The position numbers and the translations under genes are program-made. Shown here one piece after another: positions 1-64,000 of a DNA stretch of 64,000 bases. Within the stretch, counting starts at the first letter, position 1; each line of letters opens with the position of its first letter. Below the pieces are notes generated by a model, which was not told where the DNA came from, searched no databases, and was given only the letters and a program-made list of their open reading frames with translations. This DNA comes from a virus, in the IMG/VR virus record IMGVR_UViG_3300031997_000620, positions 1 to 64,000 of that record; one strand, written 5' to 3'.

Positions 1-16
1 GTAAGGGAGATAAACA

Positions 17-265
17 ATGTCAAGTAAAAGCATTCATCCTAATCTAGTTAAGCGTCCGCAGCGTGCGCGAAGTACAATGGTTACTCGAACAGCTTACTAT
101 ATTCCTAGGAGCATTGCTGTTAATGCAGCTATCCCTAATGGTAGTAAGGTTACTATCATAGAGTTTGAGCATAAGGGGGGCAAGGATCTGAGCTTAGTTA
201 AGGTGCAAACAGCCGATGGCACACGAACTACGGCACTCTTCTCCGATCTTGCCTTTATCCGATAA
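17..265 (+). CDS. hypothetical protein (possible small beta-barrel)
   Basis: 82-aa ORF with GGGAG RBS; stop overlaps the next start (TAATG). Confidence 0.5.
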   Translation: MSSKSIHPNLVKRPQRARSTMVTRTAYYIPRSIAVNAAIPNGSKVTIIEFEHKGGKDLSLVKVQTADGTRTTALFSDLAFIR

Positions 266-498
266 TGTGGAATGTAAATATTAGAAGGGATGGACATGTT
301 GCTGGAATGCACAAGTGCCCTAATGAAAGAGCATGGTTAACTGAACCTGATGGTTGGGCGGTGTGCAGCTTTATGTTTGAAGATTACTATGATGATGGGT
401 ATAATGCGTGCAGCGTTTGCCACAATCACGTACCTAAAGAAACTATGGACTTCTATAAGCTTTGTAAAGCACTTAGCTCCGATAGTTCAATTGGATAG
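265..498 (+). CDS. small Zn-binding protein (HxC...CxxC..VP family)
   Basis: HKC and CSVCHNHVP motifs; coupled to the upstream ORF; 3' end overlaps the tRNA. Confidence 0.55.
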   Translation: MWNVNIRRDGHVAGMHKCPNERAWLTEPDGWAVCSFMFEDYYDDGYNACSVCHNHVPKETMDFYKLCKALSSDSSIG

Positions 499-552
499 AA
501 CAACAAATTTCTAATCTGTAGGTTGCAGGTTCGACCCCTGCTCGGAGTGCCA
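476..552 (+). tRNA. tRNA-Arg(UCU), copy 1
   Basis: Acceptor GCTCCGA/TCGGAGT, anticodon loop TTTCTAA, T-arm GCAGG-TTCGACC-CCTGC, encoded CCA; one A-C mismatch in the anticodon stem. Confidence 0.9.
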
Positions 553-571
553 CTATACAGGAGATAAACAG

Positions 572-769
572 ATGCACCTTCATAGATACTCCAGTGCTTT
601 CTTATATCAAGAAAACGACCACAAAGCCCTATGGTACTGGATTAAGGATAGTGGAGATATACTAGAAGTGAAAAACAATCAACTAACTGTAAAAGTTTCT
701 AAAGAAAAAATCCCCGATATGATATGGCTTGCCATTAAGCTAGGTGCATACATAACAATCGCAAAATGA
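572..769 (+). CDS. small protein with C-terminal IPxxIxLAxKL tag
   Basis: AGGAG RBS; C-terminal KIPDMIWLAIKLG resembles the paralog tag. Confidence 0.6.
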   Translation: MHLHRYSSAFLYQENDHKALWYWIKDSGDILEVKNNQLTVKVSKEKIPDMIWLAIKLGAYITIAK

Positions 770-778
770 TAAAAGAGT

Positions 779-866
779 GCGAGGGTGCATGGAATTGGTA
801 TACAGGACTGACTCAAAATCAGTTGTCCGAAAGGGCGTGCGGGTTCGAGTCCCGTCCCTCGCACCA
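779..866 (+). tRNA. tRNA-Leu(CAA)
   Basis: Acceptor GCGAGGG/CCCTCGC, anticodon arm ACTGA-CTCAAAA-TCAGT, long variable arm, GGTTCGAGTCC, CCA end. Confidence 0.95.
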
Positions 867-870
867 TTAT

Positions 871-947
871 GCTCCGGTAGCTCAACTGGATAGAGCACAT
901 GGCTTCTAACCATGAGGTTGTAGGTTCGACCCCTACTCGGAGTACCA
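871..947 (+). tRNA. tRNA-Arg(UCU), copy 2
   Basis: Acceptor GCTCCGG/TCGGAGT, anticodon arm CATGG-CTTCTAA-CCATG, T-arm, CCA end. Confidence 0.95.
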
Positions 948-1008
948 CATTTGAACTAAATGCTAAAGTTCCCGCGGGGAATACCGATAAGTATGATAGG
1001 AGGAAACG

Positions 1009-1395
1009 ATGAAGGTTCGATTCCTGGGGCTGGCTAGAAAGATCGCTTGCACTAGCGACTCTAAGTTTAGGGTGGGTGCTGTACTGACGAAGGGTAATTC
1101 GATTATGGGACTAGGCTGCAATGACATGAGTAAGTCTCACCCTTTGATGACGGAGTATAGTAGAGGCACCAGAAAGCCATTGATTAGGGTTCATGCCGAA
1201 TTGGCCGCTTGTAGAGGATGGAAGCCGGACGAGGTTGACAAACGATTCTCGCTGTATATCTTTCGTGTTCGCAAGGATGGCACACAAGGGCTAGCTAAGC
1301 CTTGTGACACTTGCTTCCGAATCATTCAAGAAGCGGGGGTACACCGTATCTACTTTAGCCTAGACGATGCAGGCTTCGGGGAGCTACGGTGGTGA
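1009..1395 (+). CDS. cytidine/dCMP deaminase-family Zn protein
   Basis: VGAVL, HAE and PCxxC catalytic Zn motifs; AGGAGG RBS. Confidence 0.85.
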   Translation: MKVRFLGLARKIACTSDSKFRVGAVLTKGNSIMGLGCNDMSKSHPLMTEYSRGTRKPLIRVHAELAACRGWKPDEVDKRFSLYIFRVRKDGTQGLAKPCDTCFRIIQEAGVHRIYFSLDDAGFGELRW

Positions 1396-1622
1396 TGGTA
1401 GGACTGAATACAATGGTAACTAAAGGACAAAGCTTTGAGCTAATCTGGGTAGAAGAAGACGAACGAGGGGGACAATTTGTAGAATGGGCATATCACCAGA
1501 GACACTACTACCACCTACATGTAGGACAGCGACCTTCTATGCTGGGGATAGATAATAAGTGTGCTAGATGTACTAAAGAGATCCCTGGACTAATCGCATT
1601 AGCATTCAAACTTGGAGGATAA
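1389..1622 (+). CDS. small Zn-binding protein with C-terminal tag
   Basis: C-terminus NKCARCTKEIPGLIALAFKLGG. Confidence 0.6.
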   Translation: MVMVGLNTMVTKGQSFELIWVEEDERGGQFVEWAYHQRHYYHLHVGQRPSMLGIDNKCARCTKEIPGLIALAFKLGG

Positions 1623-1623
1623 C

Positions 1624-1905
1624 ATGGACGACTTTGAAACTCTAGTAAAGCAGGCCCTAGTCGATCAGGTGTTTGCGAACAATTCCAGATACTTTGAGAA
1701 GTTTTATAGCCCCGAAGTTAGGAACGCCCGGAACCTTTGGCACGCTGCCGCAGTTGAGGTAGACTATTCTCGCCGACTAGCGGGAGACAATAGCCAGCGT
1801 TACTTCCGAGCGATCGAGGCAGAGGCGAGCGCGCATTGGAACTACTGCCAAGCTAAGGACTTGGCAGGCATCCTTGAAAGGGCTCACGGTGGACATGACA
1901 ATTAA
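1624..1905 (+). CDS. hypothetical protein
   Basis: ORF in the gene chain; GGAGG RBS before the ATG at 1624. Confidence 0.5.
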   Translation: MDDFETLVKQALVDQVFANNSRYFEKFYSPEVRNARNLWHAAAVEVDYSRRLAGDNSQRYFRAIEAEASAHWNYCQAKDLAGILERAHGGHDN

Positions 1906-1962
1906 AGTTTGGCAAATCGCTAAACTAATTCTCGAACAAGAAGAACTTGGAGGTACTTTTGA

Positions 1963-3081
1963 ATGACGACTCGAAGTCTTTGTGACTTTATCCATAGCTT
2001 TGCAGCAGTAGGGCGAACAGAGGAAGGGTACGGTAATTACTACACCATTTCCGGTCCTACTACGGATGTTCTACTCTATTTTGATGAGACAGAGGCGCGG
2101 GCAAAGGTATCATCCGAAACCGTGAATGTTGTTCTTCTTCGAACGAAGACTCCTGATGGACAGGTAGTCATTTTCCATAGCCACAATGCAGTACAGAGCA
2201 AGCGACGATCAGATTGTAATGCTCCGCGAGATGCGGCGCAAAAGTTTGCGGACGTATCGTTTGAACTGCCGGGGAAGCTTCTTGATGTTGATGAAGATCT
2301 TAGCAATCTTCGCATTACTAACCAAAATGGTAAGAACTTGCTCATTGAGTTGCCTAGTGGGAAGTATCTTATTACTTGTCTACCTAACGATACAGTAAAC
2401 AAATCAAATCTTCTGACCTTTATCCCGACAGATTCCCCGCAGGGACATACTACTACGATAGCTAAGAACTACTATACTGTAATGGTGCCCGTATCTTCGA
2501 CAACTACACTGGCAAGTACGGCAGCTATAACTCCGGAATGGATCAAAGAAAATGACGTGTTTGTGGGTGGAGCATGGCTAATTAATCAGGGTGAAGCTGA
2601 GATTGGGGAGTTTAACCCTACTCCCGAAGAGATAGAAGATTTTTGTAATAAACCTGTACTTGCGATGGAGGCTCCGTATTATGATGCGCTACTTAGCGCG
2701 GCAGCAGACCATAGGGCAAACTTTGACCTAAAGTATGAGTATGGGGTGCCTTATAACGGAGAGGGGCCGTGTGCGGTTACTGAAACAGTAGATCAGGTAG
2801 CAACACATAGATCTAAACTATTGGCATGGAAGAGCAGAGCCGATAAGTTTGTTCACAAGTACCTTGCCTTTGATAAGAAGCTCTTTTTTGGAGAGGGCCG
2901 TGTTCTTTCGTCCAGTCCGGGATGTGTGGCACAATACTACAACGATGGAGTACACAACTACATTAAGGGGGTTGTATCATATAAGGCACACTATGATCGA
3001 TCCATTCCTGAAGGGGCAACGGTGCTAACGAATTGGCACCAGGTGTTTTCTATTGTTGGCAACAAAAGCCAGTTACTATAG
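1963..3081 (+). CDS. hypothetical protein (372 aa)
   Basis: Long ORF with GGAGG RBS; no recognised motif. Confidence 0.7.
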   Translation: MTTRSLCDFIHSFAAVGRTEEGYGNYYTISGPTTDVLLYFDETEARAKVSSETVNVVLLRTKTPDGQVVIFHSHNAVQSKRRSDCNAPRDAAQKFADVSFELPGKLLDVDEDLSNLRITNQNGKNLLIELPSGKYLITCLPNDTVNKSNLLTFIPTDSPQGHTTTIAKNYYTVMVPVSSTTTLASTAAITPEWIKENDVFVGGAWLINQGEAEIGEFNPTPEEIEDFCNKPVLAMEAPYYDALLSAAADHRANFDLKYEYGVPYNGEGPCAVTETVDQVATHRSKLLAWKSRADKFVHKYLAFDKKLFFGEGRVLSSSPGCVAQYYNDGVHNYIKGVVSYKAHYDRSIPEGATVLTNWHQVFSIVGNKSQLL

Positions 3082-3089
3082 GGGGATAA

Positions 3090-4091
3090 ATGGGATCATT
3101 CAAAGAGTATTACGAAGACGTTGGGAACTATCAGGAGAATATCGAAAGAGAAGAAGAACGTGAGTTAGTGAACTCATTATCTAACATTCGTTTTTCACTA
3201 CGAGAAGAAATCTTTTCAGTAGATGGAATGCCGGGGCTTATTGTAGACGAGGTAAAGAGGCTTACGTCGGTTGCCTCGGTGACTAACGACTTCAATAGTA
3301 ATAAGCAAGGCAATAACTCGGATGTAGAACAAAGGGTCACAGAGATTCTTGTAGAGCCTACAAAGGCGAACCTTCACCTTTGTAACTTCAGAATGGAGTG
3401 GCTTTTCAAGCTGCTAAGTTGGCTACGGGTAGATACCCATTCGGCTTTTGCTATTGAAATTTTCAAAGCACAAGCAGATAAGATCGAGCAGAAGCTTGTG
3501 CTATCGTGTCTTAAGATGGCGGTTCGTTTGGCTATGGAATACCGGGGCCGACTGGCGCACGAAGATGCGGTACAAGTTGCGAACCTTGCGCTAGTTGAGG
3601 CAGCTAAGAAGTTTGACCCGGTAATGGGCGTTCGATTCTGTACTTATGCGCATCATAAGATTCACTTCAAGATGAAACAGAAGCTAATGGAAGACCCTTT
3701 TGGAATGGTTCACATTCCCCACTCGGCTGAGGTAGAGGATGGGACGGGTAGTTGGTTCTCACTAGAGGAAAACGTAGACGTAGGAAGGCAGCGAAGCCTA
3801 GCAGACATGATCCCTGATGATGGGCCGACCCTAGAAGAGAATGTAGACAGGAGTTTGATTAGAGAGTCACTGAAGGAGGCTCTTGGTAGATACTTGACAG
3901 AGCAGGAGGGAGAGGTTATCTTTATTAGATACCTATCCTTCGGCAAGATTCTCACCTATCAAGAAGTAAGTGAGTACATGAACTTTGCACTGACGAGGGA
4001 GCGCCTTCGACAGATTGAAGACGTGGCTTTGAAAAAGCTAAGTGAACGGTTTGAACTAAAGGAACTCCTAGCATTCTTTGAGGAGGCATAG
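3090..4091 (+). CDS. phage RNA polymerase sigma factor (sigma-70 family)
   Basis: Region 2 (EDAVQVANLALVEAAKKFDP..GVRFCTYA) and region 4 HTH (LTYQEVS..LTRERLRQIEDVALKKL). Confidence 0.9.
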   Translation: MGSFKEYYEDVGNYQENIEREEERELVNSLSNIRFSLREEIFSVDGMPGLIVDEVKRLTSVASVTNDFNSNKQGNNSDVEQRVTEILVEPTKANLHLCNFRMEWLFKLLSWLRVDTHSAFAIEIFKAQADKIEQKLVLSCLKMAVRLAMEYRGRLAHEDAVQVANLALVEAAKKFDPVMGVRFCTYAHHKIHFKMKQKLMEDPFGMVHIPHSAEVEDGTGSWFSLEENVDVGRQRSLADMIPDDGPTLEENVDRSLIRESLKEALGRYLTEQEGEVIFIRYLSFGKILTYQEVSEYMNFALTRERLRQIEDVALKKLSERFELKELLAFFEEA

Positions 4092-4093
4092 CC

Positions 4094-4393
4094 ATGCGAA
4101 AGACTATAAGAAAGATTAAGATGGTTCATAGCTGCACGACTCACCCCGGACCAGAAGGAACTAAATACACAAGAGAATTAACTAATACTCCAAAAAGAGG
4201 GGAAAGATTAATCTTTAGATCCTGCCCAGATTGGGATCAAGAAATTACAAGAGAGCAAACATTCTTTGAAGCAGAGAAAGAAAACGACTGGTGGCCTTCT
4301 CAACTAAAAGATTTTGAATGCAAACATTGTAAGTGGAAAATATCCAAAGAAGAAATATCGTCTGAGTATTTACTTAGAAAATTGGAGGTATAA
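4094..4393 (+). CDS. Zn-binding protein, paralog of 8202..8693
   Basis: HSC...CKHCKWKISKEEI..EYLLRKL. Confidence 0.6.
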   Translation: MRKTIRKIKMVHSCTTHPGPEGTKYTRELTNTPKRGERLIFRSCPDWDQEITREQTFFEAEKENDWWPSQLKDFECKHCKWKISKEEISSEYLLRKLEV

Positions 4394-4713
4394 TGGACAA
4401 CACGAGCCTATTGGACAAGCTATTGACACAGGCGACTAAGAGTTGTCGGATTGCGATTCGTAAGGAATATCGAGAAGAGTTAGCAGCCTTTGAAGCTGCC
4501 AACAAGAAGTTAGAAGCACGACTACAAAATCAAGAGAGTTATATCGAAAAGCTGGAAGATCACAATTCCAGTTTCATAGAATCGGCAGATGAAGTACGAG
4601 GAATGCTAGAAGAAATAAGTTGTCTAGGAAGAACAGCCGACCAACAACTGAAAGAACTCCGACAGCTTACGGCTAAGAAGAAGGCCACAGCAAAGAAGAA
4701 GGGGGTAAAATGA
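4393..4713 (+). CDS. coiled-coil protein with basic tail
   Basis: Heptad-rich sequence; KKKATAKKKGVK end; GGAGG RBS. Confidence 0.55.
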   Translation: MDNTSLLDKLLTQATKSCRIAIRKEYREELAAFEAANKKLEARLQNQESYIEKLEDHNSSFIESADEVRGMLEEISCLGRTADQQLKELRQLTAKKKATAKKKGVK

Positions 4714-5000
4714 ATATCAGTGAAGGGCTATTCGCATTCCTATTGTTCCTAGCAGTCATCCCTGCATATGTGTTTGCTATCTATGGCTTGTACATTTCTC
4801 GAATGACGAGCAGCATGGTAGGCAAGCTACTGGAGCAGGACATGAATGCGATGGGAGCAGTAGGTGGACACATGGGTTCTCCAGCTTATCCCGCCACTTC
4901 CATGAGCCTACAGGACTTTGCTAAGATGGTAAACAGCAAAGCTAAGAAGGGTGACGAAGAAGGAGACGCACCTAAGCCGGTAGGAGGGCACTATCTATGA
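4710..5000 (+). CDS. membrane-anchored hypothetical protein
   Basis: N-terminal hydrophobic helix; ATGA coupling. Confidence 0.55.
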   Translation: MNISEGLFAFLLFLAVIPAYVFAIYGLYISRMTSSMVGKLLEQDMNAMGAVGGHMGSPAYPATSMSLQDFAKMVNSKAKKGDEEGDAPKPVGGHYL

Positions 5001-5308
5001 CCCTAATAAAGTTTCTTGTAATAATTTCTCTTGTTTATGAATCACTTGGGCTAAATTCCGTAGCAAATGCGGGTACTTGGATGTGTTTTACCCCCGAATG
5101 TAACATCGGAAATGTTACAACTAAAGAACAGCCTAGGGATAATGACAAGTGGAATCGGACCAGTCGCCCGCACAAGATTACGACTATTCGTCGCGGAAGT
5201 GCAGGCACTACGATTATTGATGAAGACTACACAAGTGGGACAACTACAATCAGAGAGTCAGATGGGGAACGAACTCGCACCACGATCATCGATACAGACG
5301 AGGAGTAA
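4997..5308 (+). CDS. putative secreted protein
   Basis: Signal-peptide-like N-terminus ending in ANA; Thr-rich beta strands. Confidence 0.5.
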   Translation: MTLIKFLVIISLVYESLGLNSVANAGTWMCFTPECNIGNVTTKEQPRDNDKWNRTSRPHKITTIRRGSAGTTIIDEDYTSGTTTIRESDGERTRTTIIDTDEE

Positions 5309-5312
5309 CACA

Positions 5313-5579
5313 ATGCCCTATGTCAAGAAAGACAGACGATGGGAATATGTTGATGGGTTAAACGAGTTGCTTGTCGTATTAGAAGGGTACTCGTTTCCCC
5401 CTGGAGATCTAAACTACATTATCACGAAACTACTCCATGCAGCATGGGACTGTAACCCTAGGTATGATACAGGGAATGAACTCGTTGGGGTACTAGAGTG
5501 TGCCAAGCAAGAATTCTATCGTCGTAAGCTAGCACCCTATGAGGATAAGAAGATTCAAGAGAATGGAGACTTAGAATGA
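5313..5579 (+). CDS. conserved phage protein (MPY...GxLNYxIT...GVLECAKxEFYRR..PYED type)
   Basis: Recognisable widespread phage motif; AGGAG RBS before ATG 5313. Confidence 0.7.
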   Translation: MPYVKKDRRWEYVDGLNELLVVLEGYSFPPGDLNYIITKLLHAAWDCNPRYDTGNELVGVLECAKQEFYRRKLAPYEDKKIQENGDLE

Positions 5580-5806
5580 AGACAGACTTCGAAACCCTAG
5601 TGTGTAAGTTAGGTGTGTGCCCTGGAGAGCATTGTCCTTTTTGTTCCTCTTGTCTAAAGGGAGATCCGATCCCAGAGGAGTCTCGTGCAAAAGGATACTA
5701 CGGGAATAAGACTCACTTCAGTAGAAAGATTAGTATCTTCGACAGAGAGCTGGAGAGCATGATTAGGTTTCAGTGTCCTGATTGCAATACAAGCTGGAGA
5801 GCATGA
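5576..5806 (+). CDS. Zn-ribbon protein
   Basis: CPFC...CPDC. Confidence 0.55.
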   Translation: MKTDFETLVCKLGVCPGEHCPFCSSCLKGDPIPEESRAKGYYGNKTHFSRKISIFDRELESMIRFQCPDCNTSWRA

Positions 5807-6153
5807 TGCCGGGAGTCTTTCTAAATCCGGTTTATGGTAAAGGTGGCTTCCCTAAAAGTATGCAAGAATATATCAAGTCGCCTAACAACAAGCTAGAAAT
5901 GATTGAAGAGGGGGAAGGTTACTTCGTTTACTATAAGCCATACAGCAGGATAGTGGAGAAACTCACAAAGCGAGCGGGCAATGTGTATGTTTGTATTAAC
6001 CGCCCCGGCGCGCACGTCCACGGAAGAGAGTATTGGATTGAATACAGCGACAAGGAATGGCCGAAGATGAAGACTATCCCGCCGCACATTAAAGAGAAAG
6101 CTCTGGCGTTTCGAACTTTCTACACATTGAAGGAAAAGATTACCCCCAGATAA
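5803..6153 (+). CDS. hypothetical protein
   Basis: ORF coupled to the upstream stop (ATGA). Confidence 0.5.
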   Translation: MMPGVFLNPVYGKGGFPKSMQEYIKSPNNKLEMIEEGEGYFVYYKPYSRIVEKLTKRAGNVYVCINRPGAHVHGREYWIEYSDKEWPKMKTIPPHIKEKALAFRTFYTLKEKITPR

Positions 6154-6154
6154 C

Positions 6155-6183
6155 TTGACAAGGCCAGCGAAAATTGTGATAAT
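6155..6183 (+). promoter_or_regulatory. sigma70-type promoter
   Basis: TTGACA-17 nt-GATAAT with an upstream TG, followed by an AGGAGG RBS. Confidence 0.8.
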
Positions 6184-6199
6184 TGTCTAGGAGGTATCC

Positions 6200-6703
6200 A
6201 TGAGCCACATTGATCTTAAACTTGGAAACAATCTATACGCAAAAATCTCGGAAGAAGACGCAGACGTTATGACCCTAGGTAGCTGGACTGCCCACGGCAG
6301 TAAGAGCGGCAACTATGCTTGTATGCGCACCACCATTGGAGGAATGCGGCAGCGAGTCTGGTTGCATACTTTGATTATGGAAGAACTGATCGGCCGATCC
6401 TTAAAGAAGGATGAACTCGTTGACCATATCAATCAGGACAAGCTAGACTGCCGGCGAAGTAACCTGCGCATGGCTAACCGAACGCAGAACAATGCGAACA
6501 AGGGCAAGCGTAAGGGAACTAGCTCCAAGTATAAGGGGGTATCTTGGTCTAAGAAGCATGAGAAGTGGAGATGCTACATTGTCATTGACCGAAAGCTCAA
6601 GCACCTAGGACTGTTTGATGACGAGAAGGAAGCAGGACTCATGTATAACAAGGCGGCAGCCGAAGTATTCAAAGAATTCGCAACATTGAATAAAATCAAA
6701 TGA
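6200..6703 (+). CDS. HNH-AP2 homing endonuclease
   Basis: VDHINQDKLDCRRSNLR (HNH) plus SKYKGVSW...HLGLFDDEKEA (AP2). Confidence 0.9.
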   Translation: MSHIDLKLGNNLYAKISEEDADVMTLGSWTAHGSKSGNYACMRTTIGGMRQRVWLHTLIMEELIGRSLKKDELVDHINQDKLDCRRSNLRMANRTQNNANKGKRKGTSSKYKGVSWSKKHEKWRCYIVIDRKLKHLGLFDDEKEAGLMYNKAAAEVFKEFATLNKIK

Positions 6704-7671
6704 AGTGTGACCTAGTATGTGAAGGTGGGGGCACTAAGATTAGTGGTCTAGTAGGGGGCATTAAAGCCCTTGAAGATCAAGGGTTTGAATTTGTCAATAT
6801 GGCAGGAGCATCGGCTGGGGCAATTGCCATGAGCCTGAAAGCAGCAGGGTACAACTCTACAGAACTAGAAAACTTAATCCTTAACTTAGACTTTAAGGAA
6901 TTCCAAGACGGGAGTAAATTCCTAACTATCTACAATTGGTTTGTCAATCAAGGCATCTATAAGGGAGATGCCTTCTATCAATTCATGAAAGACAGGCTTA
7001 AAGAAAAAAACGTCTCCACCTTTGGGGACTTAATTTGTTATAAGGAAAATGGGTATGCTGAAACGAATTATAAATGGAGATGGAAGCTAAAGGTTATTGC
7101 AACTGATGTATCTAGGAACGAGATGGTAGTCCTACCGGATGATGCAGAAGCGTATGGGCAGAATCCAGATGAAGTTGAAGTGGCCCAAGCTATTCGTATG
7201 AGTATGAGTATTCCTTATTTCTTCCGGCCAGTAAGAAAGTGGGATGCGTGGTTTATTGATGGTGGAGCAACTTCTAATTTTCCTATCTGGTTGTTCGATG
7301 CTAATACAGTAGAAGAAATAACTCACCCTACCTTCGGGCTCTTGCTAGATGGTGGGGAGTTTGAAAGACATAATGAGATTACGGGGTGGTGGACATACCT
7401 AAAAGCTATTCTGAATACAATGCTAGAAGCACATGACAGAAAGTTTATCCATCCAGAAGACTTTGACAATAGAATTATTAAGATCCCTACTGGAGATGTA
7501 GGGTCAACTGATTTTAATTTGCCGAGAGCAAAGAAAGAATGGCTGGTGCATTCAGGATATATTGCAGGAAAAGAATTTCTAAGTGATTGGACATGGGAGG
7601 ATTATCTCGAATGGACAAAGAAAAAGATGGAGGAGAGGAGAGGCTCTCCGTCTATGAGTTTCAATCGCTAA
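6700..7671 (+). CDS. patatin-like phospholipase
   Basis: EGGG oxyanion loop, GASAG nucleophile elbow, SMSIP, DGG. Confidence 0.92.
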   Translation: MKCDLVCEGGGTKISGLVGGIKALEDQGFEFVNMAGASAGAIAMSLKAAGYNSTELENLILNLDFKEFQDGSKFLTIYNWFVNQGIYKGDAFYQFMKDRLKEKNVSTFGDLICYKENGYAETNYKWRWKLKVIATDVSRNEMVVLPDDAEAYGQNPDEVEVAQAIRMSMSIPYFFRPVRKWDAWFIDGGATSNFPIWLFDANTVEEITHPTFGLLLDGGEFERHNEITGWWTYLKAILNTMLEAHDRKFIHPEDFDNRIIKIPTGDVGSTDFNLPRAKKEWLVHSGYIAGKEFLSDWTWEDYLEWTKKKMEERRGSPSMSFNR

Positions 7672-7962
7672 GCCCTGAGAATGGATTCTTTTTTGTTAGC
7701 GAGCTATCGCGAAGGAGACTAAAAAATACTCTTAGACCCGAGCAAATCTTTAAGATTCACGAAGCAAAGTTCTTGATCTGGGAAAGATTTGGAATGGTAA
7801 ATGTTTTTCTTGGACAAGCATTCGCATACGAAGACATTGCTTTGATTGCACATTCCGTTGCTCCTGGCAAAGATGATTACTCTTTCGACATTCCTAGTTT
7901 TCTTTACATGACGTTTGAAAGTGGGAAAGAAACAATGTTTGCCAACAGATGGGGGAAAGATT

Positions 7963-8205
7963 ATGGACATACTGATCCCGAAGGGTTATACGGTAGTGAT
8001 TTGCAAGAACGAAAGACATAGGAGTGTAGTGGGGGGAGAAGTAACCATAACGGCGCTACGAAACCCTGAGACTAAGAAGATTGTCATGGTCATCGAAGAC
8101 CATGTAGAAGATACTAAGAAAATAGCTGGCCCTCTGAGCATCCGAGAGCTGGATGTGATGAAGGACATTATCAACGATATTCTATGGAAGGGGCAGGTAA
8201 AGTGA
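7963..8205 (+). CDS. hypothetical protein
   Basis: ORF in the gene chain; start uncertain. Confidence 0.4.
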   Translation: MDILIPKGYTVVICKNERHRSVVGGEVTITALRNPETKKIVMVIEDHVEDTKKIAGPLSIRELDVMKDIINDILWKGQVK

Positions 8206-8693
8206 GCAAGCCTACATTCGTAATGAAATACAAAGGTTGGAACATTCTCCAAAATGATATACGCTATAATGTTGTACGGAGAAGTAGTGAAGGACAAATT
8301 TGTGGCGTAAAGTATGGGTTTCTTAGTATACCTGCTGCTAAGAGATGGATTGGTAGAAACGTCGCTCTGGCTAGTGGTAAAGGAAAACGACAGCCGAAGC
8401 CGAAAACTCCGACAACAAAGGGCATTCGAATTAAACATACTTGCACTAAACCTGACAGCAAGACTTTTGCGAGGTTTCGTTTTAGTAAGGTTCGAGACTC
8501 GATCACTTACATTAACCGAACCTATGACAACTACGCAAAGAATGCGATTAATGACATTATCCTAGATTGTTCAGACAAAGCTGAAGACTGGTTTGATGGA
8601 CTACCGGAGACATATACATGTAAGTCATGCAAATTCTCTGTTACAAAAGCTGAGATCATGAATACATACTTATTCAAAAAGATGGGGGGATAA
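8202..8693 (+). CDS. Zn-binding protein, paralog of 4094..4393
   Basis: HTC...CKSCKFSVTKAEI..YLFKKM; GTGA coupling at 8202. Confidence 0.6.
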   Translation: MSKPTFVMKYKGWNILQNDIRYNVVRRSSEGQICGVKYGFLSIPAAKRWIGRNVALASGKGKRQPKPKTPTTKGIRIKHTCTKPDSKTFARFRFSKVRDSITYINRTYDNYAKNAINDIILDCSDKAEDWFDGLPETYTCKSCKFSVTKAEIMNTYLFKKMGG

Positions 8694-8882
8694 ATGAGCA
8701 AAATAATTATTAGTCTAATACTTATAGTAGGGGCCTCATGCACAACTCCATCACAACAAATTGTTCCTAGAGCAACTTGTACGTCACAACCTTTTTTGCG
8801 TCGTGGAGAAGTACATGGGTGTACAGGATGGACTAAATCTATAGATGGAACAGAAGAATGGGGTAGAGGAGAAATCAAATGA
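8694..8882 (+). CDS. putative small lipoprotein
   Basis: MSK + hydrophobic stretch + GASC lipobox-like site. Confidence 0.45.
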   Translation: MSKIIISLILIVGASCTTPSQQIVPRATCTSQPFLRRGEVHGCTGWTKSIDGTEEWGRGEIK

Positions 8883-9112
8883 AGATAGCATTCCCTTGTA
8901 GAGTTTGTGGATTAGGAAAGTTTGAGGCAGACTGGATTGACTCTGGCACGGTTATCATTTGTGATGTGTGCCAGACAGAAACAGTCATCGACCTATGGGC
9001 ACCTGATGAAAGAGACGTGTTCTTTAGGAAGGCTGCGAGAGGGGGTTTTGTAGAGAACGGAAGAGAAATCCTACACACTTGCCCGGAGTGCAATAATAGT
9101 TTCCATGCCTAA
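8879..9112 (+). CDS. Zn-finger protein
   Basis: Three CxxC motifs. Confidence 0.55.
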   Translation: MKIAFPCRVCGLGKFEADWIDSGTVIICDVCQTETVIDLWAPDERDVFFRKAARGGFVENGREILHTCPECNNSFHA

Positions 9113-9740
9113 AGCTGGCCTCGTAAAGTTCAGGAAGCCTCTCATTGAGATCAATGAAGAGATCCGCAGATTCGAGAAGAAGAGACATTGGAGAGCATTA
9201 AAGCTACCTAGGTTTATTCTAGATGACCTGTTCAATGTTTACACTGAGTACAAAGGAGCTTGTGCTTTTTGTGGCATCCTAACTACGGCAAAGTTTAACT
9301 ACAGGTATACCGGAGCACACTTCAGGTTCGAAATGCCTTTGACAAAAGGCGGAGCCATAAACACTGACAACCTCGTACTGGTGTGTGCTACTCACCATAA
9401 GGAATACGGGCCGCACAAGCGAGCGAGGGAAAGAATCCCCGATGTAGACTCTTTCGCTGACTTAACGGAGGCTTTGATTCGGGCGGTGAAGAACGAGGAT
9501 GGGTGGGAAAAGCTCAGACGAATCAAGCATGAAATGAATACAATTCTTGAGGAGATTGCTATCCACAGCCGCTACATGGTTTTCAATGAAGATAGACCAA
9601 CTAAGATTCGCACGCCAAAGAGAGATAATTCAGTAGCGGACGCAATCGAGAAGCTCGCTGCGGGTGAGGACACCAAACAGGACATTGTTGACGGACTTAA
9701 AACGATTCATGTAACTCAAAAGTACGAGGTACAAAAATGA
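9105..9740 (+). CDS. HNH-like domain protein (possibly inactive)
   Basis: CAFCG...PLTKGG..NLVLVCATHH; the expected DH catalytic motif is absent. Confidence 0.55.
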   Translation: MPKAGLVKFRKPLIEINEEIRRFEKKRHWRALKLPRFILDDLFNVYTEYKGACAFCGILTTAKFNYRYTGAHFRFEMPLTKGGAINTDNLVLVCATHHKEYGPHKRARERIPDVDSFADLTEALIRAVKNEDGWEKLRRIKHEMNTILEEIAIHSRYMVFNEDRPTKIRTPKRDNSVADAIEKLAAGEDTKQDIVDGLKTIHVTQKYEVQK

Positions 9741-9970
9741 AACCCATATTCCTTGATATAGTTATAGGCGATTGGATTATTAGTCCCCCATTTGTAGTCT
9801 TAGAAGAAGGGAATAGAATTTTTCATAACTGCTCACCAATGATGACAGGGTATAAAGGAAATAGGGCTTACCTTCCTGGAGGGGACAGGGCATATCGTTC
9901 TGACGGTAAGTGTTGTGCATGTAAGACTGAAGTGCCGGCACTGGTTCAACTAGCTGCGAAGCTTACATGA
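9737..9970 (+). CDS. small Zn-binding protein with C-terminal tag
   Basis: FHNC...KCCACKTEVPALVQLAAKL. Confidence 0.65.
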   Translation: MKPIFLDIVIGDWIISPPFVVLEEGNRIFHNCSPMMTGYKGNRAYLPGGDRAYRSDGKCCACKTEVPALVQLAAKLT

Positions 9971-9979
9971 GGTACAGAA

Positions 9980-10228
9980 ATGATGGTGGACGATGACGAA
10001 TTCAACCGACTAATAGGTGAATCCATAAGGGGATCAAGGATAGGAACTTTGAAGATCGACGAAGAATGGAGCACCTATAATGGAAACGTCTATCATAGAT
10101 GCCAAGCGAATACACCGTATGGCGAGAAAAGGAAATATACATATGGAGTTAGAAACAATAAGTGCTGCAATCGTGGTTGTAATAAAGAGGTTCCTGCAAT
10201 GATTCAACTAGCTGCGGAGATTTTGTGA
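9980..10228 (+). CDS. small Zn-binding protein with C-terminal tag
   Basis: YHRC...KCCNRGCNKEVPAMIQLAAEIL. Confidence 0.65.
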   Translation: MMVDDDEFNRLIGESIRGSRIGTLKIDEEWSTYNGNVYHRCQANTPYGEKRKYTYGVRNNKCCNRGCNKEVPAMIQLAAEIL

Positions 10229-11661
10229 AAATAGCCTTTGATAATATCTCTGCTGCCTTCGCTCCTGACAATGCACAGGATGCTAAGGCTTTAGAGAAGC
10301 TTAAGAAAGAGTTCGACATCTTCCTAGAGACAGCTATTCATATGCCCCAGTATAAGTTATTCAAGCGAACGGGAGGAAAGGCAGGATGGAATGGCAGGGT
10401 AACTATGATGCAGCACGGCAAGATCCCAACGGGACTGGTTCCTTACGCATGTGAAAGGCTGAAGTTACTTAACTGTCAAACTGAACTGATTGATAAGCGA
10501 AACCTTAAGTTCCTAAGCCTGGGTAAGATGCCAGACATGCTAAGAGATTATCAGAAGGAAGCCGTCAAAGCTGCCTTCGGAAACATGCTAGGTACAGTCT
10601 GGTGGCCGAGAGGCGTCATCGAAATCGCCACAGGCGGAGGAAAGACTCTAACCGCTGGTGCGATGATTACTATGGCAGATGTTCCCACAGCCTTCGTTGT
10701 ACACCGTGAGCATCTATTAGATCAAACAATTGCAGAATTCAAGAAGCTAGGCATTGATGCGGGAAGAGTAAGTGCAGGAGTATGTGAGCCTAAGAGGGTT
10801 ACTGTTGCATCGGTTCAGACTCTTCACTCCGCTAAAAAAGCACAAGACTGGGACCGTCTAGGATGGGTCAATGATGTGGAGCAGCTATTCTACGATGAAG
10901 CACATACTTTAGCCAGCAAGATTGACTCTGTAAATACTTTCGCTGGTGTGTGTAATCTATTCAGTAGTGCATATATGCGATGGGCACTTACTGGCACAGC
11001 GTTCCGTAAGGATAAGTTTTCAAACTGGATTTTGGAGGGAGTGGCCGGGCCGGTCATATATGCCATACGAAGCGAGAAATTAATTGAGGAAGGGCACCTA
11101 TCTCCCCCCAACATTAAGATGATCGAGGTGAGAGCAGATTGGCAAACACCCAATAGGTGGCCGACATGCTACGAGCACGGTATCATGCTAAACAAAGAAA
11201 GAAATATGCACATTGTCAACGAGGCAGCAACATTACCTACTCCCTGCATTATCATGGTAGACCAAATAGGGCATGGAGATCTTATCCAAGGATTAATGCT
11301 GAAACATTTGATGCGTGAGGTACCTTTCGTTAGAGGGGACACTTCCAAAGAGGAAAGGCTCCAATGGATTCAAGCATGTAAGGATGGCAAGGTTCCTTTC
11401 ATGATCACTTCAACAATCTTTGACGAAGGGCTGGACATTCCCAACCTAAGAAGCATTATCCTAGCTGGAGGAAAGAAGAGCGAGATCAGATCTATCCAAA
11501 GGTTAGGGAGAGGATTACGACGTGCAGTTGGTAAGGTCGCAGTTGAGGTAGTAGACTTTTATGATTTAAACCCCAAGATATTAGAGAAGCACTCCAAACT
11601 ACGCCTAGCTACATGGACAGACGAAGGCTTCAACGTAAACATTATAAAAGTAGGGGTATAA
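10225..11661 (+). CDS. superfamily 2 DNA helicase (UvsW-like)
   Basis: LRDYQ, ATGGGKT, DEAH, TGT, EGLDIP, QRLGRGLR. Confidence 0.92.
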   Translation: MKIAFDNISAAFAPDNAQDAKALEKLKKEFDIFLETAIHMPQYKLFKRTGGKAGWNGRVTMMQHGKIPTGLVPYACERLKLLNCQTELIDKRNLKFLSLGKMPDMLRDYQKEAVKAAFGNMLGTVWWPRGVIEIATGGGKTLTAGAMITMADVPTAFVVHREHLLDQTIAEFKKLGIDAGRVSAGVCEPKRVTVASVQTLHSAKKAQDWDRLGWVNDVEQLFYDEAHTLASKIDSVNTFAGVCNLFSSAYMRWALTGTAFRKDKFSNWILEGVAGPVIYAIRSEKLIEEGHLSPPNIKMIEVRADWQTPNRWPTCYEHGIMLNKERNMHIVNEAATLPTPCIIMVDQIGHGDLIQGLMLKHLMREVPFVRGDTSKEERLQWIQACKDGKVPFMITSTIFDEGLDIPNLRSIILAGGKKSEIRSIQRLGRGLRRAVGKVAVEVVDFYDLNPKILEKHSKLRLATWTDEGFNVNIIKVGV

Positions 11662-13127
11662 TGGAATCAAAGTTTGACGAAATTGTATTCCTCTACTCTC
11701 TACTATTGAGAGAGGAGGATTGCAAGAAGTTTTGTGCATCGTACCATGAAGACTGGTTCGATCGCGCCGAGTGTGGTTATGTCTTTCAGGAAATGAGGCA
11801 CTTCCTCAAGAAGCACTTACTCCCTCCCAGCGTCAAGATATTGAGGGTGATCTTTAAACAAAAGGACGCAATGATCTATGAGGCCAGAGTCAAGGAAGTC
11901 TTAGACGAGATCGAGAATTATGATAAAAACGTAGACAAGGCCGAGATCGCCTGGACTTTGGACAAGGCACAGGACGTGGCAACGGTAAGGGCTTTTAAAC
12001 AAATGACAGAGGATGTTGGCGTACAACGGGCGATCGAAGAGGCAGACGGGGCAGAGATCCTGAAGCAGATTAACACGCTACAGAGGCGCTTCGAGAGCAC
12101 CACAGACCGCAAAACGATGAACCTCCGAGAAGCAGTAGAGTCTCTTGTGAAGTCTGATGGGTTTACTCCTATGCTTCAGAGAGTGCCTACAGGAATTGAT
12201 ATTATTGATATCTGGTGTGGTGGAGGGTTAAGGCCGAAACAACTAGGGATTATCGTCGGAGTCACAGGCCACGGTAAGAGTGCAACATTGATAAACATTG
12301 CAGATAGAATGAGTCGCAATGAGGATAGAAAGGTTTGGCTAGTAACAAATGAGTTAAGCTTGTACGAAACGACAGAGCGAATGCTGTCTAGGTTAAGTGG
12401 AGTTGGCCTGACTGATATTATTGATGCCCCGGCTATGGGCCTGGGCAAATTGAGTCGCCAGTGGAAGATGAATCGGCTCGATAACAAGTTCTTCATCACT
12501 GAATACGTCCGACCGCCCATTTCAGCAGCCGACATCGAAGATGAAATGATTAGGAATCGAAATCTTTATGGCTTCATGCCCGAAGTGATTGTGCTCGACT
12601 TCATGGAACGCATGAAGCCTGACATGAGCAGGGGAAGACCAAAGATTGATAATGAGTGGTCGAACATGCAATTCATTGCCCAAGACCTAGTAAGTTTGGC
12701 GAAGCGTCACAACATTATCATCTGGACTGCGGTACAGACTAATCGTGGAGGAGCGTCAGCAGAAGAGCTTGACCTAACCCACGTTCAATCTTCTATTCGA
12801 CATATTCAGGAAGCTACAGCATGTATCGCCTTGAAGCAAAGGAAGATCGTAGATGGGGATAAGACAGGTAAAGTAGGAATCCAGTTTTTCAATCTCAAGC
12901 AACGACAGAGCAAGCTTAGCTTCGACTCTGTAATCCTTGAGGCAGATTTGAGCAGAATGAACATAACAAATGATGTTGCACAAGTTCTTGCAACAGATCA
13001 GGTGGACAATTCAGGATCGGCAACGCCCTCGGGCACGCCTACAGTCCAGCATGCGGCTACCACATCTTCAGGCATGACAGCGCAGCAGCGTAAAAACAGT
13101 AAGGGGAAGTACCAAGGGAGAAAGTAA
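11661..13127 (+). CDS. DnaB-like replicative helicase
   Basis: PTG..ID, Walker A GVTGHGKS, VTNE, VIVLD, WTAVQTNR. Confidence 0.88.
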   Translation: MESKFDEIVFLYSLLLREEDCKKFCASYHEDWFDRAECGYVFQEMRHFLKKHLLPPSVKILRVIFKQKDAMIYEARVKEVLDEIENYDKNVDKAEIAWTLDKAQDVATVRAFKQMTEDVGVQRAIEEADGAEILKQINTLQRRFESTTDRKTMNLREAVESLVKSDGFTPMLQRVPTGIDIIDIWCGGGLRPKQLGIIVGVTGHGKSATLINIADRMSRNEDRKVWLVTNELSLYETTERMLSRLSGVGLTDIIDAPAMGLGKLSRQWKMNRLDNKFFITEYVRPPISAADIEDEMIRNRNLYGFMPEVIVLDFMERMKPDMSRGRPKIDNEWSNMQFIAQDLVSLAKRHNIIIWTAVQTNRGGASAEELDLTHVQSSIRHIQEATACIALKQRKIVDGDKTGKVGIQFFNLKQRQSKLSFDSVILEADLSRMNITNDVAQVLATDQVDNSGSATPSGTPTVQHAATTSSGMTAQQRKNSKGKYQGRK

Positions 13128-13384
13128 TGTCTGAGTTATGGAAGATTGATGTTGGCTACTTCTGTGCTGGCTTACTAAGCGAGGATGGAATTGTCATTAA
13201 GGCTGCCCCTATTCTAAAGTGGACTTTGGGCAAGAATATCGAAGATGTTCAAAAATGGGTTAAGTCCAAGCGGGGACTCATGATTTTGGTTCCACTTGTA
13301 AAAGTTCAAGGAAATGGCGATAATAAGGCATCGCGAAGCAAGGCGGCAGACCAGTCTGACCGACCCCAAAATAGCGACAAATAA
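13127..13384 (+). CDS. conserved hypothetical protein
   Basis: YFCAG...AAPILKW motif; TAATG coupling. Confidence 0.55.
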   Translation: MSELWKIDVGYFCAGLLSEDGIVIKAAPILKWTLGKNIEDVQKWVKSKRGLMILVPLVKVQGNGDNKASRSKAADQSDRPQNSDK

Positions 13385-13482
13385 GAAAGATAAACTAACA
13401 CAACAAACCACACACTACTAACACAGAAACACAGAAAACAAAAAAATCGATAAAGAAAGAAAACGAAAATTCGAGTTTACGA

Positions 13483-13582
13483 GAAGAGTCTGGAGGGGTC
13501 TATGTACTATGTACATTATACTACTGAGCAAGTTTTCTAACAGTGAGTAGAGCCGACTCCTTGGTAGCCCTCCAGACTCTTC
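13483..13582. repeat. 15-bp perfect inverted repeat next to an A/C-rich tract
   Basis: GAAGAGTCTGGAGGG (13483-13497) and CCCTCCAGACTCTTC (13568-13582) in the longest non-coding gap of the + arm. Confidence 0.85.
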
Positions 13583-13690
13583 ACCCTAATCAAAAGGAGA
13601 ACAATATGGGCTTTTTCATTGGATTTGTAATTGGGTCAATACTTGTTCTATTAGGAATGTTGGTGGGTCTTCATATGGGGAGGGATTAAC

Positions 13691-13894
13691 ATGGCAGCTA
13701 GTATCGTATCAGATCAATCATGCGTTCGGTTTAGAAAGACACAGAATCTCGCAGGAACTCCGTCTGTAGTAATTGACCTTTATGGAGATGCTGTAGCAGT
13801 CATTACTTCAAAGACTGAAGCAGCACGTCTGGTAGAAGCCCTCACACGGGCAGCCTATACCATCCATAAGCTTTGGTCAAAGGATCTAGAGTAA
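13691..13894 (+). CDS. hypothetical protein
   Basis: ORF with GGGAGG RBS. Confidence 0.45.
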   Translation: MAASIVSDQSCVRFRKTQNLAGTPSVVIDLYGDAVAVITSKTEAARLVEALTRAAYTIHKLWSKDLE

Positions 13895-14038
13895 TGGACT
13901 CTAAAACACTCGAACAGCTTGCGGAGATTCAGGATAAGCTTGTTGGGCTAATCGAAAAGCAACTCAAAACTATCAAGGACGAAAAACTTATTGATCTAGA
14001 GGCACAGCGAGTAGACTACCTCGTTGAACAGGGGAGGG

Positions 14039-14548
14039 ATGATGAAGTCTAAGAAGAAGAAGAAGGTTGAGCCGGTTGTAGTTGAATACCCCAAGGTATA
14101 TGTCAAGTGTGACCTTGCCTGGATAGAGGGCGGGGGAGATACTAGCCCTGGCGAAAAATGGTCTGATCGTGAGACAGAGTATCGTCATTACGAAGTAGAG
14201 GATTACTTTCTTCTGTCTGATGGCGGGTTTGGATTCGATTCAGTAGAGGTTCCGGACTGGAAAGAAGGCACGGATACAATCTATGCCGTTATGGTTCACT
14301 ACTCTACAGGGGATACCTTTGGCCGTTGCGAAGGGTGTATTGCTATTCCCATTGCTTTTGTTGACTTAAATGAAGCTAACGCGGTAGCTAAGAAGATCGA
14401 TCAAGAAAGCAAGAATAGCGACGACAGATTTTCAGATCCTACATATGGGTTTTATAAGTCTTGGACAGGATACTTTGAACATACAGATGGGGTCGAAGTA
14501 AAGAAGTTGACGTTAGAAGGAACAGGACTTTATAGGAGTAAGAAGTAA
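14039..14548 (+). CDS. hypothetical phage protein
   Basis: V.YSTGDTFG motif; acidic protein. Confidence 0.6.
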   Translation: MMKSKKKKKVEPVVVEYPKVYVKCDLAWIEGGGDTSPGEKWSDRETEYRHYEVEDYFLLSDGGFGFDSVEVPDWKEGTDTIYAVMVHYSTGDTFGRCEGCIAIPIAFVDLNEANAVAKKIDQESKNSDDRFSDPTYGFYKSWTGYFEHTDGVEVKKLTLEGTGLYRSKK

Positions 14549-15438
14549 TGGAAGATGCAATCCCGAGTATCGGGCTAATTGGTCTAGGCTTCGTTGGTGG
14601 AGCTATGTACAAAGGGTTCGCTGGTCACACAGACATCTATTGTTATGATAAGGACCGTAACGTCGGCAGCTATGATGAAGTGGCTAATGCGGATATTATC
14701 TTTGTAGCAGTCCCTACTCCTATGCACCCGGACGGGTCTTGTGATACCCGTATTATTGAATCTGTTCTAGAGAATTTAGAATTTGAGTTCAAGAATCGAA
14801 CTGTTCGCAAGCCAGTCGTCATTCGTAGTACGGTTCCTCCTTACTTTTGTGCCCGCATGGCGGAGCTTTATGGTGGATGGATGGAGATCATCTTCATGCC
14901 CGAGTTCCTTACAGAACGCACAGCAACATTAGACTTCATCCAGTCTTCTCGATTCATTATTGGGACAGATCCAGAATGCTTTGTAAATGATAGGTTCGAT
15001 AGTCAGATGAATCCTGATGTAATGATGGTAGCTGAGTTGTTTCGTTCTAGGTTCCCCAAGACTCGTATTCCCATTATGACGTGGCAAGAGGCAGGACTCG
15101 TGAAGTATGCTACAAATACTTTCTTTACAGTTAAACTTTCATTCTTCAACGAGTTGTTCGGCGTATGTGGAGCGACTGGGGCTAATCCTGACAATGTAAT
15201 TGGAGAGGTGCTCGAAGATGGTAGGATTGGCCGTAGTCACTTTGCAGTCCCCGGGCATGATGGGGACTTTGGGTGGGGAGGGCATTGCTTCCCTAAAGAT
15301 AACCGGGCCTATTCTACTTTTGTAAAAGCTCTAGGGCTCAAGTCTATCATGGCGGAAGCTGCCTGGGACGTGAATGAAGTTGTTAGATCAAATCGAGATT
15401 GGGAAACACAGATTGGGCGAGCAGTTTCAGAGGATTAA
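14548..15438 (+). CDS. UDP-glucose/GDP-mannose dehydrogenase family protein
   Basis: GLGFVG Rossmann motif, AVPTP, RSTVPP, PEFL, catalytic GGHCFPKD. Confidence 0.9.
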   Translation: MEDAIPSIGLIGLGFVGGAMYKGFAGHTDIYCYDKDRNVGSYDEVANADIIFVAVPTPMHPDGSCDTRIIESVLENLEFEFKNRTVRKPVVIRSTVPPYFCARMAELYGGWMEIIFMPEFLTERTATLDFIQSSRFIIGTDPECFVNDRFDSQMNPDVMMVAELFRSRFPKTRIPIMTWQEAGLVKYATNTFFTVKLSFFNELFGVCGATGANPDNVIGEVLEDGRIGRSHFAVPGHDGDFGWGGHCFPKDNRAYSTFVKALGLKSIMAEAAWDVNEVVRSNRDWETQIGRAVSED

Positions 15439-16352
15439 TGAACAATTCGAACGTACTCGCTTGGCTTCGGAAACAAGGAATGGTTACCTTGGTTATTGGT
15501 TCCGAAGTACATATGAAATGCCCTAAGTGCGACCACGTTCAATTCTACTTCAACATGAGTAAGGGGGTGGGATTCTGCCACCGGGCTAGTTGCCATTGGA
15601 AGCCTTCTCTCAAAGCTTTAGCAGAGCATTGGGGGTCCGAACCTTCTGATGTAGGATGGACGCCCGTCCCGCAGGTTGTTGTGGAGCACAAGCCTCTCGT
15701 GGCCCTTCCTAAGAATGTCCATCCAGTGATTGAGTTAAACCAAACAAACTATACTACTAGAATTTTTGATGCTTACACTTGGCTCACTAAGAGAAAGCTT
15801 ACTCCAGAACAGATCTATCACTGGGGCATCCTGGCGAACTACAAGAGGATCTATGTCCCGATCTATTCTAAGGGCAATCTTGTACAGTACATTGCCAGAC
15901 TATATGACGTTAACGACCACGGGATGAAATACAAGTATGCTAAAGGGGTGCCAGTAACGAACTTCCTATTCGGGTGGGACGAGCAAGACTGGACATGGAT
16001 GACCTTAGTAGAGAACACGTTTGTATCTATGTGGCTACGGAACGAAGTAAACTGTACGACCAACTTTGGTTCCCACCTATCAGATGCACAGGTAGGGCTG
16101 ATTGCTCGATCAAAAGTGAAAGAAGTCATTTTCCTTTGGGATGGCGATGCTGTCTACAAGGCTGAAGTAGGAATTCAAAAACTTCGTAGGCACGGAATCA
16201 ATGCCAAGTTTATAGACATCATAGGACAACCTGATGATTATCCGGTTGAGTTTATCAGGGAAATAGTCGCAATAGCAAGACTAGGATCTTCTCGCAACCT
16301 AAATGTGAGGGACGTATGCCGACAACTGAAAGGCTTATCCTCGACGGGTTAG
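15438..16352 (+). CDS. DNA primase (Zn finger + TOPRIM)
   Basis: CPKC...CHRASC Zn domain; LVE..F and FLWDGDA TOPRIM motifs. Confidence 0.85.
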   Translation: MNNSNVLAWLRKQGMVTLVIGSEVHMKCPKCDHVQFYFNMSKGVGFCHRASCHWKPSLKALAEHWGSEPSDVGWTPVPQVVVEHKPLVALPKNVHPVIELNQTNYTTRIFDAYTWLTKRKLTPEQIYHWGILANYKRIYVPIYSKGNLVQYIARLYDVNDHGMKYKYAKGVPVTNFLFGWDEQDWTWMTLVENTFVSMWLRNEVNCTTNFGSHLSDAQVGLIARSKVKEVIFLWDGDAVYKAEVGIQKLRRHGINAKFIDIIGQPDDYPVEFIREIVAIARLGSSRNLNVRDVCRQLKGLSSTG

Positions 16353-16564
16353 GTCATCTATTTTACTTGCTTATTTTCCTCGGAATGGTGATGATTAGCA
16401 AGAAACGCGAAGTAGGCTGGTTGCTACGTCTCGCAGGTGAAACTGGATGGGCCGTGGTGGGACTCTATATGGGGATGACTTCTATCTGGGTTTGGGCAAT
16501 ACCCTTCATCTATATCGACACAAAAGGATACCTACTTTGGCGAAGACTAAAGACAAAGTTGTAG
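16316..16564 (+). CDS. small membrane protein (PnuC-like)
   Basis: Three hydrophobic segments; GW..(L)..W and GY..W pattern. Confidence 0.5.
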   Translation: MPTTERLILDGLGHLFYLLIFLGMVMISKKREVGWLLRLAGETGWAVVGLYMGMTSIWVWAIPFIYIDTKGYLLWRRLKTKL

Positions 16565-19215
16565 AACCTTACTCCTCCTGCAAGGGAGTGGGCTGTAAAC
16601 CGAAATGCGCTCTTGGGTGCTTAATCGAGAATAAGCAAGTCGAACTCAAAGGAATTCCCTTTGACATCTTCTACAACTACCAGACTACCAAACGTGGGTG
16701 GGCTCCTGCGAACAGAGGAAGTGCTGTTGGTAGAACCTATGATGTAGTTATTCTATTGGAAGGTATCACAGATGAAGAAGACATGCGGAACCTTCCCATT
16801 GCAGGTTCCCTGGCAAATCGCCTAACAAACTGTATTATACAGGCAGGATTCGCATCTTCCCAAGTGTACATAACCAATATGGTTAAGTGTGCCCCTCCTA
16901 AGGGCCGCAAAGCCTCCTTAACGGAGAGTAAGGCTTGCTTAGCTCACTTTAGGCATGAGCTAGAAAAGGCACAACCCAAAGTGGTCATGCTTGTCGGCTC
17001 TACTACGATGCGAGCTTTCAACTTGCACAATGAGGGGGGTATCTTCAAGAATCGTGGCAAGGTGTTCAATGTGAAGCTCCCTGATTGGGAAGACGGCCCG
17101 ACATTCAAAGTGATTCCTACGTTCCATCCTAGCATGTTCTTCTATAAGAACGACCCCGTAGCAGAACAAAGGATGTTTGATGACTATATCCTGGCCGCAG
17201 ACATGGTTCGTGGAGATGCTGTGAAGGTTGCAAAGCCTAAGAACAAGTTCCGTCTTATCAAGACTACGAAGCAGTTTAACGAGATGATCGCGGAAATGAA
17301 AGAGGCACCGTTAGTTGCCTTTGATACAGAGTCACGGTCCCTTCCTGCTCACCGAGAGCCTATGCTTATGATGAGCTTTTGTTGGGGATATGATCGGCCT
17401 GGAGAGCAAACCGCTGTCCTTCCCATCTACCACCATTCTCCTACTCCTAATGCCCTAGGATGGCATGTGGAGCCTTTCTGGGGAACTAGCAAACATCGGG
17501 CTCCTTTGGATTACCTCTTCAGTGAGCTAAAGACGCACATCTTTGAAAATGAGAAGATAGTCAAGGCTGCTCACAATCTGAAGTATGACTGGCATGTCAT
17601 CCGCAAGTGGGTAGGGTCGGATCTTAAAGGCACATTATACGACACTATGCTTCTTCATCACTTAATTAGGGAGCAAAAACCTCATGATCTCAAGTACTTA
17701 GCGGACCTTGAGTTTGCCATTGGTTCATATAACTCGAAAGTAGAAGATATAGGTCATGCTAAGGGGTACGACTGCATACCCCACCATATCTTCTGTCCGT
17801 ATGCAGCTATCGATGCAGAGAACGTGTTTAGGCTAGCCTGCGTCTACAACTTCAAGATCCTTGAAAGGGTAATGGATAAGAACCCTCAACTTTACTCCCT
17901 CTATATTGATAGGGTTCAACCGGCCCTTGAAGCTCTTGTAGATGTTGAAGATGATGGTATCCAGATGGATAAAGACTTGACGATTCAATACAAGGCTGAC
18001 TATGAAAAAGAACAGGCCCGACTCCTATCTTCTCTTAAGGCCAAAACATGCAACCCCGAATTCAACCCCCTAAGCACAGTAGATGTACGGAATGCTGCCA
18101 TTAAAGACGGTCATTCGGACGCCATATCAGACCTTAGTAAGTCGTCTGGATGGTCTACAGGCAAGGAAGTGCTGCTTGATCTTTCTCAAAAGTGGCCGAT
18201 AGCTGCGAACATCTTACAATACCGCACCAACAGGAAGATGATTTCAACCTATCTCGAAAGCGCCCTAACAGAGTTAGATCCTGACGGTCGAATTCGTAAA
18301 AGTTTCATGCTTCACGGAACTGAGTCTGGGCGTCTCTCTTGCTCGTTCTTGCACCAAGTCCCCAAGGCTACTAAGAGTGGCATTCACAACCTTAGAGATT
18401 TGTTTGTGGCTGGAAAAGACTGCCTCTTTGGATACATGGACTATAAACAAATTGAACTAAAGGTCTATGCGGTTCTCATTTATCTACTGACCGGAGATCA
18501 TCGGCTCGTAGACATCTTCTTCGATCCCAAGTCTGATGCTCATAGAACTATGGCTGCAATCTTGCTTGAGATCCCCGAGGACTTGGTTAGCCCTCTAAAT
18601 AGAGATGTAGGGAAAACATTCAACTTCGGTGCTATCTTCGGGTCATCTGGGTATGACCTAGTTGGTAAAGAGTATGAAGGACTGAAGGGGCAGAAGTATT
18701 CCATGACCTGGGATACCGTCAACATGGGGATCAATCGTTTCCACAACATGTATCCTTCAGTTAGAGAGTATATGGCTTTGATCCCAGACCTGACTAGGAA
18801 GCAAGACAACACCTTCATTAGTGTGATGGGACGAGAAAGACATATGGGGGATGCTCTGAACAGTAGAGATCCTAAGAAGCGAGGCAAGGCAGAACGGGAG
18901 CTAGTCAACTTCACCGTCCAGTCGCCTGCTGCGCAAATTACGATTGATACAATGAGCATTATACATCGACAGATAAAGAAGTTTCGGGAACAGGGCCAAC
19001 TCAAGAAATCCCATGTGCGCATTGTCAATACAGTGCATGACTCGTTGATGACAGAGTTTCACGCGAAGCTTCAAGCTTGGACTCTGTCCCTTATGAAGAC
19101 AACGGCAGAGCGACCCATACCCGAACTTGGAGGCAGGATCTTTACCGTTGATCTGGGTATTGGGAAAACATGGGCCGAAGCCGAATCAAAAACTAACAAA
19201 GTAACGGAGGTATGA
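16537..19215 (+). CDS. polA: family A DNA polymerase with N-terminal family-4 UDG-like domain and 3'-5' exonuclease
   Basis: UDG: YITNMVKCAPP, PTFHPS. Exonuclease: FDTE, HNLKYD, YAAIDA. Polymerase: GTESGRLS, DYKQIEL, KTFNFG, VHDS. Probable TTG start at 16537 after AGGA. Confidence 0.93.
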   Translation: MAKTKDKVVEPYSSCKGVGCKPKCALGCLIENKQVELKGIPFDIFYNYQTTKRGWAPANRGSAVGRTYDVVILLEGITDEEDMRNLPIAGSLANRLTNCIIQAGFASSQVYITNMVKCAPPKGRKASLTESKACLAHFRHELEKAQPKVVMLVGSTTMRAFNLHNEGGIFKNRGKVFNVKLPDWEDGPTFKVIPTFHPSMFFYKNDPVAEQRMFDDYILAADMVRGDAVKVAKPKNKFRLIKTTKQFNEMIAEMKEAPLVAFDTESRSLPAHREPMLMMSFCWGYDRPGEQTAVLPIYHHSPTPNALGWHVEPFWGTSKHRAPLDYLFSELKTHIFENEKIVKAAHNLKYDWHVIRKWVGSDLKGTLYDTMLLHHLIREQKPHDLKYLADLEFAIGSYNSKVEDIGHAKGYDCIPHHIFCPYAAIDAENVFRLACVYNFKILERVMDKNPQLYSLYIDRVQPALEALVDVEDDGIQMDKDLTIQYKADYEKEQARLLSSLKAKTCNPEFNPLSTVDVRNAAIKDGHSDAISDLSKSSGWSTGKEVLLDLSQKWPIAANILQYRTNRKMISTYLESALTELDPDGRIRKSFMLHGTESGRLSCSFLHQVPKATKSGIHNLRDLFVAGKDCLFGYMDYKQIELKVYAVLIYLLTGDHRLVDIFFDPKSDAHRTMAAILLEIPEDLVSPLNRDVGKTFNFGAIFGSSGYDLVGKEYEGLKGQKYSMTWDTVNMGINRFHNMYPSVREYMALIPDLTRKQDNTFISVMGRERHMGDALNSRDPKKRGKAERELVNFTVQSPAAQITIDTMSIIHRQIKKFREQGQLKKSHVRIVNTVHDSLMTEFHAKLQAWTLSLMKTTAERPIPELGGRIFTVDLGIGKTWAEAESKTNKVTEV

Positions 19216-19592
19216 TGACTAATTTCGAAAAGGTGAAAGAGTTTCATGATAAGTACAATGTTGGTAAGGTGTGGCAGTATCCAACTTTTCTTCCCGAGGG
19301 TCAAGCCCTGAATAGGGTACGCTTAATGAATGAAGAGCTGGCTGAAACGGTGAAGGCAATGGCAACTAAGAACATGGTCAACTTAGCCAAAGAACTAGCT
19401 GACCTTTTGTATGTGGTGTACGGAACTGCGGATGCATACGGCATTCCGATTGACGACGTGTTTAATGCGGTTCACATTTCAAACATGACAAAATCTAACG
19501 AAAAAGATGAAAGTGGAAAGGTCCAAAAAGGCGATAATTATACTGAGCCCAATATAGAGGAGGTGCTAAATGTTTATCGAAATCAACGGTAA
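19212..19592 (+). CDS. MazG-like / PRA-PH-like nucleotide pyrophosphohydrolase
   Basis: V.EFH, EELAE, KELADLLYVVYG, VHxSNMTK. Confidence 0.88.
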   Translation: MMTNFEKVKEFHDKYNVGKVWQYPTFLPEGQALNRVRLMNEELAETVKAMATKNMVNLAKELADLLYVVYGTADAYGIPIDDVFNAVHISNMTKSNEKDESGKVQKGDNYTEPNIEEVLNVYRNQR

Positions 19593-19998
19593 AGAAATTG
19601 AACTAAAGATCCAAGAGGATGTAGCAATTCCGGACGACGCTGTATCTCTTCAAAGAGAGGCTTGTAGAACCCCTGGCCTACTCGCCACCTACGGAGAGAT
19701 GCTTGCCGAGCTAAAGGCGAATAATGAAAGAGCTAAGTTTGCTATGGAAGAAATTTCTTCCTATGTGGCGGATGGTATCCGAAGCACGTCTACAGAGAAA
19801 CTGACAGTTGACAGGCTGAAGGAACTGGTTACTCTTGATAACCGCGTCAAGGATGCAAAGCTACTTTTTATTGCATCCTTGCGAAACATGCACGCAGTAG
19901 ACAATACGCTTCGTGCCCTTCACAAGAAGGTGGACATCATTACGACACTATTGTATCAGCACCGACAGGAAATGAAGAGTTATGGAAATACGATCTAA
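19570..19998 (+). CDS. UvsY-like recombination mediator
   Basis: Helical ~140-aa protein with a KLTV..LK..V motif, near SSB and RecA. Confidence 0.6.
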   Translation: MFIEINGKEIELKIQEDVAIPDDAVSLQREACRTPGLLATYGEMLAELKANNERAKFAMEEISSYVADGIRSTSTEKLTVDRLKELVTLDNRVKDAKLLFIASLRNMHAVDNTLRALHKKVDIITTLLYQHRQEMKSYGNTI

Positions 19999-20012
19999 CG
20001 AAAGGAGATCAA

Positions 20013-20339
20013 ATGACAACTAAACCTAAGACACTTGAACAACTTGACGAGGAAGTTGCCACTCTAGAGAACAATATAGACCGAGAGATTGACACCCTTC
20101 ATCGGATCATTGACGAAGCTAATGATCTAGTATCCGATGTTTTTAATATGGAAGACGAGCTTTTCAACATTCGGGACGAGTTGGAAGAACTACAAGCTAT
20201 AAAGGCTAAAGTAACCCAACGACTTGCTAAAAAGCCCTCAAAAGGTGATAATATGAAAGCCCCCAAGAAAAAGGTGGCTCCGAAAAAGAAGAAGGCAATT
20301 CCGAAGAAGAAGACACCCAAGAAAAGGAGCAAGAAATAA
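20013..20339 (+). CDS. acidic coiled coil with histone H1-like K/A/P tail
   Basis: D/E-rich N-terminus; PKKK repeats at the C-terminus. Confidence 0.6.
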   Translation: MTTKPKTLEQLDEEVATLENNIDREIDTLHRIIDEANDLVSDVFNMEDELFNIRDELEELQAIKAKVTQRLAKKPSKGDNMKAPKKKVAPKKKKAIPKKKTPKKRSKK

Positions 20340-21151
20340 TGGCATTCGAACATGGTAAGGTAAATCGAGACAGAGTAGCAGCAGAGAATCCGACTGAAGG
20401 TTCGGTAGAGTTCCGGCCTAAGGTGGGTACGTCACAGGTTCGTATCCTACCCCCGCACCCTACTTCCAATGTGTGGTTCCACAAGAGCAACGAGCATTGG
20501 GTAGACGGACATGGGTATGTCCCTTGTGGCCGTGGGTTTGGGCGTCCGTGCCCTATCTGTGAAGAAGGGGAGGCTCTCTATAGTAGCCAGATCGAAGAGA
20601 ATGTTAAGATGGCAATCAGCCTACGTCCTCGTGAACAGTATTACTACAACGTCATTGTATTCACTAGCGCAGACGGCAAGGTATCTCCCAAGGATGGGGT
20701 GCGCATCATGCGCACTGGAGTTAAGATCTTCAAGAACCTACGAAACTTGGACAATGACGAGGCAGGGGGTTGGGGCGACATGACCAACCCGGATACGGGA
20801 TTTAACGTATCCATCGCCCGTGCTGGTAATGCCCGCGAGAATACGGAGTATTCAGTTACTCCTGTTCCGAATCGCCAGAATAAGAGCCTTGAAGTTCAAC
20901 TTGCTGCACACGGAGTAGACCTGAATACGCTGGAGCTACTAAATCTTTCAGACTACGCTCAAATGCTGGCTCTAGAGTATGATGACCTGAAGACTAGGTT
21001 TGAGAATAAGCAGGTTGCCCCTGGATTCCCCGGTGGTCCCCGCCTCTCTCACCCGCATGTAGTAGGCACGTTGCCGGACATGCCGAAAGGGCTTTTTGAC
21101 CATCTAAAGAATGCCGGAGAGGTTGTACCTCCGCCGTTTATCGAGGAGTAA
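20339..21151 (+). CDS. gp32-like single-stranded DNA-binding protein
   Basis: VRILPP, H..., C..CPICE, YYYNVIV, T.Y.V.P; acidic end. Confidence 0.85.
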   Translation: MAFEHGKVNRDRVAAENPTEGSVEFRPKVGTSQVRILPPHPTSNVWFHKSNEHWVDGHGYVPCGRGFGRPCPICEEGEALYSSQIEENVKMAISLRPREQYYYNVIVFTSADGKVSPKDGVRIMRTGVKIFKNLRNLDNDEAGGWGDMTNPDTGFNVSIARAGNARENTEYSVTPVPNRQNKSLEVQLAAHGVDLNTLELLNLSDYAQMLALEYDDLKTRFENKQVAPGFPGGPRLSHPHVVGTLPDMPKGLFDHLKNAGEVVPPPFIEE

Positions 21152-21154
21152 ATA

Positions 21155-21496
21155 ATGAAATATACAATCATTATATTGTTTGCATTGCTAACTAATGGGG
21201 CACACGCGGCGTGCCCTCCGCAGCCAGCCGAAATCGTAGCCACCAACAACGAAATTTCCGTCTGCTCGGAAGAGCCTCTTACGGGAATAGACCTCAAAGT
21301 GGGGACGACGGCACTTCCCCGGATCGCACTTGCTGTACCCTCTGGTACACCCGTGCGCGTAATCGGACTCAACTCGTGTTCGGGAATGCTATCAGTTGCG
21401 GGAGTTAACGAAGCCGGAGTGGGACAGTGGGGTCTGCCGGTGAAGACGACCTTTCTTCCCTGCACAAATACCCGGGTCGGCGGACCCTTGCCCTAG
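21155..21496 (+). CDS. putative secreted protein
   Basis: Signal peptide ending in AHA; FN3-like SVAGVNEAGVG strand. Confidence 0.55.
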   Translation: MKYTIIILFALLTNGAHAACPPQPAEIVATNNEISVCSEEPLTGIDLKVGTTALPRIALAVPSGTPVRVIGLNSCSGMLSVAGVNEAGVGQWGLPVKTTFLPCTNTRVGGPLP

Positions 21497-21564
21497 TCCA
21501 TCGAGTTTTTTAAGTGGATTAGTTTCATTAACAACATTATTCGAATTAAAAAGGAGAACTAACA

Positions 21565-21891
21565 ATGGCACGAAGAACGCTTGCACTTACCGATCAGGAC
21601 AAGGCTGAAATGTTGAGACTATATGTCTCGGATAGGAAGGGTATCGTAGAAATTGGTAAGAAGTATGATATTAGCCCTTCTACAGTATCACGTTTCCTCA
21701 AGGTGCAGGGAGGAACTTTGCGTCCCCGAGGTACACGAAGTATCTCTAAAACGGAAGTTCTAGTTAATCCTCTAGAGTCACACGAGCCTGAAGCACATCG
21801 GACGGAGTGCTTCCCGAAGGTTAGTGAGGAAGAAGTTGTGACTTTTAATACAGAGGAAGACTCGACTCCCTATAATTACCCGCGTCTCTAG
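21565..21891 (+). CDS. HTH DNA-binding protein
   Basis: IVEIGKKYDISPSTVSRFLK helix-turn-helix. Confidence 0.75.
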   Translation: MARRTLALTDQDKAEMLRLYVSDRKGIVEIGKKYDISPSTVSRFLKVQGGTLRPRGTRSISKTEVLVNPLESHEPEAHRTECFPKVSEEEVVTFNTEEDSTPYNYPRL

Positions 21892-21963
21892 AAGTTACGC
21901 TCAAGTGTTCTCCCGTGCTTGAGGGCAGAGACAGTTAACGGGAGCCTTTACCTTAGGAGTATC

Positions 21964-23043
21964 ATGGGATTTTTCAATGAATTAGGTACGAAGATCAAAG
22001 ACGACGGCATGCTGACCTTTATCGACTCCTCTCAGACATTCGCAGGCTCCACAATCCCTTACGGAGTAAGAACAGGGGTGCCTATGCTAGATCTAGCCTT
22101 GGGCCGTCCTGGCTGGGCCGCAGGCAGAGTAGTAGAGCTATATGGGTTTGAGGGTTGTGGCAAGACTACGTTGGGGCTACATGCTATCGCCCAAGTACAG
22201 CGCATGGGAGGCATGGGCATATTCATTGACTCCGAGCTAACCTTCGATCCTTACAGAGCCAACCAAATTGGTGTCTCACAAAAATACGGTGAAGACTTTG
22301 CACGCATTGAAGCGCGCAGCGTGGAGGCAGGGTTTAGAGCAATCCAAGGAATTACGAATGCAATCAAGGAGTCAGGTGAAACTCGGCCTATGGTTGTCCT
22401 TTACGATTCAGTTACGGGGTCTAACCTAGAGTACAACATTACCCGACTTGCTGATAAGAAGAGCGGCTACGCATTTGGGGCAGCCGAACGCATTGGGCAG
22501 GAGGCTAAGTCAATTCGAACTGGCATGCGCACCATAGCCGCAGACATTTCGGCTACCAAGATTGTCCTGATCTTCATTAACCATGCAGTCGCTACAATCG
22601 CGGGAACTTACGCTAAAGCTTCGCAAGCGGCAGGCGGTCACGCTATCAAACTGTTTGCCAGCACCCGTTGCGAACTCAAAAAGTCTACTAAGATCAAGGA
22701 CTCCGATAAAAATCTTCTTGGTGCGGAGACGAACATCTTCATCGAGAAGAGCAAGGTAGGAGGAGTATCAATCGAAAACGTCAAGGTAGAGCTAATGAAT
22801 ACCTATGGCTTCGATACGGTTGGCAACCTCCTAGAAGCGGCCAAGGAATCCGGTATGGTGGAATGGCCCGCTAAGGCAAAGACAGGAACGCTTAAGTTCA
22901 TAGATCCGGGCCGTGTAGTCAGTAAAGCTGATTGGGGCCAATTTGTCGAAGAGTCTGGGGGGGTTGACGAAGTGTACAGTCAATTCTACAGGTGGTGCTT
23001 TCAAAATGGCTTAATGCGACCTTATGGAGAAGTTAGTGGGTAA
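21964..23043 (+). CDS. recA: RecA/UvsX-like recombinase
   Basis: TG...LDLALG, ELYGFEGCGKTT, FIDSE, YDSV, LIFINH, GGHAIKLFAS. Confidence 0.92.
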   Translation: MGFFNELGTKIKDDGMLTFIDSSQTFAGSTIPYGVRTGVPMLDLALGRPGWAAGRVVELYGFEGCGKTTLGLHAIAQVQRMGGMGIFIDSELTFDPYRANQIGVSQKYGEDFARIEARSVEAGFRAIQGITNAIKESGETRPMVVLYDSVTGSNLEYNITRLADKKSGYAFGAAERIGQEAKSIRTGMRTIAADISATKIVLIFINHAVATIAGTYAKASQAAGGHAIKLFASTRCELKKSTKIKDSDKNLLGAETNIFIEKSKVGGVSIENVKVELMNTYGFDTVGNLLEAAKESGMVEWPAKAKTGTLKFIDPGRVVSKADWGQFVEESGGVDEVYSQFYRWCFQNGLMRPYGEVSG

Positions 23044-24136
23044 GTTTGCTGTCTATAGTGATCTGCATATTCACCCTTGGGAATACGGTGCGACAGAAGA
23101 TACCTATGGGAGCAATACCAGACTACGAGAACAGTATTTCTTTCTGTACCAATTAGGTAAATACTGCAAAGAAAACAACATCATGGAGCTTTTCTTTTGT
23201 GGAGATTTTTTTCATACCCACGGGAGAGTTGCTACAAACGCACTGTTTCTAGGCACACAAGGTCTTCGTTATATCGCCGCCCAAGGAGTAAGTCAGTGGC
23301 TTATAGTAGGGAATCATGATATTTCGAAAAACTTTAAGGACACGTTTCCATTAGAGCCTAATTCACTAGAGCAGTTTTCTGTCTTTAGTAAGGTTGTATC
23401 TTCTCCTGTCATCGGCAAACACTTAACCCACCCTAATATCCTTGTTTCGATGATCCCTTTTACCGAAAGTGCTTCATTGCTCGCAACTAACTTGGAGAGG
23501 GTTAGAAGGGTGTCTGATAAACATCCTCATTATTTGTTCCTTCATCAAGGCGTAGCAAAGGCCCCTATGGGGTCGGGGTACTTGATTGACGAAATCCTAA
23601 CGCCTGCAATGATTCCTGATAACGTAACTAGGGCGTTCACCGGGCATTATCACACCCACCAAGACCTGGGAAAGCTTGTGATCGTTGGCCCCCCCATGCA
23701 GCATACTTGGGCGGATACCAAAGAAGAAGGTGGCATCTTGGTTGTAGATACGGAGACAGGCGAATTTACTCGGCAACAAATCCATGACAATCCTAAGTTT
23801 GTAAACGTAGAGGCGGGGTTCCTAAGGGCTCTTTCTAATCTAGCAGAATCCGATGATCTTCGCGATATCGTGTATGAAAACTTCATTCGAGTCAATAACG
23901 TGTTCGATATGTCAGTGGAAAAAGCCGAAGCCCTTAAAGGGAGTCTGCTCGATCTCGGCGCTCATTCTGTTGAACTGAAGTTCATGGAGAAGAACAGTAA
24001 TCCCCTTGACAAAGAAAGCTCCAAATTTCTTAGTATGGAAGAGCTACTAGGAGAATTCGAAAAAGGTTTAACAGATCGGCAGCGACAAATTGGAGAAGAG
24101 TTGAGGAAGGGGTCATATGAAGTTCCTAAGTCTTAG
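23024..24136 (+). CDS. SbcD/Mre11-like nuclease
   Basis: SDLH, GDFFH, GNHD, GHYH; next to the SbcC gene. Confidence 0.9.
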   Translation: MEKLVGKFAVYSDLHIHPWEYGATEDTYGSNTRLREQYFFLYQLGKYCKENNIMELFFCGDFFHTHGRVATNALFLGTQGLRYIAAQGVSQWLIVGNHDISKNFKDTFPLEPNSLEQFSVFSKVVSSPVIGKHLTHPNILVSMIPFTESASLLATNLERVRRVSDKHPHYLFLHQGVAKAPMGSGYLIDEILTPAMIPDNVTRAFTGHYHTHQDLGKLVIVGPPMQHTWADTKEEGGILVVDTETGEFTRQQIHDNPKFVNVEAGFLRALSNLAESDDLRDIVYENFIRVNNVFDMSVEKAEALKGSLLDLGAHSVELKFMEKNSNPLDKESSKFLSMEELLGEFEKGLTDRQRQIGEELRKGSYEVPKS

Positions 24137-25946
24137 CGGAATTGGGCTATTCTCGTTTGCCTCATTCGCTGTCGATCTAAACAATAAGGGCCTTGTCCTA
24201 GTTACAGGACGATCCCTCGATGAAGGGTCTAGTAATGGTTCAGGTAAGAGTAGTCTCATTAACAAAAGTTTACTCTGGGCGCTATTCGGCCAAACTGCGG
24301 AGGGGCTGAAGTCAGATGAAGTTCTTAACCGCCACCTAGGGGATACAGATGGCAGGGCTACCCTGGTATTTAGGATTGGCAAAGCCACATATAGGATTGA
24401 AAGAACTCGTACTAGAAAAGGAGTAACTAAACTAGACTTTTTTCAAAATGGGAAAAGCATATCCACCCGTGACGTGCGCTCGACCCAAGAGATGATTAAC
24501 CGCACCATCGGTAGAGATATCAATTCATTTATCCAGACAGATTTCTTTGGACAAGGGAACAGTTTTCCTTTTATGAAGCTGTCACCGTCAGGGCAAAAGG
24601 AGGTGTTGGAACGAATTCTTCCTTTTGAACATTTGAACGAATGGTTAGCGAATACTAAGCTCGCGAAGCGAGAAGTCGCCACGGTGAAGTTGGCTGCGGA
24701 GATAGAAGTAAATAAGGCCCTGGCGGCTCAGGACGCGCTTCAGGCGCAGCGTTCTAGCATCGAAAGGCAGCACACTGCATGGGAGTTTCAGAAGGCCAAC
24801 ACGACAAAGAAGCTAACTAACGAAGTGAACATTTTAAGGCTAGCTCCGGAAAAAGCCGAAATTGAAACCATCAAAAAGCAGCTTACTAGGGTAACTGCTG
24901 GATGGGACATAAGTTCTTTTGACATGCGGATTATGAATACGATCCAAGAGAACGCTAAGTTAACTACAAAGATTGCATCTTACAAGGCAGAATCTCATAT
25001 TGCTAATACGGAGCTTTATACTCTTCGGACCATGCTCGACGATTCAACCTGCCCCACTTGCAAGCAGGCAGTCATTATTCCAGAAGCAGAGAAGTCACAC
25101 AATCAAGCTAGAATGGCGAGGTTGCTTTTTGAGAAAGAGTCATTGACAAATAGCATTGACGTTTGCATCACCATAATGGGCATCAACACTGCAAACATCA
25201 ATGAATGGAAAACAGTCAAAGCCACCTATGATAAAATGGTTTCACGACTTGTAGAATTGGGGGAGGAAGAGAGTACAAGCAAGATTAAACAAATTGAAGA
25301 ACAATTATGTGGAGTTGTAGCCTCAACAAATCCCTATGTTCAAACCCTTGTAGATATTGATAGTACGATTGCAGCACACAAGTTCGCAGTCTTAGCGTTT
25401 CAAGCAAAAGTGGCGATAATTATAGAGGAGGAGGAATCCGTTCTTCTGTGGGAGAAAGCATACTCCAAAGACCTAAGACTGCTCCTTTACGATAGGGTGT
25501 GTCCTTTCCTGGCTGAAAGGGCTAACCATCACCTACAAGCCTTGAACAATGCACAGATTACGGTAAACTTTTCAACTACGGCGCAGCTAAAAGACTCCTC
25601 GACCAAAGAAGAGTTTTCTGCGACAGCCTTATCTTCTACGGGTGGAGGATCTTATTCTCTACTCTCGGGAGGAGAGCAGCAGATGGTAGACTTTTCTGTA
25701 GGGCTCGCCCTAGCGGATCTAGCTGCTACCCAAGTAAAGTCTCGAAGCAACTTGCTAATCTTGGACGAACCCTTCGTGGGGCTTGATGATAGAAATAGTG
25801 AATCAGTTATCTCATACTTGAAAGAAGAACTAGCAAAGATTAAGAGTACGATTTTTTTAGTGAGCAATGAAGAAACCTTAAAAGGACTTATTCCAAATAG
25901 AGTCTACGTGGAGAAAACAAATGGCATCTCGCAAGTTGTCGCCTAG
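24117..25946 (+). CDS. SbcC/Rad50-like ATPase
   Basis: SNGSGKS, Q-loop, CPTC hook, LSGGE, ILDEP. Confidence 0.92.
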   Translation: MKFLSLSGIGLFSFASFAVDLNNKGLVLVTGRSLDEGSSNGSGKSSLINKSLLWALFGQTAEGLKSDEVLNRHLGDTDGRATLVFRIGKATYRIERTRTRKGVTKLDFFQNGKSISTRDVRSTQEMINRTIGRDINSFIQTDFFGQGNSFPFMKLSPSGQKEVLERILPFEHLNEWLANTKLAKREVATVKLAAEIEVNKALAAQDALQAQRSSIERQHTAWEFQKANTTKKLTNEVNILRLAPEKAEIETIKKQLTRVTAGWDISSFDMRIMNTIQENAKLTTKIASYKAESHIANTELYTLRTMLDDSTCPTCKQAVIIPEAEKSHNQARMARLLFEKESLTNSIDVCITIMGINTANINEWKTVKATYDKMVSRLVELGEEESTSKIKQIEEQLCGVVASTNPYVQTLVDIDSTIAAHKFAVLAFQAKVAIIIEEEESVLLWEKAYSKDLRLLLYDRVCPFLAERANHHLQALNNAQITVNFSTTAQLKDSSTKEEFSATALSSTGGGSYSLLSGGEQQMVDFSVGLALADLAATQVKSRSNLLILDEPFVGLDDRNSESVISYLKEELAKIKSTIFLVSNEETLKGLIPNRVYVEKTNGISQVVA

Positions 25947-26571
25947 AAAGACTGGACTTACAGAGGATGAACAAAGATTATGTGCTCTCCACGACTATTC
26001 AGTCGATGTGAACACGAGAAGGATCTATCTGACTGATGAAATTGAGGGGTATGCTTGTAGTGAGTTCGTCAAGGATCTTCACTATCTTGAATCTAAGGAT
26101 TCGAAGAAGCCTGTTACGATCTTCGTCAATAGCCCTGGAGGCAGCGTTGACCAGATGTTTTTCGTCTACGATGCGATGAAATCGTGTCGATGCCCGGTAG
26201 TTACTGTTGGCACCGGGGGTATCTACTCAGCCGCAGGGCTAATCCTTGTCTCTGGGGATCTTCGCATCGCTACTCCCAACTCATTCTTCATGGCGCACCA
26301 AATGCAAAACCTTATTGTTGGTGCCGATAATGAAATTGAGGCACAAGTGGCTATTGGAAAAAAGTTTAGAAATAAGTTTTGGGAGATCATGAGCAAGCAT
26401 ACTAAGATCACCGCGGCTGTATGGGCAAAGCAAGCAGTTAACAAAGGCGAGATTTGGTATGATGCCGAGGAAATGAAAGAGCATGGGATTGTAGATCACA
26501 TCCTACAAGTATCTGAAACTGTTGAGCAAGCTATCGAACAGTTTGAGTTTTCTGAAAAACGGATTAGTTAG
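25921..26571 (+). CDS. clpP: ClpP-family serine protease
   Basis: NSPGG, YSAA catalytic Ser, MAHQ, G.VD. Confidence 0.88.
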   Translation: MASRKLSPRKTGLTEDEQRLCALHDYSVDVNTRRIYLTDEIEGYACSEFVKDLHYLESKDSKKPVTIFVNSPGGSVDQMFFVYDAMKSCRCPVVTVGTGGIYSAAGLILVSGDLRIATPNSFFMAHQMQNLIVGADNEIEAQVAIGKKFRNKFWEIMSKHTKITAAVWAKQAVNKGEIWYDAEEMKEHGIVDHILQVSETVEQAIEQFEFSEKRIS

Positions 26572-26939
26572 TGCCTATCAAACCCCAGTCCGCTAAGAGT
26601 AAGGGTCGCATCCTGCAACAGCGAATTGCTGCCATGCTCACCGAAATCTTTGATCTAGAAGAAGGAGATCTTGTTAGCAGACCGATGGGCTCAGGGGGTG
26701 CCGATCTTATGGCGAGTCCCGCAGCTCGAAAGAAGTTTCCCGCTACTGTGGAATGCAAAAATACCAAGAAGGTTCCTGCGATGGACGAGATTAGACAGGC
26801 GAGCTACAATGCCTTTAAGGACACTCTACCTCTCGTTGCATGGAAGCCTCCGCGTGTACTCTATGATGATACCCTAGTAGTAATGAGGCTCAAAGACTTT
26901 GCCGAATGGTGGAAGAAGAACGGGCATAACAATGGCTAA
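26571..26939 (+). CDS. Holliday junction resolvase (PD-(D/E)xK)
   Basis: SAKSKGR..Q, GSGGADL, VECKN. Confidence 0.85.
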   Translation: MPIKPQSAKSKGRILQQRIAAMLTEIFDLEEGDLVSRPMGSGGADLMASPAARKKFPATVECKNTKKVPAMDEIRQASYNAFKDTLPLVAWKPPRVLYDDTLVVMRLKDFAEWWKKNGHNNG

Positions 26940-27783
26940 GAAAGTAACAGTACAAGCACCTACTGGCAAGGCAGCCTTATGGCTCATTCTTCCCGACATT
27001 CACTTCCCCGACCATGAGCAGCAAGCTCTAGAGATTGTAAAGAAGGTAGCTAGCACTCTTAAGCCTACGAACACTCTACTACTAGGGGATGTACTAGATT
27101 GTGGAATCTTCTCCAAGCACGATATGAAGGCAGTTAGAGAGCTAGCAGACTATGACTATCAAAAGCTAGAGGTTGATCCTTGTAATCAATTCCTAGACTT
27201 CATCCAAGACCATACAACTGGGATGACTCACTTCTTGGAAGGGAACCATGAACAGCGAATTGAGAGGTGGGCCGTAGACGCCGGGAGAGTGGGGCAAGAG
27301 ATTTACAAGCTTATCGCCCCTAAAGAAACAGTGGGGAAAAGAAATGGTGTTTATCGCAAAAAGTTTAACATGGTTCCATACGACGTTGCGACTGGAAATC
27401 GAATGGGTTTCGTACAGATCGTTCAAGATCACCCTAAAATGGATACGGGAGGTTTGGTAGCAGTTCACGGTTGGTCATGGGCTAAGAACGCTGCCCGTGT
27501 TCACCTTGAGAAGAGCAGAAGCCAATCCATTGTATACGGGCACACGCATCGGGCGCAAATGGAAGCAAGTAGAGATCCCTGGACAGGAAAGACTATCATA
27601 GCCTTCAATCCTGGCACCCTCTCGAAACTTCAACCTCTATACCAAACTGGAGGAAACCCGAGCGAATGGTCACATGGCTTCGCTTTGATCTATGTGGGCG
27701 CTACGAGCTGGACGCAGTATATTATCCCGATCAACAAGAAAGGATCTTGTGTGCTGCCGGATGGCAGGGAGGTAAGAGCATAA
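26932..27783 (+). CDS. calcineurin-like metallophosphoesterase
   Basis: PDIH, LGDVLD, GNHE, HG, GHTHR. Confidence 0.88.
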   Translation: MAKKVTVQAPTGKAALWLILPDIHFPDHEQQALEIVKKVASTLKPTNTLLLGDVLDCGIFSKHDMKAVRELADYDYQKLEVDPCNQFLDFIQDHTTGMTHFLEGNHEQRIERWAVDAGRVGQEIYKLIAPKETVGKRNGVYRKKFNMVPYDVATGNRMGFVQIVQDHPKMDTGGLVAVHGWSWAKNAARVHLEKSRSQSIVYGHTHRAQMEASRDPWTGKTIIAFNPGTLSKLQPLYQTGGNPSEWSHGFALIYVGATSWTQYIIPINKKGSCVLPDGREVRA

Positions 27784-28073
27784 TGTCCTTAACAAGATCA
27801 GAAGCCATCTCCTTTCTTCGAAAATATCGTAAAGCAGTTCGGATCAACATTGACCACAACAGTAGTTTGAGTGACCTTTTTTCTAAGATTTTAGTTCATC
27901 CTGACATGTATGACGAGCTAACTTTTGGTCTAGAAATACCGCGAAGGCATGTTGTTCTATTTGAAGGAACACCTTTACAGTCGTGTGCGGATCTACCCTA
28001 TGGCTCTATCTTCTATGTCCCAAAGTTTATGACGGTAGAGATTTCCGTTGTAGCCCCCGAAAAGATAAACTAA
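27783..28073 (+). CDS. hypothetical protein
   Basis: TAATG coupling at both ends. Confidence 0.5.
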   Translation: MSLTRSEAISFLRKYRKAVRINIDHNSSLSDLFSKILVHPDMYDELTFGLEIPRRHVVLFEGTPLQSCADLPYGSIFYVPKFMTVEISVVAPEKIN

Positions 28074-28357
28074 TGCCGGACTCTGATTGGTGGGATTTAG
28101 AATATGATACGATGAATCCTTTCACATTTCCTGATTTACATGATGAAATGAGGTACGATCCAAAACTACACGAAATAAAGCCAGTAATAGTTTATTGCTG
28201 TGCTTGTTGGAAGGTAATCGATAAATTAGAAACTCACGTCCTTAAGACGCTCTATTTTGGGTGGCACATGACCAAAGAATGTTTAATAGATCTAGAGAAT
28301 TGGGTTGCAGATGAACGTCAAAGGAGAGAAGACAAGATATGGAACGTGAAGAAGTAA
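28073..28357 (+). CDS. hypothetical protein
   Basis: Coupled ORF; CCACW...H...C. Confidence 0.5.
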   Translation: MPDSDWWDLEYDTMNPFTFPDLHDEMRYDPKLHEIKPVIVYCCACWKVIDKLETHVLKTLYFGWHMTKECLIDLENWVADERQRREDKIWNVKK

Positions 28358-30309
28358 GCTTTAACCTCACCGAGAACTTTCTCTCAAAATTTAAAGGCAA
28401 ACAACCTAAATTTGGACCTCTTGGGTACTTCACCTATAAACGCACATATGCTCGCCTCTTAGATAAGGGTAAGACCGAGGAATACTGGCAGACATTACAG
28501 AGAGTAGTAGAGGCAACCTTTCTAGTGCAAAAGAGGCACTGTGCTTGGTGGAAGCTTCCGTGGAGTGAACACAGATCACAGCGATCAGCACAAGAGATGT
28601 TCCGTCTCATGTGGGACTTTAAGTTTCTGCCGCCGGGCAGGGGGCTTGCAAATATGGGAACCCTTGCCATGTGGGAGCGCGGCGGGGCTTGTCTTAACAA
28701 CTGTGGGTTCGTTAGCACTACAGACATTCATGAAGACTTCAGCAATCCTTTTTGTTGGCTCATGGATATGTCCATGCACGGGGTTGGAATTGGTTTCGAT
28801 ACCGAAGGGGCGTTTGGTAAAGCACTCTATGTGAAGAAGCCCCGCTCAAATTCGAAAGAGATTTTCGAAATTGCTGATACCCGAGAAGGGTGGGTTGAAG
28901 CTTTCCGTCGTGTCCTTGACTCCTACGTCGGCAGAGACAGTATGCCCAAGGAATTCAACTTTGAAAAAATCAGACCTGCTGGTTCCCCCATTCTGACGTT
29001 TGGAGGGATTGCCCCTGGCCCTGGTCCTCTTAAGAAGCTATTGGAAAAAACTATTCACACACTAGATGTCTACGCGGGGGAGAATGCCCCAGTAGACTCA
29101 GAGCTTATCGTAGATTTGATGAACTTTGCTGGAGAAGCCGTAGTCGCTGGAGGAGTTCGACGAACGGCAGAGATCGCGTTTGGTAGACTGGATGATGAAT
29201 CGTTTCGCACGCTGAAGTCACAAGAGAACATTGAGAATCCTGATCTAGCTAGGTGGGCTTCGAACAACTCTATCCTAGCCAAGACGGGGATGGACTACTC
29301 GGAGTTAGCGAAGGGGTCAGCTACTAATGGAGAGCCCGGGTTCTTTTGGCTAGAGAACGCACAGGCATATGGTCGCATGCACGATGGCAAGACGTTCAAA
29401 GATCATAGAGTCCGAGGTTGCAACCCTTGTGGTGAGCAGTCTCTAGAGCCTTTTGAACTTTGCAACCTTGTGGAGACGTTTCCTTCAAAGCACTTGACTT
29501 GCGCTGACTACATCAACACGTTAAAGTACGCATACCTATACGCCAAGACGGTAACTCTTATTGCGACTCACGATCCGAGAACCAATGCAGTCATGTTTCG
29601 AAATAGACGAATCGGTCTAAGTCAGACCGGGATCATTGAAAATATCAACAGAGTGGGGTTCAGATCACATGTACAATGGTGTGAAGAGGGATATCAAAAG
29701 ATTAGTGCGTGGGATCAAATTTACTCTGATTGGCTTTGTGTTCCTAAGTCTATCAAGCGCACAACTGTTAAGCCTTCAGGTACAGTCAGTCTACTGCCGG
29801 GTTGTACGCCGGGCATCCACTTCCCCCATAGTGAGTATTATACTCGGCGTGTGGAAGTAAACGAATCCTCAGATCTGTGGAAGATCATGCAGAAGGCAGG
29901 CTACAACATTGAGAAAAGCGTATACAAGGACAACACGATGGTTGTAGAATTCCCTGTACATGAGCCTCACTTTGACCGTAGCAAAGACGAAGTGTCTATT
30001 TGGGAACAATTTGAATTGGCCGCTGCAATGCAAGCTAAGTGGTCGGACAACCAAGTATCGATTACGATCACTGTGCCCCCTGCTGAAGCTCGGGATCTTC
30101 CTCGTGCGCTCTCCATGTATGAAAAACGCCTGAAGGCAGTCAGCTTCCTGCCGCTGCGGGGGGACAAGGTTTACAAGCAGGCCCCTTACGAGTCTATCAC
30201 CAAAGAGCAGTATGAGGAAAGTACCAAGAAGTTGAAGAAGTATGTTCTAGACAAGGTTGAAGACACTGTTATCGAGAAATTTTGCGATAATGACTCATGC
30301 CTAATATAA
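28339..30309 (+). CDS. nrdJ: class II (B12-dependent) ribonucleotide reductase, monomeric RTPR-like
   Basis: PPGRGL, LNNC, GGVRR, NPCGEQ, CNLVE, TVKPSGT, C-terminal CxxxxC. Confidence 0.93.
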   Translation: MEREEVSFNLTENFLSKFKGKQPKFGPLGYFTYKRTYARLLDKGKTEEYWQTLQRVVEATFLVQKRHCAWWKLPWSEHRSQRSAQEMFRLMWDFKFLPPGRGLANMGTLAMWERGGACLNNCGFVSTTDIHEDFSNPFCWLMDMSMHGVGIGFDTEGAFGKALYVKKPRSNSKEIFEIADTREGWVEAFRRVLDSYVGRDSMPKEFNFEKIRPAGSPILTFGGIAPGPGPLKKLLEKTIHTLDVYAGENAPVDSELIVDLMNFAGEAVVAGGVRRTAEIAFGRLDDESFRTLKSQENIENPDLARWASNNSILAKTGMDYSELAKGSATNGEPGFFWLENAQAYGRMHDGKTFKDHRVRGCNPCGEQSLEPFELCNLVETFPSKHLTCADYINTLKYAYLYAKTVTLIATHDPRTNAVMFRNRRIGLSQTGIIENINRVGFRSHVQWCEEGYQKISAWDQIYSDWLCVPKSIKRTTVKPSGTVSLLPGCTPGIHFPHSEYYTRRVEVNESSDLWKIMQKAGYNIEKSVYKDNTMVVEFPVHEPHFDRSKDEVSIWEQFELAAAMQAKWSDNQVSITITVPPAEARDLPRALSMYEKRLKAVSFLPLRGDKVYKQAPYESITKEQYEESTKKLKKYVLDKVEDTVIEKFCDNDSCLI

Positions 30310-30410
30310 CTTTAACTAAAGGTTTTGCTGTTAAAGGGAAGGGCATTGGATACATAAAAACATATGAAACATTAGAAGAAGCAATAGCAAAAAGAGATTC
30401 CCTTTTCTAA
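30297..30410 (+). pseudogene. collapsed HNH-AP2 endonuclease remnant (37 aa)
   Basis: MPNITLTKGFAVKGKGIGYIKTYETLEEAIAKRDSLF joins an N-terminal LTKG motif to an AP2 end motif. Confidence 0.5.
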
Positions 30411-30596
30411 AGGAGATAGCACATGTTTGGCCTAGAAGACTTTATTAGCAACATGAACAAGCGACTAGACGTTATGGAGAAGTCAGTAAAAAGAATTGTT
30501 GAACTACTAGAAAAGATAGATAAGAATCTGACTCCAGAAAAGGCTCGTGATTTTCGAAAAACAGGGCAGCCCTAGAGAGAAGTAATCGGGGGGAGA

Positions 30597-30962
30597 ATGT
30601 TAGCTAAAGAAAACAATACAAAGCTTAAGAGGGCACAGCAAGATGTTATTAAAGCCGAAATCGCACTTAAAAATGCTGAACAAGCTTTACAAGCACAGTT
30701 AAAGCTAACTCGTGTTTCCTGTGTTAAAAATGTACACGGACTCGGATGCGGAAAATCAATTCCGATTAATGAAATTGAGTTTCTTCAAACCCACTGGTAT
30801 GTCCGCCCTTCTGGTTGCACAGAAGGCGACTATTGGAAAGAAGGTGAAGGGCAGTATATTTGTCCTCATTGTAAGCACCTAAATCGCCTTTATAATCGCC
30901 CGGAAATTATGAAGTTAAAGCATCTCTTTAAAAGTATCAAGAACATCCACGACGCCGACTAA
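30597..30962 (+). CDS. Zn-binding hypothetical protein
   Basis: C..GCGK, THWY..P.GC.EGDYW, CPHC. Confidence 0.65.
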   Translation: MLAKENNTKLKRAQQDVIKAEIALKNAEQALQAQLKLTRVSCVKNVHGLGCGKSIPINEIEFLQTHWYVRPSGCTEGDYWKEGEGQYICPHCKHLNRLYNRPEIMKLKHLFKSIKNIHDAD

Positions 30963-30967
30963 GCTAC

Positions 30968-30996
30968 TTGTAATTTTCCTCGGGAAAGGTGATAAT
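30968..30996 (+). promoter_or_regulatory. sigma70-type promoter
   Basis: TTGTAA-17 nt-GATAAT upstream of the high-GC gene block. Confidence 0.65.
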
Positions 30997-31011
30997 CTGC
31001 AAGAGGGGGAA

Positions 31012-31449
31012 ATGATGCCGAACACGCTCCAATCTCGTATCAAGCAGCTTGAAACCGGGTACGACACGCTGCGCACCACGACAAATAGACTCATGAGCGA
31101 GAACGCGACCCTCAGGCACGACGCAAAGCTGTGCGCAGATATTGTTGCAGTCTTGCAAACCGTCGTTGGTGACAGCGGCGTTAGTGAGGGCGCTGTCGAA
31201 GTTGCGGAGCGCCTGATTCGAGAGCGACCGGAGTTGCTTCGAGAGCGGGCGGAGTTGATGCGGCGCGTCGTGGAGCTGGAGGCAGACCGCGAGCGGCTGG
31301 AGTTCTACTTGGATTCAGATAGGTGGACGATCTGGTCAGACAAGGGAGTCTGGTACGTCAAGGACGAGAACGACGACGATTATCCGGTTCACAATTACAC
31401 TACTAAGCGTGAGGCTATTGACGCCGCTCGCACGAGGGAGACGACTTGA
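31012..31449 (+). CDS. hypothetical protein (high-GC block)
   Basis: Coiled coil plus ELEADRERL...REAIDAAR. Confidence 0.65.
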   Translation: MMPNTLQSRIKQLETGYDTLRTTTNRLMSENATLRHDAKLCADIVAVLQTVVGDSGVSEGAVEVAERLIRERPELLRERAELMRRVVELEADRERLEFYLDSDRWTIWSDKGVWYVKDENDDDYPVHNYTTKREAIDAARTRETT

Positions 31450-31646
31450 CCTACGAACAGCAGTATCACGCAGCACTCGCTCGCATCGCGGAGCTGGAGG
31501 CAGACCGCGATCGGCTGGACTGGCTCCTCGGGGGCGAGCACGGCTGCGACGAGGTGGACATTGTCCTCAAAGGTGACGACCACATCTGGCACCCCGTGAC
31601 GACGCGGGAGCAGATCGACGCCGCCCGCGCGAAGGAGACGCCGTGA
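31446..31646 (+). CDS. hypothetical protein, paralog of the preceding C-terminus
   Basis: ELEADRDRLDWL...REQIDAAR. Confidence 0.65.
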   Translation: MTYEQQYHAALARIAELEADRDRLDWLLGGEHGCDEVDIVLKGDDHIWHPVTTREQIDAARAKETP

Positions 31647-31912
31647 CCCCGGAACGGATGCAGCTCCTACTAGACCGGCAGCGCACTCACGGACTTGAGT
31701 TTTCGCTGATTGATGAGATGACTCCGGATTTCACCGAAGCCCTCGCCAATCTTGCGCTAGCAGCTCGCGCCGATGAGATCGCGGAAAACGAGTTCATGTG
31801 CGGAAGCGGTGACTGCGAATCTACCAATCAGCGCGCTTACGATAAGTGGCAGCTTGCGAAAGCAGAGCGCCGTTCTGCTCTCGCAGCCGTGTTCACGGAG
31901 ATGCAGCCGTGA
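31643..31912 (+). CDS. hypothetical protein (high-GC block)
   Basis: GTGA coupling; GGAG RBS. Confidence 0.55.
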   Translation: MTPERMQLLLDRQRTHGLEFSLIDEMTPDFTEALANLALAARADEIAENEFMCGSGDCESTNQRAYDKWQLAKAERRSALAAVFTEMQP

Positions 31913-32086
31913 CCGCCACCGAGGAGCTGGGAGGGGACGAATGCTGAGTGACACCGAACTCGCCGCGCTAGCGCGAGCGATCACCGAACTTGCCGCGCAC
32001 CCGCCCGACGAGTGGCGCGACCTGGAGAGCGACGTGGTGAAACTGATTCGCGGTGCCCTCGCCGCAGCCCGCGCGAAGGAAGGGTC

Positions 32087-32881
32087 ATGAAATTCGTAGA
32101 ACCTAAGGTTTTTCTAATTGGAGAAACTTCATTAGTTCCCGGAGGGCTTGAAGCTTACCTTAAACATGTAGGTACAAAATGGGTATATCCTGATGATGCT
32201 AACTCTGCTGCGGAAATTATTCCTGAAGTGATGGGCCGAATTTGCTATCGCTCTTGGGAGGCCGGGATGAACCCTAATGTGACGAAGGTTCGTCAAGGCA
32301 ATGAGCAGTACCTTAGCAACATCAAGGCTCAAAAGCACGGCAGCGTCCTAGAGCATGTAAACTTTAGCTTCATCTTTGCAGATGTCAGTAGAGTTTTTAC
32401 CCATGAGCTGATTACCCATCGAGTCGGGACTGCCAAGTCCCAGGAATCCCTGAGGTATGTACGCCTGGACAAGTTAAGCGCATACTTTCCTATGGTCTTT
32501 GAAGGAGATGATGGGGCTAGTGCCCTCTTTGAGAAAACCATAGAAGATCTTGAAACCATGCAAAAGTTTCTCGGGCAATATTTTAAGCTGGATGAAGAGA
32601 AAGACTTTGGAAGAAAGAAGCGAATAACTTCGGCGATGCGCCGACTCGCTCCTGAAGGCGTGGCTACTACAGTAGGATGGACAGCGAATGGGAGAACTCT
32701 TTACAATGTTATTCATCGCAGGACTTCTCCTCATGCTGAAGAGGAGATTAGGGTTGTATTTAACAAGGTGGCTGAAATTGTCATAGCTCGATATCCAAAT
32801 TTATTTTCAGACCTAATTCCAGACTCTATTGGGGCTGAAAAAGGGGTATTTTGGTATAGGAGTGTAAATGGGGAAGTATAA
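32087..32881 (+). CDS. thyX: flavin-dependent thymidylate synthase
   Basis: GRICY, HGSVLEH, SRVFTHELITHR...SQESLRY, HAEEEIR. Confidence 0.93.
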   Translation: MKFVEPKVFLIGETSLVPGGLEAYLKHVGTKWVYPDDANSAAEIIPEVMGRICYRSWEAGMNPNVTKVRQGNEQYLSNIKAQKHGSVLEHVNFSFIFADVSRVFTHELITHRVGTAKSQESLRYVRLDKLSAYFPMVFEGDDGASALFEKTIEDLETMQKFLGQYFKLDEEKDFGRKKRITSAMRRLAPEGVATTVGWTANGRTLYNVIHRRTSPHAEEEIRVVFNKVAEIVIARYPNLFSDLIPDSIGAEKGVFWYRSVNGEV

Positions 32882-32969
32882 GAACTTGTCTAATAAAAAA
32901 TTTGGAAGACTATTAGCTGTCCAAATTTCTAAAAGGATAAAAAAGGGAGGAAATAGGCGTGGAGTTTGA
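32868..32969 (+). pseudogene. truncated homing endonuclease N-terminus
   Basis: MGKYKNLSNKKFGRLLAV resembles the (D/N)L.G.KFGRL.V start of phage endonucleases; stops after 33 aa. Confidence 0.5.
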
Positions 32970-33390
32970 AGACAGGGAAGGGTATGACGAACTGCTGGCG
33001 GTGCTCAAAGAAGCCTATGAGCAGGCTTCGATTGGTAAGGGCCGCGAGCGCCATGCTCATGGCAATAAGCCTTTTACAGATCAGCAAATCCTAACAGGGC
33101 AACGAAAGTATGGCATGGGGTTTGCTTTAGGGCAAGCCGATAAGAAGATGGAAGAAGCCTTTCATATGCCGAATTGGACTTCAGCAAGGAGAGATCTTCT
33201 TGGGGCTCTGGTCTATGTCTCTGCCGCCATCCTATATGGGGACGAAGCTAATCAAAAGGATGCCGATCTATTTGAAGATGCGGTAAGTAGTCTGTGTGAA
33301 GAAGAAGAAAATTTAGTAGATGATGACTATGATGATCCTTTCGAAGATGACTTCGAAAACGTTAAACCCCCTATTACCGAGGAGAAGTAA
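32959..33390 (+). CDS. conserved phage protein
   Basis: QA..GKGRERHA...F.DQ...GF.LGQA.KK motif; acidic tail. Confidence 0.65.
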   Translation: MEFEDREGYDELLAVLKEAYEQASIGKGRERHAHGNKPFTDQQILTGQRKYGMGFALGQADKKMEEAFHMPNWTSARRDLLGALVYVSAAILYGDEANQKDADLFEDAVSSLCEEEENLVDDDYDDPFEDDFENVKPPITEEK

Positions 33391-33393
33391 GGA

Positions 33394-36300
33394 ATGTTTC
33401 GAACAGAGCCCGACGGTAGCGTCCTTTGGCTACCTACGACAGTAGAAGAAGCAGTTCAATTTAAGATTGACCTTCTTGAAGAAGGTACCGAACATACTTC
33501 TTCTTCTTCTTTGTCCGAACAGGTTACAACTCAATTGAACTCTTTTGCAAATAAAATTCTTGAGGGTAACTCCAATCTTACACGAACAAATGATTTATAC
33601 CTATCTACTATTAAGAAAATGTTTGGTGGAGCACTATATCCGGTAGACATTGTACTTCCTGTTTATGGTGGACTACATATCCTAAAGCCCTCCCTCCAGG
33701 CTATTAAAGACCGTACCGATTATCCCTACCGATTAATCATCGTTGATGACTGCTCTCCGGATCACAAAACCAAAAAATTCTTAACAGAGTGGCAAGCAAA
33801 CAATCCTGCGCACACTGTAATCTTTCAACCGAAAAATAAGGGTTTTGCTGCGTCTGTAAACAAAGGCATTAGAACGGGGCAGGGCGGGTATATCTGTGTC
33901 TTGAATTCAGATGTTCTTGTAACTCCTAACTGGTTAACTAAACTAGTATTTGCACTTGAAGCCTCTCCTACCCATGCAATCGTTAACCCTGTCACTAACA
34001 ATACAGCTATTATTGATATTGCAATGCACCCCGGACTCAGTTATTTGGATATGAATCGAGGTCTAGAAGCAGTTTCTTCTCATAGATATCCCGAAATCAT
34101 GCCTACGGGATTCTGTTTTATGTTCAAAAGAGAACTGATAACTAAAATTGGGTACTTTGACGAGGCATATGGTAGCTACGGTGAGGAAAGCGATTTCTGG
34201 ATGCGTACTCTCTCCTATGCAGATCCTAACGGAGTATTTCCTAGATACAAGGCTGTACTCGCAGACGATACATATCTCTACCATGAACGAGGTTCCTCTT
34301 TTAGCGCCTTGGGTACAGAGCAGCATATGGGTATTAGAAGGGGTGGCAGCGAACGGTTTAACCGAATCTGGCCTCAATTTAAGTCTTGGAGAAAACACAA
34401 TAAAGTTGAAAACGATATTCAGTATTTAAAGGATGAACTACCGAAAAGGGTAACTACAAAGGAATCTCCTTATAACATTGCGTTCCTTGTGTTTAGCACG
34501 GCCTACTGTGGCGGGATGGCTTTTATTGCTGACATTGTAAACCAACTTCAGGAAGAGGGCGTAAACGCTAAAGTTGTGCAAATTAATCGAGATCCCGCTC
34601 ATGTAGCCCCTCCTACAATGGGAGAACTTCGCTCTGGAGTTATTTCGTTTGAATCACCTAAAGATGCAGTAGATCATTTTAGTTCTAGTGTTTTTGATAG
34701 TGGTGTTATTGTTGCTGCCACCAATGAGATGCAGCAACTCGCAGAGCAGATTGGGGTAAACAACCCTAAACTTCTAAATGTTCTATTCAGTCAAAGTTTC
34801 GACCCTGCATTAGTTCCCAACGACCAGTTGAGTACGACTATGAAAGAGCAGTACCACAAGGCCCCTTATATCATCTCGAATGCCAAATGGCTTGATGAAA
34901 CAATCAAATCTATAACCAATAGATCAACTTTTGGGTATGTTAATCCTGGCGTCAATTCTGAGTTATTCTATCCTCGTGGTAGGGACCGAGGTGACGATCG
35001 TCCTACGGTAGCGTTTTTCTTAAACTCTCGCGAAGAATACAGAGGGTTTAATAGGGGGCTTGAAGCGGCCTTCGCTTTGCATAATATCAGTTTACAATGT
35101 AATATTGATATCCGCATTGTAGGAATTGGAGTAGATGCTGTACAAGGAGCCCCTTTCATTACCTGTGTTGGTGGAATGTCTCAAGCTAGGATAGCTACCT
35201 TCCTGTCAACTGAAGTAGACGTAATATGTGATCCTCAGACTATTCATACCTACGGCATGCCCTCTCTTGAAGGGATGGCTAGTGGAGCAGTTCCGGTATG
35301 CTGGGACAACGTAGGAATTCACGAGTTTGCTACAAACGGTATCGACAGTATAATTCTTCCGAAAGAGGCAACTCCGGGCATGGTCGCTCAAGAGATTTTT
35401 AACTTGCTGACCAATACGTCCACTCTCGATACGATGAAGGCCGAGGCAGTCCTAGTTTCGAAGAAGCATAATAGAAAGGTTGCCGTAACTCAGTTCATTC
35501 AAAATTTGGAAGAAAATTTCCGGCTTCGTCACGCCAAGAGAAAGATATTTGTTGTTACGCCTCACCTACGAAAGCATGGGGGGCCGACAACTATTCTTCA
35601 TACTGCCGAGGCCCTAGCATCGCTTGGGCATGATGTAACTCTCGGGTGCATCTACGCAGACATTAACCCGGAAATCATCAAAGAAACCAATATCCCTATC
35701 TCCATAAAATGGCAAGATCCTGGGAAGTATGACGTTATCATAACTAACTCCGACAACCCCCACAATGAACACTTCTCATTCGCAAAGTGGGCGGACAAGA
35801 AGGTACTACTAAAGTTGTCCCATAATCCCCGATTTCAAAAGTTGGAAGACGACGCGTTAAAACTTGAGTGGGATGATATCTGCACCAGCACAAACTGGCT
35901 TGTTAACGCTTGCGCTAAGCCTCAGGTCGAGTCAGGATGGACACATCCTCCGAGGGAGGCACACCGAGTAGGGTGGTATCACTACGGCCATAAGGACTTT
36001 GTATGTAAGTATACAGATAGAAAGTATTTCATAAATGGACAGATGAATATACTCACCCTGATTCATCATCACCCGACAAAGGGAACTCCGGAAGCACTGA
36101 CAGCCCTAGCAGCTATCAAGGAAAAGTATGGAGATAAGGTCAATATCTTTGGAGTTGGCGAATGGCCCGAATTTACGAAGCAGTGCCCTCCGTGGATGCA
36201 GTATTTCCTTAACATAGACCGGAAATCTCTTGCTCAAATCTATAGACAGATGGATTTCTTTTTATCTGCTTCACACTCTGAAGGGTTGGGTAGAATGTCT

Positions 36301-36558
36301 CTAGAGGCAATGTCTGCAAGTTGTCTAGTAATCAAGACTCCTACAGGAGCAGAGTTTGAGAAGGATATGGTCAACTGTGTAGTCGCTGACGGATTTACGG
36401 CTACTGATTTGGCTAACGCTCTAGATAAGCTAGGATCTGATGAAGAAACTTTCAAGAGGATTGTCAAAGAAGGATTCATTACCGCAGAAACCCTTTCCGA
36501 CCCCGGCCCCTATCGTGAGACTTGGGCGAGAGTAATTGAGGATATTTATGGAAACTAG
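33394..36558 (+). CDS. multidomain glycosyltransferase (GT2 plus two GT-B/GT4-like domains)
   Basis: DIVLPVY, IVDDCS, GFAASVN, LNSD; then YGMPSLEGMASG and EGLGRMSLEAMSA. Confidence 0.9.
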   Translation: MFRTEPDGSVLWLPTTVEEAVQFKIDLLEEGTEHTSSSSLSEQVTTQLNSFANKILEGNSNLTRTNDLYLSTIKKMFGGALYPVDIVLPVYGGLHILKPSLQAIKDRTDYPYRLIIVDDCSPDHKTKKFLTEWQANNPAHTVIFQPKNKGFAASVNKGIRTGQGGYICVLNSDVLVTPNWLTKLVFALEASPTHAIVNPVTNNTAIIDIAMHPGLSYLDMNRGLEAVSSHRYPEIMPTGFCFMFKRELITKIGYFDEAYGSYGEESDFWMRTLSYADPNGVFPRYKAVLADDTYLYHERGSSFSALGTEQHMGIRRGGSERFNRIWPQFKSWRKHNKVENDIQYLKDELPKRVTTKESPYNIAFLVFSTAYCGGMAFIADIVNQLQEEGVNAKVVQINRDPAHVAPPTMGELRSGVISFESPKDAVDHFSSSVFDSGVIVAATNEMQQLAEQIGVNNPKLLNVLFSQSFDPALVPNDQLSTTMKEQYHKAPYIISNAKWLDETIKSITNRSTFGYVNPGVNSELFYPRGRDRGDDRPTVAFFLNSREEYRGFNRGLEAAFALHNISLQCNIDIRIVGIGVDAVQGAPFITCVGGMSQARIATFLSTEVDVICDPQTIHTYGMPSLEGMASGAVPVCWDNVGIHEFATNGIDSIILPKEATPGMVAQEIFNLLTNTSTLDTMKAEAVLVSKKHNRKVAVTQFIQNLEENFRLRHAKRKIFVVTPHLRKHGGPTTILHTAEALASLGHDVTLGCIYADINPEIIKETNIPISIKWQDPGKYDVIITNSDNPHNEHFSFAKWADKKVLLKLSHNPRFQKLEDDALKLEWDDICTSTNWLVNACAKPQVESGWTHPPREAHRVGWYHYGHKDFVCKYTDRKYFINGQMNILTLIHHHPTKGTPEALTALAAIKEKYGDKVNIFGVGEWPEFTKQCPPWMQYFLNIDRKSLAQIYRQMDFFLSASHSEGLGRMSLEAMSASCLVIKTPTGAEFEKDMVNCVVADGFTATDLANALDKLGSDEETFKRIVKEGFITAETLSDPGPYRETWARVIEDIYGN

Positions 36559-37324
36559 CAAACGAGGAGTTGCAATCTGCCACTATAATAGGGTCTTAAC
36601 TCTAGAAAAGCTGATTACTAGGGTTATCGATACAGTCCCTCAGGACTGTAGGGTTGTGGTTTGTGATGACGGATCTGATGCTGTTTTTAGCCCTCAAGAA
36701 GTTCATGACATTAGCGCATCAGACATCTGTAGAAAGATTGGGGTTCCCCTAATTCAAGGACGCAATCTTGGGGTATCCGCAAACAAGAACCGTGCCCTCT
36801 GGGCTCTTCAGGACTGTCACTTCATGTGTATTCTAGAGGATGATCTATTCCCGAATGCCCCGGGATGGATGGAAGACTACGAAAGGGCCTCGTCCCTTTC
36901 AGGGGTTCATCATTTCTGCCGAGTGCAGGATAAGGAAGTTGAAGAAACGATTTCCAGTTTCTCCAACTTTATGATCTCTGAAGGTCTTACTCCGATTTTT
37001 GGCCCTTCTCCCCGTGGGGATCTGACGTTCCTTACGAGTCGAGTCCTTAAGGAAGTAGGAGGATTCAACCCTGCCTTTATCGGGGCAGGATATGCCCACG
37101 GGGAATGGACTGCTAGAGTCGTAGCGGCGGGGCTAATCCCTCACCCTCTTAAGTATGTGGATATTCAAGAGGCACGGAACAAGTTTGAACAAATCGGAGA
37201 TACTGAGGGGGGCCGCTGGCTACAACCCAACAGCTTAATTCAGACTCAGATCAAGAATAACCGCAAGCTTCTAAAACAGCTCCAACGGACAGGGTATATC
37301 TATCATCCTCTGGTGCTCTCATGA
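36548..37324 (+). CDS. GT2-family glycosyltransferase
   Basis: HYNR, VCDDGS, NKNRAL, LEDD, VGGF. Confidence 0.88.
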   Translation: METSKRGVAICHYNRVLTLEKLITRVIDTVPQDCRVVVCDDGSDAVFSPQEVHDISASDICRKIGVPLIQGRNLGVSANKNRALWALQDCHFMCILEDDLFPNAPGWMEDYERASSLSGVHHFCRVQDKEVEETISSFSNFMISEGLTPIFGPSPRGDLTFLTSRVLKEVGGFNPAFIGAGYAHGEWTARVVAAGLIPHPLKYVDIQEARNKFEQIGDTEGGRWLQPNSLIQTQIKNNRKLLKQLQRTGYIYHPLVLS

Positions 37325-37866
37325 TGAGAGAAATAGTGACATACCCGAATGCAGATATCCGTGAACTCTCGGCTACCGTTAGAAGGATCAATGGCCCTGA
37401 GACGATGCAGCTTATTGAGGATATGAAAGAGACTATGCTGGCATACAAGGGAGTAGGGCTCGCTGCACCTCAAGTGGGGGTTCGCAAGAGAATTATCATA
37501 GCCGAGTTTGATGGGATCTTAGCCTTAATCAATCCAAAGTATAAGGTCTTAGGGGAGGAGACTTTCAAGTCCTTGGAAGGGTGCTTATCAGTTCCCGGCC
37601 CGACAGCAGTAATCACCCGATTTAACTCCATTGAAGTTACCGGAAAGGAGCCTCATTTTTGGAACAACGAAGTTGTCACCAGTGATTTTAAGTGGATCTT
37701 TACAGGAGAAGAAGCAGCTATCATTCAGCATGAAATAGACCACCTAGAAGGGTGCCTATTCTTTGACCACCTGAAGCCGATGGCAAAGAATATGTACATT
37801 AGAAAGATGAACAAACAGATCAAAAGGGGGCAGGCATGGCGGTATCAAGTCGCAACATCGTTGTAA
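37321..37866 (+). CDS. def: peptide deformylase
   Basis: GVGLAAPQVG, EGCLS, QHEIDHL. Confidence 0.95.
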   Translation: MMREIVTYPNADIRELSATVRRINGPETMQLIEDMKETMLAYKGVGLAAPQVGVRKRIIIAEFDGILALINPKYKVLGEETFKSLEGCLSVPGPTAVITRFNSIEVTGKEPHFWNNEVVTSDFKWIFTGEEAAIIQHEIDHLEGCLFFDHLKPMAKNMYIRKMNKQIKRGQAWRYQVATSL

Positions 37867-38756
37867 ACCTACTCAAGTTTAACTATAAGGATCAAGTAGT
37901 TCAAAGCTATGCCCAGTCTGTAGTGCGGGAAATCAAAGCTCTCGGGCACGACGTTACTGAGATTGGCCCCGGAACAGAGTGGCAGCATGACTTTGACTTT
38001 ACTAGCTTCGATTTAGTAGTAGATCTTGATTGCGGGCGGAACCCCAACACAGGAGATCTAAATTTTCGATTCCACAATAACCCTAGCCCGATTCCTTCTG
38101 TAGTTTGGTTCATTGATTCACATGGAAACCCCACACTACACCACAGACTGGCTAGGAATTATGACCATGTGTTCTTTGCCGTTTGGGCCAAGAGAGACTT
38201 GTTTGCCTCTCACAAATCGGCTCATTGGTGTCCTAACGCTACGGACTCCGAGTGGTTTAACAGCTCATTCCAGTCCACCCATCCTTCTTATGACTTTGGG
38301 TTCTTTGGATCTAAAATGGGTCTAATTCGGGCAGATCCTATGAAGGACATCTGTGCCCGCCATGAGTGGCCTTGTGATGTTCGCCAAATTTCTACAGTCA
38401 ACAAGCATCGATGGCCCTATACGGCCCAGGCTATGGGCAATTGCAAGGCGCTGTTCAACCACGGCCAGAAACATGATGGCCCTAATCTTAGGGTTGTTGA
38501 GTCGATGGCAATGGGCCTACCGTTGATTAGCGATCAAGATCCGCGTTCAGGGATGGACGAGTTGTTTACTCCTTGGGAGCACTACTACCCTTATGACTTT
38601 AGCACCTACGAAGGTTTAGAGCATATCATGAAACTGGTTAAGATAGACTATCAAAAAGCTCTTAATGTTGGGGAGACAGCAATGCAGGAAGTTCATGCAA
38701 AGCACCTGATTAAACATCGGGTGCAACAGATGTTGGAGGTGGCTTTTGCAAAGTAA
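37836..38756 (+). CDS. CgeB-like / GT-B glycosyltransferase
   Basis: WFIDSH, W.PNA.D, YDFGFFG, NLRVVESMAMG, H....R. Confidence 0.8.
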   Translation: MAVSSRNIVVNLLKFNYKDQVVQSYAQSVVREIKALGHDVTEIGPGTEWQHDFDFTSFDLVVDLDCGRNPNTGDLNFRFHNNPSPIPSVVWFIDSHGNPTLHHRLARNYDHVFFAVWAKRDLFASHKSAHWCPNATDSEWFNSSFQSTHPSYDFGFFGSKMGLIRADPMKDICARHEWPCDVRQISTVNKHRWPYTAQAMGNCKALFNHGQKHDGPNLRVVESMAMGLPLISDQDPRSGMDELFTPWEHYYPYDFSTYEGLEHIMKLVKIDYQKALNVGETAMQEVHAKHLIKHRVQQMLEVAFAK

Positions 38757-39498
38757 CAATCTTACAGCCGTTGTTCTAGTAAAGAACGACCAGTTCTTTC
38801 TACGGTATGCTTTGGAGTCTACCCGAAAGCTCTTCAAGAACTATGTCTTTTATGATATAAGTAGCGAAGACAGAACTCGGGATGTCATTGCCTCGTTTAT
38901 CAAAACTCTACCGGATGATGCAAACGTGTCAATTCGTTATCTGCCGATGTGCCCCCCGTCAGTGCAAGGGTGCTTCAGAAACTCTATGATTGTAGAAGCC
39001 CGCACAAATTGGTATTTCATCCTTGATGGGGACGAGGTGTATAATGAAAAAGGAGTTCAAGCCATCGCAGATGGGTTTGAAGTAATGAAAAAAGAGCACA
39101 CTAAAGATGAAAGAAAAATCTATGGAGTGTTATCGAGACTAGAAGTCGGGCAACACCTAATATCAAAATATAACACCATTCGCTCCCATCACAGGGTTTA
39201 CCATCAAACTGCCTCTTGGGTAGGCAATCATCCGGGTGAGATTCCGTTTTATGAACAGTGCCCTAAACGCGAATACGAGTTTTCCGAAGACGCTCTATGC
39301 TACCACTTTCACAATGCAGATCGATCTCCTCATGATTCTGCTGCTTTGAAAAGAGTTGACCGTAGAGCCAGAGGCACCTACCGCCCGGGTGAGTTAGTTC
39401 CTTTTGATCTTTTTGAGGCTCTTCCCATCTTAAAGACAAAGTTCGATGACATACCTGTAAATCCTATTCTGGAAAGGCTACAAAATGGCCTCAGCTAG
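38746..39498 (+). CDS. GT-A fold glycosyltransferase
   Basis: LVKND, D.SSEDRT, RN, WYFILDGDE. Confidence 0.78.
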   Translation: MQSNNLTAVVLVKNDQFFLRYALESTRKLFKNYVFYDISSEDRTRDVIASFIKTLPDDANVSIRYLPMCPPSVQGCFRNSMIVEARTNWYFILDGDEVYNEKGVQAIADGFEVMKKEHTKDERKIYGVLSRLEVGQHLISKYNTIRSHHRVYHQTASWVGNHPGEIPFYEQCPKREYEFSEDALCYHFHNADRSPHDSAALKRVDRRARGTYRPGELVPFDLFEALPILKTKFDDIPVNPILERLQNGLS

Positions 39499-39546
39499 AC
39501 ACGGACCGGCTGCTATCAGCAATGCGACTCGAAAGGACAGGTCAAC

Positions 39547-39747
39547 ATGACTTCAATCAGATGCAAGTGTGGACGGTATTCGAATTATGGTCTTACATGT
39601 AGCAATTGCCGTGGCTCATACTTCACTAAGAAGAGCGAAGAAGTAGAACCTGATTTTGAAATGGTTGAAAAGCCTGAAGGGGAAAAAGAGGATATCTCTT
39701 TTGAAGAAGTAGAAGATTTCTTTCAGAGAGATGATGAAGATGACTAA
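39547..39747 (+). CDS. small Zn-ribbon protein with acidic tail
   Basis: CxC...CxxC; last + strand gene before the convergence. Confidence 0.5.
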   Translation: MTSIRCKCGRYSNYGLTCSNCRGSYFTKKSEEVEPDFEMVEKPEGEKEDISFEEVEDFFQRDDEDD

Positions 39748-39756
39748 GGCATTTTT

Positions 39757-42700
39757 CTACTTGTATAGGTGCTTTGTTTTCTTTTCATTCGCAGCGCGAA
39801 TGCGACGTTCTTTGTCGATTGCAGACATGATGTCACGGCGCGACCCAGATCTCATCTCTGTTGCATGCTTTGATGCTAGGTTGAATCGGGCCTGTAATTC
39901 TTCCGCACTCATGCCTCTAAGCCCAGGGTGGTTCCCGAAGCTTTTCAAGTATCTTCCCATCCATTCGGAAAACTTTGCTTGAGCAACGCCAGGATCAGCA
40001 GCGTACTGCCGTGTGAAGGTTGAGAAAGCTTTCTCGGTTAGTTGAGTTACGGTATCCCAATCATTGTTTTGAGCAAAATAGCTGATCTGCTTGCCGTAGT
40101 AACCTCTAACTTTGCTGAGAGCTTCTTCTTGGCGACCCTCGTTCATGAGTCTAGTTTCAGGGCGAACTGCATAGCTCTGCCACAAACCATTGGTATTGTT
40201 CATTAGGAAGTCAAAGTTCATGTTGCCCGGCTCGCCTGTCTGGGTGTCTACCGCCATGCCAGTATCACTTAGGAACCGTGAAGCATTGGTAACGTCCCCC
40301 GGAATACCTTGTCCACCGACTAGCATTTGAGTAATCGGCTGATCCGGAGTCGTTACCTTAAAGCCATACTTTTGCATAAACGGTGGCATAAACATCCCAA
40401 TTGTTCCAGCAAACATCTTGCCCAGAAGGTCTCCAGTGCCTTCGTTTGGAATCTCCTGACCGAAAGCCGTCCTGCCGCCCATAATTTCGATTGCGGGTCG
40501 CAAGATTGCTAGAGGCTCAACTGGGAGTTGTGCCATCGTCCCAGGAAGATCCCAAACATACTCCGGAGAGTTGCTTGCCGGGGTCATGGCTGACCAAGGT
40601 AGCCATCGCATAATGGCCCCTCTAACCTGATCTCCACTTTCTCGATCTTCCTTTAGAGCGTCACCCATGAATCCAACAGCTCCACCCACAATACCGCCTA
40701 GCAAAGCGCCAGGAGAGCCCCCTGCAATGGCTCCGACCCCAGCCCCCACCCCAGCCCCTACCGAGGCAGGAACGGGCAAGGCAGCGCCAGCAGCGGCTCC
40801 GAGGAGCCCTCCTCCGACGCCTCCAAGGGCTGTTCCAACGGCTCCACCAGCAGCCGCCATACCAGCACGAGCACCCATCTCACTACCTTGTGCATTAGTC
40901 GTAACGGTTGTTGCAGTCTGTGCCCAAGTCGGAAGCGCCCGAGCCTGCTCTTTTGCTTCATCATATGTTGAGGGGCCAAGGCCGGTAGCCGCAAACCCTG
41001 CCTGTATGATCCCCGGAGCATGGAGCCAGGGCAGGACAGCCAAGGGGTGGTCATTAATGTTGTTTTTCATAATCCGAGTAGCTTCTGCCGGGAAGGTGGC
41101 CCAGGGGAAGTAGACCTTTCGGCCAGCCTGGATGGATGATCCGACGGTAGAGTATACCGGAAGTCTACGTCCAACTTCAAGAACTGCCCATTCTTTGCTC
41201 ATACCCTGTGCCCGCAGGTCGAGATAGTAGGCAAGCTTGGGAACTACGTCTTCTCCCAGGTAGGCTTTCGTCATGTAATCGAAAGTTTTCTGGGTGAACT
41301 TGTTCATGTTTTTCATCTTTAGCATGCCTTCGGCCACGGCCGCCGCCGCGGAGCCCTTTTTTGCTCTATCAAGGAAGGACTGGACAACGGCTAGACCTTC
41401 GGCATGTAGGAATGCGGATTCTTCTCCGATTACGTCCTTAACCATCGGGTCAAGGAACTCATCGTTTAGATCAAACGTCTTTCCTCTTACCTTGATTCGC
41501 CCTAGGTCTACCCCCTTGAGTCTCCGAGTAACCGGATCGAAAAGAGTCTCCGCTTTCTTGCCTGCGGCAACAAGCCCGTCATGTGCGTTAGCCCATTTAA
41601 TGAATGCCCCGGTAACCCCGTGCATGGTTTCCAAGTTCCTCGGGGCCATCGGATTGTATCCGGCCATCCCAAGGAAAGCGAAGTTACCAAACAGGTTATT
41701 CAAATGGGTAGGGATGTTGAATACTGTCTTTGCAGTCTTGTGAATAACCGTAAGCAACTGCACTAGGCTGCCAACATTCTGGGTCTGCTCGAAAAGCCCA
41801 CCCTGACCGAACATGGCCTCGTAATGTGCCTTATGAATGAACGGGAGCTGTTCACCATCACCGATAGTGTGCCCTGCGGTTTTTAGCATTCTTCGCATCG
41901 TTGATTCTACTTCAGGCACCCCATTGCGAAGTTTGCTAAGGCTAACCCAGCCTTTCTCTTCAGCTTTTGCGGCACTACCGAAAGCAGTAACTACGTCCGC
42001 TTCAGACTTGCCAAACTTCATAGCATGATCGCGGATGAATTTGAAGTTGTTCAACAGCAGTCGGTCGGTTACATACCCGCCAAACGTAAGCTTTTCCGGC
42101 GCAGTCAGAAGCTCGCCTTTGAACAGGCGATCTGCTACATCACCGATTTCTGAAGCACGATGCCGAATTTGGGGGGCGTCTAGCCTAGGGAAGTTAAATG
42201 CTTTGAAAACACGCTGAGCAGGCTCGCCAGCAACCCTCTTAACCGCGCCCCCTGTAATCGGGATAGCAATTGATCTAGTGGAAGCCAGGTCTACAGGAGT
42301 TTTCGTACCAAAAGCCGGAAGGTGGATTTCCCCAATACGATCACGCATCTCCTGAGTTACGAACCCTTCTCTAAGAGCCTCATCTTGGTGGGTCTTCATG
42401 GCATCATACATACCATCTGCCCAAGTCTGTTCTGCGGGGGTAAGCTTAAGCGCATTCTTTGCAGAAACCAACTCATGAGCGGCCATGCCAGGATTAGCAC
42501 GCATAATCACTGCATCCAGATCAATTGCTTTACTGGATTTCATCATCAAATTAGCATAGATTGCAGTCCCGCGAGCGTCCTCCGGAATGTCTACGAAGAA
42601 ACGACCTAGCTTTTCATTCTTCCACAGTTTGTCTAGGTTATCGACAAACTCCTTCTTCACTGCCCCGTTTTTAGAGATACTGTCGATTTGCTCGAAGTAA

Positions 42701-43611
42701 CTATTGGTAAACCGCTTATCAAACTGCCACTTCAGTTTGTCAACGTGCCCCATTATTGCACCGCTCGGAAGGGGCATGCCTACTTCAAGGTTGCCTTCCA
42801 TCTCAGCGATTTTTTTAGCTTCGAAATCAAGGTGCTTCGAGCGAGCATAGTCATTTGTTCTAACCATGCGAAGGAAAGTGTCTGAAACCTCTGCTTCAGG
42901 GGTTGCAGCATCAATGGCCCCAAGCTTCTTCCATTTCATAATTTCTTCAGCACGGGGACCAAACTTACCTAGCATAGAGCCTGCCCTACCAAACTTGACG
43001 CTAGTTTGGACAGCCTTCATAGCCGGGAAAGCAATCGTCCCAACGAGGGAGGCCGTTGCTAGGAGATTTACCCATACAGGCTCTTCTGCCCACTGCTTTC
43101 TAGCAATCTCCCAATCCCAAGCAAGCCCGTTATTGTCAAGCTTTGCGCCAACAATTGCCATCTCATCCCCAACTAGGAAATTGACAATATCGGTGATTCC
43201 CGTCTCGTTACGCAACTTCGGAGCTTCCAAAAGCTTGAAAGCGGGGTCCATAAGAGCTTCGCGATCGGCTGATAGAGAGCCAGGGCTGGGGTCTGTGCGC
43301 AGCAAAGAGTGAGCCGCTTTCAGGTCTTCTACCGGAGCACCCGCTGCTTCCATCATACGAATGACACTAGCTTCTTCCTCCGGAGTTCCTGTTTCTTCCG
43401 GGGTTAGAAGACTCGGCTTCTTCTGCGCGTCTTTAATTGATTGAACTCTCCCAAGCTTTCTTTCAAGCCCGGCGACGCCCCTCTGAACGGCTCCAGGGGT
43501 TTCTTGTGAGGCAGCTTCTTCTTCCGCAGGCTGACTTAGCAGTCCGCTAGGAGAAGTCTGAGTGTCCTCTTCTTCGGCAAAGTTAGCAATCGGGTCAGAT
43601 AGTTTTGACAT
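39757..43611 (-). CDS. large internal virion / DNA-ejection protein (putative)
   Basis: 1284 aa, largely helical, glycine-zipper hydrophobic segment, last gene of the virion module. Confidence 0.65.
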   Translation of the reverse strand: MSKLSDPIANFAEEEDTQTSPSGLLSQPAEEEAASQETPGAVQRGVAGLERKLGRVQSIKDAQKKPSLLTPEETGTPEEEASVIRMMEAAGAPVEDLKAAHSLLRTDPSPGSLSADREALMDPAFKLLEAPKLRNETGITDIVNFLVGDEMAIVGAKLDNNGLAWDWEIARKQWAEEPVWVNLLATASLVGTIAFPAMKAVQTSVKFGRAGSMLGKFGPRAEEIMKWKKLGAIDAATPEAEVSDTFLRMVRTNDYARSKHLDFEAKKIAEMEGNLEVGMPLPSGAIMGHVDKLKWQFDKRFTNSYFEQIDSISKNGAVKKEFVDNLDKLWKNEKLGRFFVDIPEDARGTAIYANLMMKSSKAIDLDAVIMRANPGMAAHELVSAKNALKLTPAEQTWADGMYDAMKTHQDEALREGFVTQEMRDRIGEIHLPAFGTKTPVDLASTRSIAIPITGGAVKRVAGEPAQRVFKAFNFPRLDAPQIRHRASEIGDVADRLFKGELLTAPEKLTFGGYVTDRLLLNNFKFIRDHAMKFGKSEADVVTAFGSAAKAEEKGWVSLSKLRNGVPEVESTMRRMLKTAGHTIGDGEQLPFIHKAHYEAMFGQGGLFEQTQNVGSLVQLLTVIHKTAKTVFNIPTHLNNLFGNFAFLGMAGYNPMAPRNLETMHGVTGAFIKWANAHDGLVAAGKKAETLFDPVTRRLKGVDLGRIKVRGKTFDLNDEFLDPMVKDVIGEESAFLHAEGLAVVQSFLDRAKKGSAAAAVAEGMLKMKNMNKFTQKTFDYMTKAYLGEDVVPKLAYYLDLRAQGMSKEWAVLEVGRRLPVYSTVGSSIQAGRKVYFPWATFPAEATRIMKNNINDHPLAVLPWLHAPGIIQAGFAATGLGPSTYDEAKEQARALPTWAQTATTVTTNAQGSEMGARAGMAAAGGAVGTALGGVGGGLLGAAAGAALPVPASVGAGVGAGVGAIAGGSPGALLGGIVGGAVGFMGDALKEDRESGDQVRGAIMRWLPWSAMTPASNSPEYVWDLPGTMAQLPVEPLAILRPAIEIMGGRTAFGQEIPNEGTGDLLGKMFAGTIGMFMPPFMQKYGFKVTTPDQPITQMLVGGQGIPGDVTNASRFLSDTGMAVDTQTGEPGNMNFDFLMNNTNGLWQSYAVRPETRLMNEGRQEEALSKVRGYYGKQISYFAQNNDWDTVTQLTEKAFSTFTRQYAADPGVAQAKFSEWMGRYLKSFGNHPGLRGMSAEELQARFNLASKHATEMRSGSRRDIMSAIDKERRIRAANEKKTKHLYK

Positions 43612-43614
43612 TAC

Positions 43615-45048
43615 TTATTTTCCTAGGAGTGATTTAACCGTATCGTACCCAATGTCTTGAACTGACATATTCGCCCGCTTTACTCTTCCAAGGATGCCCG
43701 TGCCCCCACCATACTCATCAGCCAAGTAATCACTACGGCCCCAGTTATCATTAAAGTAATCCATCATCTCTTTTGAAAGACGACTCTTGGTTTCCGCATT
43801 ACCCTTGAAGTCAGCAACCATATCATTGACTTCCCCATCAATTTCCTCTTTGATCTTTGCCTTTAGTTCGCGGATCGTCTTAAAGGTGCCCGTCCGTGCA
43901 AGTTCTTCGGCTTTCCGAATGATAAGCCCCTCACCTAGTCCGGTCACATTGTTTTCTTTATCACCTTCAACGAGAGTCTTAAGTTCGGTTTTGGAATACT
44001 GCTTCGCAATAGACTGTGAAGTTGTAGGAGTTTCTTCTCCAAGTAGGCCGGAAGAAACTCTGGTATTGTGCGTCAGGACCGCAGCATACGCATCAGCAGG
44101 AAGGATATCCTGCAAGGCTGCTGCCACTGCTTCTTTGCGAATCGTCGGAGCGGCCATTCTGACCTTATTATCAATAGCCTCTGTGTCCCCCTTTAGGGAA
44201 GGATCTTGCTGGACAAGTCTTTCCCTCAATCGTGCTTCCGCAGATTGTGCGTAGGGCAGGAGCATCTTCTGGCCTTCGGGGTCTACAAGAAGCCAGTTAT
44301 TCAACTTACCAGCAGGGACATTTGCCAGGTTGTTTCCTATTTCGCCTTCTTGTTCTTTTCCAGCTCTCGCTTTTAGAAGACTAGCATTAGCTTGAGATTC
44401 ACCAATCTGGGCCTGCTTAGCCTGAATGTTAACTTGTTTTTCCTGCTTACCAAGTTCTAGCATATCAGGGCTAGACTCATACTGTGCCTTCTGGAGAGTT
44501 AGATGCGATTGAGCATCTCCGAGCACGTCTTTGTAACTGCCAAGCATGCTAGACATCCATTGGGCTCTTTGCTGCATGAGCTTGTTTGACATGTCCCCGA
44601 TTAGGGGGTTATTGCCAAACTTCGCAGCGTTTTGCATAAACTGAACGTCAAGCTGCTGAACCTTAGACATAAGATCTTGAATCCCCTGATTGCGGGCTTG
44701 CATGCCTGTCTCACTAAAGTCCGAACCAAGGGTGGCTTCCCCTTCTTGGTGTTGTGCCATAAGTTGCTGTGCGGCGGTTTGGTATTGTTGTCCGTAGGTC
44801 TGTTGGAAATTTTCATACTCCGACTTCCAAAATCGCTGGTGCATAAGATCTGTGGTAGCCGCAGTCATGTCCACAATTGCCTGACCCATAGCAGGGCTAT
44901 CAAAGTTTTCTGCTACGAATTCACCAAGGATGCTTGCCCCTGACTTCATCATCGCACTGCCGAAGTCTCGCCGCGCGTTGCCAAATCCGGGGGTTCCCCC
45001 TTCTACCTGAGGGGGGTTGTTAATCGGAGTAGGAGCTTCTTGTGCCAT
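43615..45048 (-). CDS. internal virion / ejection protein (putative)
   Basis: Q/A-rich helical protein; position in the module. Confidence 0.55.
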   Translation of the reverse strand: MAQEAPTPINNPPQVEGGTPGFGNARRDFGSAMMKSGASILGEFVAENFDSPAMGQAIVDMTAATTDLMHQRFWKSEYENFQQTYGQQYQTAAQQLMAQHQEGEATLGSDFSETGMQARNQGIQDLMSKVQQLDVQFMQNAAKFGNNPLIGDMSNKLMQQRAQWMSSMLGSYKDVLGDAQSHLTLQKAQYESSPDMLELGKQEKQVNIQAKQAQIGESQANASLLKARAGKEQEGEIGNNLANVPAGKLNNWLLVDPEGQKMLLPYAQSAEARLRERLVQQDPSLKGDTEAIDNKVRMAAPTIRKEAVAAALQDILPADAYAAVLTHNTRVSSGLLGEETPTTSQSIAKQYSKTELKTLVEGDKENNVTGLGEGLIIRKAEELARTGTFKTIRELKAKIKEEIDGEVNDMVADFKGNAETKSRLSKEMMDYFNDNWGRSDYLADEYGGGTGILGRVKRANMSVQDIGYDTVKSLLGK

Positions 45049-46230
45049 TTATGCACCACCCGCGTTAAACTTCAGACCGCCACTAGAGTTAAAGTAGTTT
45101 GAACCTACAGAGGGGTTGCCCGGAGTACCCGGAACATCACTATAGTTAACGGGGGCTGAACCACCTCCAGCGGGGTTTTGGGATAGAAGACTGTTAGCTC
45201 CTTGAGATTCTTGTGAGGGGCCACCATATCCCATCATATTTTTACCTGCATCCATCAAACCCCCCCCTGCTCCACCCGTGTATGCTGAGAGCGCACCACC
45301 AGCAACCATCATGACGCCCCCGACAATCATTTCCCAAAGGGCTTTCTTCTTGTTATCCATTGTGATCTTGTATGACTGCATTTGATAGTTAACTGCATGG
45401 GGAATAGTAGTTTCCACCATAAATTGACTTGCGGAATTCATTGCAGACGTATATTGCGCAACTCCTAGCCCATTTGTAAAAGCCTGTGCAGCATTAACGG
45501 TAGTTCTCTGGTAGTCACGAATCCACGATTCGAATTGTAGATTTGCCTGCCACATTTGCTGGCCGACTTGGCGGTTCGTCATTTCGATTGCTGTCATATT
45601 CTGGGCATCAGCCATTGCTGCCCTCCGAGCGGTGCCACCTTTTGCCATTCCGTTTTTAATCATTCTTTGTGATTCCCGAAGAGTCTCCGCACCTGACTCA
45701 ATAATGGGGTTCTTAATGGACTGCTCCATCGATTGACGGAAGGGGCTCGTGGGGTCTGTAAGCCCTTGCGCCTCTGCTACTTGCCGAGAAATGATCTGAG
45801 CTACGGGCATCTGGGAAACTACTTGAGCAAACTTTTCCGGATTTAGGAAGGATGAGGTAGACTGCTGTCCCTCTCCCATAACATTTGCGCCTTTGGGGCC
45901 TGCGGACTGGTCCGAATATGCTCCGGTTTTAGTATCAAACATGCTCCCAGCTTTGTAGTTTAAGCCCCCTCCCAACAGGCCGCTAGCACCAGCAGAAGTG
46001 CCTCCTGCCCCATAAGCTGATGTTACTCCACCATACCCAGGCTGTGCAGCCCCACCTACCGGAGAAGAGTATGTTCCCGGTTGACCGAGCATCCCCAGAA
46101 CTGCCGTGTTGGATTCGAAGGCATTTTGATTCCGGGTGAACATGTCTTGAGTTGATTCAAAGGACTTTTGCTTTGCATACTCCATCATCCCCTTGGCTTG
46201 GGATATCGCTTTCTTAGAAGATTTACCCAT
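45049..46230 (-). CDS. internal virion / ejection protein (putative)
   Basis: MG start, Gly-rich, hydrophobic segment near the C-terminus. Confidence 0.55.
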   Translation of the reverse strand: MGKSSKKAISQAKGMMEYAKQKSFESTQDMFTRNQNAFESNTAVLGMLGQPGTYSSPVGGAAQPGYGGVTSAYGAGGTSAGASGLLGGGLNYKAGSMFDTKTGAYSDQSAGPKGANVMGEGQQSTSSFLNPEKFAQVVSQMPVAQIISRQVAEAQGLTDPTSPFRQSMEQSIKNPIIESGAETLRESQRMIKNGMAKGGTARRAAMADAQNMTAIEMTNRQVGQQMWQANLQFESWIRDYQRTTVNAAQAFTNGLGVAQYTSAMNSASQFMVETTIPHAVNYQMQSYKITMDNKKKALWEMIVGGVMMVAGGALSAYTGGAGGGLMDAGKNMMGYGGPSQESQGANSLLSQNPAGGGSAPVNYSDVPGTPGNPSVGSNYFNSSGGLKFNAGGA

Positions 46231-46261
46231 ATTTCGAATACTCCATGAAGATAGGCTAGTC

Positions 46262-46274
46262 CTATTAAATTATC
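46262..46274 (-). promoter_or_regulatory. late promoter motif GATAATTWAATAG
   Basis: One of 5 copies upstream of - strand structural genes. Confidence 0.7.
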
Positions 46275-46299
46275 ACCTTTTTGAGACTAATAAACATTC

Positions 46300-48426
46300 C
46301 TAGAACGGCGTGCTATCTGATCCTGCCCCTGCACTGGTCCCAGCAGGGTCCGTAGGACGATCATCTTTCAGCGATAGTGTTAATTGCGCCAAAGTTTTTG
46401 ATGAATTTTCAGTTAAACTAATAGGATACCCTCCTCCCAGGTCAGTACAAATATCTCCTTTATCAATAGGAGAAGGGTTTTGTCCAAAGACCCACCAATG
46501 AGCTAAACTCGCACCTTCAGTATAATCCCCACTAGATGTTCTTAAATCTTGCCCAGGAGTTTGGGATAAGTGTAGAATAGCTGCATCACTTAAAACTCCA
46601 TCCCACATGGCCGTCCAATACATTCTCATATTTTTAATAACTGAGTGTCCTAATCCATCACTATAGTCTGTTACATATCCAGTTGCAGCGGATATTGTTG
46701 TTGCTAAAGAATCAACAATCATATTGTCACTTGTGAACCCCGTCCCATACCCCGAAGGGACAACATTTCCATCTAAATATCCTAAATACTTACCTTTAGC
46801 CGCAGCCGGAACTGATGCACTCGGACCCATTTGCCTTGGAGTTAGGCGTTGTCCATTCCAAAAACCAGAACATTTATTCACTAACCCCTGAGCGAGTGGA
46901 GTAGTAGAAAACCAAGTCCATTGAGGCTGATCTTCAAGGTCAGAGTCATAAGTTGCCACAATAAAAATCCACTTTCCACTAGCTTTTACATACAAGTCAT
47001 CCTCAACTTCATTAGGCTGTCTATCTTGGAGCCAGCCATCTTTAAATGCACAGCTAAAAAGTTTTCTTGCAGAATCAGGTTTTCCACCTCCGGATGGAGA
47101 TATAGATCCTCCAACCATTGATATTTCTAGATTTTGTATACACCTACCATATGCAGGAATCCAAGTCGGATAAACTCCTTCTCCATATGTAAACCCTCCT
47201 CCTAAGGTATTTAGAGATATTAGAAAAGAACCTCTAGTTGCCTCTCCTAAAACTTTTGGCCCTCCAATGGGGTCACTAATAATTCCATAATATCCTAATC
47301 CTGACATTAAAAATGAAAAATTCCACGTTCCAGATTGATTAACAGGTATCCCAGCATAGATATTGCTAGTAGGTATTTTGATCCATGTCCCTATTGTAAA
47401 AGAACTTCCTGTACCAAGATCTATGCCTCGATTTGGAGCTGACCCTCCCGGCCCACTGTTAACATTTAAACCTGAGGTTGTTCCTAAATCAATTGAGTTT
47501 CCAGAAATAAAAGCTTCCTCACGGACAGTCGTAAGCGCAGCAGGAATCGACAATAGTGATAGATTAGTTTCCCCTGTGTCATCTTGAGAGTTTGTTATTG
47601 CCATGTAGAATTTCGGAACTGTCCCCGCGATTCCAGGCAAAGCTTCCACATAGAAAGGTTTAAACATCCAAGACAGAGGAGTCATTAACATTCCGCTTCT
47701 GGTGCCACCCGTGGGGGTTCGGTCTTCTCCAATAATTCCCGCATCATCTAGGTTTGAAAATAATGCTGTTTCTCGAAAACCAATAATTCTGCTCCACAGA
47801 GGGTACCACCCATTAATACGAAGATCCATGACAGGAACAGAATTTTGAAACGCATCAGTGAAGTTTCCTAAGTTTATCGAGCCCCATGCAAAGACCTTAT
47901 AGTGTGCGGGAGTAGCAATATCCTCAATGACAAGGTTTGATTTTTGGGTGGGGCCAACACCCGTGCCTTCCAGAAACATGACATCATCTAGAAGGGTGAA
48001 ATCAAGAACCGTCGAACTATAAGGAGAGGCGTAACCTTGTCGAGATACAGACCGGATTTTAACTCTAAATCTACCTGTCCCTCCGATATAGATTCTGTTT
48101 GTGAAACAGAATTTAACATCAGTCAAGTTTGTATCCTTATTCTTTACCTCTGCTTCATACATTTGCAAAACAGGGCTGTCTACCGGGTGCCATTCTATCT
48201 TTGCACTCTTGGGGCCGACCTTCACTGTTAGCCCTGTAGGCGGGGGCAGGATGGGAGAACGAATTAGAATTCTTCTACCAAGCACGCCAGGATTTGTAGG
48301 GGCTCTATTGTTAATAGCTCCGTCGGACAATTCTCCAATACGGCGGAGAAGATCTTTCTCAATGGGCATAAGCCCACGCATTTTACTAATGCGCTCAGTA
48401 AATCTGCTTTTCCTAGGGATGCCCAC
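46300..48426 (-). CDS. tail / receptor-binding protein (FN3-like + LamG-like)
   Basis: RVKIRSVSRQG..SPYS; FTIGTWIK...WIFIVATYD...AMWDGVLS. Confidence 0.65.
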   Translation of the reverse strand: MGIPRKSRFTERISKMRGLMPIEKDLLRRIGELSDGAINNRAPTNPGVLGRRILIRSPILPPPTGLTVKVGPKSAKIEWHPVDSPVLQMYEAEVKNKDTNLTDVKFCFTNRIYIGGTGRFRVKIRSVSRQGYASPYSSTVLDFTLLDDVMFLEGTGVGPTQKSNLVIEDIATPAHYKVFAWGSINLGNFTDAFQNSVPVMDLRINGWYPLWSRIIGFRETALFSNLDDAGIIGEDRTPTGGTRSGMLMTPLSWMFKPFYVEALPGIAGTVPKFYMAITNSQDDTGETNLSLLSIPAALTTVREEAFISGNSIDLGTTSGLNVNSGPGGSAPNRGIDLGTGSSFTIGTWIKIPTSNIYAGIPVNQSGTWNFSFLMSGLGYYGIISDPIGGPKVLGEATRGSFLISLNTLGGGFTYGEGVYPTWIPAYGRCIQNLEISMVGGSISPSGGGKPDSARKLFSCAFKDGWLQDRQPNEVEDDLYVKASGKWIFIVATYDSDLEDQPQWTWFSTTPLAQGLVNKCSGFWNGQRLTPRQMGPSASVPAAAKGKYLGYLDGNVVPSGYGTGFTSDNMIVDSLATTISAATGYVTDYSDGLGHSVIKNMRMYWTAMWDGVLSDAAILHLSQTPGQDLRTSSGDYTEGASLAHWWVFGQNPSPIDKGDICTDLGGGYPISLTENSSKTLAQLTLSLKDDRPTDPAGTSAGAGSDSTPF

Positions 48427-49321
48427 TGGGATCTTCCTCTGTTAGCGTTGCTCCGCCGGTAGCAGCTTGTGCAGTCTGCGTACCTAATTCTAGGGCATTA
48501 AGATGTCCATATAAAATTACTGATGGATAAAATTTGTTAATCATAGAAGTATCATGTGCTTCAATGCTAATTTGCAAATTCTCATTTGCTGCCGGGTGTG
48601 GGATACAAACAGGTCCAATCTGATATGTTCCAAGATACCCGGAAGGGTTAACTCCTGCATGTACCGTTGTCGCAGAGGGAGTTACGCTTTTCAAGCTAAT
48701 GGTAAAAGTAGGAGTCCCAATAACTTCAAGGGCAGGGTTTCCATAAACCGATAAGTTTGCCCAAGCCATCGTGAATCCTGCCTCGTTAATGGGGATATAG
48801 TCAAACTCTGTTCCCGGTCCTCCCATGACTGTAAAAACAGTATTGTTATTTATGTCGAAGTAGAAAGTCTCTTGAACCCTACCTTTAATGGAAAATACAT
48901 AAGGGTCAATGATTACCGTCTCAGAAAATGGGCCTTGAGTTCCGTCTGATCTTAAACCACGAACTCTAACAAATGTTATAGTTGAAAGACCTTCAATGAT
49001 AGCAGATTGTCCAAAGGTTGAAGATGTAGTGAAAGATGAAAAATTGGGATGAGTAGAAATGTGAATTTCATAAATTGCTATTCTCTGGTCAGGAAGGGCC
49101 TCCCACTCTAGGAGTGCGCCTCGCACTACAGGGGTAGCTGTTACCACTGGAATTGACAAGTGCTGATTCGGCTTGCGTCTAAGGAACTCTAGAGAGGTGT
49201 TTAGATTTGTGATTTCATTTTGATCGTCCATCTCGGCCAAAGATCGTTCCATTTCACGTTGCTGGCCTGGGGTAAGGCCCGTAAATAGACGAGCAAATTG
49301 CCGGATAGTTTGTTTGCCCAT
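48413..49321 (-). CDS. FN3-like tail protein
   Basis: LEW, YEIHIS...F, FVRVRG...GPFS. Confidence 0.65.
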   Translation of the reverse strand: MGKQTIRQFARLFTGLTPGQQREMERSLAEMDDQNEITNLNTSLEFLRRKPNQHLSIPVVTATPVVRGALLEWEALPDQRIAIYEIHISTHPNFSSFTTSSTFGQSAIIEGLSTITFVRVRGLRSDGTQGPFSETVIIDPYVFSIKGRVQETFYFDINNNTVFTVMGGPGTEFDYIPINEAGFTMAWANLSVYGNPALEVIGTPTFTISLKSVTPSATTVHAGVNPSGYLGTYQIGPVCIPHPAANENLQISIEAHDTSMINKFYPSVILYGHLNALELGTQTAQAATGGATLTEEDPSGHP

Positions 49322-50340
49322 TACGAATCAAGCACGTATTCAAATGACGAGAAATTTCGAATAGTAATGAATGCCCCTACAGCGTTGGGAGCAAGAACAG
49401 TAACAAGAGGATCTAGTGTGCTTAACCATCCTGACTGCCTAGGCTTCTGAGAGCTTAAACGAGCTTGCAGTTTTATTGCAATATCTCCACTCTGAACTTG
49501 ATGTAACCGTTGACAAAAAGTCCCAGTTCGACCTGTGCGGAGCGGCCCAGGCAGAAGAAACGGCCCACGATCAATTGTTCCCTGAATATCATCTCCCAAT
49601 TGAGTCCCTGTGTGGGCACGCATTCCTTGAACGTTGTAGTTAGTTACTTGATATGTGTTTCCAATTTGTTTTCCATTTTCTGTCCATCTAAATTCTATAT
49701 CAGACCAGATAAGGTTATACAGGGGGCTAGTTTGAAGTTGAGGGCGGATATAAAAGTTGCACATGTAGAAGATAGACCCCCCAACTGCGGGGTGGGTTAT
49801 GCTCAAAACATCAAGCCAATTATTCCTAGTAGCTATTCTGGAGACAAATGATCCGTGAGTTCTATTGTCAAATACAGAGGAAGCTCTTGCTCGCAACGCG
49901 GCCTGTTCGATTGTTTCAGACCAAGGCCCAACTTCTCCATCAGTGCTAACTACTCGCAGCCTAAAAAAATAAACAAACCCAGGCTCAAGTTCCGTGAAAG
50001 TAAAAACAGGTTCACACGATTGGTATCTGTCGAAATTGCTAAAATTTCTATAGCGAGAAACGTCTTGCTCATAGAACAGGAATTTTCTCAATCCACGAGG
50101 AGGCTTATAGATAAACCGAATTTCATGATAATTTACTTCAATAATAAGGTCATGAGTTGTAATCTTAGGTAGGAACTCTGTGAATTTCCTGCTGAACGTC
50201 TGTTGAACTTGAGCAGCAAGGGAATTGTCCATTGCTGTGCGTAAGTGAGAAAGAAATAGCTTTAGCTGATTTACTCTACCTGCGGGCCATTGCCGTAGCT
50301 TGGTTTCCTGATTCGGAATTGTCCTACGAAATATAGCCAT
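49321..50340 (-). CDS. FN3-like tail protein
   Basis: YEQDVS...F, LEPG..YFFRLRVV...GPWS. Confidence 0.65.
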   Translation of the reverse strand: MAIFRRTIPNQETKLRQWPAGRVNQLKLFLSHLRTAMDNSLAAQVQQTFSRKFTEFLPKITTHDLIIEVNYHEIRFIYKPPRGLRKFLFYEQDVSRYRNFSNFDRYQSCEPVFTFTELEPGFVYFFRLRVVSTDGEVGPWSETIEQAALRARASSVFDNRTHGSFVSRIATRNNWLDVLSITHPAVGGSIFYMCNFYIRPQLQTSPLYNLIWSDIEFRWTENGKQIGNTYQVTNYNVQGMRAHTGTQLGDDIQGTIDRGPFLLPGPLRTGRTGTFCQRLHQVQSGDIAIKLQARLSSQKPRQSGWLSTLDPLVTVLAPNAVGAFITIRNFSSFEYVLDS

Positions 50341-52949
50341 TAATTGGGGCCTCCTCCTCCACCCGAAACATTTTCAAGGTCAGTTACCGGGAACTGCCCC
50401 TCTCTTACGTGGAAGTACAGTCTAAGTGCAGTAATCGAACTATCCACACTTAGGTCCGAGTTGGTTAAAGTTATTCTCACATATTCAGATCTCACAGCAG
50501 TTCCAAACTTCACCGGCAATCGGAGCAGAGAGTTGTTGCTTCCAAAGTTAAAAGTTAGGGTTGCTGTATCTGTAGGCTGTGCTTGATCGGGGCCTTTAGC
50601 CATATCGATTGTAGCCGTCCAAGTACAAGCGTCTCCTTTTTGTCGAATTTCTAGATATGTAGGCTCAACCTTCCCCGTTACCCCTTCGGACTCTGCCCCA
50701 AGCGGGCCTAAGCGCAAATAGGGAGACTGGAAGGTAGTAGTGACAGCACTTTCAACGCCTGCGGTACTTGTCCAGTTCTGGGAGGTTGTTGTGATTATTT
50801 CCATAATCATTCCATCATCTGTACCAGCATAGATATGAAAGTCGCCATTAGAGTCTTCAATCTCTTCGGCACAAATTAGGTTTAATTCGGCAGGAGGAGT
50901 TATATTAGACCACCACCCGGTTCGAATATCATCTACCGCGTACTGGTAATGTAAGATGGAGTCATATACCGGAGGCGTATCAGGAGCAACATCTGCCGCA
51001 CTAGGATTAAACTGAATTAGGCTATTTCTGGCCTTGCTATGAGCAGTATGGACATACTCAATATTCGTTCTATCTAGAGCCGCATACTTGTCTCTAATTG
51101 GCTCACTAACCTTAGATGTATCATTCAAATCGTAAAGTCTCAGGCCGTCACGGTCTACGGCATACCCTACAAGTTTTGCGGTTCCACATGCTCGCCGACC
51201 TACGCATCCCATATTCTCTATCATTTTGTCTACTGCAAAATCTGGGTTATCCCCGATTACTTGCCATTTTCCTGTTTCAGTTTCTACAACGATACCGCTG
51301 TAAGTCTCATAGATGCCAGTGATTTTATCGTCCAACTCAAATGTATTAATGAGAGGCCATGCTTCGAGGCTGTCATCTTCCGAGAAGTAAAGGGTGTTCG
51401 GGCTCTGTGCATCTCCAGCCATAAACCCGGTGCGCTTCCAAATCTTGAAGATACCCCCATGAGGCGGCTCGGAGTTATCAGACGAGAAGTCTCCAGCCTG
51501 AGGAGCCGTAACTTCCGAGAGTGAGCCATCAGGTACCTCGTCTTGGAATGAAGTTTCTACGTTATTCGGCAACTCGGTAAGCTTGAGGAAAATAGTTCCA
51601 CCAGCCACAGTTCTGTACAGTCTTCGCGCTGTAACTTGCTTATCTACAGCCACCGGGATAAAATTGAGATAGAAAGTTCCATGAAGTTGAGCTGTTAACT
51701 CTGTAGACTTTGGGCCAGTATTAGATTCAAATCCATACTTGTTGACGAACGATGTTCTCCATTGGTAGGTGCCAGTGAAAAGACCATTTCCTAGAGCTAA
51801 AACGGTAGGAGCACCCTGATCGAATACCACAAACTTGTCCAAACGGATGCCCTCAAATATGGTTCCGGTGGCGCTCTGAAACTCAAACTTGAGAAATGTT
51901 ACGTTACTGTTTGTACCAGCAGGATCGGGATTGAACGTTCCTAGCTTTCTACCAAATGGGCCGTCTTCATAGCTATTGAAACCTGATTGACCATAGTGTA
52001 TAGGCCCACCGTTAGCAATAGCGGACGCAATGTCAATCTTGATAAAGTTCCAGCCTTCGTTTAGATCACCTTTCTGGTAATCGAATCTCCAATAGTTAGA
52101 TGCGTTTGTTCCCAGGTAAACTGAAAAACAACGAGCTAAACCTGAAGATGTATCAGGTGTAGCTGTAAATGCGTTGTCTAATTGCCCTCTGGGGATGTAC
52201 AACCAGAAGGCCACGCGCTCCTGTGAGGCCCCTCCAATGAGGCCAACAGTTCTTGTATCACGAATCACATCAAATGCAGTTACGGTTTTTTGAATCGAAC
52301 AAAGGGTGGTTGCTGCGGTTTGATTGATCTGGACTGCTGCACCATCATAGGATACGGTAGTGTCATCCGTAACCGTGCAGTTTGAAATTCCCGTTGTCCA
52401 AGTACCTGCACTAGAGAAGTCTTCTTTAATCTCTTCTTGAGATCCGGGAGGCTTGAGCCCCCAATTGCTGATACGAGCCCCGTCATACTTAAGCATTTGG
52501 TCGCCCCGACCGATGATGTCGGGGTCATAGTTAGTCATATAGAGAAATCTATCTAGCTGATCGTAAGTATGAAAAAGTCCGCTTACCCTTCCGCTAGTGG
52601 AAGCGGTTCCGGCAGAGGTATTGGGAATATCATCTAAAGCTGTTCCGTTAAGCTTCTTTATGTAGGTGCCTGAAGCGATCATGACGTGACGAAGGATAGC
52701 TCCTGCAAGGTCTGATGCTTTGTAGAATCCAATCCAAGAAATCGGTTTAGCAACCGCGGCTTCTGTATAGGGTGCAGATAGGACTCGACTTGAGCCCTTT
52801 AGTTTGGAAGTGGCTCCATAGATATTGAAGAAGTCAACATTGCTTGCAACCTTTAGTTGCTCGGGAGCTAGGACATCAGTAGAAGATTTGGTATAAAGCC
52901 CTGCCCAGTTCTTAAGGTCAACGTAAGGCAGCCTCGGCCGATCCGGCAT
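50340..52949 (-). CDS. tail nozzle / DNA stabilisation protein (P22 gp10 / T7 gp12-like)
   Basis: Beta-propeller-type sequence (LYFSE...EAWP, GCVG); RRLYRT..GG insertion; follows the adaptor. Confidence 0.7.
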   Translation of the reverse strand: MPDRPRLPYVDLKNWAGLYTKSSTDVLAPEQLKVASNVDFFNIYGATSKLKGSSRVLSAPYTEAAVAKPISWIGFYKASDLAGAILRHVMIASGTYIKKLNGTALDDIPNTSAGTASTSGRVSGLFHTYDQLDRFLYMTNYDPDIIGRGDQMLKYDGARISNWGLKPPGSQEEIKEDFSSAGTWTTGISNCTVTDDTTVSYDGAAVQINQTAATTLCSIQKTVTAFDVIRDTRTVGLIGGASQERVAFWLYIPRGQLDNAFTATPDTSSGLARCFSVYLGTNASNYWRFDYQKGDLNEGWNFIKIDIASAIANGGPIHYGQSGFNSYEDGPFGRKLGTFNPDPAGTNSNVTFLKFEFQSATGTIFEGIRLDKFVVFDQGAPTVLALGNGLFTGTYQWRTSFVNKYGFESNTGPKSTELTAQLHGTFYLNFIPVAVDKQVTARRLYRTVAGGTIFLKLTELPNNVETSFQDEVPDGSLSEVTAPQAGDFSSDNSEPPHGGIFKIWKRTGFMAGDAQSPNTLYFSEDDSLEAWPLINTFELDDKITGIYETYSGIVVETETGKWQVIGDNPDFAVDKMIENMGCVGRRACGTAKLVGYAVDRDGLRLYDLNDTSKVSEPIRDKYAALDRTNIEYVHTAHSKARNSLIQFNPSAADVAPDTPPVYDSILHYQYAVDDIRTGWWSNITPPAELNLICAEEIEDSNGDFHIYAGTDDGMIMEIITTTSQNWTSTAGVESAVTTTFQSPYLRLGPLGAESEGVTGKVEPTYLEIRQKGDACTWTATIDMAKGPDQAQPTDTATLTFNFGSNNSLLRLPVKFGTAVRSEYVRITLTNSDLSVDSSITALRLYFHVREGQFPVTDLENVSGGGGGPN

Positions 52950-53019
52950 AGCACATTCTCCTAGTTATCAACAACCCTTAACAACAGCAACATGTCCAGC
53001 TACAATGTCAGTATCAACT

Positions 53020-53718
53020 CTAACTGTCCCTGTAATGTGGAACAAACGGCACAATCCCTTGCTGTGACGTAATCCGATCATCAATATACCTAAGCCACTT
53101 AATCTCCCACTCACTTCTCCAAGTCATGAACGTTCTCTGGAGCCCTGCCTCCTGAAGCTCCTCTGCGTGCATCAGTCCAACAACGGTATCTAGTACTAAC
53201 AGCTCGTCAAAGATTTCAGGGAAGTCCGGATGTAGGACATCTCCATCATCAACAATCTCTGTGGGAATACCATTGTACTCCATCCTGAGTCCCTGTGATA
53301 CTGTGATCTGGGGGGCGGGCTCTAGCACAAACCCACCGCTAATCGGGCGGAAGTGGCAGTAGTAAGAGTCCTGTCCGTAGGCACCCGAAACCGGGTTGCT
53401 CTCGTATCGCCGCTCATATCGTTGAATCGGTGACACCCTGCCATCAGCCCGGACAAGTTCCAGCTTTAGCAAGCGGGTGAACCCCGGAGGCCACTCGTAT
53501 CTAGCTTTGAGGGCTTCAATATCTCGGAAGGACACATTCTGAAAGTGTCCCTCATGAGCTAGGTGCAGTTCCGTACAGCGCAGCCGATATTGCGAATTTA
53601 GAACCTGTCGAATGAAGGCGTTATCCCAATGTGAGACAGCTTCGTCGGGCTGTTTGATGTATCTGCGAGTACGGATAATTAGCTGACCTACTGTACGCGC
53701 AAGCTGGGCTGTAGCCAT
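53020..53718 (-). CDS. head-tail adaptor / tail tubular protein A-like
   Basis: L...R..I...W, Y.WP, L.PAP, P..F.ELLV pattern; position. Confidence 0.7.
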   Translation of the reverse strand: MATAQLARTVGQLIIRTRRYIKQPDEAVSHWDNAFIRQVLNSQYRLRCTELHLAHEGHFQNVSFRDIEALKARYEWPPGFTRLLKLELVRADGRVSPIQRYERRYESNPVSGAYGQDSYYCHFRPISGGFVLEPAPQITVSQGLRMEYNGIPTEIVDDGDVLHPDFPEIFDELLVLDTVVGLMHAEELQEAGLQRTFMTWRSEWEIKWLRYIDDRITSQQGIVPFVPHYRDS

Positions 53719-53720
53719 TC

Positions 53721-54236
53721 TTACTCCTCTAGCGCCTTAATGCGCGCAGTCCATCCCCGTCCAAATCGTACAGCTCCTCTAATTCTCTTTACTCTTACTT
53801 CCCGGTTTGCATTATACCTTTTAGCTAAACTGTCCTCTCCATGCTCGGCTGTATAATCAAGCACCGATTGAATAGTCTTGGCCCCCATGTTTCCATCCGG
53901 TTTGTTTCCTAAGATTCTCTGAAGAGACTTAACAGCCGTAGATTGTCCCGACAAGACAGCACTGTCCATAACCGTCTTACCAACTGCACGCGGAAGCTGC
54001 TCGCCTTGGATCTTGTTCCAGTATTCTCTTTCGTAGATCTTTGTAGCGTCTTCTTGAGCTAGGTTTTTGACATCTACGTCAGGGAAGGTGTTTTTGGAAA
54101 TGCCAAACTTCGTTTCCCCTCCATACTTTTTCGGGTAATCAACAAGCTGGTCCGTCTCGTGTTTGTAGACGTGCTGAAGCGCCTCTACAAACTTAGGCTT
54201 CTCGAACGGGTTTCGCTTTTTCTTCTCTTCAGCCAC
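53721..54236 (-). CDS. glycoside hydrolase family 108 lysozyme
   Basis: HE...GGETKFGIS, IY...YW, D.AV.SG, LQRILG..DG..G..T, FGRGW..R. Confidence 0.85.
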   Translation of the reverse strand: MAEEKKKRNPFEKPKFVEALQHVYKHETDQLVDYPKKYGGETKFGISKNTFPDVDVKNLAQEDATKIYEREYWNKIQGEQLPRAVGKTVMDSAVLSGQSTAVKSLQRILGNKPDGNMGAKTIQSVLDYTAEHGEDSLAKRYNANREVRVKRIRGAVRFGRGWTARIKALEE

Positions 54237-54240
54237 TACT

Positions 54241-54933
54241 TTACTCTTTTCTCCACTGCTCGGGCAAAATGAGCCCGCCTTCAGTGTCCGTCAGAGGGCG
54301 AACAATCCGACTCTTATTGCCTTGCCCACTAAAGCTAGTGATGATGTCCTTCGTGGGATTGGTGGCGTTGATCCTTCCGCTCGACATATTGTCCATAGCG
54401 CGTGTGAGGAGCCACCTGTTCTCTTCCATGACCGCATTGTTCAATTCTTGGACATCCGCCTTCTCAGACTCCTTGATCGTGTCTACGCCCTGACGAAGCA
54501 TCTCGAAATACTTTTTCATTCCGTATTTCGTAATGATGCTAGTCTGAAGATGTAGGCGACGAGCAAGGTGAGAAAGGTAGGCGGGTGAGGAGGATAGAAC
54601 CGGGGCAACGTGACTCCACCCATGCTGATGCAGCTCCCAGATGTGCCAGAGATTTTCAACGATGGGAGCATTATCCGGTCGCCGGAGTACCCAGCCCCAA
54701 ACCTCTCTGCTGTGTTCTTCATGAATGTGGAAGCGAGGGTCTTCAGCCGCGCCCATATACTCATTCATAACGGGATCTGTCTCAGTACGGTAGTCGTGCC
54801 AGACAAGATGCAGCCGGTTATCAATGCTTCTTAGGTCATCAAAGAACCCACCACATAGGTCTACACCCGGCCTAAATTGCCGGAAGTACACGTTCGAACG
54901 CGGACGAAAAGTCCTCGGGAGCTTATAGCTCAT
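54241..54933 (-). CDS. hypothetical virion-module protein
   Basis: 230-aa ORF with GGAGGAGG RBS. Confidence 0.65.
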   Translation of the reverse strand: MSYKLPRTFRPRSNVYFRQFRPGVDLCGGFFDDLRSIDNRLHLVWHDYRTETDPVMNEYMGAAEDPRFHIHEEHSREVWGWVLRRPDNAPIVENLWHIWELHQHGWSHVAPVLSSSPAYLSHLARRLHLQTSIITKYGMKKYFEMLRQGVDTIKESEKADVQELNNAVMEENRWLLTRAMDNMSSGRINATNPTKDIITSFSGQGNKSRIVRPLTDTEGGLILPEQWRKE

Positions 54934-54960
54934 TTTCTATCCTCCTCCCCTTAAGTTAGA

Positions 54961-55239
54961 CTATGACCAGACGCTATCGCCAAACACTAGAACTACGTGG
55001 GCAATTGCACCAGCAGGGTCACGTAGCGTGACGGTCTTGCCGCTTACAGTAGCCGAACAATTCTGGGTCGTGGAGCCTGCATCTGCCGCCGGGAACATAC
55101 ATGCAAACGACGGTGAAGCGAGCTTACTTACAACAGTATCATCATTGGATGCTGTTGCGAGATAGATTACTTCCATCTTGAACGGGCCTAGAGCAACGAT
55201 AAAACTCTTATCGCCTTTAACCGGGGTTAGTGCTGACAT
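54961..55239 (-). CDS. small beta-rich virion protein (decoration-like)
   Basis: GGAG RBS; beta-strand composition; near the capsid gene. Confidence 0.5.
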   Translation of the reverse strand: MSALTPVKGDKSFIVALGPFKMEVIYLATASNDDTVVSKLASPSFACMFPAADAGSTTQNCSATVSGKTVTLRDPAGAIAHVVLVFGDSVWS

Positions 55240-55390
55240 CTAATTTCTCCTTGTATTTCTTTTGCTTTTCTTCTCTGCACCTGTCACAAAACTTGGGTCT
55301 CTTGCCCTGTAGCCGTTTAAGGTAGAGCTGAGTTCCGCAAGTGTCACATCGGGTCCAGAGGACTCTGTTATCTCTCATATACCTGAAATA

Positions 55391-55420
55391 GTTCGGGGGA
55401 TTCCGGAGAATCCCCCGAAC
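55391..55420. other. 13-bp perfect hairpin
   Basis: GTTCGGGGGATTC-CGGA-GAATCCCCCGAAC; no clear U-tract. Confidence 0.7.
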
Positions 55421-55444
55421 ACCTTATTAAGTTGTAACTCTAGC

Positions 55445-55813
55445 TTATGCTAGTGATTCAACGTCGCGGGCGCCATCCCCTACTGCGAAGAAGGTTAGCA
55501 CGGGGTTATCTCCAGCAGCAGCCTGGGTGGCAGCAGTTTTAAAGACGACAACTTCATTTGCAGTTGACTGCCAAATAACCGAAGCTTCTACGGCGGTGAC
55601 TTCCGCACCAGTGAGTTGCTTAATTGTAAAGCTAACATGGTCGATCGTAGTTAGACCCAGATCGTTCGGAGACACGGGCTCTCCACCAACCGTATACGGA
55701 GCCATTGTGATAATGCCCCATGTCTGCGTCTTGCCCTGCTTCGGACTGCCTGAAGTATTGAAGCCCGGACCCGGAAGATACGAGCGCCCTAGAATCTGTA
55801 CTGTTTTTGCCAT
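55445..55813 (-). CDS. capsid decoration / head-fibre-like protein
   Basis: Y.VGGE...LGL motif; late promoter motif upstream. Confidence 0.55.
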   Translation of the reverse strand: MAKTVQILGRSYLPGPGFNTSGSPKQGKTQTWGIITMAPYTVGGEPVSPNDLGLTTIDHVSFTIKQLTGAEVTAVEASVIWQSTANEVVVFKTAATQAAAGDNPVLTFFAVGDGARDVESLA

Positions 55814-55899
55814 TATGTTTTCCTTTTCTTTAGGAGCCGCGTTCCAAGTAGATTGCGGTCTTTCCTATTGTTTATTTTATGATGCAGGCATTCTCCGCC

Positions 55900-55912
55900 C
55901 TATTAAATTATC
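55900..55912 (-). promoter_or_regulatory. late promoter motif GATAATTWAATAG
   Basis: Repeated motif immediately after a terminator. Confidence 0.7.
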
Positions 55913-55926
55913 TCAATTTATTCAAC

Positions 55927-55962
55927 AAAAAAGAACCCCAAGACGATGCCCTGGGGTTCTTT
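55927..55962 (-). terminator. rho-independent terminator
   Basis: AAGAACCCCA / TGGGGTTCTT stem plus U-tract on the - strand. Confidence 0.8.
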
Positions 55963-55993
55963 AGATGCCTATCTGACGATAGGACTTGGAGAG

Positions 55994-56105
55994 CCGATGG
56001 TTATTCCGATTGGTTACGGAGCACTTTGAGGAGTGACTTACTGGATTTAAAATCATAATACCGACTGGTTACGGAGCACTTCCTCAAGTGACTAACTGAT
56101 TATAA
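55994..56105 (-). repeat. tandem 55-nt-period repeat, candidate structured RNA
   Basis: CCGAYTGGTTACGGAGCACTT-N5-AGTGACT at 56006 and 56061, plus a partial CCGATGGTTA at 55994. Confidence 0.8.
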
Positions 56106-56119
56106 TGTGACTCTCTCTA

Positions 56120-56410
56120 CTATTCTGCGCCGTAGTTAATCATTCCGCCATGATACGAGACAACAATAATATCTTGTCCAACCGTACCATTATCAATGTT
56201 AAGCACATTTGCTTTTGCGCCACCACCGAGATAGAAACCTAGGGCCTTTCTCGTTGCCTGCGTACCACCCATCGGTACCGCATCTCGGGCCGGAGCCGGT
56301 AGAACAAGATGATCGCTAGTAGCTGTTGCAATGCGAACACGAGTAATACCAATCTGCTCGCCAGTCTTAAGGTCAACGAAAGTTTGACCTAGGGGTAGAA
56401 TCTTAGCCAT
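56120..56410 (-). CDS. small virion protein (decoration-like)
   Basis: AGGAG RBS; late promoter motif upstream; beta-rich. Confidence 0.55.
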   Translation of the reverse strand: MAKILPLGQTFVDLKTGEQIGITRVRIATATSDHLVLPAPARDAVPMGGTQATRKALGFYLGGGAKANVLNIDNGTVGQDIIVVSYHGGMINYGAE

Positions 56411-56468
56411 ATTAGGGATTCTCCTTTCTTAGAGATTTAGAGGGCGAGCATGAAGCTAGCTTCTCTTC

Positions 56469-56481
56469 CTATTTAATTATC
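56469..56481 (-). promoter_or_regulatory. late promoter motif GATAATTWAATAG
   Basis: Repeated motif. Confidence 0.7.
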
Positions 56482-56490
56482 TCTCTTCTC

Positions 56491-56778
56491 TTATTTATGT
56501 GCAAGTACCGACGCACGGAAATGCGGTCTTTCTGCCTCTTCTAAGGTTTTAAACTTTTTTGAATCCCTGAATCCTTTATGGTACCCATCTTCAAACCCTT
56601 GGGCATACTCTTCAGAGGGAACAAAGATGTGCTTGTGAAGTATAGACGTTTTGATTCGGCTGATGGTGCTAGCATCTACTTGAAAATGCTGAGCTATTCG
56701 CTTGTTGGGGGTTCCTACTTTTAGGAGTTTCTTTATTGTGAAAACATCTTCGTCATTGAGTTTTTTCATAAAGCTCAA
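56491..56778 (-). CDS. HTH protein
   Basis: KL.DEDV..IK...IAQHFQVDASTISRIK. Confidence 0.7.
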   Translation of the reverse strand: MSFMKKLNDEDVFTIKKLLKVGTPNKRIAQHFQVDASTISRIKTSILHKHIFVPSEEYAQGFEDGYHKGFRDSKKFKTLEEAERPHFRASVLAHK

Positions 56779-57077
56779 AAAAAGGCACTCTCTTAACGAT
56801 TGCCTTGGTAAAGTTTTTGGGGTTATCTTTTACATCTTGAAGTACCCATTCTACGTTATTTTTATAATCATAAATGCTAACTTTTGAGGTGCGGGTTATA
56901 ACCACGGTAAATCTACTTGTTCTATAAATAACATTATCTTGTCTTGAATTAAATAGGTCTGACAAGATTGATTTCTTTAAGGAATCTCGCATGACTTTTG
57001 CCCAATGTTGCAAACGGGCATCACTAAAGTTTCCCGCTGGCATCTGAACACTCATGCTATACTTCTTTATGTTTATC

Positions 57078-57455
57078 TTACTTGACATTGGTGTCTGATA
57101 TCTTTGCTGCAAAGAGGTGAAAGTCCATGTTCATCTTAAGGACAAACTCTTCGACCTTATCGATACAGGCCATTGCATCTTTATGGCACTCAATCAAAAA
57201 CTCGTCTGTGGATTGAGGGACTGCTCCTGTTCTGGGATTTCCAGATGATATGAACCGATTTACCATATAATCCGTGGGGTACTTTTCTCGGGCGATTTCG
57301 AGTTCCGCACATACCCCCAAGTGCTTCCAAGGCTGATGATCGGGAAATTCAAAATAGACATCAATCGCCAAATCGTATAGCTCGTCGTCTAGCTGGAAGT
57401 AATACTTACAGCCTTTGTATTCAAACTTTTTACTCGTCAGCGGGGGTTTCGGCAA
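57078..57455 (-). CDS. hypothetical protein (first gene of an inserted cassette)
   Basis: GAGGAGG RBS; own promoter. Confidence 0.55.
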   Translation of the reverse strand: MPKPPLTSKKFEYKGCKYYFQLDDELYDLAIDVYFEFPDHQPWKHLGVCAELEIAREKYPTDYMVNRFISSGNPRTGAVPQSTDEFLIECHKDAMACIDKVEEFVLKMNMDFHLFAAKISDTNVK

Positions 57456-57472
57456 GGATATCCTCCTCTAGT

Positions 57473-57501
57473 ATTATCGCCTTTCCTCGTAAAAATAGCA
57501 A
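57473..57501 (-). promoter_or_regulatory. sigma70-type promoter
   Basis: TTGCTA-17 nt-GATAAT, then GAGGAGG RBS. Confidence 0.65.
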
Positions 57502-57504
57502 GTG

Positions 57505-57534
57505 AAAACCCCCGGAAAGTTGCCTTTCCGGGGG
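57505..57534 (-). terminator. terminator after the major capsid gene
   Basis: CCCCCGGAAAG / CTTTCCGGGGG stem plus TTTT. Confidence 0.85.
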
Positions 57535-57562
57535 CTTACGTTCGCTAACCTATGCTGTCCGC

Positions 57563-58774
57563 CTAGAAGGTGGGCTGGCTTAGGCCGGTGATCTTCGCAG
57601 TCTGGTTGATGTACCGGGCTACGTTTTCGCCGTAATACTTGAGCAGGGTCGTGAATGCGTCCTGGCCCGGGAGCCATGCCATATTCACGCGCTCGTCAAT
57701 CGAGAGCGGGCGAACAACGCCGCGCTCGATAGCGCCGAGGTTTAGGAAGTAAACCACGGCCGGATCGGCTGCCCAGCTTAGGAGCCACGGGCGACCTTCG
57801 AAGGTCGTCAGCTCTTGCTGAGCCCCTAGGTCTAGACGCATGTCATTGAAGCGCCGGAAGCCTAGGGAGATCTCGGTGTAACGATCGAACTGTTCGTAGT
57901 TGCTTAGCATTACGAACTGATCGACGTTACCGACTGCCGTCTGAACCAAGAGGCGGCGTCTGATGCGGCGGAGTAGAGACTCATCGAGAGCCGTACTGCC
58001 CGCTGCAATTACCGAGGACTGAAGAACCGGGAAACTGGTTCGGCTTAGGTTATAGATCGTTCCAGTGCTACTCACAATAGCCGGAAGACCTAGTGCAGTT
58101 ACGTCCGCGGGTGCAGAGACTTCACTCTGCTCCCCTGCCTTGTAAATGCCGTGTGAGGCGTTTACCGTGATGGCGCTAGAGACCGTAATCGTCGCCCCTG
58201 CGATGTCGCGGGCCAGGATTGTCACCGGACCTGCGGCACGAAGGCCAGTCGTGTTATCTAGGAAAACCACAACTTGCTGTTCACGGAAGGGACGGGCGTC
58301 AGTTACCGTAATTACAGTATCCGCAGTTTCCGTCGCGTTTACGTCCGCGAGCTTACCAGTACCATCGCTGCGAAGGAAAGTAACTTCCATATCGGCACCC
58401 GCACGGGTTACCGCCATAGAAATTGCATCCGTTACAGCGGACGCGAAGGCATCTTCGCCACCGCGCCGAGAAACGGCCTCCGCTAGACCCGAGAACGTTA
58501 CTACTCTGTAGTATTTCTTGGGCCGAACGCGGGCCTGCTTGATGCGCTCATTACCAGACGCCGGAAGAGTATTATCATCCGGAGCCCGCCAGCCACCACC
58601 CGACTCATTACCGTCGATACGAACGGGGAAGAACGCGCCATCGCCCGAGGGGACGAAGCGGTTATTCTCACGAAGCCGGGAGTAGATGGGAGCAGATAGT
58701 TGCTGCATCTGTGCGATAAAATCTACGATATATCGCCGGAGCAGCATGTCGCCGAGAGTTGCAAATGTATTCAT
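57563..58774 (-). CDS. major capsid protein (HK97 fold, with insertion domain)
   Basis: 403 aa; follows the scaffold; G.GKLA, GLPAI, N..AKI.G end; strong terminator; biased codon usage. Confidence 0.85.
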   Translation of the reverse strand: MNTFATLGDMLLRRYIVDFIAQMQQLSAPIYSRLRENNRFVPSGDGAFFPVRIDGNESGGGWRAPDDNTLPASGNERIKQARVRPKKYYRVVTFSGLAEAVSRRGGEDAFASAVTDAISMAVTRAGADMEVTFLRSDGTGKLADVNATETADTVITVTDARPFREQQVVVFLDNTTGLRAAGPVTILARDIAGATITVSSAITVNASHGIYKAGEQSEVSAPADVTALGLPAIVSSTGTIYNLSRTSFPVLQSSVIAAGSTALDESLLRRIRRRLLVQTAVGNVDQFVMLSNYEQFDRYTEISLGFRRFNDMRLDLGAQQELTTFEGRPWLLSWAADPAVVYFLNLGAIERGVVRPLSIDERVNMAWLPGQDAFTTLLKYYGENVARYINQTAKITGLSQPTF

Positions 58775-58821
58775 GCTCCATTACTCCATTAGTTAGTTGT
58801 TAAACTCCCGGCCCTTATCCC

Positions 58822-59781
58822 TTAAGCTTTGACTCGTCTTGCAGCTTCGTTTCCGGCGCGTAAAGCATCCGCCATCGCCCGCGCAAAATCATCATCTGAT
58901 GTTTCCGGCTTGAATGACTTTACCTTACCTGTTTCGGTCTTTTCAACCGCGTACTTGCCCCAGTCCGTGTTCTGCAATTTTTCCAGTCTCTCTTCGGGAG
59001 TAGGTTCCGGGTTTCTTACTTGACCCTTAGCCTGTAGCTCCTCTTGGAGCCGCTGAGCAACCATTCCTTCGGGCTCGCCATAGATGTCATTTAGAACATA
59101 TTCAAATGCTTTCGGCAGTTCGACTTCCAGAGTCTTCTGCCAGTCACCTGATTGTTCAATTGCTTCCCAGTCTACTGCTTCCGCTAGATAGTGCGCAATT
59201 CTGCGTCTATCATTATCGGAATACTCGTCAGGAAGCTGACCTAGTAGCGTCGCTGCGTATGAGTCTGCTTTTGCGACAATCATATCAGCTCTCTGATCCA
59301 TGATTGCATCCTCAAGCTTTGCCGTTGTGGCCTTGAGGATCTGTCGCGTTTCGTCCGCGCCTTCTTTCTCAGTCTTCTCGCCTGTTTCCAGATCTTCTTC
59401 GATCCCCGCCAGACGCCTATCTAGTTTTTCTAGAAGGGGTGCCCATTGCGGATCTCCGGAGCGATGAAGTTCGCGGATCTTCTCAATATACCCAGCCGCT
59501 TCTTCTTTAGCTTGGATAACTGAAGTAAGATTAGCAAGTGCTGATGCTCGGTTTTCAAGTTCTAGATTCTTCGCGTCTAGCGCCTCTTCCAGAACGTGGA
59601 GCCGATCATTTTGCTCCTTGAATCTTTGGTAAGGAATCGGACCCGGAGCCTTGTGGGCACCCTTGTCGCCTGTACCTGTCTCAGTTGCCTTCGAGGATTG
59701 CTCAGTTTCGCCGTGGGACGTAGTGTCCGGCTCTGCGTTTAGGGCATCCTCTAGTCCTTCACGCGCAGTATTTTCGTCCAT
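58822..59781 (-). CDS. capsid scaffolding protein
   Basis: Acidic N-terminus, IPYQRFKEQND coiled-coil motif, directly upstream of the capsid gene. Confidence 0.75.
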   Translation of the reverse strand: MDENTAREGLEDALNAEPDTTSHGETEQSSKATETGTGDKGAHKAPGPIPYQRFKEQNDRLHVLEEALDAKNLELENRASALANLTSVIQAKEEAAGYIEKIRELHRSGDPQWAPLLEKLDRRLAGIEEDLETGEKTEKEGADETRQILKATTAKLEDAIMDQRADMIVAKADSYAATLLGQLPDEYSDNDRRRIAHYLAEAVDWEAIEQSGDWQKTLEVELPKAFEYVLNDIYGEPEGMVAQRLQEELQAKGQVRNPEPTPEERLEKLQNTDWGKYAVEKTETGKVKSFKPETSDDDFARAMADALRAGNEAARRVKA

Positions 59782-59901
59782 ATCGAACCTCCTAATTTTA
59801 CACCCTTGGAGTTAAACGGGTGAGTTTGTGTGGCCGGATAATACTTTCTAGGTAGGAACGTTTTACCCAACTGGCTAACCAGGGAGATTATCCTATCGTT
59901 C

Positions 59902-59914
59902 CTATTTAATTATC
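59902..59914 (-). promoter_or_regulatory. late promoter motif GATAATTWAATAG
   Basis: Upstream of the scaffold-capsid operon. Confidence 0.72.
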
Positions 59915-59958
59915 TCACTTAGAATGAAACAAAACAAATTCAAGTAAATGTTTATGAC

Positions 59959-59991
59959 AAAAGAAAACCCCCCAGATCGTAACCTGGGGGG
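59959..59991 (-). terminator. rho-independent terminator
   Basis: CCCCCCAG / CTGGGGGG stem plus TTTTCTTTT. Confidence 0.8.
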
Positions 59992-60099
59992 GACCGATGA
60001 GCTTTCGCCCATCGGCGATGAAGAAAACCCCCGGGGAGCGTAGGGGGAGGAACTACACTTCTACCCGGGGGTACCCCGCCGCGGCGCGGGGATCAACTG

Positions 60100-60300
60100 C
60101 TACGAATGTAGCGTGGCGCGCTGCGCGGCGAGGAATGCAGCCAAAGCTGCTTCATCTTCCGGCGTGGGGTCTCGTCTTTCAGCTACTACAGCACGGAGCC
60201 TTTCAAGAAGGTCTTGAAAAACCGGGTCACTGTCATTCTTTAGCTTAGCGATGATAATCGCCATAATAGCGTCTAGAGCATATGTAATTAGAATTTCCAT
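60100..60300 (-). CDS. small hypothetical protein
   Basis: Hydrophobic N-terminus; RDPT.ED motif; coupled to the lipoprotein gene. Confidence 0.55.
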   Translation of the reverse strand: MEILITYALDAIMAIIIAKLKNDSDPVFQDLLERLRAVVAERRDPTPEDEAALAAFLAAQRATLHS

Positions 60301-60669
60301 TTAATTACCCCCTACCTTAATAAGCCCACGAGAGATCAACTGGGCACGAAGCTCATTAACAAAAAGGACAAAAAGATCCATCTTTGTTGATGCCTCTGAA
60401 ACATTTCCAGCTACCAATAGGTCGGTAACATCCTTTTCTACAGCTTGAACTTTTAGATCTGTATCCTGAAAGATCTTCACTACCTTCGGGTCAGCAGTCG
60501 GACTGGCCTTATACTGATTAGCAACTACCAAAAGGTTTGAATATTCTACACGAGCCTGAAAATACTTGCCCTTAACAGTGGGGGCTACCCCAATGCTACT
60601 TGTAGCACAGGCAATTGCAAACATTGCAATAAGTGCAGCTACACTTGTTCTAGTCTTTTTGTTTAACAT
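60301..60669 (-). CDS. lipoprotein
   Basis: Basic N-terminus, hydrophobic core, AIAC lipobox. Confidence 0.7.
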   Translation of the reverse strand: MLNKKTRTSVAALIAMFAIACATSSIGVAPTVKGKYFQARVEYSNLLVVANQYKASPTADPKVVKIFQDTDLKVQAVEKDVTDLLVAGNVSEASTKMDLFVLFVNELRAQLISRGLIKVGGN

Positions 60670-60689
60670 TAGTTCCTCCTTTAAAGGTT

Positions 60690-60702
60690 CTATTAAATTA
60701 TC
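60690..60702 (-). promoter_or_regulatory. late promoter motif GATAATTWAATAG
   Basis: Repeated motif; overlaps the stop of the upstream gene. Confidence 0.6.
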
Positions 60703-61655
60703 TTACTTTCTATGTAAGACTGTGAAAATTTGTCTAAAACTACTTGAACCACTTCTTGACGAATATGCCGATTGTCTTCTTCATATGGAGAGCCGTTCTG
60801 CCATTCTTTGATTATTTCATAAGCAGGCCAATAATAAACATCTGAATAGTTTATTCGCATAAGTTCATCGACTGCCACTCGCAAGATTGCTTTTGATACT
60901 GTATTTGCCGTTACACATGATACAGGTCTAAACGTTGCAACTAAAGGTACTGGGGAAAGGGTAAAAATAATCTTTGCAGTAGTGTTATTCGCTTTAATAG
61001 TTTGTACGACATGTTGTAAATTTTCTAAGTTCTCACTAACCGTAGAGACTCGAAACTCGTGAATCTCGGGATTAAACTGCTCCTTGGGGATACCCCTCCA
61101 AAATACTTCCTTAGTTACCTTATTAGACCAAACCTCAGAAAGTCCGAGAGTGAGAATAAAAACATCTGTCTTATCAAAAATTGCTCTAGTTTCTATTCGG
61201 TTGTCTTCTGTAGGTTCAACCCTTTCTGTTTTAGAATACCACAAAGATTCCTCAAAATTGCAATTGTTCCACGCCCAATCAAATTGCTGCCTAATCGCAA
61301 ATGTAGTATTGATTCCTTCTCCAAAATGAATAATGGGTAATGCTTTTGACTTTACAACAAATCGTTGTGTCTTATCCCTCAAATACTTACGGATATGCTG
61401 AGCAAAACAACTTCCAAAAGCCGTAACATAAGACGAGGCTGCAATTATCGGTGAAACCGGAGTCCACCCTTTAAGGATATATTTATTTATTGCATCCTCT
61501 TCTTTTAAGTTTACGAGGCTAGGAATAAAATTACAACTATCACCTCTAAACCAATCCATTCCAAGAATTCTAGACTTGTCCTCTCCTAGTTTATAACTAT
61601 AAGCAGCGTTGTTATCTAACATGTCTAATTCTTTTTTACTAAAAGACTTATCCAT
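60693..61655 (-). CDS. GSCFA-domain protein (SGNH-like)
   Basis: GSCFA, FILTLGLSEVW, TLSPVPL, SKAILR, YWPAYE, D.RH. Confidence 0.88.
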   Translation of the reverse strand: MDKSFSKKELDMLDNNAAYSYKLGEDKSRILGMDWFRGDSCNFIPSLVNLKEEDAINKYILKGWTPVSPIIAASSYVTAFGSCFAQHIRKYLRDKTQRFVVKSKALPIIHFGEGINTTFAIRQQFDWAWNNCNFEESLWYSKTERVEPTEDNRIETRAIFDKTDVFILTLGLSEVWSNKVTKEVFWRGIPKEQFNPEIHEFRVSTVSENLENLQHVVQTIKANNTTAKIIFTLSPVPLVATFRPVSCVTANTVSKAILRVAVDELMRINYSDVYYWPAYEIIKEWQNGSPYEEDNRHIRQEVVQVVLDKFSQSYIESKII

Positions 61656-61657
61656 TA

Positions 61658-62245
61658 TTATGCCTCCCAAAGATCTTTTCTATTTTTAACTGCCTCTACA
61701 ACGCTCCCATATTCAAGAACAGTTGCTATTCTCAATAATTTTAAACCTCTTTGCCACCAGTGATCCATGACGGTTCGGTCCATAGGCAATGTCTTATATC
61801 TTCGTGCTTCTGCTAACCACTGACCCGGAGGGATGGTTTGTCCGACTCCTTCTACAGTTAGACCAAAACTATATGCTACTTTAGTGAGTTTTTCGCTTTC
61901 GGCCCCCCACGGAGTCGCCCAAACTTTAGGAGCATAGCCAAGTGTTTTTTCAAACCAGTCTACGGACTTAAAAAGATGTTGAGCAATTTCAGTTTCATTT
62001 AGTTTGCCATAATCTATATGAGTCCATCCGTGAAGTTCAGGAAACATCTTACCTTCTTTAGTTTTTTCAATTATAAGATCTACGGAGGCAGGATAGTCCT
62101 GAATATCTTTTACAAGTATAGTTGGAACATGATGAATCAAAGGACTTTGTTCGAGCCATCTTACTACTTGGGCAAATTTTTCATCTGGATTATGTCCTTT
62201 TGAATGAACAAGAACATCATCAATTCTAATTCTAAGTTGATTCAT
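61658..62245 (-). CDS. polysaccharide deacetylase (NodB-like)
   Basis: RIDD, ELHGWTH, TPW. Confidence 0.8.
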   Translation of the reverse strand: MNQLRIRIDDVLVHSKGHNPDEKFAQVVRWLEQSPLIHHVPTILVKDIQDYPASVDLIIEKTKEGKMFPELHGWTHIDYGKLNETEIAQHLFKSVDWFEKTLGYAPKVWATPWGAESEKLTKVAYSFGLTVEGVGQTIPPGQWLAEARRYKTLPMDRTVMDHWWQRGLKLLRIATVLEYGSVVEAVKNRKDLWEA

Positions 62246-62832
62246 GCCTCGCCCTTTTTAGCTAAAACTTTAATTGTACCGTTTCCTAATTCTATTTTTA
62301 TAGCTGTATAATTTGTTCTAGTTAGATAAAATCTCATAATTTTAGGAGTAAAGCAAATTAATCTCTTTTTATTTTTTAGTGGACCCAATTCAGTATCTTG
62401 ATAAAATTCATCATCAGCATTTCTACAAATTATAGCTAATGTTCCTTTAGGTTTTAATATCCTATTCCATTCTCGAAGAGCAATTATCGGAGAAGGAAGA
62501 CCATCTAGATAGTTAGATACAATATAATCACACGTATTATTATCTAAATGAGGTAAGTTTATGGCACTCTCACATACTAAACCTTCAAATGTTCCTAAAA
62601 CAAATGCTGCATCAACACCATAAGCTCCTCCGATCGGAAAGTCTCCACAACAAATATTAAGACCATTACCTTCTCTAGTAAATTGTTCCATCCAATTCCA
62701 ATCATCAAAAGAAGGGCTTGTAGGAAGATTTTCAAATTCCTCTTTTAATCTTCGTGCTCTTTTTAAGAATTTATATGTTATTGTATCTATAACAGAGATA
62801 TAACTAAATTCTTTTTCTAATTTGTCATTCAT
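62242..62832 (-). CDS. class I SAM methyltransferase-like protein
   Basis: LNICCG, D, LP, LREWNRILKPKG. Confidence 0.78.
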   Translation of the reverse strand: MNDKLEKEFSYISVIDTITYKFLKRARRLKEEFENLPTSPSFDDWNWMEQFTREGNGLNICCGDFPIGGAYGVDAAFVLGTFEGLVCESAINLPHLDNNTCDYIVSNYLDGLPSPIIALREWNRILKPKGTLAIICRNADDEFYQDTELGPLKNKKRLICFTPKIMRFYLTRTNYTAIKIELGNGTIKVLAKKGEA

Positions 62833-63490
62833 ATGTTTTCTCCCTTTTCCTTATAATAACCAGCCCAGGATGAAATAAGATTGAAAAAATCTCTTTTTGT
62901 CTTTGGCTAGCATCCGTTCTACTGTTTACGTTACACCACCACATGCCCTTTCTATTGTTAGGGTTTGGATCATGTCTACCGTAAAAGTTTAAATCATCAA
63001 TAATGTCTTTAGCATATACGATAAAATTATCAGTAATTTTTGTTCCCGCCCATTTTTCATGATAACTACAATTTACATCTTCAACAATATAATACCCATT
63101 TGGCTTAACATGCGGCCATAATGTCTCAAACGTAAGAATTTGATGAGGCCCTTCATGGGAGCCGTCATCAATTACTAGATCAAAAGGGCCATCTAACTTA
63201 GCGCCATCTTTCAACTGCTGCTTATTACTTTGGTCTACTTGTCGAGGAAACACTCTTTCTATATTTCTAATAGTATTTAAATATTTATTCCTAATATCCC
63301 ACCCATAAATGTTTGCCTTAGGAAAGTATTCTCGCCAAACTCGTATAGACGGGCCTTCACACACCCCAACTTCTAATAAATTAATTTCATTTAATCTAAA
63401 AGGTTCAAAAAGTACAGAATAAATTTCAACATAATTGTGTTCTATTGAACTTTTATCACACTTATATTTTATAGCAAGTTCATCTAACAT
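62825..63490 (-). CDS. sugar O-methyltransferase-like SAM protein
   Basis: DK...HNY...Y, LLEVGV..G.S..W, DQS, IDDGSH, GYYIVED. Confidence 0.85.
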   Translation of the reverse strand: MLDELAIKYKCDKSSIEHNYVEIYSVLFEPFRLNEINLLEVGVCEGPSIRVWREYFPKANIYGWDIRNKYLNTIRNIERVFPRQVDQSNKQQLKDGAKLDGPFDLVIDDGSHEGPHQILTFETLWPHVKPNGYYIVEDVNCSYHEKWAGTKITDNFIVYAKDIIDDLNFYGRHDPNPNNRKGMWWCNVNSRTDASQRQKEIFSILFHPGLVIIRKREKTYE

Positions 63491-64000
63491 TTAAAATACC
63501 TCCTCATTATCTGCAACCCAATTTTTAACAATACTAAGCCCCTCGTAGATACTAACTTTAGGAGCCCAACCTAAAGCCTTAAGCGGTCTCGTATCGGAGG
63601 TGTATGCCTTCTGGTCACATGGCCTCCAATCATGATAGCTAACTTCCGGCTTTCTCCCATACATATCAGATAAGATATCAAGGCTTTGGTTAATGGACAG
63701 AGTATTCTCAGGCCCTCCTCCGAGATTGAAGACACCATGTTCAACATTAGAATTAAGGTATGTCTCATATGCTCTTACCGCGTCTCCTACATAGAGCATG
63801 TCTCGGACCTGCTTGCCATCTCCAAAAACCTTAAGAGGAAGATTTTTCTGCATTGCAATAACAAACCATGTCGCCCAGCCTTGCTCTTCAAACCCGAACT
63901 GGTTAGGCCCATAGATACAGCTCATACGGAATACCCCACTCTTTACACCGTAGGTGTGGAAATATTCCTGGCAAAGAAGATCTGCGGAATACTTGCTCCA
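63491..64000 (-). CDS. NAD-dependent NDP-sugar epimerase (CDP-paratose 2-epimerase-like), 5' end outside the window
   Basis: SK..AD...QEY..TYG....FRMSCIYG..QFG.E.QGW, GDGKQVRD, FNLGGG; frame open to the window edge. Confidence 0.88.
   Translation of the reverse strand, partial: WSKYSADLLCQEYFHTYGVKSGVFRMSCIYGPNQFGFEEQGWATWFVIAMQKNLPLKVFGDGKQVRDMLYVGDAVRAYETYLNSNVEHGVFNLGGGPENTLSINQSLDILSDMYGRKPEVSYHDWRPCDQKAYTSDTRPLKALGWAPKVSIYEGLSIVKNWVADNEEVF

What the first reader, a model, noticed from the sequence alone, without database searches (positions are those of the whole stretch)
55964..56118. Tandem repeat RNA with mutually complementary hairpin loops among the capsid genes
Seen in sequence: on the transcribed (-) strand, between a stop codon and a terminator, two units 55 nt apart read CAGUWAGU-CACU[UGAGGA]AGUG-CU-CCG-UAACCAGU-CGG and ...CACU[CCUCAA]AGUG-CU-CCG-UAACCAAU-CGG. 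The units are nearly identical except in the loops, where UGAGG and CCUCA are exact complements. Unit 1 can be closed by AUUAUAAU/AUUAUGAU and the whole element by GAGAGUC/GGCUCUC. A third UAACCAUCGG follows. Inference: a selected kissing-loop interaction, either within one molecule or hand-in-hand between molecules. That would be conceptually like phi29 pRNA multimerisation, or else a tandem protein-binding or antitoxin-mimic RNA. I do not recognise it as a known family.
Basis: partly seen in the sequence, partly recalled or inferred. Interest (0 to 1): 0.75.

Follow-up and report, generated by a model that had tools for sequence, protein, structure and literature searches.

The report
Duplicated terminator remnant with flipped loop
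The two look-alike hairpin units behind a small late phage gene are decayed tandem copies of that gene's own terminator region, and their matching loops are best explained by one tiny DNA inversion, not by a proven selected RNA contact.

Summary
On the - strand, between the stop codon of a 96-aa late gene and a strong terminator, two units lie 55 nt apart. Their hairpin loops differ by an in-place reverse complement of 5 nt (TGAGG/CCTCA).

The block matches no Rfam family and occurs once in the 83-kb genome. It is absent from 46 related phage loci. The one close relative I could fetch (L048, 86% identical neighbouring protein) goes straight from the stop codon to the terminator region.

The units are diverged copies of the adjacent small-hairpin-plus-terminator module. 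They share 28 of 55 ungapped identities in register, a level reached by 5 of 165,788 genome 55-mers. Unit 1 keeps the native orientation at the loop and unit 2 is flipped. An inversion inside one copy of a tandem duplicate makes the copies complementary automatically. The complementarity therefore needs no selection.

If transcribed, the RNA is predicted to pair unit 1 with unit 2 within one molecule. No homologue exists to test covariation, and no RNA data were found.

Best reading: mutational by-product in a 3'UTR, possibly co-opted. A pRNA-like role is unsupported. Interest is low to moderate.

The parts
56469..56481 (-). Late promoter-like motif GATAATTAAATAG upstream of the 96-aa gene
   Evidence: 5 matches in the window, all on the - strand, against 0.18 expected. 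Sequence read.
56120..56410 (-). 96-aa late gene (p96) of unknown function. The element is its 3'UTR.
   Evidence: ORF. It has 10 homologues in the protein collection and homologues in 31 of 46 related loci. No Pfam, PHROG, PDB or Atlas match.
56109..56115 (-). 5' arm of closing helix P1 (GAGAGUC)
   Evidence: Pair probabilities 0.98-1.0 with 55989-55995.
56052..56106 (-). Module copy 1 (unit 1), a decayed paralogue of the native hairpin-terminator module
   Evidence: 28 of 55 ungapped identities to 55983-55929. A level of 28 or more is reached by 5 of 165,788 genome 55-mers. Alignment A5.
56077..56090 (-). Unit 1 hairpin A, CACU-UGAGGA-AGUG
   Evidence: Local fold -4.4 kcal/mol.
56061..56074 (-). 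Unit 1 hairpin B, CCG-UAACCAGU-CGG
   Evidence: Pair probability about 0.56.
55997..56051 (-). Module copy 2 (unit 2)
   Evidence: 40 of 55 identical to copy 1 and 20 of 55 to the native module.
56022..56035 (-). Unit 2 hairpin A, CACU-CCUCAA-AGUG. The 5-nt core CCUCA is the in-place reverse complement of unit 1's UGAGG.
   Evidence: The core matches the native module at 0 of 5 positions as read and 3 of 5 after reverse complementing.
56006..56019 (-). Unit 2 hairpin B, CCG-UAACCAAU-CGG
   Evidence: Pair probability 0.99.
55994..56003 (-). Third, partial TAACCATCGG: a 12-13-nt micro-duplication that lengthens the last period from 55 to 68
55989..55995 (-). 3' arm of closing helix P1 (GGCUCUC). 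It overlaps the CTCCAAG stretch that L048 also has.
55968..55983 (-). Conserved small hairpin CCUAUC-GUCA-GAUAGG, the start of the native module
   Evidence: Present in L048 as CCUACC-GUCA-GGUAGG, with one compensatory pair change. Pair probability 0.96-1.0.
55930..55962 (-). Intrinsic terminator (15-pair stem and T run), the end of the native module
55900..55912 (-). Next late promoter-like motif, heading the following 122-aa gene

Best explanation
The element is two decayed tandem copies of the 96-aa gene's own 3'-end module. That module is a small hairpin, a linker and an intrinsic terminator. The copies sit between the stop codon and the surviving functional copy.

After the last duplication, a 5-nt (equally a 7-nt) stretch in copy 2 was reverse-complemented in place, a micro-inversion of the template-switch kind. 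An inverted piece is by construction complementary to its uninverted paralogue. The two 'loops' therefore became complementary in one step, without selection for a kissing contact. A 12-13-nt micro-duplication (the third TAACCATCGG) is a further replication slip.

The block is most likely transcribed as part of the late p96 mRNA. There it is predicted to fold as one closed domain, helix P1 plus a long-range unit 1:unit 2 helix, ahead of the conserved hairpin and terminator. At most it acts as an extra cis-acting 3'UTR structure. No trans-acting or packaging role is indicated.

Shown: the anatomy, the paralogy to the native module, the orientation of the inversion, the absence from the one close relative, and the predicted fold.

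Inferred: transcription, the template-switch mechanism, and neutrality.
For: (1) Paralogy. Copy 1 (56106-56052) against the native module (55983-55929) gives 28 of 55 ungapped identities. This is the best of 41 registers tried in the native region. A level of 28 or more is reached by 5 of 165,788 other genome 55-mers. Against L048's module the figure is 26 of 55. The four-way alignment A5 has 18 invariant columns. The offsets fit one period: 55, then 68 = 55 + the 13-nt micro-duplication.

(2) Orientation. At module positions 21-25 the native module reads TAAAG and copy 1 reads TGAGG (3 of 5). Copy 2 reads CCTCA (0 of 5, but 3 of 5 after reverse complementing).

(3) A single event suffices. 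Reverse-complementing TGAGG (or TTGAGGA) in place removes all 5 loop differences and leaves only the 2 non-loop differences.

(4) The block is dispensable. L048 (neighbouring protein 86% identical) runs from the stop codon directly into CTCCAAG, the small hairpin and the terminator.

(5) The block is an orphan.
- No Rfam match.
- Single copy in the 83,233-bp genome.
- No blastn match in 46 related loci.
- A unit covariance model over 428,792 nt finds only the two units themselves, at 56 bits. The next hit scores 16 bits with E 0.66.
- Pattern scans of viral contigs found nothing.
- The genome-contig scan gave 1 hit, inside a high-GC coding region that lacks hairpin A.

(6) The individual hairpins are weak: -4.4, -2.4, -2.5 and -4.7 kcal/mol.

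(7) Literature. Passages of PMC8794818 describe template switching that inverts hairpin loops and builds stems in one step.
Against: - The inversion is not symmetric about the CACT/AGTG stem. Reverse-complementing the whole 14-mer does not give unit 2 and is off by one base. The textbook stem-templated loop inversion therefore does not fit exactly.
- Copy 2 against the native module is only 20 of 55. That level or higher is reached by 7,842 of 165,788 null 55-mers, or 4.7%. The paralogy rests mainly on copy 1.
- The copies are about 50% diverged from the native module, while window and L048 differ far less there. Either the first duplication is old and L048 lost it, or the copies changed fast. 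Fast change could mean selection for something new.
- Three C-to-G/T/G changes turned native AACCC into AAGTG, which pairs with CACTT. This creates hairpin A. Selection for structure would give the same pattern as a template switch.
- The predicted closed fold (P1 0.98-1.0, core pairs 0.66-1.0) is tidy for junk.
- Neutrality cannot be shown with a single sequence.
Confidence: 0.6

Rival explanations
1. Co-opted cis-acting 3'UTR domain. The duplicated, remodelled module was kept because the closed P1 plus unit 1:unit 2 fold protects or tunes the abundant late p96 mRNA. It could act as an exonuclease barrier, a processing site, or a sink for the anti-Shine-Dalgarno-like CUCCU of unit 2.
For: - The element is predicted as one closed domain with high pair probabilities. 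The whole 3' region has z -4.5, terminator included.
- The unit has its own promoter motif and terminator.
- A second late unit of this phage has a structured 3'UTR with a perfect 10-nt complement of its own ribosome-binding site, read after lead e1-6126198. Structured, SD-related 3'UTRs may therefore be a theme in this phage.
- Three substitutions created hairpin A.
Against: - The element is absent from the close relative, which keeps the gene, hairpin and terminator.
- The element alone has z of only -2.16.
- Unit 2's complement to the p96 Shine-Dalgarno sequence AAAGGAG is only 5 nt, which is generic.
- There are no homologues, so no covariation test is possible.
Confidence: 0.2
2. Trans-acting RNA, in one of two forms. 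Either it is a decoy or antitoxin mimic, by analogy with pseudo-ToxI of phage PhiTE. Or it is a late antisense regulator whose unit 1 loop pairs with the mRNA of the DnaB-like helicase, with unit 2 as a built-in mimic of that target.
For: - The architecture is tandem repeats, then a terminator, in an intergenic spot. PhiTE wild type carries 1.5 pseudo-ToxI repeats that expand by slippage (passages of PMC3475682).
- The longest exact matches of the element elsewhere in the genome are a 13-mer (unit 1 loop plus 3' arm) and a 12-mer. Both are antisense to the first 200 nt of the + strand 504-aa DnaB-like ORF, at 11798-11810 and 11696-11707.
- A pair of 12-mers or longer within 200 nt occurred in 6 of 2,000 shuffles.
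Against: - The pair statistic was chosen after seeing the data. A single 13-mer occurs in 521 of 2,000 shuffles.
- There is no extended similarity.
- No match to any Rfam family, including at E up to 10.
- The repeats differ in the loop, whereas antitoxin units are near-identical.
- The gene after the terminator is a conserved structural-module gene, not a toxin.
- The host is unknown, so no cognate toxin can be sought.
Confidence: 0.1
3. DNA-level protein-binding sites. The palindromic CACT-N6-AGTG half-sites, 55 bp apart, and the three TAACCA(N)TCGG motifs would be operators for a phage DNA-binding protein such as the 95-aa helix-turn-helix protein encoded just upstream.
For: - An HTH_38 protein is encoded at 56491-56778 (Pfam E 4e-7).
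- The motifs are repeated.
- A symmetric dimer would not care about the orientation of the central bases.
Against: - L048 keeps the HTH gene region but lacks the sites.
- The motifs occur nowhere else in the genome.
- The sites lie inside a transcribed 3'UTR, 110-190 bp from the next promoter motif.
Confidence: 0.05

Closest known systems
Template-switch (quasi-palindrome) mutations that invert hairpin loops and build stems in one step (Monttinen and Loytynoja 2022, PMC8794818; passages read)
   Same: - An in-place reverse complement of a short stretch flanked by an inverted repeat, with length kept.
- Several base changes arise at once.
- A stem arm (AAGTG) looks copied from the opposite arm (CACTT).
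   Different: - The inversion here is off-centre by one base relative to the stem.
- It sits in one copy of a tandem duplicate. The visible result is therefore complementarity between copies, not a changed loop in a lineage.
- There is no phylogeny to time the event.
pseudo-ToxI repeats of Pectobacterium phage PhiTE, a type III antitoxin mimic (Blower et al. 2012, PMC3475682; abstract and passages read)
   Same: A short tandem repeat array of non-coding sequence in a phage intergenic region, changed by replication slippage and transcribed during infection.
   Different: - PhiTE's repeats resemble a known 36-nt antitoxin unit. This element resembles nothing outside its own neighbouring terminator module.
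- The units here are 55 nt long and differ in the loop.
- No toxin partner is known.
phi29-family packaging RNA (pRNA) (Hao and Kieft 2014, PMC4201828; abstract and passages read)
   Same: Two loops with 4-5 complementary bases in a phage RNA.
   Different: - pRNA is a free-standing RNA of about 120 nt or more. A three-way-junction scaffold displays its loops for contacts between molecules, and it binds the connector.
- This element is a 3'UTR block with weak hairpins, predicted to pair within the molecule.
- It is missing in the nearest relative.
3'UTR anti-Shine-Dalgarno elements that pair with the 5'UTR of the same mRNA
   Same: Unit 2's loop carries CUCCU, which is complementary to AGGAG. 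The phage has another late 3'UTR with a 10-nt complement of its own ribosome-binding site.
   Different: For p96 the complementarity to its own Shine-Dalgarno sequence is only 5 nt. Unit 1 is by far the better partner for unit 2.

Membership tests
phi29-type pRNA | Match to the Rfam covariance model for phage pRNA | tested here: not met
   No Rfam family matched the element at gathering score or at E up to 10. That the library holds a pRNA model is recalled and was not checked.
phi29-type pRNA | Free-standing RNA gene, not part of an mRNA | tested here: not met
   The element begins 2 nt after the p96 stop codon and has no promoter motif of its own. The promoter motif lies upstream of p96.
phi29-type pRNA | Rigid three-way-junction scaffold that forces loop contacts between molecules | tested here: inconclusive
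   The nested ensemble pairs the two loop cores within one molecule (probability 0.66-1.0). Three-dimensional geometry cannot be judged with these tools.
phi29-type pRNA | Loop complementarity kept by covariation among relatives | not testable with these tools
Type III antitoxin or phage antitoxin mimic (ToxI / pseudo-ToxI) | Tandem, near-identical direct repeats ahead of a terminator | tested here: inconclusive
   There are two copies, 40 of 55 identical. They lie ahead of a terminator, but they differ at the loop.
Type III antitoxin or phage antitoxin mimic (ToxI / pseudo-ToxI) | Sequence likeness to an antitoxin repeat of a host system | tested here: not met
   No Rfam match. The genome-contig scan with a 19-base unit pattern gave 1 hit, judged chance. 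The host is unknown, so this test is weak.
Type III antitoxin or phage antitoxin mimic (ToxI / pseudo-ToxI) | Cognate endoribonuclease toxin | not testable with these tools
   The host is unknown. The gene after the terminator is a conserved module gene found in most related loci.
Tandem duplicate of the native hairpin-terminator module | In-register sequence likeness to the adjacent module beyond chance | tested here: met
   28 of 55 identities, a level reached by 5 of 165,788 null 55-mers. 26 of 55 to L048. Alignment A5. Copy 2 alone is weak at 20 of 55.
Tandem duplicate of the native hairpin-terminator module | Constant period linking the copies to the source | tested here: met
   The offsets are 55 and 68. 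The extra 13 nt is the micro-duplicated TAACCATCGG stretch.
Template-switch loop inversion | In-place reverse complement with length maintained, overlapping both stem halves | tested here: met
   Inverting TGAGG or TTGAGGA in place explains all the loop differences. The criteria are taken from PMC8794818.
Template-switch loop inversion | Symmetry about the stem axis | tested here: not met
   The reverse complement of the full 14-mer does not equal unit 2 and is off by one base.

The most novel reading that the evidence does not exclude
The remodelled terminator copies are a newly born functional RNA. It would be a late-expressed 3'UTR domain whose unit 1 loop pairs with the 5' part of the phage's DnaB-like helicase mRNA to shut down an early gene. 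Unit 2 would act as a built-in target mimic that gates this activity. This would be de novo birth of a regulatory RNA from a duplicated terminator through micro-inversions.
Probability: 0.06. Interest if true: 0.7.

Novelty: new member of a known kind. Interest (0 to 1): 0.25.

Why it matters
As it stands, the finding is mainly a caution. Exact loop complementarity between tandem units looks like designed RNA architecture, but it can arise in one step when a short stretch of one copy is inverted. Complementarity inside a tandem duplicate is therefore not evidence of selection without covariation in relatives.

It is also a clean small example of how a terminator module can be duplicated and reshaped into a new closed RNA fold. 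This is the kind of raw material from which structured RNAs may be born. If relatives showed covarying loops, or if a discrete RNA were detected, the locus would become a dated case of such a birth in a phage 3'UTR.

Tried and rejected
Known RNA family: the Rfam gathering search of the whole window found only 3 tRNAs. The permissive search of 55800-56300 gave 9 weak hits, all driven by the terminator or on the wrong strand and all far below gathering score.

Homologues of the element:
- blastn against 50,697 phage records, with the 241-nt and 5-kb queries: no match.
- Pattern scans of viral contigs: 0 hits.
- A scan for the conserved downstream leader, to fish for clade members: 0 hits.
- p96 as a single protein and as alignment A1 in viral contigs: no relative.
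- Alignment A1 in metagenome contigs: 1 locus, L048.
- blastn of the element against 46 capsid-related loci: only chance matches of 19 nt or less, or low identity.
- Unit covariance model R1 over window plus 40 loci: nothing beyond the two units. I left out 7 of the 47 fetched loci (L010, L011, L013, L032, L039, L040, L041). They were duplicates or near-duplicates of loci that were included, as judged from identical rows.
- Genome contigs pattern scan: 1 hit in a high-GC Actinomycetota MAG coding region without hairpin A, judged chance.
- The 59-aa + strand ORF over the element, as a way to find relatives through called proteins: no candidate.

Sequencing runs: 13 DNA runs were listed and no RNA holder was listed. 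I laid 4 of the 13 (X3-X6). X3 covers the whole element and X5 part of it, both with 0 differences. X4 and X6 have no contig over it. No variant of the element was seen.

Foreign-insert or MITE reading: the terminal inverted repeat is only 7 nt with one G-U, there is no target duplication, and the block is single-copy. Rejected in favour of local duplication.

Coding potential: two TAG stops in tandem follow p96. Only 27-31-aa ORFs without ribosome-binding sites overlap the element.

Genome-wide RNA duplex scan with the whole element: it was dominated by unrealistic long interior loops and was uninformative.

Function of p96: no Pfam or PHROG match, no PDB sequence match to profile A4, and no usable Atlas hit, with the Atlas model at pLDDT 0.37.

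Nearest cultured capsid relative: Microbacterium phage Shocker, at only 29% identity.

Full report
CONTEXT. The window is the first 64 kb of an 83,233-bp uncultured virus contig. Its relatives reach about 120 kb. The late genes run on the - strand. The major head protein is at 57563-58774 (PHROG 14242, E 1.6e-18). An SU10-type adaptor is at 53020-53718 (Pfam PF24175), and an endolysin-like gene is at 53721-54236. The nearest cultured capsid relative is only 29% identical.

A 13-nt motif, GATAATTWAATAG, occurs 5 times, always on the - strand, against 0.18 expected. One copy sits 59 nt upstream of the 96-aa gene p96 (56410-56120). The next sits just after the terminator at 55962-55930. Thus p96, the element and the terminator form one compact late transcription unit. 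Transcription itself is inferred. No RNA run was listed.

- Two cores of 38 nt lie 55 nt apart.
- Each has hairpin A (CACU, a 6-nt loop, AGUG) and hairpin B (CCG, an 8-nt loop, CGG).
- A third TAACCATCGG follows.
- The outer helix GAGAGUC/GGCUCUC is present.
- The AUUAUAAU/AUUAUGAU pair is present.

The loops differ by an in-place reverse complement of TGAGG. Five of 7 core differences lie in the 6 loop positions (Fisher p 2.4e-4). Random hexaloops share a 5-nt complement in 0.38% of trials. An independently assembled contig from another sediment run is identical over 55819-56164.

WHAT IT IS NOT. No Rfam family matches. The block is single-copy in the genome. It has no relative in phage records, IMG/VR, the metagenome scan or the species genomes.

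In 46 loci that share the capsid gene at 68-77% identity, 31 have a p96 homologue. The space behind it holds small ORFs, not this element.

The one close relative I could fetch is L048, whose p96 is 86% identical. It has the same upstream genes, the same small hairpin with one compensatory pair change, the same terminator and a 65-nt identical leader for the next gene. Yet it passes from the stop codon straight to CTCCAAG and the small hairpin. About 123 nt are missing.

WHERE IT CAME FROM. The block is not foreign. Copy 1 (56106-56052) aligns without gaps to the adjacent native module (55983-55929: small hairpin, linker, terminator) at 28 of 55 positions. Among 165,788 other 55-mers of the genome, only 5 reach 28. 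It also matches L048's module at 26 of 55. The best stretch, TCAGTTAGTCACTTGAGGAA against L048's TCAGGTAGGCACTTAAAGAA, is 16 of 20.

The spacing fits a tandem array. It is 55 nt from copy 1 to copy 2. It is 68 nt from copy 2 to the native module, and the extra 13 nt is the micro-duplicated TAACCATCGG stretch. Copy 2 is 40 of 55 identical to copy 1 but only 20 of 55 to the native module, which on its own is weak (4.7% of the null).

At the five loop-core positions the native module reads TAAAG. Copy 1 reads TGAGG (3 of 5). Copy 2 reads CCTCA (0 of 5, but 3 of 5 once reverse-complemented). So copy 1 keeps the ancestral orientation and copy 2 was flipped after the last duplication.

Hairpin A itself arose in the copies. 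Native AACCC became AAGTG, the complement of the CACTT a few bases upstream.

WHY THIS MATTERS FOR THE INTERPRETATION. An inversion within one copy of a tandem duplicate makes that stretch complementary to its paralogue by construction. The pattern 'identical units, complementary loops' therefore needs one mutational event and no selection.

One-step loop inversions and stem-building by template switching are documented (PMC8794818, passages read). The fit is not perfect, because the inversion is off-centre by one base relative to the stem. I cannot exclude that selection kept the result.

With only 2 differences in the 32 other core positions, there has been too little time to see whether the loops would drift apart.

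HOW THE RNA WOULD FOLD. The four local hairpins are weak, at -2.4 to -4.7 kcal/mol. In the nested ensemble of the whole 3'UTR:
- the local A hairpins have probability about 0;
- the loop cores pair with each other as part of a 13-pair, twice-bulged long-range helix (probability 0.66-1.0);
- P1 closes the block (0.98-1.0);
- the conserved hairpin and the terminator stay intact.

Forcing both local hairpins costs 4.5 kcal/mol before any kissing bonus. A 5-pair kiss would be worth roughly -7 kcal/mol by stacking alone. The tools cannot decide between a kissing contact and an extended helix. Either way the contact is within one molecule. The element alone is only modestly more stable than shuffles (z -2.16).

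RIVALS.
- A co-opted cis-acting 3'UTR domain is the most serious rival. The fold is tidy. Another late unit of this phage carries a 10-nt complement of its own ribosome-binding site in a structured 3'UTR (read).
- A trans-acting role has only a post-hoc hint. The two longest exact matches of the element elsewhere (13 and 12 nt) are both antisense to the start of the DnaB-like helicase gene. Such a pair occurs in 6 of 2,000 shuffles, but a single 13-mer occurs in 521 of 2,000.
- The antitoxin-mimic reading shares architecture with PhiTE's pseudo-ToxI (PMC3475682). It has no sequence or partner to support it.
- The pRNA reading has nothing beyond loop complementarity (PMC4201828).
- DNA operator sites are unlikely, because L048 keeps the neighbouring helix-turn-helix gene without the sites.

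VERDICT. The sequence pattern is real, but its origin is ordinary. It is a tandemly duplicated, decayed terminator module with a micro-inversion, in a dispensable 3'UTR position. Function beyond that is unproven.

LIMITS.
- Only one close relative could be read.
- There are no RNA data.
- Supplements of papers were not seen, and none bears on a claim here.

Noticed in passing
window 46262, 55900, 56469, 59902, 60690 (- strand): The 13-nt motif GATAATTWAATAG occurs 5 times, all on the - strand and upstream of late genes, against 0.18 expected. It is probably the phage's late promoter. L048 carries the same motif at the homologous places.
   Followed up: partly
window 55815-55900 (- strand) and L048 1500-1600: The leader of the 122-aa gene is identical over about 65 nt between window and L048, although the flanking coding DNA is only about 85% identical. 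It is a strongly constrained 5'UTR of unknown role.
   Followed up: no
window 55968-55983 and L048 1432-1447: The small hairpin before the terminator keeps its pairing through a compensatory U-A to C-G change between window and L048.
   Followed up: partly
window 11696-11707 and 11798-11810: The element's two longest exact matches elsewhere in the genome (12 and 13 nt) lie on the - strand. They are antisense to the first 200 nt of the + strand DnaB-like helicase ORF at 11613-13127. This could be chance or a target site.
   Followed up: partly
window 59959-60704 (- strand): The late lipoprotein bicistron has a 3'UTR with several GC-rich hairpins. TAGTTCCTCC in one of them is the exact reverse complement of the unit's own ribosome-binding site, GGAGGAACTA.
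   Followed up: partly
L036 760-2918: In this relative the capsid gene match is split (760-828 and 1722-2918). About 890 nt lie between the pieces, possibly an intron or a homing-endonuclease insertion in the major head gene.
   Followed up: no
L015, L035, L045, L029 and others: The 122-aa gene downstream of the element occurs as two or three tandem paralogues in several relatives. p96 is duplicated in L031, L032 and L037. Small head-module genes expand and contract in this phage group.
   Followed up: no
window 56491-57455 (- strand) and L048 95-1022: Three small ORFs, the last an HTH_38 protein, sit between the capsid gene and p96 in this clade. Most other relatives have only a 430-520-nt gap there.
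   Followed up: no
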